Assembly (NCBI GenBank): GCA_017469405.1
Contig: JAFUGL010000023.1
Location: forward strand, 1,111-65,110
Source of the DNA: Lachnospiraceae bacterium
GTDB lineage: Bacteria; Bacillota; Clostridia; Lachnospirales; Lachnospiraceae
DNA: 64,000 nucleotides
Direction: 5' to 3'
The notes under the pieces were generated by a model that made no database searches, was not told the origin of the DNA, and saw only the letters and a program-made list of their open reading frames with translations. A program made the position numbers and the translations under genes. Shown here piece after piece: positions 1-64,000 of this stretch (position 1 is its first letter; each line of letters opens with the position of its first letter).

Positions 1-133
1 AACCGGATGGTCCCATAACTGCAACCATTTCTCCTTCATTTACTTCAAAATTAACATTCTTAAGTACGTTATTCTGTCTCTTATTTACAACATAGGTTTT
101 ACATAAATCCTTTACCTCTAAAATCTTTTCCAT
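1..133 (-). CDS. ABC transporter ATP-binding protein (LolD/MacB-like), N-terminal part, runs off the window
   Basis: Manual translation MEKILEVKDLCKTYVVNKRQNNVLKNVNFEVNEGEMVAVMGPSG reaches the start of Walker A. AAGGAG RBS upstream. Lies downstream of the FtsX-type permease. Confidence 0.9.
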   Translation of the reverse strand, partial: MEKILEVKDLCKTYVVNKRQNNVLKNVNFEVNEGEMVAVMGPSG

Positions 134-261
134 AATCTGTTCTCCTTTTTAATATTCATATTCAAACTGTTTAACAACTCATAATTCATGATTAATTTTT
201 TATCTGTCAAAGTACGTATTTTTATCTTATATCCAAAACAATTTTTAATTATTTTTTTACA

Positions 262-2640
262 CTATTCTATATCCGCTGTATGATATGCCTTGATAGTGTT
301 GGTATAAAGTGCTGTCAAAAATGCGCTTATTGTCGTTGCCGCAAGTATTATAAGCGGGCAGATTATGAAAACCTCCAAAGGCTTAATCTCATATTCAAGG
401 CTGTATGCCACACCCATAATTCCAAATATCGGGTCGATACAAAGCTTGGTTAAAGGTACTGCAAGTAAGGCTGCTATTATAATCGCAAGAACCATAACTA
501 TTACAAATCTTAAGGTATGCTGAATTATTATCCTTTTATTTTTTATTCCGACAGCCTTCATAAGGGCTATCTCGCTCTTTTCCCTGCTTATGAAGGAACG
601 CTCCATAAGTATTGCAATAAGTGCTGCTATAATAACCGTAAGAACAAGTGCAAGATACTCAACCGAACGCATTGTATCCGACACACCTGTTAAATTGTTG
701 GTATAATCCGCTGCATTACGTACATCCTTTGTATCAAATATTACCTTCAAACGCTCAATTCTTTCATCAATTGTTTCATCATCAGGATTATCGTCAAAGT
801 CAATCTGATACGCAAACGATGAAGAAATCTCCGACCTGTCGGTCTTTGCATCCTCATGAAGCCTTCCTATCTGACCTAGCTGATTAAAGCTTGTAAAAAG
901 TCCTGTAACCATATAATCATGCTCTACACCGTTTATCTTGATGCTTACCGTATCTCCTATCTTACAGCCGATGGTCTTGGCTGACTGAGGTGTAAGTGCT
1001 ATCTCATATTCATTTTGCGGAGCTGTTCCTTCGTTATACACGTAGTCGCTCGCTTTTGTTAATTTATTTTGCTGAAATGTAATCTTTTGAGTCTTACCGT
1101 TAAAGGTTACCGGATATTTATACTGAAGCTCTATAACAACCTTTCCCGGCATATCATTTTCAGCAAGTATATCTTCTATCTCATTTAATGTCTCATATAT
1201 TTTTTCATCACCGGTACCGCCGTCCATAAGTTCCATGACTCTCTTTACATCATCCATATAGACATCACTTTTTACCGTTCCGAAAAGATATATAAGCTTT
1301 TCGCTGCAAAGAGTGTTTGCGGTATTGGCAAGAATCATTACAAGAAGCAGACAAATTGTAAATACCACTGTAATGATACCAAACTGCTTTTTGCTGCTTA
1401 AGACATCATTTGCAGCTAAAAATCCTGTAGGTGAAAGCTTGCTCTTGCCAAGTGACAAAAAGCCCTTCTTACCGTATCTTTCACCTGTCTGACCACTTCT
1501 TACCGCGTCAATAGGTGACATCTTCTTAATCCTCTTGGTACTTGAGTAAGCAAACCATACTATAAGAAATACAACCAGCACTGCAGATAAAAGTCCGACG
1601 ATTATACTGTTTTCATTTCCAAGCACCATATTTTCCGATACGCTCTTAAGAAGAATATTTCCAAAAGGAATCGAACCGAAAAATCCGACAACCGCACCTA
1701 AAACCGCTATTGCAAAATACTTTGTTATATAAAGTCTTCTGATGGCGGAATTCTTAATACCTACAGCCTTCATAACACCAATCTCACGGAACTCCTCGGT
1801 TATGGTAAAGCCGATTGTAAATCTAAGCACCGTAAAGGATACAAGTATAAGTCCGAGACTTATAACAAGCAGCACACCTGCCACAATCATATTCATTACA
1901 TAAGTCATTTTTATTACGCTTATATCAGCATCAAACAATATTCCGTCTTTAGTGGAAAGCATTTCCTTTAATGCATTTGCATCATCGGCATCTATATAAT
2001 AAATCTTTCCGAAGGATTTACTTAATACTTCGTCGTTTGATTTAAATTTTTCGTAATCCTTATCATTTATGATATATCTCGGATTGCCCATAAAGTCCGA
2101 GCCAAGCAAGGCATCCTTAGCAATACCTGCTATTTTAAACTTAACGCTTACTCCGTAAAGCTTAATCTCTATCTCATCTCCTACGGAAAGCTTGGATTTT
2201 TTCAGTATAGAGTTATTGACATAAACCTCGCCTTCTTTGACCTTATCTATACTGTTATTATTCTTATCAAAATATTTGATGGCAGTTCTGTCAACAGATA
2301 CCACCAGCGAAATATTCTGATATTCAAACGCCTTTTTTCCGTCATGAAGCACATCCGTACTGTTTGCATAAATCAATTCCTCAACGCGATAATCCTTTAC
2401 AAAGCTTTCCTTATCAAGAGCTTCCTCGATAGAGGTATCGCCCTCTTTTGACATGGATATTACAAAATAATTTCCGTCAAGACCTGCTTTGTCAAAATAA
2501 TAATCCAATCCGCTCACAACCGTAAAAATGTTGTTTACGCTTGCCGCAACAAACATCGCCGAAAGAATTACAAAAAGCAAAAGAATAATATTCATGGTCT
2601 TTTTTCTTTTTAAATCTTTTTTCAAAATCCTGAAAAACAT
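262..2640 (-). CDS. FtsX/MacB-like ABC transporter permease (two FtsX domains)
   Basis: 792 aa with two REIGVMKAVG / SEIALMKAVG motifs, TM clusters and two extracellular domains. Confidence 0.9.
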   Translation of the reverse strand: MFFRILKKDLKRKKTMNIILLLFVILSAMFVAASVNNIFTVVSGLDYYFDKAGLDGNYFVISMSKEGDTSIEEALDKESFVKDYRVEELIYANSTDVLHDGKKAFEYQNISLVVSVDRTAIKYFDKNNNSIDKVKEGEVYVNNSILKKSKLSVGDEIEIKLYGVSVKFKIAGIAKDALLGSDFMGNPRYIINDKDYEKFKSNDEVLSKSFGKIYYIDADDANALKEMLSTKDGILFDADISVIKMTYVMNMIVAGVLLVISLGLILVSFTVLRFTIGFTITEEFREIGVMKAVGIKNSAIRRLYITKYFAIAVLGAVVGFFGSIPFGNILLKSVSENMVLGNENSIIVGLLSAVLVVFLIVWFAYSSTKRIKKMSPIDAVRSGQTGERYGKKGFLSLGKSKLSPTGFLAANDVLSSKKQFGIITVVFTICLLLVMILANTANTLCSEKLIYLFGTVKSDVYMDDVKRVMELMDGGTGDEKIYETLNEIEDILAENDMPGKVVIELQYKYPVTFNGKTQKITFQQNKLTKASDYVYNEGTAPQNEYEIALTPQSAKTIGCKIGDTVSIKINGVEHDYMVTGLFTSFNQLGQIGRLHEDAKTDRSEISSSFAYQIDFDDNPDDETIDERIERLKVIFDTKDVRNAADYTNNLTGVSDTMRSVEYLALVLTVIIAALIAILMERSFISREKSEIALMKAVGIKNKRIIIQHTLRFVIVMVLAIIIAALLAVPLTKLCIDPIFGIMGVAYSLEYEIKPLEVFIICPLIILAATTISAFLTALYTNTIKAYHTADIE

Positions 2641-2673
2641 AGCTTTTTCTCCTTTAATTTATTTCTCACTGTA

Positions 2674-2831
2674 ACGGTTCTCATTGACACACTTTACAAA
2701 CTTCCGACTTTGTATAAAATGTACACGCATGGCACGTTGACACTTAACGCCATGCTTAGCACATTTTTTTACAAAGTCTGCTATAGTTCATAGTATAAAA
2801 ATGTGTCAATGAGAACCGTCCATATGACACA
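2674..2831. repeat. REPIN-like long palindrome, copy 1
   Basis: Perfect 18-bp inverted arms ACGGTTCTCATTGACACA (2674-2691 / 2802-2819) around a shared core at 2721-2762 (reverse complement GTGCTAAGCATGGCGTTAAGTGTCAACGTGCCATGCGTGTAC). Confidence 0.85.
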
Positions 2832-2987
2832 CGAATTAACTTTACAAGAAGACTATAACATGCAAATTATTAAATAATAATTAAATGAGAAAAATGAGCA
2901 AAAAAATACTTCTTTGGAAGAATATACATTATACTTCCAAAGAAGTAATCACATCAATAAAACATCCATTAAAGAACCTGTTCTATA

Positions 2988-3941
2988 TTAGCTTACCACA
3001 TTTTCTTTTCGACCTTCCGTAAATGCCTTAAAATTATTTGCCACGATATCGACAAGTCTCTTTCTTGCATCGACACTTGCCCATCCCATATGCGGGGTAA
3101 AGGTTATATTGGGTGCGTCAAGCAAAGGATTATCTTCTTTCATCGGTTCAACCGAAACAACATCCACACCTGCTGCCGCAACCTTGCCACTCTTAAGCGC
3201 CAAAGCTAAATCGGCTTCATCGACAAGACCGCCACGACTTACATTTATTATAATCACTCCATCCTTCATCTTGTTAATATTGGACTTATTAATTATCTTT
3301 TCAGTATCAGAGGTTAGCGGGCAATGAAGTGATACTATATCCGCCTGGGAAAGCAAAGTATCAATATCCACAAATTGAACCTTATCATCCGTGTATTTTT
3401 CCGGATGTGCCGTATTTACAAGAACATTCATATTAAATGCCTTTGCGATTTCACAAACTCTTCTTCCTATATTTCCGTAGCCGACAACCCCTATGGTTTT
3501 TCCTGCAAGCTCAGTTACGGGAGCAAGCCAGTAGCAAAATATTTCCGACTTAATCCAATCACCGTTATGCACACTCTCATTATGTCTGCTTATATGGCAA
3601 ACCGATTCAAGAATAAGTCCCCAGGTAAGCTGGGCAACCGAATCCGTACTGTATGCCGGAACATTTGTAACCGTTACATTGTGCCTTTTTGCCGCCTCTA
3701 TATCAATCACGTTATAGCCTGTTGCACAGACACCGATATAGCGGATGTTTGGACACCTCTCAAACACTTCCTCATCCATTTTTATTTTATTAACAAATAA
3801 AATATCAGCATCTCCTATATGCTCATACTTATCCTGCTCGGTTGTATTTGCATATATCTTTGTATCAATAAGCTTCGTCAACGGTTCCCACGAAAGGTCA
3901 TTGTGATTAACCGCATCACCCTCAAGCAAAACTGCTTTCAT
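2988..3941 (-). CDS. D-2-hydroxyacid dehydrogenase (glycerate dehydrogenase-like)
   Basis: GVVGYGNIG NAD-binding motif, INVSRG, TPHMGW. Start set at MKAVLL after a GGAGG RBS. Confidence 0.9.
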   Translation of the reverse strand: MKAVLLEGDAVNHNDLSWEPLTKLIDTKIYANTTEQDKYEHIGDADILFVNKIKMDEEVFERCPNIRYIGVCATGYNVIDIEAAKRHNVTVTNVPAYSTDSVAQLTWGLILESVCHISRHNESVHNGDWIKSEIFCYWLAPVTELAGKTIGVVGYGNIGRRVCEIAKAFNMNVLVNTAHPEKYTDDKVQFVDIDTLLSQADIVSLHCPLTSDTEKIINKSNINKMKDGVIIINVSRGGLVDEADLALALKSGKVAAAGVDVVSVEPMKEDNPLLDAPNITFTPHMGWASVDARKRLVDIVANNFKAFTEGRKENVVS

Positions 3942-4019
3942 ACAAATATCCTCCAATTATTTCTTTATTTCAAACTTAGCCCGCACATCAGACTGTCTGT
4001 TCCCATGTTAAATATAAGG

Positions 4020-5144
4020 TTATTCTTTTTCCATACTTTTCCAGTAGCTGTGGAGCATAATAAATATAATGAACACATAAATTACAGTTATCGCTATATT
4101 TACATACATCAATTCGCGGAAGACTATCATAAATGCCACAAAGGTTATAATTAAAACCGCCGTATTTATCCAGAATCTCTTATCCGGTCTAAGCCTTTCC
4201 TTCGCATATCTGCCGGTTGCAAAAAGGAATATATAATAAAGTAAAAATGAACCGGTTAAAAATAACGTTTTCGGCATCAAATCAACCTCTTCCTCGCGCA
4301 TAAACTCAAGAGCGGTTGTTATATTATTTAATGCAAATATGATAAACACATGAAGCATCATATAACCTGTTCCGTTGGTAGTCATTTCACGGTCAATCAG
4401 ATGGTCGTATATCGTACCGTAGCAAAGGAAAAGACCGACTACAATCAAAAATCCCATTATAGAAAAATAAATTGTATTAAATCCTATCTCGCCTTCAAAA
4501 TAACCCGAAACGGCAATTATCATTTCACCAAAAGTAAATACCACATAAAGCATCGCTCTTTCCGTTAAGTGCGCAAAATCAACCGTCACAAGGCTGTTAA
4601 TCCTTCCTGAAAGAGAGGTTGCAACTATACCAAACAAAATCGGAAGTGCCGCAATCGCAACTCCTGTTATATGATAAACAGGTATAGAAACAAACACCAT
4701 AATTGCTTCTATAAAAATGATAATCATACTTCTTCTTATCTGCACCGTCTCCCATGGTGCCTTTCTTCTGCATTTATTAAATTCGATAAAATACTGCAAG
4801 CATATATTTAACAGAATCAGTCCCCACGCGACATTGTATCTGTTGAAATGAGTCTGCCAGTGAATCCTTGTTCCATCCGCCATGTAGTACAAAAGGTACA
4901 TATTTATAAACAGAAAAATATGATCTCTTAACCCGTTTGTACCGTATCTGTTTATGTAAAAGGTTGTAAAATTCCATATCTGTATAATCGCAAGCGTACA
5001 AAGGACATATGTTAAAAATATTTCTCCCGAAACAAACCCATCCTCCACATGATGAAGTAAAGAATTATTGCGACCGATAAGATATACAAATATCAAATCA
5101 TATATAAGCTCCAGATATTCAACTTTCTTTTCTTCCTTTTCCAT
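4020..5144 (-). CDS. Low temperature requirement protein A (LtrA) family membrane protein
   Basis: LELIYDLIFV N-terminal motif, HLTERAMLYVVFTFGE motif, multiple TM helices. Confidence 0.85.
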   Translation of the reverse strand: MEKEEKKVEYLELIYDLIFVYLIGRNNSLLHHVEDGFVSGEIFLTYVLCTLAIIQIWNFTTFYINRYGTNGLRDHIFLFINMYLLYYMADGTRIHWQTHFNRYNVAWGLILLNICLQYFIEFNKCRRKAPWETVQIRRSMIIIFIEAIMVFVSIPVYHITGVAIAALPILFGIVATSLSGRINSLVTVDFAHLTERAMLYVVFTFGEMIIAVSGYFEGEIGFNTIYFSIMGFLIVVGLFLCYGTIYDHLIDREMTTNGTGYMMLHVFIIFALNNITTALEFMREEEVDLMPKTLFLTGSFLLYYIFLFATGRYAKERLRPDKRFWINTAVLIITFVAFMIVFRELMYVNIAITVIYVFIIFIMLHSYWKSMEKE

Positions 5145-5158
5145 TTTCGCCTCCTATG

Positions 5159-5190
5159 ATGTGACACAGTAACAAACAAAATTGTCACAT
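5159..5190. repeat. Short REP-like hairpin (TGTGWCA family)
   Basis: ATGTGACA...TGTCACAT arms, same end motif as the larger palindromes. Confidence 0.5.
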
Positions 5191-5304
5191 AGCTACATTA
5201 TTATCTTGCGTCATTTTATCATAATTTTAAACATTAAGAAATATTTAAAAATGCATTTTTAAAAAATGAAGAAATAGAGCTGTTATTTATATCTAGCAAC
5301 ATAT

Positions 5305-5973
5305 TCAAATTGGATACTTGACACTTTTTATCGAATATGCTATCGTACTATTGAAGTTGATGAATGTGGTCGCCTTGGGGAAATCTCCCCCTATGGAAAG
5401 ACACAATTCATCAACTTTTTCTATATTTACTGCTATTATGTAATCTTTTTTTATACATTGATTAATATACTCTTTTAATCCTTCTCTTCCATACATACTT
5501 GCTATACAATTATTTTTTTTAATTCGGCCAAAATTGTTTAACCTAATAAAGACAAAAATATATCTTCCGTCATTATCTATTTGATCCGTCATAACAGCTA
5601 AAGTATTCTTGGATGATCCTTTTAGGACCATTAAAGGTCTTTTAAAAGCCCATAGTACATCCAATACTTGCTGTTTAGTTAATCCATGTCCACTTTTCTT
5701 GGTTCTTTTCCCATTATTATCACGGATTTCAGGCATCATACACTTATCAATCACAGATTTTGATATAGTTAAATCAAGCTCTCCATAATCACAACATATT
5801 GATATAGCTTTAGGTGTTTTTCCAACCAATAATGGGCTGCTTGCAACCTTTTTATCTCCAAGAAGCAGTTTCTCAAAGCATTTTGAAAACTCTTTTTCTT
5901 CTTTTTTATTTTCATTTATATTATTAAGTTCATCCTCCGTAAAACCATTTATATACATAGAATCACAATCCAA
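5305..5973 (-). CDS. MuF-C-terminal / BECR-fold-like domain protein (putative RNase toxin)
   Basis: Pattern VGKTP...GHGLTK...RPLMVLK...NNCIASMYGR resembles the phage MuF_C domain as recalled; not searched. Confidence 0.55.
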   Translation of the reverse strand: MDCDSMYINGFTEDELNNINENKKEEKEFSKCFEKLLLGDKKVASSPLLVGKTPKAISICCDYGELDLTISKSVIDKCMMPEIRDNNGKRTKKSGHGLTKQQVLDVLWAFKRPLMVLKGSSKNTLAVMTDQIDNDGRYIFVFIRLNNFGRIKKNNCIASMYGREGLKEYINQCIKKDYIIAVNIEKVDELCLSIGGDFPKATTFINFNSTIAYSIKSVKYPI

Positions 5974-5988
5974 TCTTTTGAGGTGTAT

Positions 5989-6261
5989 TTATCCATTACC
6001 TTTAGATACAAATTTTATCTCTAAATCCATATCAAGTGCCATTGCTAATTTTAATAAAACTTCAATAGTCGGAACATTTATTTTTTTTTCAATCCTGACA
6101 ATATTAGTTCTTGCTATTCCGGTAATTTCAGCAATTTTTTCTTGAGAATATCCTTTTTCTTTTCTAATCCTTATGTACTGCTCAATAATATCATCTTTTG
6201 TTCTTTTTTTTTCTTCCTCAATAATAATATCTAAATTATTATTTTTTTTATAATATTCCAT
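5989..6261 (-). CDS. XRE-family HTH protein
   Basis: IRKEKGYSQEKIAEITGIARTNIVRIEK HTH motif. Start at MEYYKK after GGAGG. Confidence 0.9.
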   Translation of the reverse strand: MEYYKKNNNLDIIIEEEKKRTKDDIIEQYIRIRKEKGYSQEKIAEITGIARTNIVRIEKKINVPTIEVLLKLAMALDMDLEIKFVSKGNG

Positions 6262-6388
6262 GCGTCCTCCTATGTCTCCAATATTACGTATCACAAATTA
6301 TACGTATCATTATTATAACATATTTTTTAATTATGTAAATAAAAAAGAATACTTATTTAAAAAGTATCCTTTTTTATCAACTATTTAA

Positions 6389-7201
6389 TTATTTATCAAT
6401 ATTCTTATTCATGCTTCCCATCTTATATCCACCCAGATCAAGCGTTACATATGAGAAACCAAGCTCTTGAAAATAATTATTAATAAATTCAGAAATCTCC
6501 GGTCTGATTATTTTTTCAAAATCCTTCTTTTCAACCTCTATCCTCGCCATATCACCATGTATGCGGACGCGCATCTGCCTAAATCCAAGCTCCAAAAGCT
6601 TTTCCTCTGCCTTTTCCACCATACCGAGTTTTTCCTTTGTTATGGTTTCACCATATACAAATCTTGATGCCAAACACGCATAAGAAGGCTTGTCCCATGT
6701 AGGAAGATTAAGCTCCTTTGAAAGCTTACGTATATCATCTTTAGTAAGCCCTGCATATCTTAACGGACTTTTAATCTCAAGCTCGGCTACTGCCATAAGC
6801 CCGGGTCGGTAATCTCCTTCATCATCTACATTCGAACCCTCGACAACATATTCTATGCCACGCTCGGAGGCGATATCCTTTATTTTGGAAAAAAGATTTT
6901 TCTTACATAAGTAACATCTGTTTTTTGGATTTTTACAAAAACCGGGAACCGAAAGCTCATCCGTCTCCAAAACAATCTGCTCTATACCCTCTGCCTCACA
7001 AAAAGCCTTTGTCTCCTCAAGTTCCCTTGCCGGAAATGAGCAGGACTGCGCAGTTACCGCCACCGCCTTATCACCTAAAACAGCATGCGCTTCCTTTAAC
7101 AAAAAGGTCGAATCAACCCCCGATGAAAATGCAACCAAAACACTTCCAAGCTCACGTAGGTATTCTTCTAGCTTTTCTTTCTTTTTATATAATTCTTCCA
7201 T
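6389..7201 (-). CDS. larE: ATP-dependent sulfur transferase LarE
   Basis: PP-loop AFSSGVDS, RCYLCK, DYRPGL, PSYACLASRF; adjacent to larC and larB. Confidence 0.92.
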   Translation of the reverse strand: MEELYKKKEKLEEYLRELGSVLVAFSSGVDSTFLLKEAHAVLGDKAVAVTAQSCSFPARELEETKAFCEAEGIEQIVLETDELSVPGFCKNPKNRCYLCKKNLFSKIKDIASERGIEYVVEGSNVDDEGDYRPGLMAVAELEIKSPLRYAGLTKDDIRKLSKELNLPTWDKPSYACLASRFVYGETITKEKLGMVEKAEEKLLELGFRQMRVRIHGDMARIEVEKKDFEKIIRPEISEFINNYFQELGFSYVTLDLGGYKMGSMNKNIDK

Positions 7202-7296
7202 AAGTATCCCTTTCTTATATCAAACTTATATGTGACAAGTTTACGCTCCCATATTACAGTTGCGCCAAGACTCTTTCTCAAATAAACTAATATATG

Positions 7297-8634
7297 TCAC
7301 TCTTCAATCAGTTTCTTTACCTCTTCGATACCGATATTTTTCTCCCTTGCTATGCGTGCCAAATCTTCGTATTCATATTTGCATCTCTTAGCGCCATATC
7401 CTGATGATATTTTTTGCCTTACTTCGCCATAAGGAGTTTCCACAGACTCTATCCGGCGCTTCAACACATATCTCTTTGTCTCGGTCTCACGCACTCCGAT
7501 AGTTGTTGTATATTTAAATATCAGTTCAATCATTTTCTCTTTGATTTCTTCTTTGCACATAACCCAGATAAGGGTGCCCGGTCTTGATTTTTTCATACCG
7601 ATCGGAATAGTATAAACCTCAAGTGCACCGCCATCAAACAGCCTTTCTGTTGCAAAGCTTATTTCCTCCGCAGTCATATCGTCCACATTACAGGATAGCT
7701 CAAGAACAGTATCCGTCTTATCATCTGCTTCGCCCATCATAGCCCTTACACAGTTAGCTGCTTCAAAATCCTTTTTTCCCATTCCGTATCCGATAGCGTG
7801 TGTTATCATAACCGGCATCTCACCAAAACTGTCTGTAAAATATTTCAATAATGCAGCTCCGGTCGGAGTGCAAAGCTCTCCGTTTATCTTACCGCCATAA
7901 ATCGGTACATCCTTTAAAATATAAGCTGTTGCAGGTGCCGGTACCGGAAGTATGCCATGTGCACACTTTACCTGACCGCTTCCTACATGCACAGGTGATG
8001 TAACTATTCTTTCAGGCGCAAGCTCTTCCATAAGCATACATACCATCGTAACATCCGCAACTGCATCCATGGTTCCCACCTCGTGAAAATGTATCTCGGT
8101 AACAGGTCTTCCATGCGCATGACTTTCTGCTTCAGCAATCAATCCATACACAGCCAGTACGTCTTTTTTCACTTTATCAGAAATATTTAAACTATCAACA
8201 ATATGCTCTATATCGTGCATGCTTGCATGGTGATGATGACCATGTTCGTGATGATGTTCGTGTTCGTGCTCGTGTTCTCCATGCTCGTGGTAATGATGCT
8301 CGTGCACATGCACGCCATGTTCATGATGATGGTGTTCATGTTCCCCATGCTCATGATGGTGTTCATGATTTTCATGTTCATGATCATATTCTCCATGCTC
8401 ATGATGGTGTTCGTATATATTTTCATCTTCCTCGGAACCGTTCACCCTAACTGCGATATGTGTTCCTGTAATTCCACACTTCACAGAACTTTCCTTTTCA
8501 ACCACCACACCGGGTATTGAAAGAGAATTTATTTTATCTATAAATTTATCAGGTTCAGGCAGGAGCTCAACCAACGCTGCTGCAAGCATATCTCCCGCTG
8601 CACCCATACTGCAATCCAGATATAATGTTTTCAT
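7297..8634 (-). CDS. larC: Nickel insertase LarC, single ORF with His-rich region
   Basis: DCSMGAAGDM, IHFHEVG, CAHGILPVPAPAT, ELCTPTGAA and a long His/Glu tract. Confidence 0.95.
   Translation of the reverse strand: MKTLYLDCSMGAAGDMLAAALVELLPEPDKFIDKINSLSIPGVVVEKESSVKCGITGTHIAVRVNGSEEDENIYEHHHEHGEYDHEHENHEHHHEHGEHEHHHHEHGVHVHEHHYHEHGEHEHEHEHHHEHGHHHHASMHDIEHIVDSLNISDKVKKDVLAVYGLIAEAESHAHGRPVTEIHFHEVGTMDAVADVTMVCMLMEELAPERIVTSPVHVGSGQVKCAHGILPVPAPATAYILKDVPIYGGKINGELCTPTGAALLKYFTDSFGEMPVMITHAIGYGMGKKDFEAANCVRAMMGEADDKTDTVLELSCNVDDMTAEEISFATERLFDGGALEVYTIPIGMKKSRPGTLIWVMCKEEIKEKMIELIFKYTTTIGVRETETKRYVLKRRIESVETPYGEVRQKISSGYGAKRCKYEYEDLARIAREKNIGIEEVKKLIEE
8220..8412 (-). repeat. His/Glu-rich low-complexity coding repeat within larC
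   Basis: Iterated HEHHHEHG-like units. Confidence 0.85.
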
Positions 8635-8664
8635 CGTAAACCTCCAAATTAAATTCGTTTAACA

Positions 8665-8834
8665 TGTCATCAGAGACGATTCTCTCTGACACATTATATA
8701 TCATCATCCATTCTGTAAGACTGTATATAAAAATGTGCTTAGCATGGCGTTAAGTAACACGTGCCATGCGAGTACATTTATATATACTGTCGAAGCATAC
8801 AAAAATGTGTCAGAGAGAATCGTCCCTGATGACA
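8665..8834. repeat. REPIN-like long palindrome, copy 2 (between larB and larC)
   Basis: Perfect 21-bp arms GACGATTCTCTCTGACACATT (8675-8695 / 8804-8824), extendable to 8665/8834. Core GTGCTTAGCATGGCGTTAAGTAACACGTGCCATGCGAGTAC at 8735-8775. Confidence 0.85.
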
Positions 8835-8841
8835 CATTTGT

Positions 8842-9585
8842 TCACCTGTGGTTTATCATGCTTGCAAGATACCCTGCTCCAAATCCGTTATCGATATTTA
8901 CAACAGACACTCCGCTGGCACAGGAATTAAGCATAGATAATAACGCAGAAAGCCCTCCAAAGGATGCTCCATATCCGACACTTGTCGGTACTGCTATAAC
9001 CGGACAATCGCAAAGTCCTCCTACCACACTCGCTAAAGCACCTTCCATACCTGCAATTGCAATCACAACGCTCGCATCCATAAGTTCCTCCTTATACGCA
9101 AGCAGCCTGTGAATTCCTGCGACCCCGACATCATAGATTCTCGTCACCTCATTTCCAAGTGACTCGGCCGTGATGGCAGCCTCTTCTGCAACAGGTATGT
9201 CGCTTGTGCCCGCTGTCGCGACAACAATCTTTCCTAAACCGTCTGCCTTGTGAAATGTACCGTAAAATCCGATTCGTGCATCAGCATAATAGGTTATAGG
9301 ATAATTTTTTGATAAGTCTTCCGCCTTATCAGGTTCAATCCTGGTTATCAAGATCTTATCCTGTCCGTTTTCCTTCATCACATCAATAATGCCGCTTATC
9401 TGCTCACAAGTTTTTCCGGCTCCGTATATAACCTCCGGCACTCCCTGCCTTATCTTGCGATGATTATCAACCTTAGCATATTCTATATCAGTAAACGGTT
9501 CAACCTTTAACTTTAAAAGTGCCTCATCAACCGAAAGCACACCATTTTTTACATCCTCAAGTATACGCTTAGTCTCATTTATCAT
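8842..9585 (-). CDS. larB: Nickel-pincer cofactor carboxylase/hydrolase LarB
   Basis: PEVIYGAGKT, TAGTSDIPVAEEA, AGMEGALASVV, VPTSVGYG, VNIDNGFGA. Confidence 0.95.
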   Translation of the reverse strand: MINETKRILEDVKNGVLSVDEALLKLKVEPFTDIEYAKVDNHRKIRQGVPEVIYGAGKTCEQISGIIDVMKENGQDKILITRIEPDKAEDLSKNYPITYYADARIGFYGTFHKADGLGKIVVATAGTSDIPVAEEAAITAESLGNEVTRIYDVGVAGIHRLLAYKEELMDASVVIAIAGMEGALASVVGGLCDCPVIAVPTSVGYGASFGGLSALLSMLNSCASGVSVVNIDNGFGAGYLASMINHR

Positions 9586-9768
9586 ATGATCATATACTCC
9601 TAACTTTTTGACTAAAGTTTATTCTCACTTCTAACTAACAATAATTCTAAAAAACAAACTACTTATTTGTTTTCTTGTTATTTTCACAGATTAAACATTC
9701 GACAAAACAAATTTACTCTCTTATTATAAAAGCGGTTTTGCATTTTGCAAACCGCTTTTTATAATAAT

Positions 9769-10086
9769 TTAATTTTTATTTTTCATAAGAGAAGCTCTTA
9801 CCACACCTTTTGGATCTTTAATGATAAGAATTATAAGCCAGATGATAAGTCCAAGCGCAACAACCGAAAGGCCAAGGAATAAATCATTTAACATATCCGC
9901 AGGCTCCGGAGTAAAATATGCACTCTTTAATTCTATGAATTCCGCTATCGCATCCACCATCCACATAAGTGATGCACCCCAGTACATAAGTGCAAGAGTT
10001 CCTAGCTTCATCTCATTTTTTGGAGCATTTTTATACCACAAAATTGTTGTAATGATTGCGGCAAAAACTGTAGTAAGTAAAGTCAT
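9769..10086 (-). CDS. Small hypothetical membrane protein (about 3 TM)
   Basis: 105 aa hydrophobic ORF, 1 bp from the upstream ORF. Confidence 0.75.
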   Translation of the reverse strand: MTLLTTVFAAIITTILWYKNAPKNEMKLGTLALMYWGASLMWMVDAIAEFIELKSAYFTPEPADMLNDLFLGLSVVALGLIIWLIILIIKDPKGVVRASLMKNKN

Positions 10087-10087
10087 T

Positions 10088-10525
10088 TTATGCCTCCTCT
10101 AAACTGTCATCGGACTGTTCTTCCAAAGAATCTGCCTTCTTTTCTATCGCAGAAGAAACTGCAACCATACCAAGCCAAACTGCCGTAACAAGTCCCGCCA
10201 TACCAACACCTACTGTTGACATCTCATGGAGCATTTCGGCTGCATCGGTCGGATTACCCGCCGCCGTTAAAAATGGGAACCACGGAACAACCTCTCCATG
10301 CCACAGATGCTCAAATGCGAGAAGTCCCGAACCACCCCAGAGAAGATTATTAAGCCATCCGAGCTTATGTGAAAATGGAATCTTTTTTGAAGTTTCTACA
10401 GACTCTATATCCTTTGAATCCAAGCTAATTTCTAAATTCTCACTTTTTGTTTCCTTTGATTTTACCACCTTTGTTGCAATTGTTGTAACCACTGCCTCAA
10501 CAGCAGGAACGATAAAACATGCCAT
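10088..10525 (-). CDS. Hypothetical membrane protein with FEHLWHGE and MLHEM motifs
   Basis: 145 aa, AGGAGG RBS, TM segments with His/Met-rich motifs. Confidence 0.75.
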   Translation of the reverse strand: MACFIVPAVEAVVTTIATKVVKSKETKSENLEISLDSKDIESVETSKKIPFSHKLGWLNNLLWGGSGLLAFEHLWHGEVVPWFPFLTAAGNPTDAAEMLHEMSTVGVGMAGLVTAVWLGMVAVSSAIEKKADSLEEQSDDSLEEA

Positions 10526-10781
10526 AAAATAACCCTCCTTAAAATAAATAAAAGGTATACGTTATCTCTTTTCTAAGAAAACATACACCTTCATAGCATA
10601 CTATTTTTCAATATTTCAAAACACTTTAAAATACACATTCAATTTAATTTCAAAACTCAAGTATCAAAAATCTTCAATTATATAAATTGAAACATAATTT
10701 TAAAGTTTGCACTTCTGTGCATTAAATCGGCTTCATACCGACACTGATATTATATAATAATATATTTCTTCAAGCAAGTTT

Positions 10782-11198
10782 TTATTTCACTTGTGAATCA
10801 AATTTCTTTATCTCTTCTATCGCCTGTTTTATAAGCTTACCTGTCGAAAAATCATCTATCCCGACTATTATGTTGTCACAATGATTAAACGGAATCAAAA
10901 TTCTCTTTGCACTACTCTGGGAAACAGCGAGGGCCATCTTAGGCGTAACCTCACCCAAAAGCGCATCAGCTATAATAATCCCTATAGGACCAACAATTAT
11001 ATCTGCTTTGCGGCATCCAACCATAACAGAATTTTCTCCGGTTGCTGCCTCATCCGCACCTGCCTTAAGCATGGCAGTTGTCGCTGTACTGTTAGTACCC
11101 ACTGCCAACACATATGCATCCTCAATATTTTGCTTTAAAGCTGTAACAAGCTGCTTTCCTACACCGCCACCCTGGGCATCAATAACAAGTATCGTCAT
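10782..11198 (-). CDS. DUF3842 family protein
   Basis: ILVIDAQGGGVGKQL, AVGTNSTAT, GADEAATGEN as recalled for the family. Confidence 0.8.
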   Translation of the reverse strand: MTILVIDAQGGGVGKQLVTALKQNIEDAYVLAVGTNSTATTAMLKAGADEAATGENSVMVGCRKADIIVGPIGIIIADALLGEVTPKMALAVSQSSAKRILIPFNHCDNIIVGIDDFSTGKLIKQAIEEIKKFDSQVK

Positions 11199-11402
11199 AT
11201 TATCTTCTCCATAAAATAAAAATCAATCTCTAAATAGTTTAACACCATAAAAAGCAGAAAACAATAATTATATAAAACAAAATAATAATATAAAACAAAA
11301 TAATAAAATACAAATCAAAACTCAAGTCAAAGATACAATACAACCTTAAACGCAAGATGTTTGGATTGACTAACCATATGTTTAAATGTTAAATTAAAAT
11401 CC

Positions 11403-11492
11403 CATGAGGGAGTAGCAGGCACATTAATTATGTGCAGTAAGTCAACATACTGATTATTATAATCTGGCTTACTTTAATTTGCGAGACTCATG
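11403..11492 (+). promoter_or_regulatory. yybP-ykoY (Mn2+) riboswitch aptamer
   Basis: GAGGGAGTAGC...GTCAACATAC...GCGAGACTC conserved blocks, P1 CATGAG/CTCATG, directly upstream of mntP. Confidence 0.88.
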
Positions 11493-11537
11493 TATGACGT
11501 TAGTTATGCATGAATTCCCTTCATTTATAGAGTTTTC

Positions 11538-11567
11538 AGGTATAGCTTACGGCTATACCTTTTTTTA
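11538..11567 (+). terminator. Intrinsic terminator of the riboswitch expression platform
   Basis: AGGTATAGC-TTACG-GCTATACCT followed by a T run. Confidence 0.85.
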
Positions 11568-11695
11568 TGCGCAGAGCTTCCAAAAGGAATATGCCAGCTA
11601 AAGCTGACCGGCAGCTCGCGCACGAGTAGGGTGCGATTACATCTTCCCTACTCGATTTGACTCAAAGATAAAATTAAAAAAACAGGAGAAAAATA

Positions 11696-12382
11696 ATGTT
11701 AGAATTCGCTTTTATCGCAAACAGCATATTGCTCGGAATAGGTCTTGCCATGGATGCATTTTCTGTTTCAGTTGCGAACGGTCTAAATGATGCAAACATG
11801 AAAAAATCCGGCAAGATTAAAATAGCCGGAACCTTTGCATTTTTTCAGTTTATTATGCCGCTTATCGGTTGGTTTCTTGTCACAAGGATTGCAGAAAAAT
11901 TTGAAAAGTTCCAAAAATTCATACCTTGGATAGCTTTATTCTTACTTTTATTTATAGGAATAGATATGATAATTGAAAGCATCAAGGATTCCGAAGAAAA
12001 AAAAGAAACCAAGGACGATACAAAGCTTCAAAAAGGCGAACATAATTTATCCTCTGATGAAGCAAAAAACAAACATGAAAAATCATCTGATTCAGCTCAA
12101 AAAAAAGAGGCATTAACCCTTGGTTTTATGACACTTATGCTTCAAGGGATTGCAACCTCTATAGATGCTTTATCTGTTGGCTTTACCATATCTGATTACG
12201 GATTTAAGCCGGCATTATTATGCTCTCTTATAATAGCTGTCGTAACATTTATAATCTGTATAATAGGACTTCGTATAGGTATACATTTTGGAACGAAGCT
12301 TTCCAAAAAAGCTGCTATACTCGGCGGTTCTATTCTTATATTTATAGGTCTTGAAATTTTTATTAAAGGACTATTTTTCTAA
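11696..12382 (+). CDS. mntP: Manganese efflux pump MntP
   Basis: GLAMDAFSVS and ATSIDALSVG duplicated motifs; upstream Mn riboswitch. Confidence 0.92.
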   Translation: MLEFAFIANSILLGIGLAMDAFSVSVANGLNDANMKKSGKIKIAGTFAFFQFIMPLIGWFLVTRIAEKFEKFQKFIPWIALFLLLFIGIDMIIESIKDSEEKKETKDDTKLQKGEHNLSSDEAKNKHEKSSDSAQKKEALTLGFMTLMLQGIATSIDALSVGFTISDYGFKPALLCSLIIAVVTFIICIIGLRIGIHFGTKLSKKAAILGGSILIFIGLEIFIKGLFF

Positions 12383-12430
12383 TTTTTAACAAAATGTTCT
12401 TAATTAGAAATCTAAAAGTTGCAAAAAGCA

Positions 12431-12895
12431 TTAACGCAAATTATCAAAGTCAAACTTTAGCTGCTCATACTCTTCGTTCTTTTCCCGGTCAGAACGTCCG
12501 TCTTTTTTCTGTCCAATTAACTCCTCTTTCTTCTCATGACTGACGTACCCTTCCATCTCTTTGCCAATCCATTTCATTATGACCTCAACCACATAGTCTT
12601 TTTCCTGATTGGTCAATTCTTTCCCAGGCTTGATATGATGCCACTTCTTTAGGCAGCCTCTGCAGCAGCAGGCGGTGGCATGCTGTGCTATAAACACAGG
12701 ATGACCTTTCATTGGAGTCTGTTTTCCGTCATTTGCAATAAATGCAGCGGCGATTTTTTTATTGATCAAATCCTCCGCATGCTCCCTTATGGTCTCTATT
12801 CCCTTATCAGCCACATACTGCTTGTCCTTATCTTTTAAATGAAATCTGCTTCTGAACTTTGACCTTGAAAGTTTTTCAAACAAATCCTCATACAT
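12431..12895 (-). CDS. DUF4186 family protein
   Basis: SKFRSRFHL, NDGKQTPMKGHPVFIAQHATACCCRGCL. Confidence 0.85.
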   Translation of the reverse strand: MYEDLFEKLSRSKFRSRFHLKDKDKQYVADKGIETIREHAEDLINKKIAAAFIANDGKQTPMKGHPVFIAQHATACCCRGCLKKWHHIKPGKELTNQEKDYVVEVIMKWIGKEMEGYVSHEKKEELIGQKKDGRSDREKNEEYEQLKFDFDNLR

Positions 12896-13010
12896 AATCT
12901 ATTCCTCTCAATGTGTATCATGTGGCAAATGTTTCATATGATGTTCAAGATGGCAAGGCATAGTAACAGACACTTTATCACACCTTAGTGTGAAAAAACT
13001 CCTTGCTAAA

Positions 13011-14240
13011 TTATTTCTCATCCTTCTTTTTTTCTTTCTTATCCATATACATTTGAGCATCGGAAAAAGCTATATGATCCTGAATCGGAACCTCACCGTT
13101 TTCCATAGTACTTAGTCCAAAGGAAACACTTAACTCCCTGTCCTTTATTATAAAAATCTTTTCCATCTCATTAAGCTTAACTATATAATCTCTTGCCTCT
13201 GTCTCTGACACACCAGGCAAAAAAATCACGAACTCATCTCCACCGGTTCTGAACATAATACTTTTTTCCGGAAGAATAGTTTTAAACAGCATAACTGCCA
13301 TTCTTATATATTCGTCACCAACCATATGTCCGTAGATGTCATTTATCTCCTTAAGTCTGTCACAGTCCGCAGTTATAATGCTTAACGGATATGTAGATTC
13401 ACTTATCCTTTCTACAAATTCATCAAAATACGACCTGTTATATATACCTGTCAGTTCATCTGTGACAGCACGCTTTTTAAGTTCTCTTTTCAAAAGCTCC
13501 TGTTCGGTGACATTATTGATAATCGCTATTATTCCTCTTACTCTTCCGTCAGGATATTTCAAAGGCTCTTTTATTATCTGCAAAAACTCCTGCTTACCAT
13601 CTTCATTTTCTTCGATAACATATGAAGTACCTATTCCGGTTTCTATCAGTTTCAGGTCACTCTCATAGGCTGCCCTTGCATTTTCCTTATCCCTACGGAT
13701 TTCCATATCCGTCTTACCTCTTATGGTCCAGTCCGGATCGTCATAGTTATCAAGATGATGCCAATACTGTGAGCAAAATACGTATCTTCCATTAGCATCC
13801 TTAAGATATATGAGTGACGGAAGAACCTTTAGCATATTGCCTATTTCCGAAAATGAAACGGAATTAATACTCTCTACCGCCCTTTCAATTCTGTTAAGCA
13901 CAACCCTCTTTGATTGTCCTGCTTCAATTACATCCGCGACCGCATCTCCCAGATATATCTCATCCTTATCTGCATTTTCCTTATCTGTCAAAACCAATGC
14001 CGGTATTGCAAAAATATATGTATTGGATTCACTGATAAAATCCAAAAGTGCATTAATATTATTAATTGATGAAGGATTGTCAATTATTACCGCAGTAATG
14101 CCATCTAACAATTCCTTCAGCTTTTCCAACGCTCCCTCAACATCATTTACTCTGATAAGCTTATACTTTCCAGAAATAATCTTATCAAAATAATTAAGCC
14201 TGTCACTCTCACCGGCTGCCACTACAAGTATGCTTTTCAT
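13011..14240 (-). CDS. Diguanylate cyclase (degenerate receiver-like domain, PAS, GGDEF)
   Basis: DELTGIYNR, NDIYGHMVGD, FRTGGDEF; PAS-like YLKDANGRYVF. Confidence 0.9.
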   Translation of the reverse strand: MKSILVVAAGESDRLNYFDKIISGKYKLIRVNDVEGALEKLKELLDGITAVIIDNPSSINNINALLDFISESNTYIFAIPALVLTDKENADKDEIYLGDAVADVIEAGQSKRVVLNRIERAVESINSVSFSEIGNMLKVLPSLIYLKDANGRYVFCSQYWHHLDNYDDPDWTIRGKTDMEIRRDKENARAAYESDLKLIETGIGTSYVIEENEDGKQEFLQIIKEPLKYPDGRVRGIIAIINNVTEQELLKRELKKRAVTDELTGIYNRSYFDEFVERISESTYPLSIITADCDRLKEINDIYGHMVGDEYIRMAVMLFKTILPEKSIMFRTGGDEFVIFLPGVSETEARDYIVKLNEMEKIFIIKDRELSVSFGLSTMENGEVPIQDHIAFSDAQMYMDKKEKKKDEK

Positions 14241-14546
14241 TCAAATCGCTCCTTAATGTAAAAAAGTTTCGTCAAAGCACAAAGATAACATATATTATAA
14301 TCCTAAATCAGCCATAACTCAACCATTTTATCAGCAACTATAGCTGTAATTCACACAATTTAAACCCATAAAAAAATATGACAAAGTTCCTGTACCCGCA
14401 TCACAAAATCATGACATAATTTCCCTGATAATATTGATATGATTTTAACGCTGTGGTAAAATAAAGTTTAGTATTTATATATGGTTTCTATTCTATAAAA
14501 TGATTAATAAATAACTTAAATTTGTGCGTAAAGGAGCGAAAAGTAG

Positions 14547-16259
14547 ATGCAAACCAGAAAAAGGAGCATATCATTTAAAATACAGCTTTTGTTAATCTTA
14601 GTAATTGTAATCTGTGTCACAGCACTTTCGATATTCTTAAGAATAATATTAAAATCCTATCTTCTTGATGAAAAAAAGGACAGTACCAAATCAATTGCCG
14701 AGCTTGCTGCCATTGATATTGATGCGGATGATTTTCAGGCAATAATTGATGAAGGTGGCGAAACGGATGCCTATGACAGAATTCTTGATACACTCTCACC
14801 TTATATGGATGTGGAGGGAGTAACCTTTATTTACACCATGACCAAGGATGAAGATGATACACTGTATTATGTAGTGGATGCTGACCCTGATGATCCGGCG
14901 GATGCGGGAGAAGAATATGAAGATACTACAGATATTATGGTAAAAACCTTCGAGGGTAAATCCTTATCCGAAGGCGAAATCACCTCTGACGAATGGGGAG
15001 ATTTCATGTCAAGCTACGCTCCTGTTTTTAAAGATGGAAAAGTAATCGGTATAGTCGGTGTTGACTGCGATGTTACATATATCGGCGAAGCATTAAATAC
15101 AATCATGAAAAGATTTATAATAGTTGCATGCTGCTTCCTTGTTTTAGGAATTATATTTGCATTCTTTATGAGCAAGTCATTAAAGAAAAATTTCGTTATG
15201 CTTAACAACAAAATCCTTGATATAGCAAGCGATGACGGAGACCTTCGTAAAACCGTTGACATACGTACCGGCGACGAATTTGAGGTTGTCGGCGAGAGTC
15301 TCAACACACTTCTTCAAAAGACAAGAAATACCATGAGTGTCGCTCAAAGCTCTTCAAGAGAAATAAGCGGCGGCTCAGGAGAAATCGCCATGTCGGTAAA
15401 TGAAGTCGGCGAGCAGATAAGTCAGATCAAGACTGCTGCGGCTGAGATAACCAAGGCTGAAAGCAGCGCCCTTGGCAATATGGAGGATATGACCAATCAG
15501 TCTGCTCTTGCACTTGAAAATACGGAAAACGTGGAAAGAGAGCTTGCTCAATCCGAAGAATTAATAAATGAAATCACAGAACTTTCAAAGGAATTGAGTA
15601 ATTTTGTAAACGATGCCGCCAATAACTTAAGGGATAAAAACGAAGAAATATCAGCAGAACTTAATAACAGTTTGGAAGCAGCAGGTGCAGTAGCCGAGAT
15701 AAAAACTCTTACTGCTGCTATCCTTGATATCGCGGAACAGACCAATATGCTTTCTTTAAATGCAAGTATAGAAGCTGCCAGAGCAGGCGAAGCCGGAAGA
15801 GGTTTTTCAGTTGTAGCAACCGAAATCGCCAAGCTTGCAAATGATTCCGGTGAAGCTGCTGAAAAGATAAGTATCATCGGCGAATCCATCATAGATATAG
15901 TTGAAAGCTTAGGCTGTGTATCAAGTGAGATGATGTTGTTTGTATCCGACAATGTAATGAATGATTACGAACAGTTCCAGAATTACGGTAATGAATACTA
16001 TGAAAAAGCTCAGGAAATCTCTGAGCGTACAAAGCTTATATATGAAACTACAAAAGCTTTAAGAGACGGTATGAACAGTATGTCAGATTCTGCCTCCTCC
16101 ATGCTTGCTGCATCAGAGGAAAACCTGGCAACCATTCAGGGTATCGCGGACAATCTTCAGGACATTGACAATTCTATGCAGTCTGTCAAGGCAAAAACCA
16201 ACGACAACTTAAACGCAATAAACAGCATGAATTCAGTTGTAGGCGGATATAAAATATAA
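14547..16259 (+). CDS. Methyl-accepting chemotaxis protein
   Basis: Two TM helices, extracellular sensor, [25 protein letters not shown]. Confidence 0.95.
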
Positions 16260-16337
16260 AATTATATTGATAAATTTGTTAGAAAATGGTTTAATTATAT
16301 TATGATTATTTAGCTATTTGAAATGGGAGGTTAAGGT

Positions 16338-18074
16338 ATGGATAATGGCAGAAAAACTATAGCACTTTTACTTAGTGCGCTGGATAACAGTTACGATGAA
16401 TCGCTTTGTAAGGGAGTAAATCTTGCCTGTCAGGAGCTTGGATATAATCTTGTAGTTCTTCCCGGTAATTATATAAAAAGAGAAGTTACTGCAAAGGATA
16501 AAAAACCATTTATATATCAGTTCAATACCATATATGATTGCGTCAATGCATCCAATATATCAGGTATAATTATCGCAGCCGGAAGTATCGGTGCATTTAC
16601 AAATGAAGACGGTGTACGCAGCTTCCTGGATAATTATAAGGATATCCCAATGGTTCTTGTATCTTCGATATATAGCGGATATACATGTGTCAATTATGAT
16701 AATTCAAACGGAATAAGAGACGGACTTGAATACCTTGTTGAAGTCTGCGGATGTAAAAAATTCGGTATGTTAAAAGGTCCTTCCGGAAATTCAGAATTTA
16801 ATCAGCGTTATGATACATTTATGGAGATGATGAATAAATATCATATTACCGTAACCGAAGATAACATATGCAATGTTCACCCTTCGGACGATAATCATGA
16901 TGCATGTAAGGCATTTCTTAAAAAGAATCCTGATATCGAGGCTGTATTTTGTATCAATGATTATTCTGCCCTTGATCTGTGCGACGAGATAAAGGCTCTC
17001 GGGAAAACTCCGGGACACGAGATAAAGGTGCTCGGATATGATAATACTATTCAAAGTTCAAAAGCTATACCGCCTCTTGCAACTATCTCTGCTGACCCTG
17101 TTACACTCGGACACGAAGCAGCTGCATATCTTGACATCAAGATGAAAGGAAGCAATGTTGATTCCATCAATCTTCCAGCAACTCTTGTAAAGAGAGATTC
17201 TCTTGGAACAAATGATAATGCATATATAGGTTCAAGCAGTACAAGACATCTTGCAGAGATGGATACAGATGAAGCCTTTGATTACATCTTCTATCGTCTG
17301 AGAAGAAGCGGTAAATCCAAGGACCAGCTTCCGGAATATAAAGCATTTGTCAAGCTGATTGAAAGTCTGAAGCTTTTCATGAATATGGAAACCATCGATG
17401 ACGATGCATACTTTATGGTATCCAGATACTTTGGAGAATTTGTTGAATGCAATGCTACCAGATATGCAGATATTGAAAATCTTACAAGATATATAGATCA
17501 GATTAAAGTAGATTCAGTCACCCATATGGAGCTGGAATCACAGATTAACTTTGAATATATATATCAGGATCTTTATAAGACAATACTTCAATCAACAGAC
17601 AGTGATATAAGAGCCTCAGAAGACAGAAATGTATTTACCAGAGAAGATATTAAAAAATTCGTTCAAATAACCGGTGATATCAAAGATGGAAATGATGAGA
17701 ACTACACCAAACTTCTCTCTCACTTGGGTGGACTTCAGGCAAAGAACGGATATATTTATATGCTTGACGAACCTGTCATCCATGAAAACATGGAACGCTT
17801 TGTACCAAAGGGAAGCTTTAAATTAAAAGCATTTATTCAGGATGGCTCCATCTGGAACATCCCTTCCGATAATCAAAGTGTAGAACTTAGCAATTTATTT
17901 AACAACGACTTTTTGGGAGGAAATCATTTTTCCATGGTTATGCTTCCACTATACTTTGACAAAACAGTTTATGGATTCATATTACTTGAACTTACAGACA
18001 AGATATATCCTAACTGTGAATTTATTTCATTCCAATTAAGTCAGAGTGCAAGACTAATCAATCTTTTGAAATAA
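16338..18074 (+). CDS. LacI-type sugar-binding-domain protein with no evident HTH or output domain
   Basis: Periplasmic-binding-protein-like motifs EAVFCINDYSA, KVLGYDN, PPLATI; no N-terminal HTH. Confidence 0.7.
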   Translation: MDNGRKTIALLLSALDNSYDESLCKGVNLACQELGYNLVVLPGNYIKREVTAKDKKPFIYQFNTIYDCVNASNISGIIIAAGSIGAFTNEDGVRSFLDNYKDIPMVLVSSIYSGYTCVNYDNSNGIRDGLEYLVEVCGCKKFGMLKGPSGNSEFNQRYDTFMEMMNKYHITVTEDNICNVHPSDDNHDACKAFLKKNPDIEAVFCINDYSALDLCDEIKALGKTPGHEIKVLGYDNTIQSSKAIPPLATISADPVTLGHEAAAYLDIKMKGSNVDSINLPATLVKRDSLGTNDNAYIGSSSTRHLAEMDTDEAFDYIFYRLRRSGKSKDQLPEYKAFVKLIESLKLFMNMETIDDDAYFMVSRYFGEFVECNATRYADIENLTRYIDQIKVDSVTHMELESQINFEYIYQDLYKTILQSTDSDIRASEDRNVFTREDIKKFVQITGDIKDGNDENYTKLLSHLGGLQAKNGYIYMLDEPVIHENMERFVPKGSFKLKAFIQDGSIWNIPSDNQSVELSNLFNNDFLGGNHFSMVMLPLYFDKTVYGFILLELTDKIYPNCEFISFQLSQSARLINLLK

Positions 18075-18085
18075 ATGAGTCATGA

Positions 18086-18226
18086 GGTGTGAGCCTTGTC
18101 ACATCCAATTAGTATATAAGACTGTATAAAAAAATATGCAAAGCATGGCGTTGAGTATCACGTGCCATGCGTGCATATTTTTTTATACAGTCAAAGTATA
18201 TTAATATAGGTGACAAGGCTCACACC
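18086..18226. repeat. REPIN-like long palindrome, copy 3
   Basis: 17-bp arms GGTGTGAGCCTTGTCAC (18086-18102 / 18210-18226), inner 20-bp perfect IR (18120-18139 / 18173-18192), core GCATGGCGTTGAGTATCACGTGCCATGC. Confidence 0.85.
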
Positions 18227-18240
18227 CTACACACTCTTTT

Positions 18241-19542
18241 TTACTCTGTTCCTTCTATTATTTCATTGATTTCATCACAGATTACATCAGCACATTCTTC
18301 TGCGGTTGCTTTATCGAAGATATACTCATCAGCACCTTGTTTAAATGCATCTATTATGCTTTCATTTTCTATGTTTGGAATTATGAGCTGTAGGTTTTCC
18401 TGATGCTCATTCATTTCCTCGATAGCCTTATATTCATTGGTTTCAGATAAGCCTTCTTCGTTCAAAATCTCGATTGCTTTTTTACTAACAGGAACTCCTT
18501 TTTCTGTCTGCTGAAGCTTAACCATATATGGATCATTTAAAAGATAGTTTAAAAGCTTTGCAGCCTCTTCAGGATGCTCAGTATTTGAACTTATCGCCCA
18601 CATGGTTGCAGGTTTGGTGTACCATCCGGAACGCTTGGCACCGGGTAAAACAGGGTACATACATCTGCTAACATTTGCACCTGTTTCCGCAAGTCCGTCA
18701 CAGTAAATCTTTGTATCACTTACCCAGCACATAGTACCGGCTATCTCACCGGACATATATCTGTTTCTGTCAAATGTATCGACCGGACAAAGAACATGCC
18801 CATCGATAAGACTCCTATAAAACTCGATAAGCTCTGTCATTTCATCCTTACTTATTGCAAGTGTTCCATCCTGATTAAACATCTGTTTTCCGCTACTTTG
18901 CTCATAATACGAGATAATAAGTATGAACATCTGCTTTTTGCTCATTCCAAGCACGTATCTGTCATCCTTACCAAGTGCCTCTCCCATTTCAAACAAGTCA
19001 TCCCATGTCTTCGGAAGACTCAAACCGTATTCATCAAGCACATCCTGATTATAATAAAACACATGTGTATTCATCGCAATCGGAAGTGCATTGAGCTTTC
19101 CGTTCTTTGTACCATATGCCTTTTCTTCTTCTGTGAAATTATCGAGGTCAATATATTCAGAAAGTTCATTTAAATCATAGAACCCTTCACCATCAGAAGA
19201 ATACATATCAAGCCATGCATAATTAATCTGCATTACATCCGCCTCGTTATCTGATTCCATCCATACCTTAGTACGCTTTTCATAGCCATTCCACTCGCCA
19301 TACCTGTATGAAACCAAAACATCCGGATAAAGCTCCTGAAAATGATCTACTCCCTCCATGGTATATATGTGTCTGGCATCATTTCCCCACCATGAAAGCT
19401 GTATCACGGTTTCTCCCTGATGAGTGGTAGTATAGCTTTTACCGTATCCGGCATTAAAATTAACCTTTACAAGAGTAAACACAAGAAGAGCGGTCATTAT
19501 GAAAAATATAATAATAAAAGTAAATCGTGCTTTATTTTTCAT
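18241..19542 (-). CDS. Sugar ABC-type solute-binding protein (TogB-like), N-terminal TM anchor
   Basis: QLSWWGNDARH, ADVMQINYAW, HPEEAAKLLNYL. Start MKNKARF overlaps the end of the upstream GGDEF gene. Confidence 0.85.
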   Translation of the reverse strand: MKNKARFTFIIIFFIMTALLVFTLVKVNFNAGYGKSYTTTHQGETVIQLSWWGNDARHIYTMEGVDHFQELYPDVLVSYRYGEWNGYEKRTKVWMESDNEADVMQINYAWLDMYSSDGEGFYDLNELSEYIDLDNFTEEEKAYGTKNGKLNALPIAMNTHVFYYNQDVLDEYGLSLPKTWDDLFEMGEALGKDDRYVLGMSKKQMFILIISYYEQSSGKQMFNQDGTLAISKDEMTELIEFYRSLIDGHVLCPVDTFDRNRYMSGEIAGTMCWVSDTKIYCDGLAETGANVSRCMYPVLPGAKRSGWYTKPATMWAISSNTEHPEEAAKLLNYLLNDPYMVKLQQTEKGVPVSKKAIEILNEEGLSETNEYKAIEEMNEHQENLQLIIPNIENESIIDAFKQGADEYIFDKATAEECADVICDEINEIIEGTE

Positions 19543-21058
19543 CGTCTTCTGCCTCCTCTCCGTAGAAAGTATAGCATGACTTTCCATTATTTTTAGAGAT
19601 ATAAAGTGCACTATCTGCTTTTTCATATAAATCCTTAAAGTCCGTACCGGACACTTCCTTTATATAAACTCCGGCGCTTATGGAAAGCTCGCACTGTTCT
19701 CTCTCATATTCAAATTCTTCTGAAAATGCCTCGATAACCTGTTCCATCCTTTCAATGGCTGCTGCCTTTATATCCTCTATAGGAACATCCTTGCAGCCGG
19801 TATAAAGAGCAAATTCATCTCCGCCCAAACGTCCGATTATAGTCTGATTATTGTATAGTTTTCTAAGCAGCTTACCCATACGGATGATGACCTGATCACC
19901 ATAGCTATGTCCAAGTCTGTCATTTATCTGCTTAAAGTTATCCATATCCATCATTACAAATACGACAAGATCATCCGAAGGTTCCTTTTTAAGTTCATTT
20001 TCCACAGATTCCTGAAATGTGGCTTTATTCATTACACCCGAAAGTCTGTCTATCTCTGCCTTATCCTGAAGTGACGAAACCATACCATCCATAGGTTTAG
20101 ATAGCTTAGTTATTATAACAAGTCCGACAAGCACAAACATCATGGCAAGCGCACCGGATATCCTTAATGTAAAAGATTTAAGCTCCTGATTTTCCTTTAA
20201 AATAATATCAGTAGGAACAGAGCACACAACCCTCCAGCCATTAAAACAAACATTGGTATTTATCAAATAATCACGTGTAACTATACTGCTTGAATTTCCG
20301 GCATCAAAAAATTCATCTTCAATATTTTTAAGTATCTCATCCGGCAGCTTTTCTCCGATTTCCGAATCGTCAGATGAATACATAATTGTATTTTCATCAT
20401 CCACAAGTCTAATCGTCATCTCATCAAGCTGCTCAGGATAAACAAATACAGACGCAAGCTCTCTTGTATAAATTGAAGAAATCAAAATCGCATTTGGATT
20501 TAATCTTTTGATATAGTACATACGGTCGGAATTACCGTTTACACCAAAGCACCAGCCATCATTTTTCTTAGGATTTGTTATATAGCTTGAAAATGTATCA
20601 TAGATACCGCCATCCTTAAACAAATCCTGTGTTCCGTGAGAAACCCAGCCAACCTTATGATCATCTGCAAAAACAATTCCAAAATCAGAATAATTATCCA
20701 TAAGACCTATGTCGACGATTCGATTTTTTATAGTCTCTTCATTTTTAACCTTATCATAATCTTCCATTTTTTCATCTGTTTCATCATAAAGATAATAGAC
20801 TTCATCAGAAAAAAGAAGTGTAGGTGTAGTCTCCATACGCTCCAGATATGAATTGATATTAAGCTCAAGCTGTCTGCTGTTTGCTGCTATAAGATCCGAA
20901 ACCTTTTCCTGCATAGCCTGTCCTGTACGGTCAAGGATAATATAATCAAGAAAGGCCGTAACAATTATTATGAGCATAGCAAATACAAACAACACCTCAT
21001 ATTGAAACAAACGAAAGCGTTCATCCGAACGTTCACGCTTGCGATTTTTATCTGACAT
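19532..21058 (-). CDS. Membrane sensor diguanylate cyclase (Cache-like + GGDEF)
   Basis: Two TM helices, DMDNFKQINDRLGHSYGD, GRLGGDEF. Confidence 0.9.
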   Translation of the reverse strand: MSDKNRKRERSDERFRLFQYEVLFVFAMLIIIVTAFLDYIILDRTGQAMQEKVSDLIAANSRQLELNINSYLERMETTPTLLFSDEVYYLYDETDEKMEDYDKVKNEETIKNRIVDIGLMDNYSDFGIVFADDHKVGWVSHGTQDLFKDGGIYDTFSSYITNPKKNDGWCFGVNGNSDRMYYIKRLNPNAILISSIYTRELASVFVYPEQLDEMTIRLVDDENTIMYSSDDSEIGEKLPDEILKNIEDEFFDAGNSSSIVTRDYLINTNVCFNGWRVVCSVPTDIILKENQELKSFTLRISGALAMMFVLVGLVIITKLSKPMDGMVSSLQDKAEIDRLSGVMNKATFQESVENELKKEPSDDLVVFVMMDMDNFKQINDRLGHSYGDQVIIRMGKLLRKLYNNQTIIGRLGGDEFALYTGCKDVPIEDIKAAAIERMEQVIEAFSEEFEYEREQCELSISAGVYIKEVSGTDFKDLYEKADSALYISKNNGKSCYTFYGEEAEDDEK

Positions 21059-21133
21059 GTAAGTAATCCTCCGCTAGTGTACTGTACATAATTATATAAT
21101 TATTTTATTTAACATTCAAGTAAGGTAAAAAAA

Positions 21134-21166
21134 ATGTGTCAACGAAGATTATCTCCGTTGACACAT
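21134..21166. repeat. REP-like hairpin, probable terminator of upp
   Basis: ATGTGTCAACG...CGTTGACACAT. Confidence 0.65.
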
Positions 21167-21174
21167 CTGTTAAA

Positions 21175-21807
21175 CTATTTCGTTCCGAAAATTCTGTCAC
21201 CGGCATCTCCAAGTCCCGGGCAGATATACGCATCCTTATTGAGACATCTGTCAACCTGTGCTACATAAATCTGAACATCCGGATGCTCACTTGCAACCTT
21301 TTCAAGTCCATCAGGCGAAGCGATGATTGTCATATATTTGATATGCGTGCCACCTGCTTTTTTTATCTGCGCCAATGCATCACAAGCAGAGCCTCCTGTT
21401 GCAGTCATCGGATCAAGCACAACTATCAATCTGTCTTCTATAGGTTGAGGGAGCTTACAATAATACTCCTGTGGAACCTTTGTCTCCTCATCACGATACA
21501 TACCGATATGTCCAACTTTTGCAGCCGGAACAAGTGTAAGCATACCGCTAACCATACCAAGTCCCGCTCTTAAAATCGGAACAAGCGCCGGCTTTTTACC
21601 TGCTATAAACGGTGCCATACATTCCTCTATAGGCGTTTCAATCGCAACATCCTCAGTAGGCAAATCTCTGAGTGCCTCATATCCCATGAGCATAGCCACT
21701 TCCTCAGTAAGCTTACGAAACTCATTGGTACCTGTATTTTTATCTCTCATCATGGATATTTTATGCTTTAGAAGCGGATGATTAATTACTGTGATATTTT
21801 CTCTCAT
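21175..21807 (-). CDS. upp: Uracil phosphoribosyltransferase
   Basis: [34 protein letters not shown]. Confidence 0.97.
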
Positions 21808-21884
21808 ATAAAACTTTCCTCCCCTTGTAAACTACAACTAATTATATACTTAAATTATTTTATATTCAAGTACAGCAAAGAAAA

Positions 21885-21913
21885 ATGTGACATGGTTTAT
21901 GTCCATGTCACAT
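21885..21913. repeat. REP-like hairpin downstream of the large adhesin gene
   Basis: ATGTGACATGG...CCATGTCACAT. Confidence 0.65.
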
Positions 21914-21930
21914 ATCTCAAAAATGAAAAA

Positions 21931-24900
21931 TTATGATTTTTTAATTTTTATATTTTTAAATATGAGTAAACCTATTCCCAATCCTGATACTGTCATCGCA
22001 ATTACTATCCATAAGATATTTCTGTCACCTGTCTTTGGTTCATCAGAAAAAATAATTGTCTGACCTTCATAATTAATATCCTCATGACTCGCAACAAGCA
22101 CCTCACTACCCTGTTCATCTTTTATATACATATATTCATATAAAACAACACTCTTTCCGGCAAGCTCTGATGCGTCAAAGGTAAACACCACGTCGGTTTT
22201 CATATTATTATCAATAGAAGTAAATTCTGATGATGACCATACCTCCTTACCTTCTACCAGGAGCTTTTCTCCCGTCGACTTATCATATACAACTCCGCGC
22301 AAAATAAGATCCTCACCTATGTCAACATTTGATATATCAACAGTATCATTTAAAGTTACTTTCTTATTTGGTGCTGATACTTTTCCTCCATCTGCTGCAT
22401 TTTTTGCAGTTGTACCTATCTTAGGATAATGCACCTGCTGTTCTTTATCATCTAATCGCGCATGACTGTCAATCTTTATATCTTTGTGATATAAATCCTC
22501 GAACACAACTATCGTTGCACCCTCAAGTGATGTGGAATTAAAATTAAACTCCAGACAAACTGTCATATCTTTTTTATCAGCAGTAAATGTATTTTCAGCA
22601 GTGACTTCTTTTTGGTCATCCAAAAATACTTCTCCCGTCTCTGAATTATATAATTTTCCTTTTACTGTATATTCCTTACCGACAATTAAATTGGTACATT
22701 CTACCGAATCTATTATAGTAACATTTTCAGATATCACTCCGGTATGTCCGTTCGTATTTTTATCCTTTGCAGTGGTTTTGACGTGCGGATATTGCACCTG
22801 CTGATTGGTATCAGATATATCAGAGTGCATTGCGACCATTTTACCATCATAATATAGTTCTTCAAATACAGTAACCGTTTCTCCTTCTGATTCCAGGCTG
22901 TTAAATGTAAATTCAAGATCAACAATCTGATTTTCTTTCTCTGCTGTAAAATCAATCTCAGATGCTACTTCTTCTCCGTCTATATCGGTATAAACCTCTC
23001 CTGTGGCGGTATCATACAGCTTTCCTTTTATGGTATATCTCCTGCCAACAACAAGATCGGTACAATCAACCTTATCAACTATAGTAGTTTTCTCACCGAT
23101 TACTCCTATATGATCATTTGTGCTTATATCGGCGGCTGTGGTTTTAATCTTTGGATAATAAACCTTATTTAATAATTCAATGGATTTATCAATATAATAA
23201 ATTCCATTTAATTCAGACTTCTCATCCTCCGCATTAAATTTAATTTCTACGTCATCCAGTCCCACAAAGTCATCAGGTGTATTTAATTCTTTAAGAACAT
23301 AATTTCCCAAAGGTATATCACCTTGTGACGCCTTACCTTCATCATCTGTCATAAGCGAATATACAAGATCACCTTTCTCATACAATTTTTTCCCACTATT
23401 GTCTAAGGTATATATATCCTCATTGGCATATAATCCAAATTCTATATTTTCTAAAGGAATTTCATTAATAATAAATTCCTTCTTCTCTTCATCAAACTCT
23501 CTTATTTCTCCGGTTTTTGAAAGTGACAATTTACAATAAATAGGAGTATCACTATACGCTATATCCACAACTGCAGCCGTGTCACCTTCATTTTCAGTGG
23601 TTGTATAAATTGTATTATCATCTATAGAAAAATCTATACCTTCAGGATTATCTATGTTATATCCTACCGGTGCTGATGTTTCAATCAACTTATAATTACC
23701 ATATGTAAGTGTTCCCGGAGTGATCAAAATACCATTATCATCTGTCATAAATTCATCAATATCATTATATTCGGAGCCGGTATAGGTTTTAAATGAAATA
23801 TAATCATTATCTTTATATGACCATATCTTATATGATGATGAATTATTTAAAACAGGCATCTTTGTAGTACTGTCTATCTTCGTGACTCTTAGATAGTATT
23901 TTTTTGCCTTATCTGTCTTATAAAGTATTTTTTGTGGAGTACGGTTATCTTCTGATATAGTTATATAAAAATCCGCAACCGGCATATACCCTATCGGAAC
24001 TGTTGTTTCACGAACTAAATATGTACCATATCTAAGCTCTGCTGATAAGGCATATCCTTCTTTATTTGTAAACATTTCTTTAGTTCCATCAGAAGCAAGA
24101 TTTACTGCTTTTTTCTCATCAAATACATAGTTCCCTGATTCGTCGGTTGATAAATCTCCCAATCTACATGCCATAAAGCCCGCATTGGCAAGTGGTTTTT
24201 TCTCAGCCGAATCATCTTCTGCCAATTTAACAATCTGAAAAGCCTGTCTTTTTTCGTGATTGGTCACTATCCTCTGATTTTGCTTTTCTATATCATTCAT
24301 ATTTTTCTCAACTTTAACAGTTGTGACTCTACTATCAAGGATATACCCTTTTGGTGCTTCAACCTCCTGAAAGGTTATATAACCAAATGGCAAAATAGTT
24401 TCATTATTATTATTTAAAAATAACGAATCTCCGGATATCCCATTAAAAGAGGTCAGATACTTACTATTAAGATATGCCTTTCCTTCAGAATCTGTCTTTA
24501 TATACCAATGTCTAATATATGAATTATTATTCTGTCCGCCTTCCGGATTTGACGCAAAAAACTTAACTTCATATATTGCTCCCTCAAGATAGAGTTTTTT
24601 AAAGTAATCATCGCTTTCATCATCTTTTTTGGTAAGAATCAACGATATCGGCACATATCCCGGAGTTTCTAAAGAGCTGACAACATTAGCATTGACAGAA
24701 TCATTAACCGCTACTTTATATACCTTGGTATCCAGTGTATATCCCCGTGGTGCAGTAATTTCCCTGACATAATATGTTCCATAATCAAGTTCTTTGCTTG
24801 TTCCTTTTCCGGATGCATCAGTCGTTATGGATGTCACAAGTCCCGTATTTGATTTTGCATTATTTTCGGAAAGATACACCCCATAAACCGCACCTTCAAG

Positions 24901-25863
24901 AGAATAATTATCATTATTTTTTGTCAATGTTTCGTTGTCTGACTTCTTATTTATTTCTATATGACCTTTTTTTATAAGCTTGGCATCTCCAAACAAAACA
25001 GGCTGATAATCTCCGTCATTATTTATGCAATAATTAAGCGTAGTTTCATAATTATCCTTATTCTCATTTACCCAATTGAGCATTTTAGTATAAAACGCAT
25101 CCTGATCTTCTATCGAATATGGTGATAAGGAATCTGTTATATACATTTTATAAGGACTAAATGAAGGATTAACCGAATTAATATAATTCCATATAGCACA
25201 CTGACCAAGATAATAATTCATGGCTCCTTCAGGTCCGCTTATATCATAAAACTCTGTTATATAATAAATCATCAAAGCTATTGTTTTTCCCTGCTCACGC
25301 GTTAATTCAGGCGGATTGCCTGCGTGAAGAGTTACATTATCAGTTTCTTTAAATCTCTTATTTGGATCATAGCAAAAAGCATAGCGGTAATAATATCTGA
25401 GTATACCTTCTTTAAATGTCGTCTTTTTTACGCCATTTACATAAGATGTAACCTGAACCTGATATCCCTGCCTGTTTAAATCTTTTCCGTAATCTCCTGA
25501 ACCAAGTATATCCGGATTATCCTCAAATTCTGCCGACTCCGGTACAGACAGATTATCTTCCGTAGCAATTATATCAATCTCAGATTCTTCTAAATTTTCA
25601 GTTTCAGATACATCTTCTACATTTTTTTCAATCTCAGTTTCAGATACATCTTCTACAGTTTTCTCAATTTCAGTTTCGGATGAATCTTCTACAATTTTCT
25701 CAATCTCTGTTTCAGATGCATCATCTACGGTTTTCTCCATCACGCTTTCAGATATATCTTCTTCGGCGGCAAGCATTGCCGAAGAACCACACATAGAAGC
25801 CAATACAACAGTAACCAAGATTACGGATACCATTTTTCTAAGCAAATTCTTCAGTTTATCCAT
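21931..25863 (-). CDS. Sortase-anchored surface adhesin: putative thioester domain, SpaA/Cna-B domains, VaFE-type repeats
   Basis: Signal peptide, acidic 11-aa repeats, FCYD / GQCAIW / YQPVL motifs, YGTYYVREITAPRGY, repeated VFEELY/VFEDLY, C-terminal PKTGD + TM + basic tail. Confidence 0.85.
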   Translation of the reverse strand: MDKLKNLLRKMVSVILVTVVLASMCGSSAMLAAEEDISESVMEKTVDDASETEIEKIVEDSSETEIEKTVEDVSETEIEKNVEDVSETENLEESEIDIIATEDNLSVPESAEFEDNPDILGSGDYGKDLNRQGYQVQVTSYVNGVKKTTFKEGILRYYYRYAFCYDPNKRFKETDNVTLHAGNPPELTREQGKTIALMIYYITEFYDISGPEGAMNYYLGQCAIWNYINSVNPSFSPYKMYITDSLSPYSIEDQDAFYTKMLNWVNENKDNYETTLNYCINNDGDYQPVLFGDAKLIKKGHIEINKKSDNETLTKNNDNYSLEGAVYGVYLSENNAKSNTGLVTSITTDASGKGTSKELDYGTYYVREITAPRGYTLDTKVYKVAVNDSVNANVVSSLETPGYVPISLILTKKDDESDDYFKKLYLEGAIYEVKFFASNPEGGQNNNSYIRHWYIKTDSEGKAYLNSKYLTSFNGISGDSLFLNNNNETILPFGYITFQEVEAPKGYILDSRVTTVKVEKNMNDIEKQNQRIVTNHEKRQAFQIVKLAEDDSAEKKPLANAGFMACRLGDLSTDESGNYVFDEKKAVNLASDGTKEMFTNKEGYALSAELRYGTYLVRETTVPIGYMPVADFYITISEDNRTPQKILYKTDKAKKYYLRVTKIDSTTKMPVLNNSSSYKIWSYKDNDYISFKTYTGSEYNDIDEFMTDDNGILITPGTLTYGNYKLIETSAPVGYNIDNPEGIDFSIDDNTIYTTTENEGDTAAVVDIAYSDTPIYCKLSLSKTGEIREFDEEKKEFIINEIPLENIEFGLYANEDIYTLDNSGKKLYEKGDLVYSLMTDDEGKASQGDIPLGNYVLKELNTPDDFVGLDDVEIKFNAEDEKSELNGIYYIDKSIELLNKVYYPKIKTTAADISTNDHIGVIGEKTTIVDKVDCTDLVVGRRYTIKGKLYDTATGEVYTDIDGEEVASEIDFTAEKENQIVDLEFTFNSLESEGETVTVFEELYYDGKMVAMHSDISDTNQQVQYPHVKTTAKDKNTNGHTGVISENVTIIDSVECTNLIVGKEYTVKGKLYNSETGEVFLDDQKEVTAENTFTADKKDMTVCLEFNFNSTSLEGATIVVFEDLYHKDIKIDSHARLDDKEQQVHYPKIGTTAKNAADGGKVSAPNKKVTLNDTVDISNVDIGEDLILRGVVYDKSTGEKLLVEGKEVWSSSEFTSIDNNMKTDVVFTFDASELAGKSVVLYEYMYIKDEQGSEVLVASHEDINYEGQTIIFSDEPKTGDRNILWIVIAMTVSGLGIGLLIFKNIKIKKS

Positions 25864-26332
25864 AGGTCTAAATCTCCCTTCTTATACATTTTCACATACT
25901 TTTTAAATCTTATTTTTCATTATTCATTAATATCTCTATTATTTATTTTTCATTATTTATTTTTACATTTTAATATTTAATTTTTTAATCATATAAATAG
26001 CCCTTGGTATTTTGATTCTTTATCAACCCCCATTTCAATAAAAATGCATCAAAAATAATTGCCTTCCTCCCACAGCAATATTTAAGAAAATATTCTTTTT
26101 CCGTAAAAATGAAATAAAATGATAAATAAGCAGGAAAACTCAAATTAAATCCAGACCAATAGAAATATTAAAGAATTATTTCTGCTTGAATAAGAAGATA
26201 CTACATAAAAAATATAAAATCAATAAAAAAATCGAAATGACACAAATAGTATCATTTTTATGTAAACAAATGCAATTATCGTAAACCAAAGCATTATAAT
26301 TTTATAAAAATAACTCTTTTCAAAATAAAAAA

Positions 26333-26374
26333 GTCCTATCAAGTGATATCTTTTGATATATCACTCGATAGGAC
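26333..26374 (-). terminator. Hairpin terminator after the LCP gene
   Basis: GTCCTATC-A-AGTGATAT...ATATCACT-C-GATAGGAC with a T run on the minus strand. Confidence 0.7.
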
Positions 26375-26396
26375 AATTAATCTAATCCGATTATAA

Positions 26397-27935
26397 TTAC
26401 TGTTCAGGTATTACTACTCTTTCGCCGGCATATATCTGTCTTAAATATTCCTTTGCCTGATTGACTGTAGTCTCATCAGGAATCATAACATAAACCTCAG
26501 CACTGCCTGTCGAATAAGTGGTAGACATGGCATCAGAACCTGTTACACTATATTTTACAACTTCCCAGCTTGGACTATCGGCAAGCTGTATCTTAACAAA
26601 TTCTGCAATCTCATCATAATCCATACTTGTTAATACGCAATCCGAAACTTCATTCCAGATATTGGTATAATTTTTAAGGATCTGTGGACTTAAAGCCTTA
26701 TCTATCATACCCTCGATTACAGCCATCTGATTTCTGCCTCTTTGTCTGTCACCATCCAAAAATGCATGTCTTTCTCTTGCAAAGAGCAGTGCCTGTTTAC
26801 CATTTACATCATTATAGCCCTGATTAAAATGGTACGTCATATTTACAACATCATTATCAAATCCATCAAATTCATATTCAGAATAAACCGTAATACCACC
26901 AAGTGCATCTATTACATCCATAAATCCGTCAAAATTGATTCTTACAAAATCATCGACATTTACGCCGTAAAGCATCTCAAGTGTATCCATAGTTACATCT
27001 ACTCCGTAAGCACCCGAATGAGTCAACTTATCTCTTACATTACCGGAAATCGAAAGTGGCACAAAGTAATCTCTCGGAGTACTTATCATAAGTATCTGGT
27101 GTGTATTCATATTAACAGTCAGTAAAATATTGGTGTCACTGTTACTGTTTGTTATTGTTCTGCCTCTTGTGTCTACACCATTTATAAGAATTGTAAAGAC
27201 TTTATCATCTTCACTATTTAGATAATCCTCATTTATATCTTTCTTAATAGATGTCTCAAAATTCTTATTATATATAACTTTTATACGATTTTCCGCATCC
27301 TCATATCCCTCTGAATCAGTTATAAAACTCATATATGCATCATTAAGAATTATAGCCTGAGTCTGGTTATCAAATAAGCCCTTTATCAAATCTATCGCTG
27401 TATCATACTCGGTTACACTAATCGGCTGACCTAAAACGCTTTCAATATCAGCCTTAATTTTATTGGTATTATCTCTATCCAAAGTTGAAAGTATACCAAA
27501 ATTATAATTAGCTGCACCATTTATATCATTTGCGGGATCATCTATTCTTACATATACATTAACATTATCTACCTTGGTATCTACGCCTGATATATTTTTA
27601 ATCTTATTGTAGGTAAAGTTAATATAAAAACATCCAGCAAATAAAAAGAAACTTACTATTATCGATGTAAACGATGCAATAATTCCCGGTATAGACCACT
27701 TTTGCAACATAACAAATAAAACAAATAAAACAAACAAAAGTATATCTATTACAACTATATAAGGTGTAGGAACTATTTTTAACTTTATTACATATATCGT
27801 AGCCAATATGCTCAGGATAAGCTGAATCGTGCACAAAAAATATCCAACTATTCTTATTGTCTTTTTAACTTTATCATCTTTTCTTTTTTTACTGCTTACA
27901 TTTTTATTGGTGCCTTTTTTTCCTGTGTTTCCCAT
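26397..27935 (-). CDS. LCP (LytR-CpsA-Psr) family protein
   Basis: N-terminal TMs, NSDTNIL, STPRDYFV, KLTHSG, LFARERH, RGRNQ. Confidence 0.93.
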   Translation of the reverse strand: MGNTGKKGTNKNVSSKKRKDDKVKKTIRIVGYFLCTIQLILSILATIYVIKLKIVPTPYIVVIDILLFVLFVLFVMLQKWSIPGIIASFTSIIVSFFLFAGCFYINFTYNKIKNISGVDTKVDNVNVYVRIDDPANDINGAANYNFGILSTLDRDNTNKIKADIESVLGQPISVTEYDTAIDLIKGLFDNQTQAIILNDAYMSFITDSEGYEDAENRIKVIYNKNFETSIKKDINEDYLNSEDDKVFTILINGVDTRGRTITNSNSDTNILLTVNMNTHQILMISTPRDYFVPLSISGNVRDKLTHSGAYGVDVTMDTLEMLYGVNVDDFVRINFDGFMDVIDALGGITVYSEYEFDGFDNDVVNMTYHFNQGYNDVNGKQALLFARERHAFLDGDRQRGRNQMAVIEGMIDKALSPQILKNYTNIWNEVSDCVLTSMDYDEIAEFVKIQLADSPSWEVVKYSVTGSDAMSTTYSTGSAEVYVMIPDETTVNQAKEYLRQIYAGERVVIPEQ

Positions 27936-28112
27936 CTTAAAATCTCCATATGTGATTCTTATTTCTTTTTATTATTTTCATTACCTTTTATATTATACTT
28001 AGTTATAAAAAAAAGTAAAGCAATTAAATTATTAAAAATTTATTCATTTCTTTTAACGGTTCCATAGATACTTGCCCAGTCATTATTGTCAAATATTTAT
28101 AAAGAAATTAGT

Positions 28113-28877
28113 TTACAATATAATTGAAAATAAATTAATATCCTGTATAAATGTAAGTATCTTACTCTCCTCTATCTGCTTAACTGCGTTTGCGCAAAAC
28201 TCCTGTCCCGGAAAGCTTACAAATATTTCAAAAAATATCCATACGATAAGAAGTCCCATGAAGCCTCCCAAAAGTGCGCCAAACACCCTGTTGATACCGC
28301 CCAATATCGGAAGCTTTGACACAAGCTTAAGTGCTATAATAATTATAGAAAGGATAAGGCCTATCAGCAAAAATGAAACCGCCTGCGCCACCATCCTCAT
28401 AGCCCTTTCCACAATGTACTTGGAAATATAATCATAGAAATTATCTGCCTTTATGCCGATGCTTTCTCCGTAATTATTGTTATCCAAAATATTCTTTTTT
28501 AGACTTTCAGGAAGATTAAGGTTATTAATTATATTGGTCTGATCACTCTTGGTAGGATCATATTTATAAGCTTCTTCCTTAAGTTTTTCAAGGAGTGTAA
28601 TATCAGTGAGCTCCTGTCCGGTTTTATCATAATACTCACCTTTTATCTTTTGCTCAACATTTTCCTCAATGATCTCACTTACTTTATGTTCGGCATAATC
28701 ATCGATAGTAGTCCTGTCTACCAAAAAGCCGTATACAAAAGGCGATATAAGATATGCAAGTAAAAATGTAATCACTGAAAAAAGGACTCCGAACACACAT
28801 CTGACGAGTCCTTTTACATAGCCGATAACGGCTGCTGATAAAATAATTATTATCGTAATTACAGTAAGAGCGTTCAT
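28113..28877 (-). CDS. CvpA family protein
   Basis: GYVKGLVR N-terminal motif, INRVFGALLG C-terminal motif. Start placed at MNALTV. Confidence 0.8.
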   Translation of the reverse strand: MNALTVITIIIILSAAVIGYVKGLVRCVFGVLFSVITFLLAYLISPFVYGFLVDRTTIDDYAEHKVSEIIEENVEQKIKGEYYDKTGQELTDITLLEKLKEEAYKYDPTKSDQTNIINNLNLPESLKKNILDNNNYGESIGIKADNFYDYISKYIVERAMRMVAQAVSFLLIGLILSIIIIALKLVSKLPILGGINRVFGALLGGFMGLLIVWIFFEIFVSFPGQEFCANAVKQIEESKILTFIQDINLFSIIL

Positions 28878-28935
28878 ATAAAACAAGCCTCATACTTTCT
28901 TTGTATTGCTAATCAAATTAATAATTAAAATCATA

Positions 28936-30810
28936 CTATGACTTTAATAATTTAAATACAACCATACCAAGAATTGCATCAAGAGACATAAGGAGCAAAA
29001 TGGCTGCCTTCATAGGTTTCGCTTTATCGCCTGTGGTTACTCCTGTACCCTTTTTTTCACTCTTGGTAACATTACTATCATCCGTTGAAGTTTCTGTTGT
29101 CAATTCCTCTGATGTTATCTTTTCAGTAGTTAGTTCCTCTGTTGTAATTTCTTCGGTCGTTACTTCTTCAGTTGTTACTTCTTCGGTTGTTACTTCTTCA
29201 GTTGTTACTTCTTCAGTTGTCTCTTCTTCAGTTGTCTCTTTTTCATTGACTATACTGATAGTGTTGGTTGAAGAATCTACTGTTACTCCATCATATGTAT
29301 CATTAAGAATAACGTTATTTTCTGAATCAATATAAAATGATATCTCTGAAGTATTAGCTATATATCCATCCGGTGCCTCAAGCTCTTTTAGAATATGATC
29401 TGAATTTGTCATAAGATTATATAAGGTATAGCTTGACTTGGTTAAATCTTCAAATATTCCTCCCGACGCCTCCTTATTATCAGCATCACGAATTTCAAAC
29501 TTCGCACCCGGTATCGGATTACCGTCAGAATCGGTTTTTAAAATTGTAACATAGGTTCTATCATTTTTTACCCTAATCACTCCACCCGACAAAATCTCAG
29601 CATCACTTTGACCGGATAATAAAGTTATACCATTATCCAGACTTGTTTTAAATTTTATCTCTTCAGATACAGGTATATATCCGGCAGGTGTAGAATCTTC
29701 TATTATGGTATATTCCTTGCCTATTTCAAGATTATTAATTGTAAGATAGTTTTCTCCATCTGATTCCCACTCATCTACAACTTCATCACCATTCTCATCT
29801 AAAACCTGAAATACAGCACCATCTACAAGATTACCGGCATCATCTACTTTAGCTAAATTTGCATTTATAAATACCGCATCACATAAAACATTTTGATGAC
29901 CATCATTAACCATATATATCCATGCATCAAATCCCATTCCATAATAATCCGGCAATGTATCGATATAATCAAAAAGCGGTTTATAAAACAGATTCCACAA
30001 TGAATACTCATCATCTATAGGATTATATGACGGATCATTGGATGTATACCATTTTTTCTGCTGTGTAGTAAATTCTGTTGGGTCGACAGCAGCACCCGAC
30101 TGTATTGAATTTAATCTAAAATCTTCAGGATAAACAGCCATCCACATAAGACGTTGTGGTGCATCTTGTGAAACCTCATTTCGCCAGTAAGTTCTGAAAA
30201 TATTATACGCTATATTACCTTTTAATTCCTCTATTGTTATCAGGCCATTATCATAATCTGCTTTCCACGCAGCCAAAGATTTTCTCTCGCCTTTATATGT
30301 TCTTTCTTTTGAAGCCAATGAATTGTTTAGTGTTATAGAGCCATCAATATACCTGTCTATGATTGAGCTTGTCATACCGGTTATATCTATATTTCTAACA
30401 TTAACATAACTAACGATATCTTTCCTACGTATCAATATCTTCATAAGTCTTGACTTAACATCATCTGTAAGAGTCTTATCGAAATTATATTGTACACCAT
30501 CCTTAATATATTCCTTGGTATATCCGTCAATTTCTGAAAGTCTTTTTCTTGTATAATCAACGCTGGTACCCGGACCGTCACATAAGCCATCAAGACAAAA
30601 TGAATGTCCTGAAATTGTGACTCCATTTGAATCGGTAATATTATTATCTTTATTATAACCGCTAATCTTATAAGTCTCTTCATCACCTTCGGCATATACG
30701 GTTTCTATACCGGTATTTGTTGAAAAAACAAAAGTAACTACAATAAAAACCGCAAGCAGCCACGCACATACCTTATTAAATTTTCCTGATTTAAAACTTC
30801 TTTTAAACAT
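28936..30810 (-). CDS. Sortase-anchored surface protein: putative thioester domain, two SpaA/Cna-B domains, TTEE stalk
   Basis: FCLD / PQRLMW / HQNVL motifs, LVDGAVFQV, IPGAKFEI, EAPDGY, VTTGD + TM. Confidence 0.82.
   Translation of the reverse strand: MFKRSFKSGKFNKVCAWLLAVFIVVTFVFSTNTGIETVYAEGDEETYKISGYNKDNNITDSNGVTISGHSFCLDGLCDGPGTSVDYTRKRLSEIDGYTKEYIKDGVQYNFDKTLTDDVKSRLMKILIRRKDIVSYVNVRNIDITGMTSSIIDRYIDGSITLNNSLASKERTYKGERKSLAAWKADYDNGLITIEELKGNIAYNIFRTYWRNEVSQDAPQRLMWMAVYPEDFRLNSIQSGAAVDPTEFTTQQKKWYTSNDPSYNPIDDEYSLWNLFYKPLFDYIDTLPDYYGMGFDAWIYMVNDGHQNVLCDAVFINANLAKVDDAGNLVDGAVFQVLDENGDEVVDEWESDGENYLTINNLEIGKEYTIIEDSTPAGYIPVSEEIKFKTSLDNGITLLSGQSDAEILSGGVIRVKNDRTYVTILKTDSDGNPIPGAKFEIRDADNKEASGGIFEDLTKSSYTLYNLMTNSDHILKELEAPDGYIANTSEISFYIDSENNVILNDTYDGVTVDSSTNTISIVNEKETTEEETTEEVTTEEVTTEEVTTEEVTTEEITTEELTTEKITSEELTTETSTDDSNVTKSEKKGTGVTTGDKAKPMKAAILLLMSLDAILGMVVFKLLKS
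29103..29244 (-). repeat. 15-bp tandem repeat encoding (V/T/I/L)TTEE spacer
   Basis: Iterated GTTACTTCTTCAGTT units. Confidence 0.9.
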
Positions 30811-30943
30811 ATCATCTTCTCCAATGCATTAAAACAAAACCCATAGCAACATTCAATCCAAAATGGAATTTTATCGTTTTTCATTGTACCATATCTGCAC
30901 GACTGTCGCAATAATGATAGTATTAAAAATGGATATTTTAATA

Positions 30944-31450
30944 CTATTTTACCATTCCAATCTCAGTATAAATCATCCCATTTTTTCCACGTTCTGAACA
31001 CATAAGCGAAACACTTGTTGCAACCATACTGCCTTTCGGCGGTTCCGATATCGGAATAGCTTTTCCGTCTTTATATGAACTCTTTCTAATCAACGTAATA
31101 TGCGAAGAAAATCTCTTTTTATCAAATGGTATACCCTGATTGGACAGTTCTCGACGCAGCCGCCGCACATATCCTGAAAGTTGCGGATTATCAGCAAGTC
31201 CAACCCAGAATAAATCCCCAAAGTTTCCAACTCCGTTCAGACTGATTTTAATCGGGCGAAAGTCCACTTGCTCCATAGCATCAAGAACCCTTTCAGGATT
31301 ACCAAAATCACCGATAAATGCCAGAGTGATATGCAGATTTTCACGTTTTGTATAATTACCCGTCACACCCTGCCTTTTAAGATTATCCTGAAAATCCGTC
31401 AATGCGTTAATTATATTTTCATCAAATTGAATTGCAATGAATAGTCTCAT
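30944..31450 (-). CDS. thpR: RNA 2',3'-cyclic phosphodiesterase (2H family)
   Basis: Two HxT motifs (NLHITL, SHITL), MRLFIAI start. Confidence 0.9.
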   Translation of the reverse strand: MRLFIAIQFDENIINALTDFQDNLKRQGVTGNYTKRENLHITLAFIGDFGNPERVLDAMEQVDFRPIKISLNGVGNFGDLFWVGLADNPQLSGYVRRLRRELSNQGIPFDKKRFSSHITLIRKSSYKDGKAIPISEPPKGSMVATSVSLMCSERGKNGMIYTEIGMVK

Positions 31451-31656
31451 ATTTATACCTCAATTCTATTTATAATAAATATATTATGTTTTTTGATGAC
31501 TTAATAATTATTTTATGTATTATTTGAAATCTAACTCATATTCCCAAACCAGCTGTCGTATATCCTAATTTATAGGGATGAATAAGCTACCCTTTAATAC
31601 AAAAAGACTGAAGAAAAAAACGGTTTCCGATTTATTGCAAAACAGCCATTTTATGA

Positions 31657-34188
31657 TTATTCATCAAATGAATCCAGTATTCTTTTCATCAATTTTTCAA
31701 CATCCACCACTAAAGCAAAACATTGTTCAGCGTCTACTTTTTTTAATTCATTTGTATGAGCCGATGGATTTCGGTAATCCTTTCGAACTTCTTCAATAGA
31801 TTCGGCATAGTCATGCAATATATCCATTATTTCATCATCTGTCTTACCAGATAATAATTTTTCTCTTGAATACTCAATAAGTTTTTCTTTATTATTCTCT
31901 TCTCGAGACTCAGTTAAATCGTCTGCCTTTAAATAACACAGTACATATGCTACAGATCCAAGTGTAAAGTGCTTTGGTCTTATTGGTTTCCCATATTGAT
32001 CAATCAATGGAGTTGGAAACAGTGCGTAATTAGATCTTCCCGGGTATTTTATTCTCAGAAAAGATAAGTAATTCCTACAAAATCTTTTACTTATCTCTAC
32101 TTCAAGTGCTTTTGTTACCAGTAAACAGACGCCCGAATAATCAACTATATCTTCAAGCCCTTCTAAATTATTAAATATCACCTTTGATGACACCAAAAAA
32201 GTTCTTGATGATTCATCCATTTTGTTCCAAGCATCTTCCCCAAATGATATAATTAGTTTATTGAGTTCTATATTATACTCTTTTTCAGAATTCTTCGTTC
32301 CAACTTCTCTAATAATACGTTCAGCACATTCTTCAGAAAATGCATGAATAATCCTCTCTTCCTCTTCTGGCGTTATCGCCAATTCCAACTGTTTTTCCAC
32401 AAGCGACTGATATCCTAATATCTGCTTTGATAATACCTCTATTTTTTCTGTAAGATTATCAACCTTGTCTTCAATACGATATGTAGAAGCTTTGATTTCC
32501 TCAATACCTCTTAGAATTAATTCCATCGTAGTTCTATCTGCAATTGATGATTCATTTATATTTTCCTTTTCAATAGAAATTATTTCTTTGTCGCTTTTCT
32601 CCTTCTTTATGACTTTATTTAAAATTTGTTTCTTACCCGGTCTTGGTAACTCCGGAATTTGTTTGAGTGTACCGTCAATATATTCATAAATATAATCATC
32701 GACAAAAAGATATAGACTTAATTCACCTATGTTTTGCTTAATTGCAAAGAGCTGCCTTGATAAATAGCTGTTATTCTCAATCTGCGATGATTCATAAGTT
32801 TTAACTTCTACTATACCCTTTAATTTTCCATTCTCCCATAATGCGAGATCATATTTAAACCCATTATTAACATATCCTTCCTCAACATACCATCCTAATT
32901 CCTTGAAAAGAAAAGCCACTTTAGCCTCCAAATCAGCTGCATTATCTATACGTTCTGCTGTCTTCATCAACTTAATATCAGGAACATACAAATCAATAAG
33001 TCCTCTTATAGATATGTTATTAAAAAAGCTTCCATGATTCATGAATCTAAGCTGAGTTTCTATCGCATCAATGCCGGTATGAGTGCTAAAAAAGAGCTGA
33101 AGCCATTCTTCATATTCCTGCTTACCACGTATTATTGAAACATAATGATTTGCAATGGCAAAGTCCTCTTCTCCATGATATACAGCCCAATCTTTTCTGC
33201 CAATTGTAGAAATTAAGATATCACCTTTTTTCAGTATGCACTGTTCTGCTCTATTATTAGAAGAAACAAAATCCGCATTACAATACACATTTATATCATC
33301 ATCAAAATGCAACTTTCCCCCACTAATGTTCTGTGGCTTTATAATGATATATTCACCATGATTCTTTCTCTCCTCCGCCGGAATCATATAACCTTTAAAT
33401 ATATCTGCTATATCTCCGAGCTTAACTGTATCTCTTCTTTGTATTAATTCTCTTATTTCTTTATATTTCGGATCATAATAATATGCATCAAAGCGGTCAT
33501 ATACTTCTTCCGCCGCTACATAAAAACCACTCCGACCATTTTTGTATCCCTCATACAGAATTTCAATTTTTTCTTCTGCAAGACTCATAAATATTTTTCC
33601 ACTCTGAGCCTTATTGCGCACAATAATAATTGAACACTGTGTCCCTGTCCAAAGACTAATTCTGCTCAGTGTAAAAACGGCTTCTAAAGAATAATCACAT
33701 AATATTTTTTCACGCATTTCACGAAAAGCAGGTTCTGTCAGTATTTTTTGTGGAACAATAATTATTGCACTTCCATTCTCTGCTAACAGTTTCAAGCTCT
33801 TCTCTATATAAATCACCTCTGAATAACCCTGCTTTGTTCTAACGCCCATAGGCGGAAACAGGATTATTGATGAGTATTGCCTAACGATATCCGCCTTCAA
33901 ATAATCTTCCGTTATTATATTTATATCATCAAAAAATGCACACTCTTCAATCGTTTCTCTTGTTTCAGGAAATACCGAATATGCGTCTGATTTTTCAGCA
34001 CATAGCGCCAATTCTCCCATCCCAACATTTGGGATTAAGCTTCTATCACTCTGAAAATCTCTGTTTAACAAATATAAAAATTTGAGAACCTCTTTTTCTG
34101 TAATGAAAACGCCCATACTCCGATCCATCTTTTTTGTTGCTATACTTTCGAACTTGTTGTATTTCTGTTCAAAATTGTCTGCACTCAT
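31657..34188 (-). CDS. Fusion: N6-adenine MTase-like domain, type I S-like TRD, PD-(D/E)xK domain, coiled coil, HEPN-like domain
   Basis: GVFIT (motif X), IPNVGMG (motif I), ILFPPMG (motif IV variant), KLGDIADI...KGDILIS (TRD), YDLAL..IVEVK, RNPSAH. Confidence 0.72.
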   Translation of the reverse strand: MSADNFEQKYNKFESIATKKMDRSMGVFITEKEVLKFLYLLNRDFQSDRSLIPNVGMGELALCAEKSDAYSVFPETRETIEECAFFDDINIITEDYLKADIVRQYSSIILFPPMGVRTKQGYSEVIYIEKSLKLLAENGSAIIIVPQKILTEPAFREMREKILCDYSLEAVFTLSRISLWTGTQCSIIIVRNKAQSGKIFMSLAEEKIEILYEGYKNGRSGFYVAAEEVYDRFDAYYYDPKYKEIRELIQRRDTVKLGDIADIFKGYMIPAEERKNHGEYIIIKPQNISGGKLHFDDDINVYCNADFVSSNNRAEQCILKKGDILISTIGRKDWAVYHGEEDFAIANHYVSIIRGKQEYEEWLQLFFSTHTGIDAIETQLRFMNHGSFFNNISIRGLIDLYVPDIKLMKTAERIDNAADLEAKVAFLFKELGWYVEEGYVNNGFKYDLALWENGKLKGIVEVKTYESSQIENNSYLSRQLFAIKQNIGELSLYLFVDDYIYEYIDGTLKQIPELPRPGKKQILNKVIKKEKSDKEIISIEKENINESSIADRTTMELILRGIEEIKASTYRIEDKVDNLTEKIEVLSKQILGYQSLVEKQLELAITPEEEERIIHAFSEECAERIIREVGTKNSEKEYNIELNKLIISFGEDAWNKMDESSRTFLVSSKVIFNNLEGLEDIVDYSGVCLLVTKALEVEISKRFCRNYLSFLRIKYPGRSNYALFPTPLIDQYGKPIRPKHFTLGSVAYVLCYLKADDLTESREENNKEKLIEYSREKLLSGKTDDEIMDILHDYAESIEEVRKDYRNPSAHTNELKKVDAEQCFALVVDVEKLMKRILDSFDE

Positions 34189-34199
34189 ATTAGCACCTC

Positions 34200-34440
34200 C
34201 TAAACAACCGCTCTCTCAAAGTAAAATTCATAAATATCATCAATATCCCTATATGCACTATAATAATACATTACTTCATATTTATCCATGATATTTCTCA
34301 TTCAGCTTATTCATTGCAACATACAACGGGATAAGCTGAGCTCCTTCTTTGACTTCTTTTTCAGCCTCAAATATTGCCTGATCAGTTTTGTTTATCTGAG
34401 AAAACTTCTCATAAAACTTTGCACACCCATAAAATCTCAT
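34200..34440 (-). pseudogene. Remnant duplicate of the Phd 3' half and RelE 5' end (two short open frames: 34282-34440 and 34200-34289)
   Basis: 34229-34424 aligns without gaps to 36759-36954. Translations: ...FYEKFSQINKTDQAIFEAEKEVKEGAQ... and MDKYEVMYYYSAYRDIDDIYE... Confidence 0.88.
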
Positions 34441-34447
34441 TTCCATC

Positions 34448-35059
34448 TCAATACACTTCCTTATCCCTGCGCTTATTTACCGTAGGCTGCAACATGTTTA
34501 TCTTCTTAAAACACGGGCAATCCTCATCATGGTCATTGATAATCCCGCAAGCCTGTAGATGTGAATAGATTGTTACCTCTCCCACATACTTAAAGCCCCT
34601 CTTCTTCAGATCTTTACTAATCCGCTTTGACAACCCGTTGCTGACAGGAATCTTCCCACCGGCTTTATTATGCCCATTGTACAAAATCGTCTTGTTGTCG
34701 GAGTATTCCCAAATATAATCACAAAAACTTCCGAATTCATCCCGAATTTTCTGAAAGCATTTAGCATTATTGATGACCGCCGCCACCTTCCTTGGAGATC
34801 TGATCATATCCTCTGTAGCAAGAATTCTCCGTATATCATCCTCGCCATACTCTGCAATCTTATCATAATCAAATCCATCAAAACACGAGCGGAAAATCTC
34901 CCGTTTCTTCAGCATCAGATCCCATGACAGACCGCACTGCATACACTCCAATATCAGATGCTCAAACATCTTTCTGTCATCATGGACAGGAACGCCCCAC
35001 TCACTATCATGGTAAACCTTATTACGTTCATTGGTATCAGCCCATACGCAATAACCCAT
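34448..35059 (-). CDS. tag: DNA-3-methyladenine glycosylase I
   Basis: YHDSEWGVP, LECMQCGLSW, IRSPRKV, LKKRGFKYVG, GIINDH. Confidence 0.93.
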   Translation of the reverse strand: MGYCVWADTNERNKVYHDSEWGVPVHDDRKMFEHLILECMQCGLSWDLMLKKREIFRSCFDGFDYDKIAEYGEDDIRRILATEDMIRSPRKVAAVINNAKCFQKIRDEFGSFCDYIWEYSDNKTILYNGHNKAGGKIPVSNGLSKRISKDLKKRGFKYVGEVTIYSHLQACGIINDHDEDCPCFKKINMLQPTVNKRRDKEVY

Positions 35060-35064
35060 ACATA

Positions 35065-36159
35065 TCACTCCTCAAAAAAATCTTTTATCTCCTGCATCCT
35101 GCTCATCTGATCCACTCCAAACATGCAACGACTGTTACAATGTCCACAGCGGATGCAATCGCCCGCTTTATTGTCCAGTGCACGATAATGTTCCATCGCC
35201 ATATCATCTCCGATTTTTGCCAAATCGTAGAACTTATTGATCATGCCGATATCCAGCCCTACAGGACAAGGCTTACAATGGTTACAATATACGCACTTTC
35301 CATTTGCCTCCGGTGGAGCGAAGCTTCCGATGATGCTGTAATCCAGTTCTTCCTCGCTTAGCTCATAAAACTTCAGCAAATGTTCAATCTCCTCAACACT
35401 CTGTGCTCCCGGCAGGACAGTGAGGATTCCGGGCTTGTCTAAAGCGTATTTTATACACTGGTACTGCGTCAATGCCTTACCGAAAGGAGAAGTCTTTGCA
35501 GACAAAAGCTGTCCGCCCGAAAATGGCTTCATCACCGATATCCCTATCCCCAGCTTCTCACATCTCTTATACACATCCGCCCTCTCATCCACGCCGCCAT
35601 AAGCATAATCTCCATGATTATAGTCATACGCCGGATTTACAGAGAACATAAGCATATCAATCAAATCAGTATCGATAATCTCCTGTATCACGGAAGGTGT
35701 ATGTGAAGAAGCTCCTATATGCTTCACAACTCCCTGTTCTTTCATCCCCAGAAGATAATCAAGAACTCCATTTTTTTGATACTTCTTCCAGTCCGAACTT
35801 TCATCCTGACAGTGAATGAAACCATAATCTATATAGTCCGTCTTCAGATCATGCAGCTGCTTGTCAACAGATCTTTTAATCGTGTCAAGATTAAGTGTCC
35901 ACCCATAGGCTCCTTTGGAATAATCCGCTCCAAAATGTATCTGATACATCACCTGATCGCGTACATCAAAAAGAGCTTCTCCAAATATACCAAATGCACT
36001 GCCGTCACCGGCAGCAAGATCAAAATAATTGATTCCATTCTCATATGCATAGCGCACGGTCTTGACAGCTTCACTATAATCTGTCTCTCCGATATAAGCA
36101 GTCCCCATACCAATCTCGCTGATTTTATCTTTTGTGCGTTTGTTTGTTCTGTATTTCAT
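35065..36159 (-). CDS. Aldo/keto reductase with C-terminal 4Fe-4S domain
   Basis: NYFDLA, DYIDYGFIH, VMKPFSGG, CVYCNHCKPCP and CIRCGHCNSRC. Confidence 0.92.
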   Translation of the reverse strand: MKYRTNKRTKDKISEIGMGTAYIGETDYSEAVKTVRYAYENGINYFDLAAGDGSAFGIFGEALFDVRDQVMYQIHFGADYSKGAYGWTLNLDTIKRSVDKQLHDLKTDYIDYGFIHCQDESSDWKKYQKNGVLDYLLGMKEQGVVKHIGASSHTPSVIQEIIDTDLIDMLMFSVNPAYDYNHGDYAYGGVDERADVYKRCEKLGIGISVMKPFSGGQLLSAKTSPFGKALTQYQCIKYALDKPGILTVLPGAQSVEEIEHLLKFYELSEEELDYSIIGSFAPPEANGKCVYCNHCKPCPVGLDIGMINKFYDLAKIGDDMAMEHYRALDNKAGDCIRCGHCNSRCMFGVDQMSRMQEIKDFFEE

Positions 36160-36194
36160 GTTTTTATGGTTGCTCCTTTCTCTTACGTGATTTT

Positions 36195-36244
36195 TCTTGA
36201 ATATAAAATATATTTGTATTTCCGAATTTTAGTTTTGTAAACAT
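36195..36244 (-). pseudogene. 5' fragment duplicate of the MBL-fold gene
   Basis: MFTKLKFGNTNIFYIQ vs MLTKLKYGNTNTFLIQ (37854-37903); 42/50 nt identical by my count. Confidence 0.8.
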
Positions 36245-36246
36245 AA

Positions 36247-36392
36247 CATAAAAGGCAGGTCATTGTTCCGACCTGCCTCTTCTTAGTTGGGAATCTATAC
36301 CCTAAAAACATTTGTTAGGGCTTTTAGCCCTATTCTTCTTTGTTGGTAGTCTATACCCATAATTCTCAAGCAGAGCATCTTGCTCTTTTCTT
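36247..36392 (-). ncRNA. Candidate ~145-nt sRNA built of two ~56-nt repeat units plus a terminator
   Basis: Own promoter, two hairpins with compensatory changes, two 25-bp boxes (22/25 identical), terminator AGGCAGGTC/GACCTGCCT + T run; no ORF. Confidence 0.55.
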
Positions 36393-36398
36393 GGTCTG

Positions 36399-36427
36399 AT
36401 TATAACATATTGAATTAATAGACACAA
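36399..36427 (-). promoter_or_regulatory. Sigma-A promoter for the candidate sRNA
   Basis: TTGTGT-17 bp-TATAAT with an extended -10 TG. Confidence 0.6.
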
Positions 36428-36516
36428 TAAAACTATATTAGCTTTTGTACGATTTATTAATTTTAGCAGTCATTGATAAAAAGATTACAATACCGTATAC
36501 TACGTTATTCCAGATA

Positions 36517-36819
36517 TTATATATTTCTACCTTGATATTGTACAGTGACTACATACACAATCTTCTTCTCCCTATCTATCTTAAATATGGCAAGATAGTT
36601 ATCAATAAGAATCTGTTTATATCCTTTTTCTGCATATCTTCCAACCAACCTGTCTTGATGAGATTCAGGAAATATATCTAATGACCGAATAGCAGCCCAT
36701 ATTCTATCTGTCTGTCCTTTGGCATTTTCCGGTGCATTTTTTTCCAAAGCAATATAGGCATAAATATCATCAATATCTCTATATGCCCTTGGATATAACA
36801 TTACTTCATATTTATCCAT
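36517..36819 (-). CDS. RelE/ParE family toxin
   Basis: RAYRDIDDIY, SLDIFPE, YKQILIDNYLAIF; overlaps the antitoxin stop. Confidence 0.9.
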   Translation of the reverse strand: MDKYEVMLYPRAYRDIDDIYAYIALEKNAPENAKGQTDRIWAAIRSLDIFPESHQDRLVGRYAEKGYKQILIDNYLAIFKIDREKKIVYVVTVQYQGRNI

Positions 36820-37075
36820 AGTATTTCTCGTTCAGCCTGTTCATAGCAACATCTAACGGTATAGGCTGAGCCCCTTCTTCAACTTCTTTTTCAGCTTCAT
36901 ATATAGCCTGATCAATTTTGTTTATCTGAGCAAACTTCTCATACAACTCCGCACTCATAACTACCAAATCACTGTAACCGTTCTTTGTAATAAAAATAGG
37001 TTCCTGCTTCTTGTGTGCTAATTCAGATATATCACTTGTGTTTCTTAAATCTCTAATCGGCATAATTGTTGGCAT
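36812..37075 (-). CDS. Phd/YefM family antitoxin
   Basis: IMPIRDLRN, EPIFITKNG, VVMSAELYE. Start MPTIMP after GGAGGTG. Confidence 0.92.
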   Translation of the reverse strand: MPTIMPIRDLRNTSDISELAHKKQEPIFITKNGYSDLVVMSAELYEKFAQINKIDQAIYEAEKEVEEGAQPIPLDVAMNRLNEKYYG

Positions 37076-37095
37076 AATCAACACCTCCTCTATTT

Positions 37096-37132
37096 GCAGC
37101 ATCATTATAGCATAATTATGCTGCGCTGTAAA
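37096..37132 (-). promoter_or_regulatory. TA promoter with palindromic operator
   Basis: TTTACA-17-TATAAT overlapping the palindrome AGCATAATTATGCT. Confidence 0.7.
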
Positions 37133-37206
37133 TAAAAAACGTAAACGTAAAGCCGTAAAGTGAACGTAAAGTGAATTTTTAAATCGTAAAGTGAATTTTT
37201 ACCATC

Positions 37207-37252
37207 ATGCGCCACAAATTTAAAAATTTTCAAGATTTGTGGCGCATTTTTT
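37207..37252. terminator. Hairpin terminator after the MBL gene
   Basis: ATGCGCCACAAAT...ATTTGTGGCGCAT 13-bp arms. Confidence 0.65.
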
Positions 37253-37315
37253 AATAACCATATGATTCAGTTATTCGAAAGTCTTTCCACGTTTTCCGAA
37301 TATCCTTCAACGATT

Positions 37316-37903
37316 TTATATAAACCTCTTCTCATTTGCATGAGCATAATATACTACCTTAGGCTTGCATGACATAACCTTGTCCCAATCTTTGGCAAGC
37401 TCTTTGTTATCATCATAAGCCGCAAGAAATGCAAGCGGTTCCAAATCTCCCACAATGCATATCCTCTCATCAAGAACAACCGACACACTATCCACACTAT
37501 GGCTCGGAGTCCGGATAATCTCTCCGTCTATACCTAGCTTACCAAGAAATGCTCTGCTCTCCTCAAAGGAAAGCAAAACCGCCGCACTCTCATCTATCGG
37601 CTTGTATCTAAGTCCCGGTTCCCTTGCAAATATCTCATCGGAATAATGAACCGCTCCTGCTTGTGATTCCATAAGAATCAGTCCCACTCCCTGCTCCATA
37701 AGCTCACTTACCAGCCCGATATGATCAGGATGATAATGTGTAGCAAGAACGTAGTCGATATCCTTTACAGTTATACCATACTCTTTTATGCTTCGGTAGA
37801 ACATAGAAAGCGTACCGGCATAATCGGTATCGATTAGAATATTTCCGGATTCGCCTTGGATTAAAAATGTATTTGTATTTCCGTATTTTAGTTTGGTAAG
37901 CAT
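37316..37903 (-). CDS. MBL-fold metallo-hydrolase
   Basis: THYHPDHIG (HxHxDH), TPSHS, VGD, YAHAN. Confidence 0.88.
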   Translation of the reverse strand: MLTKLKYGNTNTFLIQGESGNILIDTDYAGTLSMFYRSIKEYGITVKDIDYVLATHYHPDHIGLVSELMEQGVGLILMESQAGAVHYSDEIFAREPGLRYKPIDESAAVLLSFEESRAFLGKLGIDGEIIRTPSHSVDSVSVVLDERICIVGDLEPLAFLAAYDDNKELAKDWDKVMSCKPKVVYYAHANEKRFI

Positions 37904-37943
37904 GGGTTGGTCTCCTGTGTGAGATCTCAATTTAAAATTCTCA

Positions 37944-38336
37944 TCACCTAATCTTATCAATAAGCGTAATATCCGCCGGAAGCCATTCAACATTATCCAG
38001 TTCAGACTTTCTTAGCCACCTTGCAGCTTCATGTTCCTTCAAAACCAAATCGCCTTTTATTATTTCACACCAAAAGCAATCCATAGATAAATGAAATGTA
38101 GGATAGTCATATTCAATGGTATCAATTAACTCCCCAACCTCAATATCAGTATCTAATTCCTCTTTAATCTCGCGAATTAAGGCTTCTTGAGGAGTCTCTC
38201 CATCTTCGATTTTTCCTCCAGGGAATTCCCAACCGCCTTTTAAATCACCATAACCTCGCTGGGTTGCAAATATAATAGGTTCGTTATTTTCGTTCTTAGC
38301 TTTGATTACAGCTGCAACAACCCTTATTGTTTTCAT
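37944..38336 (-). CDS. NUDIX hydrolase (MutT-like)
   Basis: GGKIEDGETPQEALIREIKEEL Nudix box; overlaps the helicase stop. Confidence 0.93.
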   Translation of the reverse strand: MKTIRVVAAVIKAKNENNEPIIFATQRGYGDLKGGWEFPGGKIEDGETPQEALIREIKEELDTDIEVGELIDTIEYDYPTFHLSMDCFWCEIIKGDLVLKEHEAARWLRKSELDNVEWLPADITLIDKIR

Positions 38337-41329
38337 ATTTGTTTTTCCTCCGTATCATTACCGCTTTGAAGATAACGCAACAAATCTTCTCTAACAGCGG
38401 TATGCATTTTAACTTTTAGCTTACAAATAGGTTTTAATTCGCCTCTGTTATTCATTTTTTTATCTTCGTATACATCAACGATATCAAATTCCCCCATATA
38501 GAAAAAATTATTTTCTACATCTGTTTTTTGAACCATCAGATGCTTTCTTGGAGAATTTAATACTTTCTGCATATATGCCCCATCAAGTTTTTTATCTATC
38601 TGTGAATCCCATCTAAAAATCACATTGTCTACAAATTCATCTGCATAATCAGGCTTACCATCAATGTACTGCTTTTCTGCATCAGTATTTTCTTCCTTAT
38701 GATACGTAACAAAGATAAAAACATCTTCTCCATCTGACCACATTCCATACATTGTAGAAGAAAGATCCTTTCCGACACCCATGAGCAAACTTACATCTCG
38801 CCTTGAATATTTTTCATAAAGAACAAACGGGCAATCCTTTTTATAAGTATGACTATATTTATCCTGATATCTTGCTAAACCAACTTTAATTATATCTTCA
38901 ACCTGTTCATAGAAATCCTTATGAGCAAGTCTCTGTGAATAGCTCATCATTCTTTCAATAAATGAATCAGAGTTATCATTCACGATATCTATATGACTAA
39001 ATTTTTCAAACTCAGACGAATTGGTAACAAACTCTCCACTAAGCACGTCACATGCAGCTTTGATTTTTGAATTAGTAATTTCATATCCATATTTATCCTT
39101 GCAACTGTCAATAACTTCCTGATATGATATAGACGTTTTATCTTGAAAGAGACGAAGTATTTCCAGCTCATCCGGTCTGACACCACTAAGAATTGTCTTA
39201 GACAAGTATTCTAACGTAAGCTTCTCTTGTTCTGACAACGAGAAAAATGAATCATTATTCTCCATTTTTTCAACAAATGAATAATAGGTCTTATATTCTC
39301 GAATAATAATTAATGGATCAACTTCATCATTTTTATAAAAATCTATGAGCATTGGTATACGACCAAGACGATTTTTTAAATTAGTATATCCCTCTCTAAT
39401 TAACGCCTTAAATGTTTTTGGCTTTATATTATCAATTGCCTTAAATATGCGTTCTCTTGATATAGCATCAAAATGAATCGTTGATGCGCCCGGAATTGTA
39501 TTATTACCACTGATTATATATTTTCGAATTATATCAGCGTTATATGTTCGATCTCCAGATAATGCCACAGGAATCATAAAATTTTGATTATAATTCCCGA
39601 TAAAATCAAGAATAACAACATATTCCTTTCCTTCAGCTTTTCTAAGGCCCCTTCCAAGCTGTTGTATAAATACAATTGGTGACTGTGTTGGGCGAAGCAT
39701 TATTACCTGATTGACCTCAACAATATCTACACCTTCGTTTAAAATTTCCTTTGAGAAAATATAATCCAAAGGAGTTACTTCATCATGCGCATCTTCTTCA
39801 TTCATTGCCAATCGTTCAAATGCATCCTGTCTTTCTTGCTCAGACGCACTACCGTTTAATGCAATGGTTCTATATGGTTTTCCGGTCGCAGGATTTACTA
39901 TCTTGTTAAATTTGGAAGATAATTCTTCCGTTTCTCTTATACTGCTACAAAAGATTAAACCTTTTACCTTTTCCCCACTATACCCATAATAATTAGCCTG
40001 ATTAATAATATGCTTTACTCTCTCATCACTAGTAAGAACTGAAAAATCATGATTGGAATTCTCATCGTCTCCGATAATTGACAAATCAGTTATTCCAAAA
40101 TAATGAAACGGACAAAGCAAATTTTCTTCCATCGCCTGCTGTAATCTTATCTCATAAGCAATCTGATAATGGAAAATCTCATAGACATTTTTTCCTTCAA
40201 TATTGTCATCACGTTTATCCGGTGTCGCAGTCATACCCAGCCAAAGTTTAGGAGTAAAATGTTTCATAATTTTCTGATATGTATCTGCTGGCACATGGTG
40301 TGCCTCATCTAAAACTATGCAATCGAAAGTATCCTTATCGTACTGAAACAAATGCTCATCTCTATTTAACGTCTGTACAGTAGCAAACACATAGTCTGCA
40401 TCATAATTACTATAACCGGCACCTACAAGCCCCATTTTAACAGACTTTGGAAATACCCTTTCGTATGATTTCTTCGACTGTACTGCAAGCTGACCTCTGT
40501 GAACAAGAAACAAAACGCGTTTAAATCCAAGCTCACGCATAGCAAATGCAGATGCATAGGTTTTACCTGTTCCTGTAGCTGAGATAAGTAGAGCTCTTTT
40601 CTCCCCTGAATCTATAATCCTCTTTAAATTTGTTATAAAGCCAACCTGCATACTATTTGGCTCAAGTTTATATTTTTCAATGGAAGTAACATCTTCCTTC
40701 TTTGCCAAAGCTCTCTGATGCTTTATGATATTATAACGTTCATTATATGCCTCATAAAATTCATCATACGAATATGAGTACTCAGAATTCCATAGCTCAT
40801 TATATTCAGCAACTATTTCCTGCGCCATCTCACCTTCTTCGTTAGAAATAAGTTTAGTATTCCACTCGCGATTTCTTGTAAGCGCGAAACCTGTAATATT
40901 GGAACTGCCAATAATGATACTATATATTTCAGATTTTTTAAAAATATACCCCTTAGTGTGAAAGCCTTCACCTGAAGCATCAACATCATACATTTTAAGT
41001 GTAATATTTGATAATTCATTTAGCTTTGTTAATGCTTCCGGCTCACTAAAGCTTAAATAATTTGTAGTTAAGATTTCTCCCGTGACATTCCTTTTTTCTA
41101 ATTCTTTTAATGTTTGAAGAAGCGGAGTAATTCCACTTTTGGTAATAAATGCCACACTTATCTTAAATCCATCGCACATCAACAGCTCATCTTCTATAGA
41201 AGATAAGACTTTCTTTCCTTCTTTATAATTATTAGAAATAAATTGGGGTCTGTATGCAACAGAGGATGCGACGGAACCGTCAATATATGCCGTTTCAAAA
41301 CCAGTTCTTAATTCATCGAATTTTTTCAT
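38333..41329 (-). CDS. PLD nuclease - SF2 helicase - DUF3427 protein (SauUSI-like type IV restriction enzyme)
   Basis: FHTKGYIF (HKD), ATGTGKT, DEAHH, QQLGRGLR, C-terminal YSRRDV/FVTYHK/WDSQ region. Confidence 0.85.
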   Translation of the reverse strand: MKKFDELRTGFETAYIDGSVASSVAYRPQFISNNYKEGKKVLSSIEDELLMCDGFKISVAFITKSGITPLLQTLKELEKRNVTGEILTTNYLSFSEPEALTKLNELSNITLKMYDVDASGEGFHTKGYIFKKSEIYSIIIGSSNITGFALTRNREWNTKLISNEEGEMAQEIVAEYNELWNSEYSYSYDEFYEAYNERYNIIKHQRALAKKEDVTSIEKYKLEPNSMQVGFITNLKRIIDSGEKRALLISATGTGKTYASAFAMRELGFKRVLFLVHRGQLAVQSKKSYERVFPKSVKMGLVGAGYSNYDADYVFATVQTLNRDEHLFQYDKDTFDCIVLDEAHHVPADTYQKIMKHFTPKLWLGMTATPDKRDDNIEGKNVYEIFHYQIAYEIRLQQAMEENLLCPFHYFGITDLSIIGDDENSNHDFSVLTSDERVKHIINQANYYGYSGEKVKGLIFCSSIRETEELSSKFNKIVNPATGKPYRTIALNGSASEQERQDAFERLAMNEEDAHDEVTPLDYIFSKEILNEGVDIVEVNQVIMLRPTQSPIVFIQQLGRGLRKAEGKEYVVILDFIGNYNQNFMIPVALSGDRTYNADIIRKYIISGNNTIPGASTIHFDAISRERIFKAIDNIKPKTFKALIREGYTNLKNRLGRIPMLIDFYKNDEVDPLIIIREYKTYYSFVEKMENNDSFFSLSEQEKLTLEYLSKTILSGVRPDELEILRLFQDKTSISYQEVIDSCKDKYGYEITNSKIKAACDVLSGEFVTNSSEFEKFSHIDIVNDNSDSFIERMMSYSQRLAHKDFYEQVEDIIKVGLARYQDKYSHTYKKDCPFVLYEKYSRRDVSLLMGVGKDLSSTMYGMWSDGEDVFIFVTYHKEENTDAEKQYIDGKPDYADEFVDNVIFRWDSQIDKKLDGAYMQKVLNSPRKHLMVQKTDVENNFFYMGEFDIVDVYEDKKMNNRGELKPICKLKVKMHTAVREDLLRYLQSGNDTEEKQI

Positions 41330-41562
41330 TAGTTACTCCATTAAATATTATTATTCATAATCATTAGCTTCATATTCATTTTTTATAATTCTTTTTCTAT
41401 AATCATGTATTATTAAACTATCGATCTAAATAATTTTTTGCTAACCGTTAATTACAACACGTTTTTACCATTATTATATCACACATCCAATAAACTACAA
41501 ACATTAATCATCCTACTAACACAACTCAAAACACCACATTTATATCATTTCCCAAACAATAA

Positions 41563-41596
41563 GAATATCACAACCAAAAATATGGTTGTGATATTC
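41563..41596 (-). terminator. Hairpin terminator immediately 3' of the tRNA-like fragment
   Basis: GAATATCACAACCA...TGGTTGTGATATTC 14-bp arms. Confidence 0.65.
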
Positions 41597-41616
41597 AAAT
41601 ACAACAATCTAGTTAA

Positions 41617-41640
41617 TGGACATTGGAGGATTCGAACCTC
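41617..41640 (-). other. tRNA 3'-end remnant (att-like)
   Basis: GAGGTTCGAATCCTCCAATGTCCA = T-arm + acceptor 3' strand + discriminator; no D or anticodon arm upstream. Confidence 0.6.
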
Positions 41641-41691
41641 AGGGGTATAACTTTATTAATTCGGTACAAATCTATTATAGGTTGAAGCCTA

Positions 41692-41769
41692 TTACTTCAA
41701 ACAATGCCCGCATACCCCCATGCTACCTATAGAATTAAATATCGTATAGACAATTACCATTAAATCCAT
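41692..41769 (-). CDS. Possible 25-aa peptide MDLMVIVYTIFNSIGSMGVCGHCLK
   Basis: Strong AAGGAGG RBS; otherwise unsupported. Confidence 0.3.
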   Translation of the reverse strand: MDLMVIVYTIFNSIGSMGVCGHCLK

Positions 41770-41998
41770 GACAATTCCTCCTTCAATTTCTATTTCTAGT
41801 TTTTTTAATATTACTGTTATTGAAAGATGTTTTACGACAGTTAGTAAAAATGTACCAGGAATAAACTAATTCATACGATATATACAACTATAACCTGTTG
41901 ATCAGTCTCAATAGGGAACAAAAACAAGACTGAATGTCAACAGAAAAGCTACTGTCGGGGGATGGTTAAATAATTCTGTATAAATTAAAAGCTATCTT

Positions 41999-44074
41999 TC
42001 ATAAATCCTCCAGATGTTCTTCCATATTTTTGTATGCGTAATTCAAAATAGCCTCTGTCTCATCGTCAATTTTTTTAGCGTGAGCATCTGTTCTATTTTC
42101 ATTAATTATTTCCATGTACATATTAAATTTAGTCTTATCTGGCAAAAAACTTTCATAACTCCCATAATCTTTATTTATAATATCTTTCAATTGGATAAAA
42201 TATAGTTCTTGAATTGCATCATCCAATCCATGTTGTTTATTTATTCTTTTTTCTTGCCCTTTATCTTGTGTTGTTTTAGCAGCCACTTCTGCCAGTTTTT
42301 CCTTAGCTTTTTTCCCATATTTACTAAAATAAACTTTTCCAATTAAATTACGTAATTTTAATTCAATATTATTTCTTCTAACTGTATTCTTTGCCCACTT
42401 ATCATCCAATGTCAACGCCGGAATTTCATTTTTATATTTTTCCTTTAAGTGCCTTTCTATCGATTTAATATTAAAACAATAATCCTCTTTATCCCTTTTA
42501 ATCAAACAATAACCAATAAGATGCACAATTATATTATTATCTTCACCAACTTTTTTCCTAAAAGACTGTTCTCCCTCTAAAGCAAATTTCTTTAATAATT
42601 CAAATTCATCAGTATACTGATTTTCTAAAACATTCAAAATTTGGTTAATAATTGAACTAATATCTATTTCTAAATCTTTACGTTGTTTATCATATTTATA
42701 TTTATTTACATTTATAGGTCTCTCCCCTGTATCGTCTAAACTACTGATAATTAAACTACATACTTGTCTTGTAAGAAATGGATGACCGCCATAATCATCT
42801 ATTAATCTAGAATACACTTCTTCGTCAAATTCAACACCTAAATATCCTCCTATTGTAGAAACCATTTCCTTTACATCAGTATATTCAAATAACGGAATAT
42901 AATCAGGTGTCATAATTCCAAATATAGGATTATCATTGCCTTTTATGCTCGATAATTCAATAACATGCGGATTAACACCACATATAATAAACGAAAGAAT
43001 CTCATTATTTTTTTGAGTTATGGATCTAATAGTTTGCCAAAAATTCAACGAATCAGTCCCTGTTTTCCAATGTTTTGTAGGCGAAGTATCATATCCTATA
43101 GACTCAATCTCATCAAACATTAAAAGTATTCTTGTTTTTCCCAATCCTTCATAAATTTCTTTTATGTTATTTTCAAAACTTTTCTTAGCATATTCTTCAG
43201 AATATCTATCTTGAGAATCTTTGAAGTCGTTAATAATAATTTTAAAATCTTTTTCCAGATGCCTACCATAATAATTATCGTCGTCCCTAAACTGAATCAC
43301 CATCTCTTTTATTATTGTTTCTAATACTCTGTACCAGCGCATATTATGATATTGGCTACAGTCGAAATAAATTACCGCGCCATTATCACTTTCAACCCTA
43401 TGCTTTAATAAGTTCAACGTTGATGTTTTCCCAATTCTTCTTAATCCAAACAATCCACTTTGTTCACCTTGCTTATACTTACCAAAAAATGTATGTATTA
43501 AGTTCTGTCTGTCCTTTCCAAAGAAAAATGCATCATCATTTAATGGCGATGCTACACTAAATAAATCTCTTTCATACATAAATACTCGCATCCTATTTTG
43601 AAGAAATTCTGAATTAAATTTCTCATTAAATTCATCGTACGAAAAAGGAATAAAAATCCTGGATTCAGGATGGTCATTTCTATCTCTTAACATTGTATCC
43701 ACAATATCGTCACAATCATCAATTAAAAAAACCGTTATCCTGTCTAAACGATTACGATACTCTCCTGAAATTAGTATATAATCAACTAAATCTTTTGTTC
43801 TGCTCGCAAAGTAGGTCATTGTATTATTTCCACATACAATTAGTACTTCATTATTTAGACCATATAATTGTCTAAGTTTTTTTACAGGTTTAAAAAAGCA
43901 AATACTATATGCAGAACTCTTAAATCTTTGTTCTTTTGAAAATGATATCAATCCAAATTGCGACATACACTCAACTGCATTTCGTATTTTTTCATTTCCA
44001 TTAATCATAATTTTTTTGCCATTAACAGATGCTAATCCAATTTTGTCATCTTTTGACACAAGTTCGTATCTCAT
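41999..44074 (-). CDS. STAND/AAA-type ATPase with C-terminal Swt1/HEPN-like domain
   Basis: Walker A GLRRIGKTS, Walker B LLMFDEIE, GGHPFLTRQ, C-terminal IELKLRNLI...LYFIQLKDII...NENRTDAH. Confidence 0.65.
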   Translation of the reverse strand: MRYELVSKDDKIGLASVNGKKIMINGNEKIRNAVECMSQFGLISFSKEQRFKSSAYSICFFKPVKKLRQLYGLNNEVLIVCGNNTMTYFASRTKDLVDYILISGEYRNRLDRITVFLIDDCDDIVDTMLRDRNDHPESRIFIPFSYDEFNEKFNSEFLQNRMRVFMYERDLFSVASPLNDDAFFFGKDRQNLIHTFFGKYKQGEQSGLFGLRRIGKTSTLNLLKHRVESDNGAVIYFDCSQYHNMRWYRVLETIIKEMVIQFRDDDNYYGRHLEKDFKIIINDFKDSQDRYSEEYAKKSFENNIKEIYEGLGKTRILLMFDEIESIGYDTSPTKHWKTGTDSLNFWQTIRSITQKNNEILSFIICGVNPHVIELSSIKGNDNPIFGIMTPDYIPLFEYTDVKEMVSTIGGYLGVEFDEEVYSRLIDDYGGHPFLTRQVCSLIISSLDDTGERPINVNKYKYDKQRKDLEIDISSIINQILNVLENQYTDEFELLKKFALEGEQSFRKKVGEDNNIIVHLIGYCLIKRDKEDYCFNIKSIERHLKEKYKNEIPALTLDDKWAKNTVRRNNIELKLRNLIGKVYFSKYGKKAKEKLAEVAAKTTQDKGQEKRINKQHGLDDAIQELYFIQLKDIINKDYGSYESFLPDKTKFNMYMEIINENRTDAHAKKIDDETEAILNYAYKNMEEHLEDL

Positions 44075-44338
44075 TTTCGTTCTCCTCCAATATTTAGCTT
44101 GAATTATTTACTTAATAGAAACTTCCCCACAATCGAGTAATGAACTATAAATAAATCATGCAACAATACAATTTCTTATATTATTCCGTCAGTATTTATT
44201 AGTTTCAATACTTACTGCATTTTAAATACCTGATTTTTTCTTGGTGGTAATGTGTTTATAATATCCATTTATTATAATGTTATTATCTTTATACTCTGCT
44301 ACATACAATACTTTTATAGCACGCAAAAAATCTTATTA

Positions 44339-45016
44339 TCAAAAATAAATTGCTATATGCAACCGATCATTCTGACCACCCAAAAACAAACAATCCATAT
44401 CAACATTTCCTTTTCCAATTGTGTTTAAATCCAATTGGCACGGAAATATCTTTCTATAGTTATATACCAAATCTCTTGTTAAAATCTCATTTAAATTTGT
44501 TTTATTATTCATCAAAAATGGAAAATACACTAATCTTTCCTTATTAACCGGATTACGAACACCTCTTCCCATCCCAAGCTGCATTACTTGCCCGAAATAA
44601 TCTAAACAATTGCACCATATTAATACAAATGCTCTTTTTTTCTTGTTACCATTAATCAACTCACCCTCTAACCATTGAAAATCCTTTTCAAATTCAACCC
44701 ACGCTTTACTTGCTGTTTGTGTCTTAAACGCAGAATTCCAATTTTTTAGATATTTTATCTCAATAATAAAATCTTTAGATGGAATAAAAATATCATGATG
44801 AGATTGATTGTTCTTATTATCTTGTACCTCATAATATGCCAAATCTTTAAAATACTCACCAATTTTATATACCCAGTCTCTTTCTACATATCGCTTGTTA
44901 GCCTCCGCTTTAAAATCCTCTAACGAAAAATGCTCATAACGTACATTAACTTGATCAATTATCAAAGAACATATTAAATCCAAATATTCATTAATCGGTT
45001 TTTCATTTCTTTCCAA
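44339..45016 (-). CDS. Putative PD-(D/E)xK nuclease-fold protein
   Basis: HHDIFIPSKDFIIEIKY motif; AT-rich. Confidence 0.5.
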   Translation of the reverse strand: MERNEKPINEYLDLICSLIIDQVNVRYEHFSLEDFKAEANKRYVERDWVYKIGEYFKDLAYYEVQDNKNNQSHHDIFIPSKDFIIEIKYLKNWNSAFKTQTASKAWVEFEKDFQWLEGELINGNKKKRAFVLIWCNCLDYFGQVMQLGMGRGVRNPVNKERLVYFPFLMNNKTNLNEILTRDLVYNYRKIFPCQLDLNTIGKGNVDMDCLFLGGQNDRLHIAIYF

Positions 45017-45328
45017 TTATGCACCTCCAACATACCGTATAATGTAAATATGTTTGATTGACCCTATCAGCAATTTATATACTTATATTCTTCTGTTTTA
45101 TAGTTTAATCTATGAAACATATTTCATCATATAATATAACACAAAATAATAATAACATAAAGTTAAATATAATATATTAAACTAGGTATTTTTTATTAAA
45201 TTTTGAATTTACAATCCACATCATTTCAGATTACATCATTAAAAAATCAACACATTAAATAACAATGTCCTCATCATATATATTTATCTAACAAAGAATG
45301 ATAATTTATCTTAATGTTATTTCAAATA

Positions 45329-45430
45329 TTAATTCATTATCTTCATTGTCGGGAAAAGAAGGACATCCCTAATCGCCGAACTATCTGTCAACAACATACA
45401 CGATCTATCAATTCCATACCCTATATCACC
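45329..45430 (-). pseudogene. Diverged duplicate of the lysS 3' end (att-like scar)
   Basis: Translates [33 protein letters not shown] vs lys[34 protein letters not shown]. Confidence 0.92.
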
Positions 45431-45539
45431 CTATTCAATCATAGTAATCATATCTATATGTAACAAAAAGCACCTGCAAAAAAACAAGTGCTTTTCATTT
45501 CTATTTACAGAAAGTATTTTCCTCAAAACACAGAAAGGT

Positions 45540-46439
45540 TCACATCCACATTTTGTTCTTATAACTCCATCGTTTATCGAAATATTCTTTTCTAAGTATG
45601 TTCAGATAGATTGGTTCAAGAAATACCACCAGCCTGTCCAGCATATCATCAAACAGCAAACCTGTTTCCTTCGCCGGATCAAACGCATTCCACAGGGTAT
45701 TCAATGCAGTATTGTTCTTAAAATCCGCAATTTCCTCAAAAACATCAGCCGATAATTTTCTGTTACGATGAGTCAATGTACTTTTAACCGCTTCTATAAG
45801 AACCATTCCTTCAAAATCAAATATCCCTGACAGATAATAAATGTCATAGAAATCCTTCATCCTGCTTGTTCCGGCCATTCTCTGAAGAATTGCATCAAAT
45901 TTTTCTGCAATAGTACTTTCCAACGAATAAGTGTATACCTCCGGAGAGGTAAAATCGGGTAATCTTGTAACAATTGACCTTTTAATCGGATTAGGTACGA
46001 TTACATCATCAATACCGATATCAATTAAAAACGGAATCCTCACCTTTCCTATACGTCCAATAAAATTAATTTTTACACCGGGATATTTTTTATCTAACGA
46101 TATATTCTCTGTTCCCAAAACCTCCAATGTTATAAAATCATTTCCCGTACTGACATTGCAGATTTCTCTCATTATCTGCTCTATGTTGTCCGGGTTTCCT
46201 TGCAGATTCCTTATCAAGAAATCAATATCTCTTGTCGGTCTTGAATCAAACTCCGTAAGTGTATATATAAACATTCCACCCTTCAAAATCAGGTTATTAT
46301 CATATTTGGAAAGGGATAATTTTCTCAAAAATTCTTCCTGTGCAAAGAGCTGAAGTACCATCTGAAACGGAATCCCCTCTTCTTTTGACTGATTTTTCAA
46401 TCTTGTCAGCACTGATGCCTCCATATTCTTTATAGCCAT
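45540..46439 (-). CDS. AbiEii nucleotidyltransferase toxin (type IV TA)
   Basis: LILKGG, RPTRDIDF, STIAEKF, SRMKDFYDI. Confidence 0.92.
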   Translation of the reverse strand: MAIKNMEASVLTRLKNQSKEEGIPFQMVLQLFAQEEFLRKLSLSKYDNNLILKGGMFIYTLTEFDSRPTRDIDFLIRNLQGNPDNIEQIMREICNVSTGNDFITLEVLGTENISLDKKYPGVKINFIGRIGKVRIPFLIDIGIDDVIVPNPIKRSIVTRLPDFTSPEVYTYSLESTIAEKFDAILQRMAGTSRMKDFYDIYYLSGIFDFEGMVLIEAVKSTLTHRNRKLSADVFEEIADFKNNTALNTLWNAFDPAKETGLLFDDMLDRLVVFLEPIYLNILRKEYFDKRWSYKNKMWM

Positions 46440-47023
46440 ACTCCCAGCACCTCCCTTACCTTCTTTTCCACATGAAGTAGCTTGGCATACTTCATTAGTC
46501 TTGCCGTTGCCTTATTCGGATCTTGGACATATCGTTGGATAGCTACATTGAAAACTTCTCCGTCAACTTTGTTCCTATGCAGAAGCAGATCACAAATTGT
46601 TCTTTCCCTATCATATATCTTGATAGGTTTCCCATCAATTTCAGTTTCTTCTATCCCAACCCGGTATCGATCATTCCGAATAAAGTGTGGCTTCACAATA
46701 GGATAATCTATATAGAATCTTGTTCTTGTACTCTTATTATCCACTGCCAGATGCCACGCTGCCGGAGTCCTGTCTGTGTAACCATAGTAATCCAATGCAC
46801 TTTCCATACAGATTACACCATCCGGAAATAGTGTAGTAATGATAGGAATGTCCGAAAAGGAATCTTCTCCTGAGTACTGATAATAGCCTCGTCTAATCTG
46901 CTCAATCTCACCATCTTCAAGCAATTGCTGAATTTTTTTATAATAAATGCCTTCCTCTTTAAGTTCAGAAGTTCTCATCAGACCACCATACATATCAAAA
47001 ATTTTTTTAATATTTTCATTCAT
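46430..47023 (-). CDS. AbiEi antitoxin / transcriptional regulator (type IV TA)
   Basis: IEQIRRGYY, ICMESALDYYG, IYDRERTICD; overlaps AbiEii. Start at MNENIK. Confidence 0.92.
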   Translation of the reverse strand: MNENIKKIFDMYGGLMRTSELKEEGIYYKKIQQLLEDGEIEQIRRGYYQYSGEDSFSDIPIITTLFPDGVICMESALDYYGYTDRTPAAWHLAVDNKSTRTRFYIDYPIVKPHFIRNDRYRVGIEETEIDGKPIKIYDRERTICDLLLHRNKVDGEVFNVAIQRYVQDPNKATARLMKYAKLLHVEKKVREVLGVWL

Positions 47024-47254
47024 AATACAATCCCTCTTTTTTATCATAATATACAATTTAATTATAGTTTTTGTATAGTTTGATAAATTAAGTATATCTG
47101 TTGTTTCGAAAAAAGTCAAGATAAACAGTCAACAGAGATAATAATTTCTGTTGGCAATTTTTTATAAAAATTGTTATATTTTTTAATTCTAAAAAAAGAC
47201 ACTTCTTAAATACTTAAGAAGTGTCCCATAATCATTTCATAATATTTCAATTTC

Positions 47255-48874
47255 CTAATTCAAACTCTTCATCGTCGGGAAGAGCAAAACATCTCTTATA
47301 GCTGGCGAATCCGTCATCAACATACACAACCTGTCAATTCCATAACCGATACCACCCGTAGGAGGCATACCGATTTCAAGCGCATTTAAGAAGTCCTCGT
47401 CGGTGTGGTTGGCTTCCTCGTCGCCTGCGTCAGCGAGCTTATCCTGCTCGGCAAAACGCTCTCTCTGGTCGATTGGATCATTAAGCTCTGAGTATGCGTT
47501 ACACATCTCCCATCCGTTCATGAACATTTCAAAACGCTCCACGTATTCCGGATTCTCAGGCTTCTTCTTGGTAAGAGGTGAGATTTCGATTGGGTGATCC
47601 ATTACAAATGTAGGCTGGATAAGGTGCTCCTCAACATACTCCTCGAAGAAGAGGTTAAGTATATCGCCCTTCTTGTGTCTGTCCTCATACTCGACATGCT
47701 TTTCGTCTGCAATCTTTCTTGCATCCTCAAGTGTCTTTATCTCATTCCAGTCAACGCCTGCGTACTTCTTAACAGCGTCAATCATGGTTATTCTCTCAAA
47801 CGGCTTGCCCAGATCCATCTCAACGCCCTGATAGGTGATAGTGGTTGTACCAAGCACTTCTTGAGCGATATATCGATACATTTCCTCGGTCAGATCCATC
47901 ATGCCGTTGTAGTCGGTATATGCCTGATAAAGTTCCATAAGTGTGAACTCAGGATTGTGTCTTGTATCAAGTCCCTCATTTCTGAATACTCGACCTATCT
48001 CGTACACTCTTTCAAGTCCGCCGACGATAAGTCTCTTTAAGTATAACTCAAGTGAGATACGAAGCTTAAGGTCCTCGCCAAGTGCGTTGAAATGTGTCTC
48101 AAACGGTCTTGCTGCGGCACCACCCGCATTTGACACGAGCATCGGAGTTTCAACCTCCATGAAGTCCTTGCCTGCAAGGAACTTTCTTATCGCTGCGATT
48201 ATCTTGGAACGCTTGATAAATGTATCCTTAACATCCGCATTCATGATAAGGTCGGTATATCTTTGTCTGTATCTCATATCTGTGTTGGTGAGTCCGTGAT
48301 ATTTCTCAGGAAGTATCTGAAGTGACTTGGTAAGAAGTGTAACCTCATTTACATGAATTGAAATCTCACCTGTCATAGTTCTAAATACATAGCCCTTTAT
48401 ACCAACGATATCACCCACATCGTATTTCTTATAATCTGCGTAGTTTTCCTCGCCGATATTGTCTCTTGCAACATATATCTGGATGTTGCCGGATTTATCC
48501 TGTACATTTGAAAATGAAGCCTTTCCCATGATACGCTTGCTCATAAGACGACCTGCTATGCTTACCTCGATAGGTGAAGCATCCATGATGGCGCGGCGCT
48601 CCTCATAATCCTTCTTTCTAAGCGGTCTTGCCTCCTCCTCAGGAAGTCCTGTTACATCCACAGGAGTTCTGCCGGAAAGCAGCTCGCTCTCTAACTTTTC
48701 ATATAAAGCTACACAGTCGGCAGTATGATGAGTCACATCATACTTGGTTATTACAAATGGATCCTTTCCATTTGCCTGGAGCTCTGCAAGCTTTTCTCTT
48801 CTTACCTTAAGAAGCTGGTTTATGTCCTGCTCCTTAGGCTGTTCATTATTGTTCTTGTTTTGGTTTTCTGCCAT
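47255..48874 (-). CDS. lysS: Lysine--tRNA ligase (class II)
   Basis: [37 protein letters not shown]. Confidence 0.98.
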
Positions 48875-49020
48875 ATCTTTTCTTTCCTAACTTTTTCTTT
48901 AATTTATTATCGGTTCCTTCTTAATCAAAAAAGGAACCGATTAGTTATCATACTTCATTTACCTTAAGTATCCACAGCCCGAAAAAGTCCAAGCCATCTG
49001 TACTCATTTTTTATAATCAA

Positions 49021-49500
49021 TTACTTCTTTCTTATATCAAGTATCTTGTACTGGAATTCTCCGTCAGGAGCCTCTACAGTAACAACCTCGCCGACTTTCT
49101 TTCTCATGATTGCTGCGCCAAGAGGTGATTCATTTGAAATCTTTCCCTTAAGGAAATCTGCTTCAGTTGAACCAACAATCTTATACTCAACAACCTCATC
49201 CATATCGATGTCATGAAGCACTACAAGTGAACCAAAGTTTACAGTTCCTGCCTCAGTTTCATCCTCGTCAAATACCTCTGCATTTTTAAGGATTTTCTCT
49301 ATCTCTTCGATTCTTGCCTCGATATCACGCTGTTCATCCTTTGCAGCATCATACTCAGCGTTTTCTGATAAGTCACCCTGCTCTCTTGCTTCCTTAATCT
49401 TTTGAGCAACTTCCTGTCTTTTATTTACTTTTAAATCCTGTAACTCATCCTCTAACTGTTTAAGACCTTCATAACTAAGAATATTCTTCTTCTCTGCCAT
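49021..49500 (-). CDS. greA: Transcription elongation factor GreA
   Basis: GDLSENAEYDAAK, ISNESPLG. Confidence 0.98.
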   Translation of the reverse strand: MAEKKNILSYEGLKQLEDELQDLKVNKRQEVAQKIKEAREQGDLSENAEYDAAKDEQRDIEARIEEIEKILKNAEVFDEDETEAGTVNFGSLVVLHDIDMDEVVEYKIVGSTEADFLKGKISNESPLGAAIMRKKVGEVVTVEAPDGEFQYKILDIRKK

Positions 49501-49661
49501 ATCAAAATCCCTTTCTACATATCGATGAATAAACCTTGATTTGCATCAGCAATCATGTCATCCATCATATTATTTCACAAAAATTCAATGCCACAATTAT
49601 ACTCCATTAAACCTATATTGTCAAAGCATAAATCGGTTTAAAATGCTATACATAATTTGCA

Positions 49662-50735
49662 TTAAAACAGTATATCCCTAAAGCACAGTATCGGTTCATC
49701 ATTTTCAAAGTCCCAACTATGATATGAATCTCCGTGGCATCTGTCCTTTTCGCTGCAGTCTTGACACTTATCGCATCTGTCGCTTAAATCAATTCTAAAT
49801 TCCCCAAACCGGTTTTCCCATACATCTTTAAATCTATCCTTTAAGATATTTCCCTGCACAAGCTCCGGTCTTCTTTCGATATCCAGACACGCTATAATAT
49901 CACCACTTGCAGTTATGCTTGCGACGTAAAGACCTGCCGAACATATGAAATACCAATCTCTTATCTCATGCTCATAATCCATGCCAAGATAATGACTGCA
50001 GCCGTATTCAACAGGCTCACCCGCCATCCTCTTATCTCTGATAAATTTCATGAGATACTGATAATCTTCCCTGGTTAAAATGAGTTCCGGATGAAGTTTT
50101 GCCCTTCCCATAGGCTCTATATTTATCACTCTCCAGGAATCGATATCCATTTTGTCAAATATTTCGTAGAGAGCATCTAACTCGCCTATGTTTTGATGGG
50201 TAACCACGGTAGTAACCTGAATAGTTTTGAATTTGTCTACATCTATAAGATTTTGGATACCCTCCATAGCTTTCTTATAACCACCCGGTGTCTGTCTGAA
50301 AGCGTCGTGTGTAGCCTCAAGTCCGTCGATACTTACGGATATGGTGCTCATCCCTGCCTCATAGAGTTTTTCGGCAATTTCCGGAGTAATCAAAGTACCA
50401 TTGCTCGTCATTCCCCACTTAAATCCAAGCATTTTTGCATAACCCATTATATCAAAGAAGTCTTTTCTAAGTAGCGGTTCCCCTCCGGTTATGCAAAGCA
50501 TAAAGCCCTTTGTTCCGAAGTCTTCCTTTACCTCATCCAGAAATGCTTTGTATTGCTCTAAGGTTAATTCCTCGCTTTTAACATCTCCGCAGGAGCTTCC
50601 GCAGTGCAGACAATGCTCATTGCACCGAAGTGTAAGTTCAAGAAACAAATTCTTGAGTAACGGTTTTTTCTTAAGATTTTCCCTGTACTCAGCGAGCTGC
50701 CTCATGTGTTCATATTTTGTATCAACATTTAACAT
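49662..50735 (-). CDS. Radical SAM / SPASM domain protein
   Basis: CNEHCLHC, TGGEPLLR, C-terminal CSAG...GDIIAC...CDKCQDC...CHGD..C. Confidence 0.92.
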   Translation of the reverse strand: MLNVDTKYEHMRQLAEYRENLKKKPLLKNLFLELTLRCNEHCLHCGSSCGDVKSEELTLEQYKAFLDEVKEDFGTKGFMLCITGGEPLLRKDFFDIMGYAKMLGFKWGMTSNGTLITPEIAEKLYEAGMSTISVSIDGLEATHDAFRQTPGGYKKAMEGIQNLIDVDKFKTIQVTTVVTHQNIGELDALYEIFDKMDIDSWRVINIEPMGRAKLHPELILTREDYQYLMKFIRDKRMAGEPVEYGCSHYLGMDYEHEIRDWYFICSAGLYVASITASGDIIACLDIERRPELVQGNILKDRFKDVWENRFGEFRIDLSDRCDKCQDCSEKDRCHGDSYHSWDFENDEPILCFRDILF

Positions 50736-50826
50736 ACAAATTACCCCATGCAATCCCTATGTATACTTATCATCTGAAAATTTACTTTGTACATATTTTT
50801 CAGTCATATTTTTCCGACAGGCCATA

Positions 50827-51099
50827 TTAATCATAAAATTCAGGCGGTGGTCCGTACACCTCCACCGGCTCATCATCCTCCGGATTATATTTCTCAGTAG
50901 TTGTCTCTTCAGTAGTTGTATCATCAAAGTCTGTCGGCGGACCATATACAGTCTCCGGCTCAGTTATCTCGATATCCTCTGTTGTCAGCTTATCGGTCGT
51001 TTGATCGTTTTTGTTAGACCGGCAGCTTGTAAACCCTGCCAAAAACACTCCACTGGTCAAAGCAGCCGCTATGAGTTTTGTTTTGGTTGTTTTTTTCAT
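50827..51099 (-). CDS. Small acidic putative lipoprotein with two VYGPP motifs (candidate rSAM substrate)
   Basis: Basic N-terminus, hydrophobic stretch, FTSC lipobox-like Cys; EPETVYGPPTDF and EPVEVYGPPPEF. Confidence 0.8.
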   Translation of the reverse strand: MKKTTKTKLIAAALTSGVFLAGFTSCRSNKNDQTTDKLTTEDIEITEPETVYGPPTDFDDTTTEETTTEKYNPEDDEPVEVYGPPPEFYD

Positions 51100-51164
51100 A
51101 CTCTACCTTCTCCCATATACATTTCCTTTATTATTCATGTAAAGTCATTTCGATTCAATTATAC

Positions 51165-52616
51165 TTATATATTAACTATCTGATTTAAATCGTACAGCAA
51201 TAACCTGCTATCATTTTTTGCCTCTTCAATAATCTTTTTATCAAAGCCCGACTTGGAAAATAACACATAGTAAAAATCAGCTGTTTCCTTAAGGCTCATA
51301 AGCTTTGCCAATGTATCAAGATACTCAGAATAATTAAACTTTGTTTTCTTATACTTACATTCTCCAACGAGATATTCCTTTGCTTCTTTTCCTATTCCAA
51401 GCAAATCTATCTCTGTTTCCGATTCTCTAAAGCCGCTTGACGAACCACTGTCGCGAACAGTTGTTTTTCCCATCCATCTGCCAAGCTGAAGGTACCTGAA
51501 AGGCAATGCATTTTTCTTTTGAAGATTTTTTACAAACTCCTTGCATACATCCTCAAAAACATGTGATGCAAATTCATCAAGTGCAGGAGCAATCATATAA
51601 TCGTATACACCCTCAACATCTCCATCCTCAAGCTGAGAAATATTAACAAATCCAAATGTATACCAGAATCTGAAAAAGTTATCCGTCAAGCTATATGTTC
51701 CTCTGTTTGAATTCGCTTTTTCCTTATCTTTAGAGCCAACCGAAAATTCACGCATTACGATACCAAGTTCTATCAGATTTTTTAAATAGACACTGGTTTT
51801 TGATGTGTCCCCTACAAGAGATTTCTGACTTATATCATTAAGCTTTGTACTCCCAAGAGCGACCGCCTCGATAATAGCATTATAAATCGGCGTCTCCCGA
51901 AGTTCCTGATGAAGTAAGAAATCAACCTCACTGTACAATACCGAACCTTTAGACAAAATGTTTCTCTTTATATTATCAGCTACAGATATTTCAGGATTAA
52001 ACTGGCAAAGATAATGTGGTATACCACCAAGTATTGCATATGCCAATATCTTATCCTCATCAGAATAATTCGGAAAAAACCTGATAGCATCATAAAAGCC
52101 CATTTCAGTCATTTTATATATGCCGGTAGCTCTTCCATATAGTGGATTTTTCTCTGCAAGCAAGTCCTTTTCAATAAAACTCATCGCACTTCCACACAGC
52201 ACAATCATAACATTCTCATCTTTAAGCTCCGTATCCCAGAGATTTTGCAATATAGAAGGTATGCTTCTGTTACCTTTACACAAATAAGGAAACTCATCGA
52301 TTATAACTAATTTCTTTTTTTTGCCAAAAGGTAAATCCTTTAAAGAGCGAAAAGCTGTCTCCCAATCCGGAAAATCTGATATATATTTTTTAGCCGGAAT
52401 ATCTTCCTTAAATATCTGATTTGAAAACTTAGCAAGCTGTATTTTATCCGTACTTTGAGTACATGAATAAAAAATGTGTGGCTTTCCTTTACAAAATTCT
52501 CTTAAAGTTTCTGTTTTCCCAACACGACGCCTGCCATACAAAACAACAAGTTGTCCTTTTTTTTCACTATATTTATCATTAAGAAAAGATAGCTCTGATT
52601 CTCTTCCTATAAACAT
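51165..52616 (-). CDS. Archaeal-type ATPase with C-terminal DUF234 / PD-(D/E)xK domain
   Basis: MFIGRESEL, YGRRRVGKT, IIDEFPY, DNFFRFW, EIDL...VGECKY. Confidence 0.88.
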   Translation of the reverse strand: MFIGRESELSFLNDKYSEKKGQLVVLYGRRRVGKTETLREFCKGKPHIFYSCTQSTDKIQLAKFSNQIFKEDIPAKKYISDFPDWETAFRSLKDLPFGKKKKLVIIDEFPYLCKGNRSIPSILQNLWDTELKDENVMIVLCGSAMSFIEKDLLAEKNPLYGRATGIYKMTEMGFYDAIRFFPNYSDEDKILAYAILGGIPHYLCQFNPEISVADNIKRNILSKGSVLYSEVDFLLHQELRETPIYNAIIEAVALGSTKLNDISQKSLVGDTSKTSVYLKNLIELGIVMREFSVGSKDKEKANSNRGTYSLTDNFFRFWYTFGFVNISQLEDGDVEGVYDYMIAPALDEFASHVFEDVCKEFVKNLQKKNALPFRYLQLGRWMGKTTVRDSGSSSGFRESETEIDLLGIGKEAKEYLVGECKYKKTKFNYSEYLDTLAKLMSLKETADFYYVLFSKSGFDKKIIEEAKNDSRLLLYDLNQIVNI

Positions 52617-52637
52617 ATAAGTGCCTCCTATTTATTC

Positions 52638-52714
52638 AAATCGTAATTTACTAAATCGTGATTTGCTAAATCCTGATTTGAATAAATTATACATAATATT
52701 TACAGCTTTTTCAA
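52638..52714 (-). promoter_or_regulatory. Promoter plus three AAATC-NN-GATTT-type boxes at 15-bp period
   Basis: TTGAAA-17-TATAAT (52709-52714 / 52686-52691); boxes at 52638, 52653 and 52668 between the promoter and RBS. Confidence 0.55.
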
Positions 52715-52756
52715 GAGCTATTTGAAAAACGCCAATGTTTTTCATAATACTTTAAT

Positions 52757-53410
52757 TTACCTTCCCACAAGTGCCTTCGATACTTCAATAACGCCCTTAT
52801 GCTTTAGCTCTCTCGGTTCAAACTTTATAAGATAATACACAAGCTGCATCACAAGTCCCGCTCCAAATGTACTTATCAGAGTTCCTATACCTACCGAGCC
52901 TCCAAGCAGATACCCTGCCAGCAAAACCACAGCCCAAAGCATTACCTCAACTATGCCTATCGGGACCCTTGACATTCTCTTTCCGAGTCCTACCAAAAGC
53001 GCATCTCTCGGACCACAGCACTGCTCCGCACTCATGTATATCCACATTCCGATTGCCATAAACACAAATCCGACAAGCATTATAACAATTCCCAACCAGA
53101 GATTATTATTTTCAGGAAACGGATTGAGACTGTTATACATCTGCACAAAATTACCTGTAAGGAGTGCATCTATGATTGTTCCGTAGCCTATCTTTTCCTT
53201 GAGCAAAACATCTATCAAAAGAATAATCACTGCCATAATCGTCATGGAAATTCCATAATTAAACGGTGTATGCTTCGCCATACCCATCCCCAGGCAGTCC
53301 CATGGTGCAAGTCCGATATTGGCATATATCGTCATATGGACTCCCAATGCGAAAACCAGCAATCCTAACACAATTCTTATCCATTCCAAAAAAAGTCTTT
53401 TACGGGTCAT
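52757..53410 (-). CDS. YczE/YyaS/YitT family membrane protein
   Basis: ANIGLAPWD, EKIGYGTII, GPRDALLVG, VGIGTLI. Confidence 0.88.
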   Translation of the reverse strand: MTRKRLFLEWIRIVLGLLVFALGVHMTIYANIGLAPWDCLGMGMAKHTPFNYGISMTIMAVIILLIDVLLKEKIGYGTIIDALLTGNFVQMYNSLNPFPENNNLWLGIVIMLVGFVFMAIGMWIYMSAEQCCGPRDALLVGLGKRMSRVPIGIVEVMLWAVVLLAGYLLGGSVGIGTLISTFGAGLVMQLVYYLIKFEPRELKHKGVIEVSKALVGR

Positions 53411-54485
53411 TTTTCTGTTTTCTCCCTAACCGCAATCTTTTTGATTAATTTCAGAACATATTTTGTCAATAGCTTAACCAAGAATGCAACAATTATTATA
53501 ACTATAAACTGGTATAAAAACATTAGCAAAATCATATATTTGTTTACATACCATTTTGAAAGCCATGAACCCATATCAAGAATTATGAAATGATGTACCA
53601 GCAATACTTCATAAGAAACACTACTCAAAAAATCAAGTATTCTTAATTTGTATTTTTTCAACAATTCTTCAAAAAACGAACATGATACAAAAAAGGCAAC
53701 TGAAGCCATCGTAATTTTCAACGCCACATTGATATTAAGCGCACTTTTACTGACAATAAAATATACCAGAACAGGAAATGAAACATACATACATTTAGAA
53801 GGAAATCTCTTAAAATATCTTCCAAAATACATTCCCAATATAAATTCGCAGCCCTTGATTATCAAATTCTCCCAAAGCGGCACCTTAAAACTTATGCCAC
53901 TATATGCGGTAATTACATAAACGCACGCTGAAACGACAAAAAATATCTTAGGATATTTATCCATAAAAAATTTAAATACCGGAAACAGTACATACAAGAT
54001 AATTATCGCGCCTAGAAACCATTCGCCTATTGCCTTATAAAATGTAGGAACTTTGTGTATCGCGAGCCAACCGTCAATACCAAGAAATGAATAAATAAAT
54101 CTCCATCTTGGAATGTCAGGAAGTCTATGCCTTTTAATTTGATCCAAAGATACACATATAAAAGAATATTAACTATATAAAACGAAGGCATCAGTCTTAT
54201 AAATCTTTTCTTGTAAAAACTTTTCACACTGTATGATTTATCAGCACTTGTAATAAGTCCCGCACCTGAAAGAATAAAAAATACAGAAACAGAAAGGGTT
54301 GCTATATGCATATTTGGATTTTGAAAATAAACAGCAACCTCTCCAAAAGTATAAACGCCACTTGAATATAGGTACACAAGCATATGATAAAGCACAATCA
54401 ACCCAAAGGATATCACCCTTATCAAGTCATAGTATCTATATCTTTCCGTATCTTTAACATTATCTTTCTTTAATAACGAACTCAT
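53407..54485 (-). pseudogene. Acyltransferase family 3 (OafA-like), frameshifted near 54120
   Basis: N-half has DLIRVIS, FFILSG, KRFIRL; C-half has EWFLGAII..YVLFP, SYEVLLVH. The frames join at ...GIDF / PDIPRW with one base missing. Confidence 0.8.
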
Positions 54486-54522
54486 AAAAACCTCTTTATC
54501 ACTGTTAATCATATATGCACGT

Positions 54523-54559
54523 AAAAAGTGTGTCAAAATAAAATTATGACACACTTTTT
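54523..54559. repeat. REP-like hairpin / terminator after purH
   Basis: AAAAAGTGTGTCA...TGACACACTTTTT. Confidence 0.65.
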
Positions 54560-54563
54560 TTGA

Positions 54564-55742
54564 TTAGTGATGGAACAATCTTATACCTGTAAACGCCATT
54601 ACCATATCGTAGCTGTCGGCACACTCGATTACAAGGTCATCTCTTACCGAACCACCCGGCTGAGCGATATATTTTACGCCGCTCTTCTTAGCTCTTTCGA
54701 TATTATCCGAAAATGGGAAGAACGCATCCGATCCAAGGATAACATCCTGATTTTTCTCTAACCATGCCTTCTTTTCTTCGCGTGTAAATACCTCAGGCTT
54801 AACCTTAAATCTCTTCTGCCATTCGCCCTCGCGAAGAACATCCTCGTACTCATCACCCATATATACATCGATTGCATTGTCTCTGTCTGCACGTCCGAGT
54901 GAATCGATAAACTGTAAACCAAGCACCTGTGGTGACTGACGCAAGAACCAGTTGTCAGCCTTCTGTCCTGCAAGTCTTGTACAATGAATTCTTGACTGCT
55001 GTCCCGCACCGATACCGATAGCCTGACCATTCTTTACATAGCAGACTGAGTTTGACTGAGTATACTTTAAAATGATAAGTGAAATCTTCATATCCATAAG
55101 TGCCCAGTCAGGTATATCCTTATTTTTTGTAACTATATTGGAAAGCAAATCGCCATTTACATCCAGCTCATTTCTTCCCTGCTCAAAGGTAATTCCGTAA
55201 ACCTGCTTTTTCTCAAGTTCAGCAGGTACATATGACTCATCTATCTGAATTACATTGTAGTTGCCCTTCTTCTTTGCCTTTAAAATTTCAAGTGCTTCAT
55301 CGGTATAGCCCGGAGCGATTACACCGTCTGAAACCTCTCTTTTGATAAGCTTTGCGGTATCTACATCACACACATCCGAAAGTGCGATAAAGTCACCGAA
55401 GGAAGACATTCTGTCTGCGCCTCTTGCTCTTGCGTATGCGCATGCAAGCGGTGAAAGTTCACCCAAATCATCTACCCAGTAAATCTTGGCAAGTGTATCC
55501 GAAAGCGGAAGTCCAACTGCAGCACCTGCAGGTGATACGTGCTTAAATGAAGTAGCTGCAGGAAGGTTAGTAGCTGCCTTTAACTCCTTAACCAGCTGCC
55601 AGCCGTTAAATGCATCAAGAAAATTGATATATCCCGGCTTGCCGTTTAATACTGTAACAGGAAGCTCACTTCCATCCTCCATATATATTCTTGATGGTTT
55701 CTGATTCGGATTGCATCCGTACTTTAATTCGATTTCTCTCAT
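54564..55742 (-). CDS. purH: AICAR formyltransferase (stand-alone PurH transformylase domain)
   Basis: [50 protein letters not shown]. Confidence 0.93.
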
Positions 55743-55799
55743 AGTTTCCTCCTATAATTTACGAGAATAAGTAATTGTGAAACATCTACTGTTTCGAAG

Positions 55800-55935
55800 A
55801 TTGTATCAAATAACCAGTTCCAACGCAAACACGTTCTCACTCGGCTTTCGACGTAGCGGTACTAAGTTCGATAATACCTCACTAAGTACTGACGTCTCAA
55901 GACGGTTTGCTTATGGAACTGTTATTTAATACAAT
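55800..55935. repeat. Long imperfect palindrome sharing the TAA-GC / GC-GT internal loop with the REPIN-like family
   Basis: Minus strand ...CAGTTCCA-TAA-GCAAAC...GTTTGC-GT-TGGAACTG... Confidence 0.6.
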
Positions 55936-55963
55936 CAGCCATATTTTTTGCTATGTTTCACAA

Positions 55964-56677
55964 TTACTTATTCTTATTTACTATCCTTGTCTCATATTTA
56001 CCTGTTGCGATATCTATGAATCGCACAAATAAAGATACTTTATTGTCTTCGTTTAAGCTTGTCCATACCTCGTCTGTGAAGGTGTCGATATCGCCTGATA
56101 TTTTTACCCACTTTGGCTCGCCTTCAAAGCTTGGGAGTGGATTGCCGTCGTGCATATATGTATGGATGAAATGTCCCTCACCTGCTACAGGGTTTTGATA
56201 TGCAAAAGTGTATCTGTTGCATGCATCAGGATTTCCGTTATTGCTCTTTAATATTGACATGGCATAGTTAAAGTTACCGCCTTCAACATGCATTATTCCT
56301 GAAATTCTAGGTGTATAATTAGGACCGTCCGGCTCGAACTCACGTGAACGAAGTGACTGTTCAAAAGTGCTCTGCTTGTCCATGCCTTCATAGATTGTAT
56401 CTGTCTGATCTCCGTTTGTAACTATGGTCTTATTGCCAAGTACTCTAACAGGTGCGTAAATTATAAGACTTGGATCCTCAAGCTTGGAAGGATCAAAGGC
56501 TTCGGTACGGATACCTTCTCCTTCTTCCACAAATACTCTGTTTCTGCTGTTTGAACTTCTACCCATTATGAAGTATGCGGTTACAGCCTTTGTACCGTCC
56601 TCGGAAACTCCGATTACAATACCTCTTCCCGGATAAGCGTTCTCCTTTAATTCATTTGCAAGTGATAACATTTCCAT
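55964..56677 (-). CDS. IMP cyclohydrolase (PurO-like)
   Basis: YPGRGI, YFIMGRSSNSRNR, NGDQTD, FEPDGPNYTPRI; upstream of purH. Confidence 0.88.
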   Translation of the reverse strand: MEMLSLANELKENAYPGRGIVIGVSEDGTKAVTAYFIMGRSSNSRNRVFVEEGEGIRTEAFDPSKLEDPSLIIYAPVRVLGNKTIVTNGDQTDTIYEGMDKQSTFEQSLRSREFEPDGPNYTPRISGIMHVEGGNFNYAMSILKSNNGNPDACNRYTFAYQNPVAGEGHFIHTYMHDGNPLPSFEGEPKWVKISGDIDTFTDEVWTSLNEDNKVSLFVRFIDIATGKYETRIVNKNK

Positions 56678-56785
56678 CAAAAAAACCTCCATATTCTATC
56701 TTGTATATAAATCAGCAGCCTGTGCTGTTTTTATCTTTTGCTTTATTCATAAACCGACCGGTAATAATCATCATATATAATTAAT

Positions 56786-57499
56786 TTATTGGTCACTATC
56801 CTTAATGATATCTCCACCCTGGTCATTGGTTACATCACCGCTTTGGTCAAGCGGAATCTTATCACCAAGAAATGTGGGTTTGAATTTAAAGATTGACCAG
56901 ATAAAATCCTTGTCAACCGCAACTATCTCTCTTAAATCCCTTTTGGTCTGTCCGTGATATCTCTCATCTTTAGCTGCCACGCCGTACGAATCCATTCCAA
57001 GACTTTTTGCAACATATACCGAACGGTACAGATGATATCTCTGTGTCACGATAACAACCTTTTTTGCACCAAATATCTCCTTAGCCCTATACATAGTATC
57101 ATAGGTGGAAAATCCGGCATGATCCATAAATATATCTTCTGAAGGAACCCCTGCCTTAATCGCATAATCCTTCATGACCTGAACCTCATTATAATATTTG
57201 CTGCCATGGTCGCCGCTCATAATAATCTTAGGCGCCACACCTGCCTTATATAACTCAATCGCCCTGTCCAGTCTGTCAGAAAGCATAAGGCTTGGAGTAT
57301 TGCCGTGCTTAACAGAAGCACCCAGCACGATAATACAGTCCACATCAGTAAGGTCTGCCGCCTCATCAGCATCAATTATTCTGTTTTTTGTACTAAGTCT
57401 CACATACGCATTTATACCTACAGTAAAAAGAACTACCGCAAGCACAATAACACCAATCAAAATAGCAAATATCTTAATAATCTTTTTAAAAGTCTTCAT
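56786..57499 (-). CDS. SanA/YdcF (DUF218) family protein
   Basis: IIVLGA, DRLDRA, IIMSGD, DHAGFSTYDT, VTQRYHLYR. Confidence 0.88.
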   Translation of the reverse strand: MKTFKKIIKIFAILIGVIVLAVVLFTVGINAYVRLSTKNRIIDADEAADLTDVDCIIVLGASVKHGNTPSLMLSDRLDRAIELYKAGVAPKIIMSGDHGSKYYNEVQVMKDYAIKAGVPSEDIFMDHAGFSTYDTMYRAKEIFGAKKVVIVTQRYHLYRSVYVAKSLGMDSYGVAAKDERYHGQTKRDLREIVAVDKDFIWSIFKFKPTFLGDKIPLDQSGDVTNDQGGDIIKDSDQ

Positions 57500-57526
57500 A
57501 CAAAATCCTACACCAATATACTTGGC

Positions 57527-57606
57527 GGACTGTGTGATAGGACAGGTGCTAAGCATAGCGTTAAGTGCCAACGTGCTATGCGTGCACCTGTCCTATCATA
57601 CAGTCC
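57527..57606. repeat. REPIN-like palindrome, copy 4
   Basis: 23-bp arms with one G-T pair; core GTGCTAAGCATAGCGTTAAGTGCCAACGTGCTATGCGTGCAC. Confidence 0.85.
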
Positions 57607-57615
57607 TTTTTATTT

Positions 57616-59844
57616 TTATTTTTTGTCTGTATAATCGTATCTGAATACCATCACTGAAAGTGGCGGTACATTTACACAGATTGAATTTTTCATTCTGTCA
57701 CAAGGCTGAGGAAGCGCGGTTACTGTTCCGTTTACATTGCCATGTCCGCCAAACTTCTCGTCGTCTGAGTTAAGGATCTCCTCATACTTAGTAAGACAAG
57801 GCGCACCTATCATATAATTATTTCTTTCAACCGGTACAAAATTGCAGATGAACAAGAGCTGATCCTTGGCTGTCTTACCTCTTCTCATAAATGCAACTAT
57901 GCCTTCCTTTGCATCATCAACCTTAATCCACTCAAATCCCATAACTTCATTATCATTATAATAAAGTGCATCGTACTTTGTGTACATATGGTTGAGTGCT
58001 GCCACAAAGTCCTTCATCTTACTATGAAGCGGCTGGTCAAGAAGATACCAGTCAAGACTTCTTGCCTCGCTCCACTCACGAAGCTGTGCGAACTCCTGTC
58101 CCATAAATAAAAGCTTCTTACCCGGATGACCGAGCATAAATCCATAAGCAGCACGGAGATTTGCAAATTTATCAAACTCGAATCCCGGCATCTTATTGAT
58201 CATCGAACACTTAAGATGTACAACCTCATCATGTGAAATTACAAGCACATAATTTTCTGCGTAAGTATATGACAAACTGAAAGTAAGCTTGTTGTGGTTA
58301 AATGATCTGAAATAAGGATCAAGCTTCATATACTCAAGGAAGTCATTCATCCATCCCATATTCCACTTAAATAAGAATCCAAGTCCCTTAAGTGAAGCCG
58401 GTGCAGTAACACCTGCCCAGGCAGTTGACTCTTCAGCTATAAGATACGCTCCCGGATTTTTCTCCTCCATGACGGTATTAATCTTCTGTAAAAGCTCAAT
58501 TGCATCGTAGTTTTCATTTCCACCATCTTTATTTGGAAGCCACTGTCCACTCTGCTTACCATAGTCAAGGTAAAGCATGGACGCAACAGCATCTACGCGA
58601 AGACCGTCGATATGAAATTTCTCAACCCAGAAAAGCGCATTGGCAGTAAGGAAATTACTAACCTCTTTTCTACCATAATCAAATATATATGTGCCCCAGT
58701 CAGGGTGCTCGCCTCTTCTTGAATCCGGATGCTCATATAAAGGCATACCATCAAATCTTCCAAGGCCATGTGCATCTCTAGGGAAATGTGCAGGTACCCA
58801 ATCAAGGATAACGCCTATTCCCTTGCTATGCATATAATCTACAAAATACATAAAGTCATCCGGTGCTCCGTATCTGGAAGTAGGTGCATAGTAATTGGTT
58901 ACCTGATAACCCCATGAACCATCAAACGGATACTCAGCTATACCCATAAGCTCGACATGTGTATAGCCCATTTCCTCAAGATAATCACCAAGCATCTTAG
59001 CAAGCTCACGATAATTATAAAATCCAAAATCCGAATCCTCAATTTTCTTCTTCCAGGATCCAAGATGAACCTCATAAATAGACATAGGACTCTTCATCCT
59101 GTCAACTCTTGAAATCTTATTTCTGTCATCCATCCATTTTGTATCTGTCCATTTATACTTGTTAAGATTTGCCACGATATTTGCATTGTCCGGTCTTACC
59201 TGATTGTAATTACCATACGGATCTGCCTTGTATAATATCTCTCCATCTCTTGTAAGAATCTGGAACTTATATACTGAACCTTCATTTACATTTGGTATGA
59301 AAAGCTCATGTATACCGGAAGCAGAATGAAGCTGCATAGGATTTAAATTTCCATCCCACATATTGAAGTCACCGACAACACTTACACGTCTCGCATTTGG
59401 AGCCCATACCGCAAAATATGTTCCATCCACACCATCAATCTTCATAGGGTGCGCGCCAAGTTTTTCATAAATATCATAATTCTTACCTTCATTGAAAAGA
59501 TAAGTATCGTAATCCGTTATTAGTCCCTCAAAAGCATAAGCATCTGCTGTAGTTACTGTTGTGCCATCCTGATAATTAGTCATGATGCGATACTTATTAC
59601 CCTTATATTTCTTCTTCGGAAAATATGCTCCATAAAGTCCCTCTGCAAGCTTAATCATTTCCACCGGACTCTTGCCTGTAACCGATGTCACAAACACAGA
59701 AGCTGCATGAGGTCTGTAGACAGTTATAACCTGTCCCTCTCCATAATCATGTATTCCGAGAATATGCTTTGGTGCATTTATCTCTCCTTTTGAAAGCTCA
59801 TCATAAAGCACCCAGTTTACCCAGTTTTCAAGTCTCTCGTTCAT
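57616..59844 (-). CDS. glgB: 1,4-alpha-glucan branching enzyme
   Basis: FAVWAPNA, IYEVHLGSW, SWGYQ, DGLRVDAV, SHDEVVH. Confidence 0.97.
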   Translation of the reverse strand: MNERLENWVNWVLYDELSKGEINAPKHILGIHDYGEGQVITVYRPHAASVFVTSVTGKSPVEMIKLAEGLYGAYFPKKKYKGNKYRIMTNYQDGTTVTTADAYAFEGLITDYDTYLFNEGKNYDIYEKLGAHPMKIDGVDGTYFAVWAPNARRVSVVGDFNMWDGNLNPMQLHSASGIHELFIPNVNEGSVYKFQILTRDGEILYKADPYGNYNQVRPDNANIVANLNKYKWTDTKWMDDRNKISRVDRMKSPMSIYEVHLGSWKKKIEDSDFGFYNYRELAKMLGDYLEEMGYTHVELMGIAEYPFDGSWGYQVTNYYAPTSRYGAPDDFMYFVDYMHSKGIGVILDWVPAHFPRDAHGLGRFDGMPLYEHPDSRRGEHPDWGTYIFDYGRKEVSNFLTANALFWVEKFHIDGLRVDAVASMLYLDYGKQSGQWLPNKDGGNENYDAIELLQKINTVMEEKNPGAYLIAEESTAWAGVTAPASLKGLGFLFKWNMGWMNDFLEYMKLDPYFRSFNHNKLTFSLSYTYAENYVLVISHDEVVHLKCSMINKMPGFEFDKFANLRAAYGFMLGHPGKKLLFMGQEFAQLREWSEARSLDWYLLDQPLHSKMKDFVAALNHMYTKYDALYYNDNEVMGFEWIKVDDAKEGIVAFMRRGKTAKDQLLFICNFVPVERNNYMIGAPCLTKYEEILNSDDEKFGGHGNVNGTVTALPQPCDRMKNSICVNVPPLSVMVFRYDYTDKK

Positions 59845-59861
59845 CCAAATAACCTCCGTAA

Positions 59862-60587
59862 TTAAAATTTATGCGGTCTTCCGCAGAATAATATAAACCA
59901 TCTTAAAAAAATCATTAATATTATAAGTACTGCCACAAATATCAAATATGCAACCGCCATCCACCTTGCATAAGAAGGAGGCAAAATCTGAAGCAGTATA
60001 TCCTTATCACTGAAATATCTATAGTTTTGTCTTAAAACCATATCCCTTGCTGCTACGTAAAATTCCTTATCCGATTTCATGAATATAAATGCATTGACAG
60101 ATGTGAAAAAAGCGGCCAAAACTCCACCGTATATAAACGGCATAAACATTCTTCTCTTTGATAAAATAATAAAAGAATTAACCATGCCTGCAAGCGTTAC
60201 AACCGACAAAAGCCAGGCAAGTCTGTAGAACCACTTTATATGATTTAATCTATCCACATTATGCTCATCCAATTCATATCCGACAAGCTCATATTTACCT
60301 TTAAAAAACGCTTTGAAGTCATCCGAAAGCTTTTCAAAATTAGCTTTCATCTCAAAATCCTCAAGCCTTATCTGATATTTTGCATCAGTTCCTGTAGCAG
60401 TATCTGCATTTGGTAAAATATCATTATCTCCGGCGCTTAAAGTTTTATCCGCAACGTAATTGTCAAAGCATTTTTCATAAACAGTCTTATTCATGCAAAG
60501 GATACAGAACGCAAAATTAATGATAAAAAGTGCAACGCAAAAGCTTGCAAAAATCGAAATCTTTCTGTATCTTTCCATAATCATCAT
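59862..60587 (-). CDS. Hypothetical membrane protein (about 4 TM); start uncertain
   Basis: Open frame with hydrophobic segments and an extracellular loop. Confidence 0.7.
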   Translation of the reverse strand: MMIMERYRKISIFASFCVALFIINFAFCILCMNKTVYEKCFDNYVADKTLSAGDNDILPNADTATGTDAKYQIRLEDFEMKANFEKLSDDFKAFFKGKYELVGYELDEHNVDRLNHIKWFYRLAWLLSVVTLAGMVNSFIILSKRRMFMPFIYGGVLAAFFTSVNAFIFMKSDKEFYVAARDMVLRQNYRYFSDKDILLQILPPSYARWMAVAYLIFVAVLIILMIFLRWFILFCGRPHKF

Positions 60588-60822
60588 CTTCTTGTAAATA
60601 TTATAAATAATATGTTTAATCCCAACCAAAAGTCCTTTTAACCGGTCAGGACAACTGCTTTTTCCATTGTATCATTTTTGAGCTTATCTGTAAAGAAATC
60701 TTTGGTTTTTAAAGCACTATTTTAAAGCATTTTTTCGATTATTTATATGAATGTAATTTTCTTGCCATAACACCTTTGGACATGTTATAATTTTAACATA
60801 TTTTGTTATGGGTGGTGAAATT

Positions 60823-63800
60823 ATGGCATTGAATTCAAAGCCAACTGAAAATGTAGTGGCAACCTTCGTCCTTGATACGGCTGCACCATATAATATACTT
60901 GATTTTGATCAGGGCTTATGCGTTATGACTGGCTATTCTCCAAGAGAATTGGCCGGTAAGATTAATACTCTTGATAAACTTCTTTTTGTTGATGATTTTA
61001 CTGAAACAATAACTTCTATTAATTACCAGCTTAGTATATCCAATCTTATTTCATTTCAAAAGAGAATAGTTACCAAAACCGGCGATATACTTACTGTTTT
61101 ATGTAACGGGCAGGCGTATTCCTTAAATGACGGAAGAGATGTACTCCAATGCGTTTTTACTGACATCACCCACCTTGAAACTGCTGCCAGTGAAACAGCA
61201 AAAGCAAAAACCGATCTTGAAATCTTTGCCAACACTGTTCCAAGCGGATTAAGTAAGCACCTTCTTGACAACAACTTAAGTTTGATTTGGGCAAATGATT
61301 TTTTCTACAGCATGTGTGGTTATTCCAAATCATCTTATGAAGATAAATTTGGAAGAAGCACTCTTTCTCTTATTTTAAGCGAAGACCTTTCCACGGTTAT
61401 TGATGCGCTGGCAGACCTTAAGGAAGAAGGAAAATCTCAGATCGTTAATTTTAGAATCAAATGTGAGAAAGGGGATATAAAATGGGTCAATGCTGTATTT
61501 GCAAATGCCGGTGAAACTGCAGAAAATTTTCCGGTTGTAAATATAGTTATGTCAGATATCTCCAACCTTAAAGAGGCTGAAATGAAAGCTGCTCTGGAAG
61601 AACAAAAGTACCTGATTATCTCTGACATTTCCGAAGAGCTTCCATATGAATATGACATAGCCACAGATACAATTAAATTTGCAGACAAATTTGAAAATAT
61701 CTTTGAAGGACATTCCGTTATAGAAAATCCTTCCGTCAATATGCTTAAGACAGGTCTTGTTTCCGCAGACAGTAAAGAAGCAATTGAGGAGCTTTTTTAC
61801 CTTGCCAAAACAGGAACCGAATATCATGCTTCAGAGTTTAAATTAAATACTAAAAACGGTGGTTATCAGTGGTATTTTTCATCATTTTCCAGTATCTATA
61901 ACGAAAAAGAAGAACCGGTAAGAGCTATTGGTCTTTTGCGTAATATCCATGCCCAAAAGGTTGAGCAGCAAAAGCTTATTGAAAAATCCGAAACAGATCA
62001 GATGACCGGACTCCTTAACAAAGTAACGACCGAAAATAAAATCAAATCAAGTCTTAGAGAATTGGACGGTAATGCATTTGATGTATTTATGTTAATTGAT
62101 ATCGATGATTTCAAAATTATCAATGATTCATATGGGCATCTTATGGGCGACGAAGTTATCATTTCAATAGCCGAATCAATAAAAAAATATTCTGGTGAAT
62201 ATGGTTTTGGAGGACGCCTTGGCGGAGATGAATTTTGTCTGTTTCTTACCAATGTCCTTGATATAACTCTTGCATTGGAAAAAGCAGCTTATATATGTGA
62301 AAGCATAAGAAAAACATATCCGGGAGGTCCGGATGCTCCAAAGGTTACCCTGAGTATCGGTATAGCTGCAACCAATGAACAACTTCCTATGAATGTTCTC
62401 ATGGAAAATGCCGACACAGCGCTTTATCAGGTCAAGCAGCGCGGAAAAAATGGATTCTCTCTATACGAAGACAATATGGAGCGTGTTCAGTACAGAAACA
62501 ACCGTGAATCTTCAACCGATAACAGCACCATAAATGAAATAATGTCCACACTTTTTACAGGCACAAATACCTATACATGTATTGAGCGTGCGCTAAAACT
62601 TGTAGGAGCATCTTATCCAATTGATAAAATCTGTATCTTTGAATATGGTTTTAATAAAAATTTTGTCAACTGTACTCATCAGTGGTGTGCTGAGGGAGTC
62701 AAAAATGATATAACCAAAAAGCAGCATACTCCTTCAACAGTATTTGAAGAAATAAATTCCATGAGCAATGATGGCATAGCATATTCATCAGACACCTCAT
62801 TGCTTAAGCTCAATAATTCGAGCATGAACCCTTCTCTGGAAGGTATAAAAAAGCTGGTTCAGTCAGAGATAATGCTATCCGGAAAAGTTATAGGATATAT
62901 ATGCTTTTACTCCATGGATTTAAATGTAAACTGGACCGCTGAAACTCTTTCATCATTTAAGCTTTTATTTAAACTTTTTGCAGAAGCTATATGTACAAAG
63001 CAAAATCAAAAAGCACTCGACTTTTTACGTGATGATACTGCCCAGGCTTTTGATATTATTCAAAATCCAATGATAATAATTGACAGAGATACATACGAAA
63101 TAGTTTACTTCAATGACATAAGCAAGGACTACTATCCGGAAGTTTCTGTCGGTTCAAAATGCTATATGTGCATATCCCAGAAAAATTCTCCTTGTGATGA
63201 TTGCCCTATGCACAAATCAAGCGACCACACCATAACTATTTCCAGATACAATAAAAATTTTGACGAACATCTTGATGCCAGCTTTATCCCTATTACCTGG
63301 AGCATCGGTAAAAATACTTATCTTATGTCTATGGCATCACATAAGCAGACCAAAGCAGAAAAGCTCAAGCTTGAGCTTGAACAAAATATAAATATTGAAA
63401 AGAAAATTGCAGAAGCATCATTTAAAGATATGGTCACAGGCTATGGCAATTTTGAAAAGTTCAAACTGGATGCGCAAAAGATTCTTGATGAAAATAAAGA
63501 TGAGAATTTTGTTCTTTTATATTTAAACATAAAAAGTTTCAAGTATATAAATGAAGCATACGGTTATTCGGTAGGAGATACAACTCTTAAAACTGTTGCA
63601 GATATATTTAATAAATATATAGGAACCAATGAAGCATGTGCCAGAGTTATAAACGATACATTTATCCTGCTGATGCACTATCCTGACAATGCAAGTTTTA
63701 TGCGTTCATTTGAAAACATAAAAAATGAAGTTCATGATGCGTGCAAACTTATTCAGGATAAATTTTCAATTGACTTTATAACAGGTATACTTATAATCGA

Positions 63801-64000
63801 TGATAATGTACGTTCATATGATATAATGCACCTGGTTGACAGAGCAATCATGACCGAAAAATCCATAGATGAAAAATCAGGCATAAGCTATGCCTACTAT
63901 GATGATGAATACCATAAACGGATTTTAAATGCTGCTCAGATTGAAAACAGCATGTATGATGCTTTGGAAAACGGAGAATTCTGTGCCTATGCACAACCAA
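60823..64000 (+). CDS. Multi-PAS, GGDEF, GAF-like, degenerate GGDEF, EAL protein (partial; absent from the ORF track)
   Basis: ATG at 60823 after GGTGGTGA. In-frame DQMTGLLNK, GRLGGDEF (62221), second degenerate site RVINDTF, and EAL start GEFCAYAQP at the window end. Confidence 0.88.
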   Translation, partial: MALNSKPTENVVATFVLDTAAPYNILDFDQGLCVMTGYSPRELAGKINTLDKLLFVDDFTETITSINYQLSISNLISFQKRIVTKTGDILTVLCNGQAYSLNDGRDVLQCVFTDITHLETAASETAKAKTDLEIFANTVPSGLSKHLLDNNLSLIWANDFFYSMCGYSKSSYEDKFGRSTLSLILSEDLSTVIDALADLKEEGKSQIVNFRIKCEKGDIKWVNAVFANAGETAENFPVVNIVMSDISNLKEAEMKAALEEQKYLIISDISEELPYEYDIATDTIKFADKFENIFEGHSVIENPSVNMLKTGLVSADSKEAIEELFYLAKTGTEYHASEFKLNTKNGGYQWYFSSFSSIYNEKEEPVRAIGLLRNIHAQKVEQQKLIEKSETDQMTGLLNKVTTENKIKSSLRELDGNAFDVFMLIDIDDFKIINDSYGHLMGDEVIISIAESIKKYSGEYGFGGRLGGDEFCLFLTNVLDITLALEKAAYICESIRKTYPGGPDAPKVTLSIGIAATNEQLPMNVLMENADTALYQVKQRGKNGFSLYEDNMERVQYRNNRESSTDNSTINEIMSTLFTGTNTYTCIERALKLVGASYPIDKICIFEYGFNKNFVNCTHQWCAEGVKNDITKKQHTPSTVFEEINSMSNDGIAYSSDTSLLKLNNSSMNPSLEGIKKLVQSEIMLSGKVIGYICFYSMDLNVNWTAETLSSFKLLFKLFAEAICTKQNQKALDFLRDDTAQAFDIIQNPMIIIDRDTYEIVYFNDISKDYYPEVSVGSKCYMCISQKNSPCDDCPMHKSSDHTITISRYNKNFDEHLDASFIPITWSIGKNTYLMSMASHKQTKAEKLKLELEQNINIEKKIAEASFKDMVTGYGNFEKFKLDAQKILDENKDENFVLLYLNIKSFKYINEAYGYSVGDTTLKTVADIFNKYIGTNEACARVINDTFILLMHYPDNASFMRSFENIKNEVHDACKLIQDKFSIDFITGILIIDDNVRSYDIMHLVDRAIMTEKSIDEKSGISYAYYDDEYHKRILNAAQIENSMYDALENGEFCAYAQP

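Follow-up and report, generated by a model that had tools for sequence, protein, structure and literature searches.

A radical SAM/SPASM enzyme paired with a YGPP-motif lipoprotein: a candidate maturase and its putative surface-anchored substrate in rumen Clostridia

Background

The closest described system in overall build is anSME, a radical SAM (rSAM)/SPASM enzyme that has two auxiliary clusters, lacks an RRE and acts in the cytoplasm. Its target is a short linear C/S-x-P-x-R sequence in signal-peptide proteins that are exported later, and to our knowledge anSME and the sulfatases are the sole close precedent for a pre-export modification of this sort. MftC and PqqE also belong to the SPASM enzymes, and each modifies a Tyr of a ribosomally made peptide. 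In triceptide and WGK-type systems (WgkB), an aromatic-Gly-X core is repeated within the precursor, and the aromatic side-chain cross-link corresponds to -2 Da. Finally, the TIGR04133/TIGR04134 'rSAM/lipoprotein system' consists of two NCBIfam hypothetical-equivalog families, defined computationally only. Literature searches on YGPP and radical SAM, on TIGR04133/TIGR04134 and on lipobox combined with RiPP found no relevant paper.

Here we describe a two-gene locus in a stretch of 64,000 nucleotides (64 kb; hereafter the window) from a Lachnospiraceae bacterium. Its enzyme matches anSMEcpe (PDB 4K36-4K39) over the full length of the structure, although sequence identity is only about 20% and the window enzyme lacks the fourth Cys of CX2CX5CX3C; the lipoprotein encoded beside it has neither C/S-x-P-x-R nor a sulfatase fold, its core being Tyr-Gly. 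Like MftC, which acts on Val-Tyr, the system involves Val-Tyr in its motifs, but MftC requires a C-terminal Tyr whereas the window Tyr residues are internal. The RRE partners of MftC and PqqE (MftB and PqqD) are absent at the window locus, and the products of those enzymes are excised cofactors, not anchored proteins. The triceptide and WGK-type systems work with leader peptides and RREs plus exporters or proteases, and their maturases accept Trp or Phe; in contrast, the window system is Tyr-exclusive, the residue at +2 varies across its superfamily, and its product would be anchored. Unlike in a classical RiPP cluster, the enzyme has no RRE/PqqD-like domain, and no RRE, protease or transporter gene is conserved beside it in 61 related loci.

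Layout of the locus

An earlier note on this DNA had described a 90-aa ORF with an FTSC lipobox and an acidic, Thr/Glu-rich body, located about 90 bp upstream of a CxxxCxxC plus SPASM enzyme, with no obvious terminator in the gap and no adjacent protease or transporter. All of these elements were found in the sequence (Table 1). The ORF reads as described, the gap measures 91 nt, a search of the minus strand between the two genes detected no terminator-like site, and the enzyme carries CNEHCLHC together with an above-cutoff Pfam SPASM match. Next to the pair lie greA (downstream), lysS and a gene of the ATPase_2/DUF234 type. Genes for a protease, a transporter or an RRE protein are not among these neighbours, nor is any conserved across the 61 related loci; tetrapyrrole pathway genes are likewise absent from the vicinity.

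The rSAM ORF extends over 49662-50753 when read from the TTG at 50753, which could serve as a start codon as well. The ATG at 50735 is the likely start since it yields 357 aa, the length of nearly all homologues; a GGGG ribosome-binding site stands 8 nt ahead of it. A weak sigma-70-like match is positioned just 5' of the lipoprotein gene, while the perfect match between the rSAM stop and greA marks where the two-gene unit ends on its 3' side. Co-transcription of the pair is predicted from the terminator-free spacer and from the short or overlapping gaps seen in relatives. The sequencing runs that contain the locus are all metagenomic DNA, with no RNA run among them.

Table 1. Features of the two-gene locus, in window coordinates
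Feature	Position	Strand	Basis
Weak sigma-70-like promoter, TTGAAT-17-AATAAT, 9/12	51130..51158	-	Consensus match only
Pre-lipoprotein gene, 90 aa, putative substrate	50827..51099 (incl. stop codon)	-	ORF read
Sec-type lipoprotein signal peptide, residues 1-26	51022..51099	-	Sequence reading
Motif 1, EPETVYGPPTDF, residues 47-58, Tyr52	50926..50961	-	Sequence reading
Motif 2, extended form YNPEDDEPVEVYGPPPEF, residues 71-88, Tyr82	50836..50889	-	Sequence reading
Intergenic spacer, 91 nt, without terminator-like hairpin	50736..50826	-	Sequence scan
Radical SAM/SPASM enzyme gene, 357 aa, putative maturase	49662..50735	-	ORF and Pfam
CNEHCLHC, CX3CX2C for SAM-binding [4Fe-4S] cluster, Cys38/42/45	50601..50624	-	Alignment
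SPASM region, residues 265-351	49683..49943	-	Pfam and alignment
Perfect sigma-70 promoter match, TTGACA-17-TATAAT, 12/12	49596..49624	-	Consensus match

The lipoprotein and its YGPP motifs

The translated 50827-51099 ORF begins MKKTTKTKLIAAALTSGVFLAGFTSC... and has a K-rich n-region, a hydrophobic core and the lipobox G-F-T-S-C. By sequence rules it is predicted to carry a lipoprotein signal with Cys26 (codon at 51022-51024, minus strand) as the lipobox Cys; no twin-arginine motif was found in the signal peptide. Cys26 is the sole Cys of the protein, and the 64 residues that follow it in the mature form are acidic, Thr/Glu-rich and of low complexity. Profile searches against Pfam and NCBIfam matched no family. 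Across 12 homologues (50-94% identity) the lipobox region and the two YGPP motifs do not vary; in the former, F19-L20-A21-G22-F23-T24 and C26 are invariant in the 13 aligned lipoproteins.

The YGPP motifs stand 26 and 56 residues past the lipobox Cys, and their coordinates in the earlier note (50935-50946 and 50845-50856) match the sequence exactly. The two 12-mers around them, EPETVYGPPTDF and EPVEVYGPPPEF, are indeed similar, but with 8 of 12 residues in common the term 'near-identical' was too strong. Residues invariant among orthologues are P48, T50, Y52, G53, P54 and P55 in the first motif and Y71, P73, P78, V81, Y82, G83, P84 and P85 in the second. The second motif is part of a longer module, Y-N-P-x8-Y-G-P-P, in which Tyr71 and Tyr82 are separated by exactly 11 residues; among the motifs of relatives, 55 of 189 have [YF][DN]P exactly 11 residues before YGPP. 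Six-frame translation of the whole 64 kb found YGPP in the lipoprotein ORF alone. The peptide YNPEDDEPVEVYGPPPEFYD has been named as a synthetic candidate substrate of the rSAM enzyme.

The radical SAM/SPASM enzyme

Pfam matches the enzyme to Radical_SAM (82.3 bits) and SPASM (32.2 bits, cutoff 21.5) and to no further domain, and only 37 residues precede the cluster motif. All 52 sequences compared have Cys38, Cys42 and Cys45; Cys49, which lies outside the cluster motif four residues past CX3CX2C, is nearly invariant (51 of 52). In the SPASM region, six invariant Cys residues (265, 283, 324, 327, 333 and 351) are predicted ligands of auxiliary Fe-S clusters. The region holds GX4C (G278-C283) and CX2CX5C, the latter without the usual fourth Cys (CX3C) and with an invariant His339 close by. 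Position 246, just before the region, is Cys, Glu or Asp. The enzyme has no signal peptide and is, on that reading, cytoplasmic.

The AF2 model of the enzyme (pLDDT 94) has anSMEcpe as its best full-length structural match (TM 0.73/0.72). Three peptide maturases, SkfB, SuiB and CteB, also rank near the top, and EpeE appears low in the list. As modelled, the enzyme has an anSME-like build without an RRE or peptide-recognition domain. A sequence search of solved structures returned no close relative, the best match being SkfB (E 4e-15). Homologues number 2710, with 388 clusters (50% identity) at E <= 1e-30, and the clade is common among gut, rumen and sediment anaerobes.

Relation to TIGR04133 and TIGR04134

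The earlier note had pointed to TIGR04133/TIGR04134 as a pair with similar logic, and this placed the locus in the right neighbourhood. TIGR04133 is the best NCBIfam family for the enzyme (278.8 bits, E 5.4e-83, profile positions 10-345 of 350) and leads the next family by 118 bits. The enzyme shares its feature set (CX3CX2C, SPASM, about 350 aa, no extra domain), and as in that system a small same-strand lipoprotein gene adjoins, here 91 nt upstream. The lipoprotein shares two traits with TIGR04134, a lipobox Cys and, after it, an x-Y-G-x-P element, present twice as V-Y-G-P-P; x-Y-G-x-P is an element that we saw in the members fetched here and is not a published definition.

Formal membership, however, fails for both proteins. 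The enzyme scores below the TIGR04133 cutoff of 425 bits, whereas ten genuine TIGR04133 enzymes from a metagenome scan score 470-585 bits, and in an alignment with TIGR04133-like relatives it shows 31-39% identity to them. Searched against TIGR04134 (cutoff 39.8 bits), the lipoprotein gave no match at E <= 0.1; canonical TIGR04134 partners of bona fide TIGR04133 enzymes score 96-123 bits. The canonical partners carry a lipobox and then [E/M]YG[T/S/V]P, commonly 5-15 residues past the lipobox Cys across the metagenome loci overall. The canonical form is a single E-Y-G-T-P near the lipid anchor, whereas the window lipoprotein bears two Y-G-P-P motifs farther along an acidic stalk. Short lipoproteins with YG-P repeats that lie beside genuine TIGR04133 enzymes score 0-21 bits and fail TIGR04134 too. 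A CarboxypepD_reg match was weak and sub-threshold in two of three canonical TIGR04134 members scanned; the window lipoprotein has no such beta-sandwich (about 100 aa, CarboxypepD_reg-like) and no Pfam match. By these comparisons, the window pair belongs to a rumen-Clostridia branch that has diverged from the rest of a widespread rSAM/lipoprotein system.

Weaker NCBIfam matches of the enzyme were AhbD (161 bits), MftC (146.9), NirJ2 (146), WgkB (112.8) and PqqE (85.6). After TIGR04133, its nearest characterised NCBIfam relatives thus include tetrapyrrole enzymes (AhbD, NirJ) alongside the peptide enzyme MftC, which counts somewhat against a peptide-modifying role. The cutoffs of MftC (TIGR03962, 265 bits), PqqE (381 bits) and WgkB (NF050035, 650 bits) were not reached, and no anSME family was among the best 25 of 77 NCBIfam matches.

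Conservation of the pairing

Related genomes were defined as those with an enzyme 57-95% identical to that of the window; the resulting 61 come from Lachnospiraceae, Ruminococcus, Oscillospiraceae and Erysipelotrichaceae. The neighbourhood check proposed in the earlier note, co-occurrence of YGPP peptides with this rSAM clade, had a clear outcome: an exported (signal-peptide) protein with one to seven YGPP motifs is encoded directly upstream of the enzyme in 58 of the 61 genomes. In four of these 58 loci, an ORF farther upstream (258-399 nt) was counted in addition to the adjacent one. The gap between partner and enzyme is mostly about 0-70 nt, and the genes overlap in three loci. Two loci (L053 and L054) have no YG-P partner, and one (L060) has MYGSP only. 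The outer flanks vary among the genomes, and no third conserved gene family was found in the 61 loci.

The Tyr of the motif is strictly conserved. In 73 partner proteins, 189 of 190 GPP sequences are preceded by Tyr, despite the 389 Phe residues in those proteins, and the motif Tyr is never swapped for Phe or Trp. When only the partner closest to each enzyme gene is considered (64 proteins with 162 YGPP motifs), Val (118), Leu (25) and Ala (11) predominate at position -1. The partners are otherwise diverse. Their anchors include a lipobox, Dockerin_1 in Ruminococcus (where the partner is a dockerin protein and not a lipoprotein), Big_2 and, in Methanocella, a C-terminal TM helix. They have no common fold and no His- or Cys-based cofactor ligand motif (His and Cys make up 0.4% and 0.3% of the mature partners), and all are annotated at source as 'hypothetical protein'.

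Thr/Pro-rich linkers are generally frequent in surface proteins of rumen Firmicutes, and YGPP could in principle be a mere linker motif of secreted Clostridia proteins that lies beside the enzyme gene by chance. Yet the pairing persists in 58 of 61 loci while the outer flanks change, and it spans Bacillota, TIGR04133/TIGR04134 pairs, a Deltaproteobacteria-labelled contig and archaea. Elsewhere in the 64 kb the motif is absent, and in 167,893 aa of other ORFs from the related loci it occurs ten times, always in further lipoproteins of the same kind. Chance adjacency is effectively refuted by these locus counts. The YGPP neighbour in 58 of 61 genomes, together with the natural enzyme-motif fusions described below, supports the view that the two genes make up a conserved module.

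Distant relatives and natural fusions

In three natural fusions, enzyme and motif are joined in one chain: P0139 and P0148 have a C-terminal YGPP after the rSAM part, and P0143 has three N-terminal vYG..P sequences ahead of it. In the AF2 model of P0139, the YGPP tail has pLDDT 44-53 and is not confidently docked. Other relatives keep separate partners. Clostridium swellfunianum encodes two tandem lipoproteins of 54 and 57 aa with KYGPP twice in each, a contig whose enzyme is labelled Deltaproteobacteria by NCBI encodes, downstream, a lipoprotein in which [LM]YGP[PM]P recurs many times, and the Methanocella partner has MYGVP and KYGPPP. Across 80 loci of the metagenome scan, 65 have an adjacent same-strand ORF with YG(x0-2)P, whereas among all ORFs 100 aa or longer the pattern occurs in 13.6%. 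A flank of 400 nt or more on one side is available in 74 of the 80 loci, and one of the 65 falls short of it. Superfamily-wide, the -1 residue may be V, L, A, K, E or M, the residue two past the Tyr is variable and the Pro drifts from +2 to +4. For one protein over the TIGR04133 cutoff (P0228, 457 bits), the genes around it encode Cys/Asp-rich peptides instead, so the clade is not uniform in substrate.

Two further explanations were weighed. The enzyme might act on a non-peptide such as a tetrapyrrole or lipid, as AhbD, NirJ and GDGT-MAS do, with the YGPP protein as a functional partner; AhbD and NirJ2 are its next-best NCBIfam families and it has no RRE domain. A four-residue motif is nevertheless kept across phyla beside this enzyme clade, and natural fusions exist that join the motif alone to the enzyme. 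The partners' lack of a common fold or of a His/Cys ligand motif, and the lack of tetrapyrrole pathway genes nearby, also weigh against this explanation, which we consider improbable.

Alternatively, the YG motif could be the precursor of an excised Tyr-derived molecule or cofactor, similar to PQQ or mycofactocin, with the lipoprotein as a sacrificial scaffold. MftC and PqqE appear among the weaker NCBIfam matches, Val-Tyr is the commonest core, as in MftA, and certain relatives carry a fused peptidase domain of the JAMM/MPN-like type and are paired with a cytoplasmic C-L-Y-G-C-P protein. However, the window and the 61 genomes have no conserved peptidase or tailoring gene, the substrates hold export and anchor signals and several motifs per chain, the Tyr is internal and not C-terminal, and the MftC score is far under its cutoff. 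Excision is in our estimate a shade more improbable still.

Proposed function

The reading that we favour, with a probability of roughly 0.6, is a two-gene module of maturase and substrate, in which the lipoprotein is modified in the cytoplasm before Sec export and ends as a surface-anchored product. Taken separately, the assignment of the neighbouring YGPP protein as the enzyme's substrate is very probable. The enzyme would recognise hydrophobic-Tyr-Gly-Pro-Pro, in its long form Y-[DN]-P-x8-Y-G-P-P-x-x-F, in the still unfolded pre-lipoprotein. Reductive cleavage of SAM would give a 5'-deoxyadenosyl radical that abstracts H within the Tyr-Gly core, and the auxiliary Fe-S clusters would take up the electron, for a net two-electron oxidation at each motif. 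The modified precursor would then be exported by Sec and lipidated at Cys26 by Lgt/Lsp, and the acidic, Thr/Glu-rich stalk would tether the product on the outer face of the membrane, with no cleavage or release. The earlier note suggested that the peptide is displayed and not released; this follows naturally from the predicted export and anchor signals, which are retained.

The nature of the modification can be proposed only tentatively. As a first guess we favour a desaturation or a Tyr-centred cross-link within the motif, either of them at -2 Da per motif; an oxidative change of this type, as opposed to another change at the motif, falls somewhat short of even odds. The Tyr-centred cross-link with -2 Da per motif put forward in the earlier note is plausible, since the Tyr is never Phe or Trp. 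Since the -1 residue varies and the Pro shifts, neither is an obvious fixed cross-link partner. Among specific partners, a Glu-Tyr (PQQ-like) cross-link was ruled out, as the motifs lack a conserved Glu with constant spacing, and Pro as the fixed partner is unlikely given its position at +2 to +4 across the superfamily.

The same lack of a fixed partner would suit a change other than a cross-link in the same pair, either L-to-D epimerisation of the Tyr or a neighbour, as by YydG/EpeE and PoyD, or another change at the Tyr-Gly core, mass-neutral or of a different mass. Cys49 could donate the H atom, as Cys223 does in EpeE, an enzyme that turns up lower down among the structural matches, and D-residues might shield an exposed, disordered stalk from rumen proteases. 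On the other hand, simple C-alpha epimerisation would not require a strict Tyr, a full SPASM set of Cys for two auxiliary clusters is typical of net oxidisers, and the closest structural matches (SkfB, SuiB, CteB and anSME) cross-link or oxidise. We regard such a change as rather unlikely.

The comparison with described systems reduces the module to a minimal unit, an RRE-less rSAM/SPASM enzyme plus Tyr-Gly-(x)-Pro in a surface-bound protein. This unit is common to TIGR04133/TIGR04134 pairs, Ruminococcus cellulosome dockerin proteins, 30-residue Clostridium lipopeptides and an archaeal membrane protein. If the maturase-substrate reading is true, the module would represent a new pre-export post-translational modification of bacterial surface proteins and a new Tyr-directed radical SAM reaction. 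Its product, a modified peptide with a natural lipid anchor, would then matter to peptide engineering and to the study of rumen and gut surface biology.

As a long shot, the Tyr-Gly core might be converted, without O2, into a Tyr-derived redox-active or chromophoric moiety displayed on the surface. Such a displayed, peptide-borne cofactor, equally speculative, would span rumen Clostridia, TIGR04133/TIGR04134 carriers, the Deltaproteobacteria-labelled contig and methanogen-related archaea. The core resembles the precursors from which PqqE and MftC make Tyr-based cofactors, and, as in the GFP-type X-Tyr-Gly chromophore, Tyr and Gly are invariant while the preceding residue is free.

Pairing of the enzyme with an exported YGPP protein

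A scan with one genome per species gave 61 loci whose enzymes are 57-95% identical to the radical SAM/SPASM enzyme of the window, from Lachnospiraceae, Ruminococcus, Oscillospiraceae, Erysipelotrichaceae and other Clostridia, mostly of rumen and gut. A partner was defined as a same-strand ORF with a YGPP motif ending no more than 700 nt upstream of the enzyme gene. Such an ORF was present in 58 of the 61 loci, which supports the enzyme-substrate pairing claimed in an earlier note on this DNA. The two genes overlap in three loci and are otherwise mostly 1-70 nt apart. Among the three loci without YGPP, one from Butyrivibrio encodes a lipoprotein with MYGSP instead, and no YG-P partner was found in the other two (L053 and L054; 2/61 loci). 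Upstream of the enzyme, these two loci carry a 60-aa ORF with a hydrophobic, transmembrane-looking stretch and a C-terminal CLECIGIG. When all ORFs within 4 kb were clustered, the enzyme and the YGPP protein were the only conserved gene families, and the outer flanks of the pair varied even among the nearest relatives.

In the other ORFs of the 61 loci, YGPP occurred 10 times in 167,893 residues. All 10 occurrences are in lipoproteins of the same kind, whose genes are some 1.3-2 kb upstream of the enzyme in Ruminococcus flavefaciens and its relatives. These second lipoproteins (92-151 aa, 3-4 motifs) exist besides an adjacent dockerin-bearing YGPP protein, so one enzyme may serve several substrates in these organisms.

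Organization of the window locus

Five minus-strand genes lie in the order ATPase_2/DUF234, 90-aa ORF, radical SAM/SPASM, greA and lysS. The pairing of a radical SAM/SPASM enzyme with a YGPP lipoprotein, as first noticed, was confirmed in the sequence, and the YGPP coordinates reported for it match exactly. The spacer between the two genes is 91 nt, assuming that the enzyme starts at ATG 50735, and a GGGG ribosome-binding site is present; this start is the most likely one, since the resulting 357 aa is the length of nearly all homologues. The minus strand shows no terminator-like hairpin in this spacer. A sigma-70 promoter match (12/12) is located between the enzyme stop codon and greA, with a weaker match directly upstream of the lipoprotein gene. 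Because the pair is flanked by promoter matches and uninterrupted by a hairpin, the two genes look like one bicistronic unit.

The ATPase_2/DUF234 gene is directly upstream of the lipoprotein gene only in the window and one related locus (L001). In two others (L002, L006) the gene for a 217-aa membrane protein abuts the lipoprotein gene, and in a further two (L004, L005) a purH-like gene does. Given these differing neighbours, the ATPase_2/DUF234 gene appears to have been inserted recently and the lipoprotein-enzyme pair to move as a unit. Just downstream of lysS is a type IV toxin-antitoxin pair, an AbiEii nucleotidyltransferase toxin (299 aa, 144.8 bits) and an AbiEi-like antitoxin (30.9 bits) whose ORFs overlap by 10 nt. 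An Acyl_transf_3 acyltransferase is apparently split into overlapping ORFs in different frames, which could reflect a frameshift, a pseudogene or an assembly error.

Coordinates of features in the window and in fetched loci from related genomes and contigs (L handles)
Feature	Sequence	Position	Strand
ATPase_2/DUF234 gene	window	51165-52616	-
90-aa lipoprotein ORF	window	50827-51099	-
Radical SAM/SPASM gene	window	49662-50735	-
greA	window	49021-49500	-
lysS	window	47255-48874	-
Type IV toxin-antitoxin pair	window	45540-47119	-
217-aa membrane protein gene	window	52757-53410	
Acyl_transf_3 acyltransferase, split	window	53407-54554	-
Acyl_transf_3, first ORF	window	54027-54554	-
Acyl_transf_3, second ORF	window	53407-54147	-
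Second YGPP lipoprotein	L022	3808-4182	
Second YGPP lipoprotein	L024	3849-4223	
Second YGPP lipoprotein	L025	401-679	
Second YGPP lipoprotein	L026	340-618	
Second YGPP lipoprotein	L036	3781-4236	
Big_2 repeat partner	L052	3257-5161	
60-aa ORF	L053, L054	5798-5980	
457-bit enzyme among Cys/Asp-rich peptides	L073	887-2501	
457-bit enzyme among Cys/Asp-rich peptides	L074	3-1647	
HSHPx7Sx2D-fused enzyme relative	L075	3-2028	
HSHPx7Sx2D-fused enzyme relative	L076	77-2173	

The lipoprotein and its motif

The 90-aa protein begins with MKKTTKTKLIAAALTSGVFLAGFTSC, in which a Lys-rich n-region is followed by a hydrophobic core and then by a lipobox containing Cys26; a twin-arginine motif is absent from this signal region. 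The remainder is acidic, rich in Thr and Glu, and holds the motifs EPETVYGPPTDF (Tyr52) and YNPEDDEPVEVYGPPPEF (Tyr82). In a six-frame translation of the 64 kb, YGPP was found in this ORF alone, in two copies. Just 12 homologues of the lipoprotein were detectable, all close (50-94% identity), versus 2710 for the enzyme; all 12 share the lipobox region and both YGPP motifs without change. The lipoprotein matched no NCBIfam or Pfam family.

Motif positions were counted for 162 YGPP motifs from 64 partners, those encoded closest to the enzyme gene. There are 118 Val, 25 Leu and 11 Ala residues at position -1, and 70 Phe residues at position +6. Across 73 partner proteins, Tyr precedes 189 of 190 GPP tripeptides, and Phe or Trp precedes none of the 190 despite 389 Phe residues. 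The sequence [YF][DN]P stands exactly 11 residues ahead of the Tyr in 55/189 motifs, including the second motif of the window (Y71...Y82). Mature partner regions contain 13.8% Thr, 10.5% Glu, 9.7% Pro and 9.6% Asp, with His and Cys nearly absent.

Partners differ in their type of anchor but keep the motif: at least 31 loci have a lipobox, Ruminococcus and Oscillospiraceae combine a Sec signal with Dockerin_1, and one locus has a Big_2 domain. The Big_2 protein (L052) is large and secreted, with seven long Thr/Glu/Gln-rich repeats, each terminating in YDPxxNxxPxVYGPPEYF, the clearest case of the extended 11-residue-spaced module.

The enzyme and its family

The enzyme contains CNEHCLHC, a GGEP SAM-binding motif and a SPASM domain. 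Cysteines 38, 42 and 45 (SAM cluster), 265, 283, 324, 327, 333 and 351 are invariant, Cys49 is kept in 51/52 sequences, and Cys, Glu or Asp occupies position 246. The GX4C and CX2CX5C pattern fits SPASM except that it lacks the customary fourth Cys (CX3C), and His339, which is nearby, is invariant. A confident AF2 model (pLDDT 94, pTM 0.91) was matched by Foldseek to the peptide maturases SkfB, SuiB and CteB, then to BlsE and anSMEcpe, the last giving the best full-length overlay (TM 0.73/0.72). SuiB and CteB have additional N-terminal RRE domains, whereas the window enzyme has none. The closest solved structure found by sequence has an E-value of 4e-15.

The top NCBIfam match of the enzyme is TIGR04133 (rSAM_w_lipo) at 278.8 bits, followed by AhbD (161), MftC (147) and NirJ2 (146). 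TIGR04133 is also the best match of all near representatives of the clade (213-391 bits). The earlier note, which named TIGR04133/TIGR04134, had the right family lead, but formal membership fails for both proteins: the enzyme is under the curated cutoff of 425 and the lipoprotein matches no family.

More distant relatives also have YG-P partners, annotated throughout as 'hypothetical protein'. KYGPP occurs twice in a 76-aa lipoprotein on an unlabelled short-read (Logan) contig, in each of two tandem lipoproteins (54 and 57 aa) of Clostridium swellfunianum, and in a 61-aa lipoprotein on a JGI metagenome contig, where JGI names the enzyme 'rSAM/lipoprotein system'. Downstream of an enzyme labelled Deltaproteobacteria by NCBI is a 222-aa lipoprotein with many [LM]YGP[PM]P, and a Methanocella contig encodes, again downstream, a 114-aa protein with MYGVP, KYGPPP and a C-terminal TM helix.

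Of 80 loci obtained in a metagenome scan with a TIGR04133-like enzyme profile, 65 have an adjacent same-strand YG(x0-2)P ORF, compared with a rate of 13.6% for this motif among all ORFs no shorter than 100 aa. A flank of at least 400 nt on one side was available in 74 of the 80 loci; one of the 65 positives falls under that flank test. The motif is commonly 5-15 residues past the Cys. All ten enzymes scored are genuine TIGR04133 members (470-585 bits). Among their partners, six are true TIGR04134 (lipo_with_rSAM) members (96-123 bits) with a lipobox followed by [E/M]YG[T/S/V]P, and two of the three that were scanned have a weak CarboxypepD_reg-like match. The other four partners are short lipoproteins with repeats (for example SCEYGAPVPEYGVMPMYGPP) under the TIGR04134 cutoff. 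What the whole superfamily has in common is thus the combination of a signal for export or anchoring with x-Y-G-(x)-P, not the TIGR04134 fold.

Proposed modification

A cytoplasmic, RRE-less radical SAM/SPASM enzyme shows a tight and widespread association with exported proteins that carry a strict Tyr-Gly-(x)-Pro motif. We propose that the enzyme modifies this motif in the unfolded precursor ahead of Sec export, as anSME does with sulfatases, and that lipidation and display of the product would follow. That Tyr alone is used suggests chemistry requiring the phenol. A net two-electron oxidation, a cross-link or desaturation that would give -2 Da per motif, is favoured by the complete set of SPASM cysteines and by the relationship to oxidising or cross-linking SPASM enzymes. 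With a variable residue ahead of the Tyr and a Pro whose position shifts, no cross-link partner can be named; a serious rival to net oxidation is epimerisation or a different change at Tyr or Gly. A cofactor-like or chromophore-like product has low probability and would be of high interest. A literature search on the enzyme/YGPP lipoprotein system found nothing; systems of this kind are known computationally.

Fusions and exceptions

Several 50%-identity representatives are fusions. In P0139 and P0148 the enzyme continues into a C-terminal tail bearing YGPP and zinc-ribbon-like cysteines, and three vYG..P motifs lie in an N-terminal extension of P0143. Four others (P0149, P0151, P0159, P0163) carry a C-terminal domain with HSHPx7Sx2D, which we read by eye, without a Pfam match, as JAMM/MPN-like. 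Upstream of these fusion enzymes are cytoplasmic proteins of 130-148 aa with C-L-Y-G-C-P in the C-terminal part, a non-exported version of the same motif and possibly processed by the fused putative peptidase.

The protein P0228 (457 bits, over the TIGR04133 cutoff) has as neighbours small Cys/Asp-rich peptides and a second radical SAM/SPASM gene, and the enzyme clade is therefore not perfectly uniform. Its setting (L073, L074) resembles a thioether-type RiPP cluster more than a lipoprotein system. The several Cys/Asp-rich peptides there have a leader in common, VSELIFL or VS.LYF.
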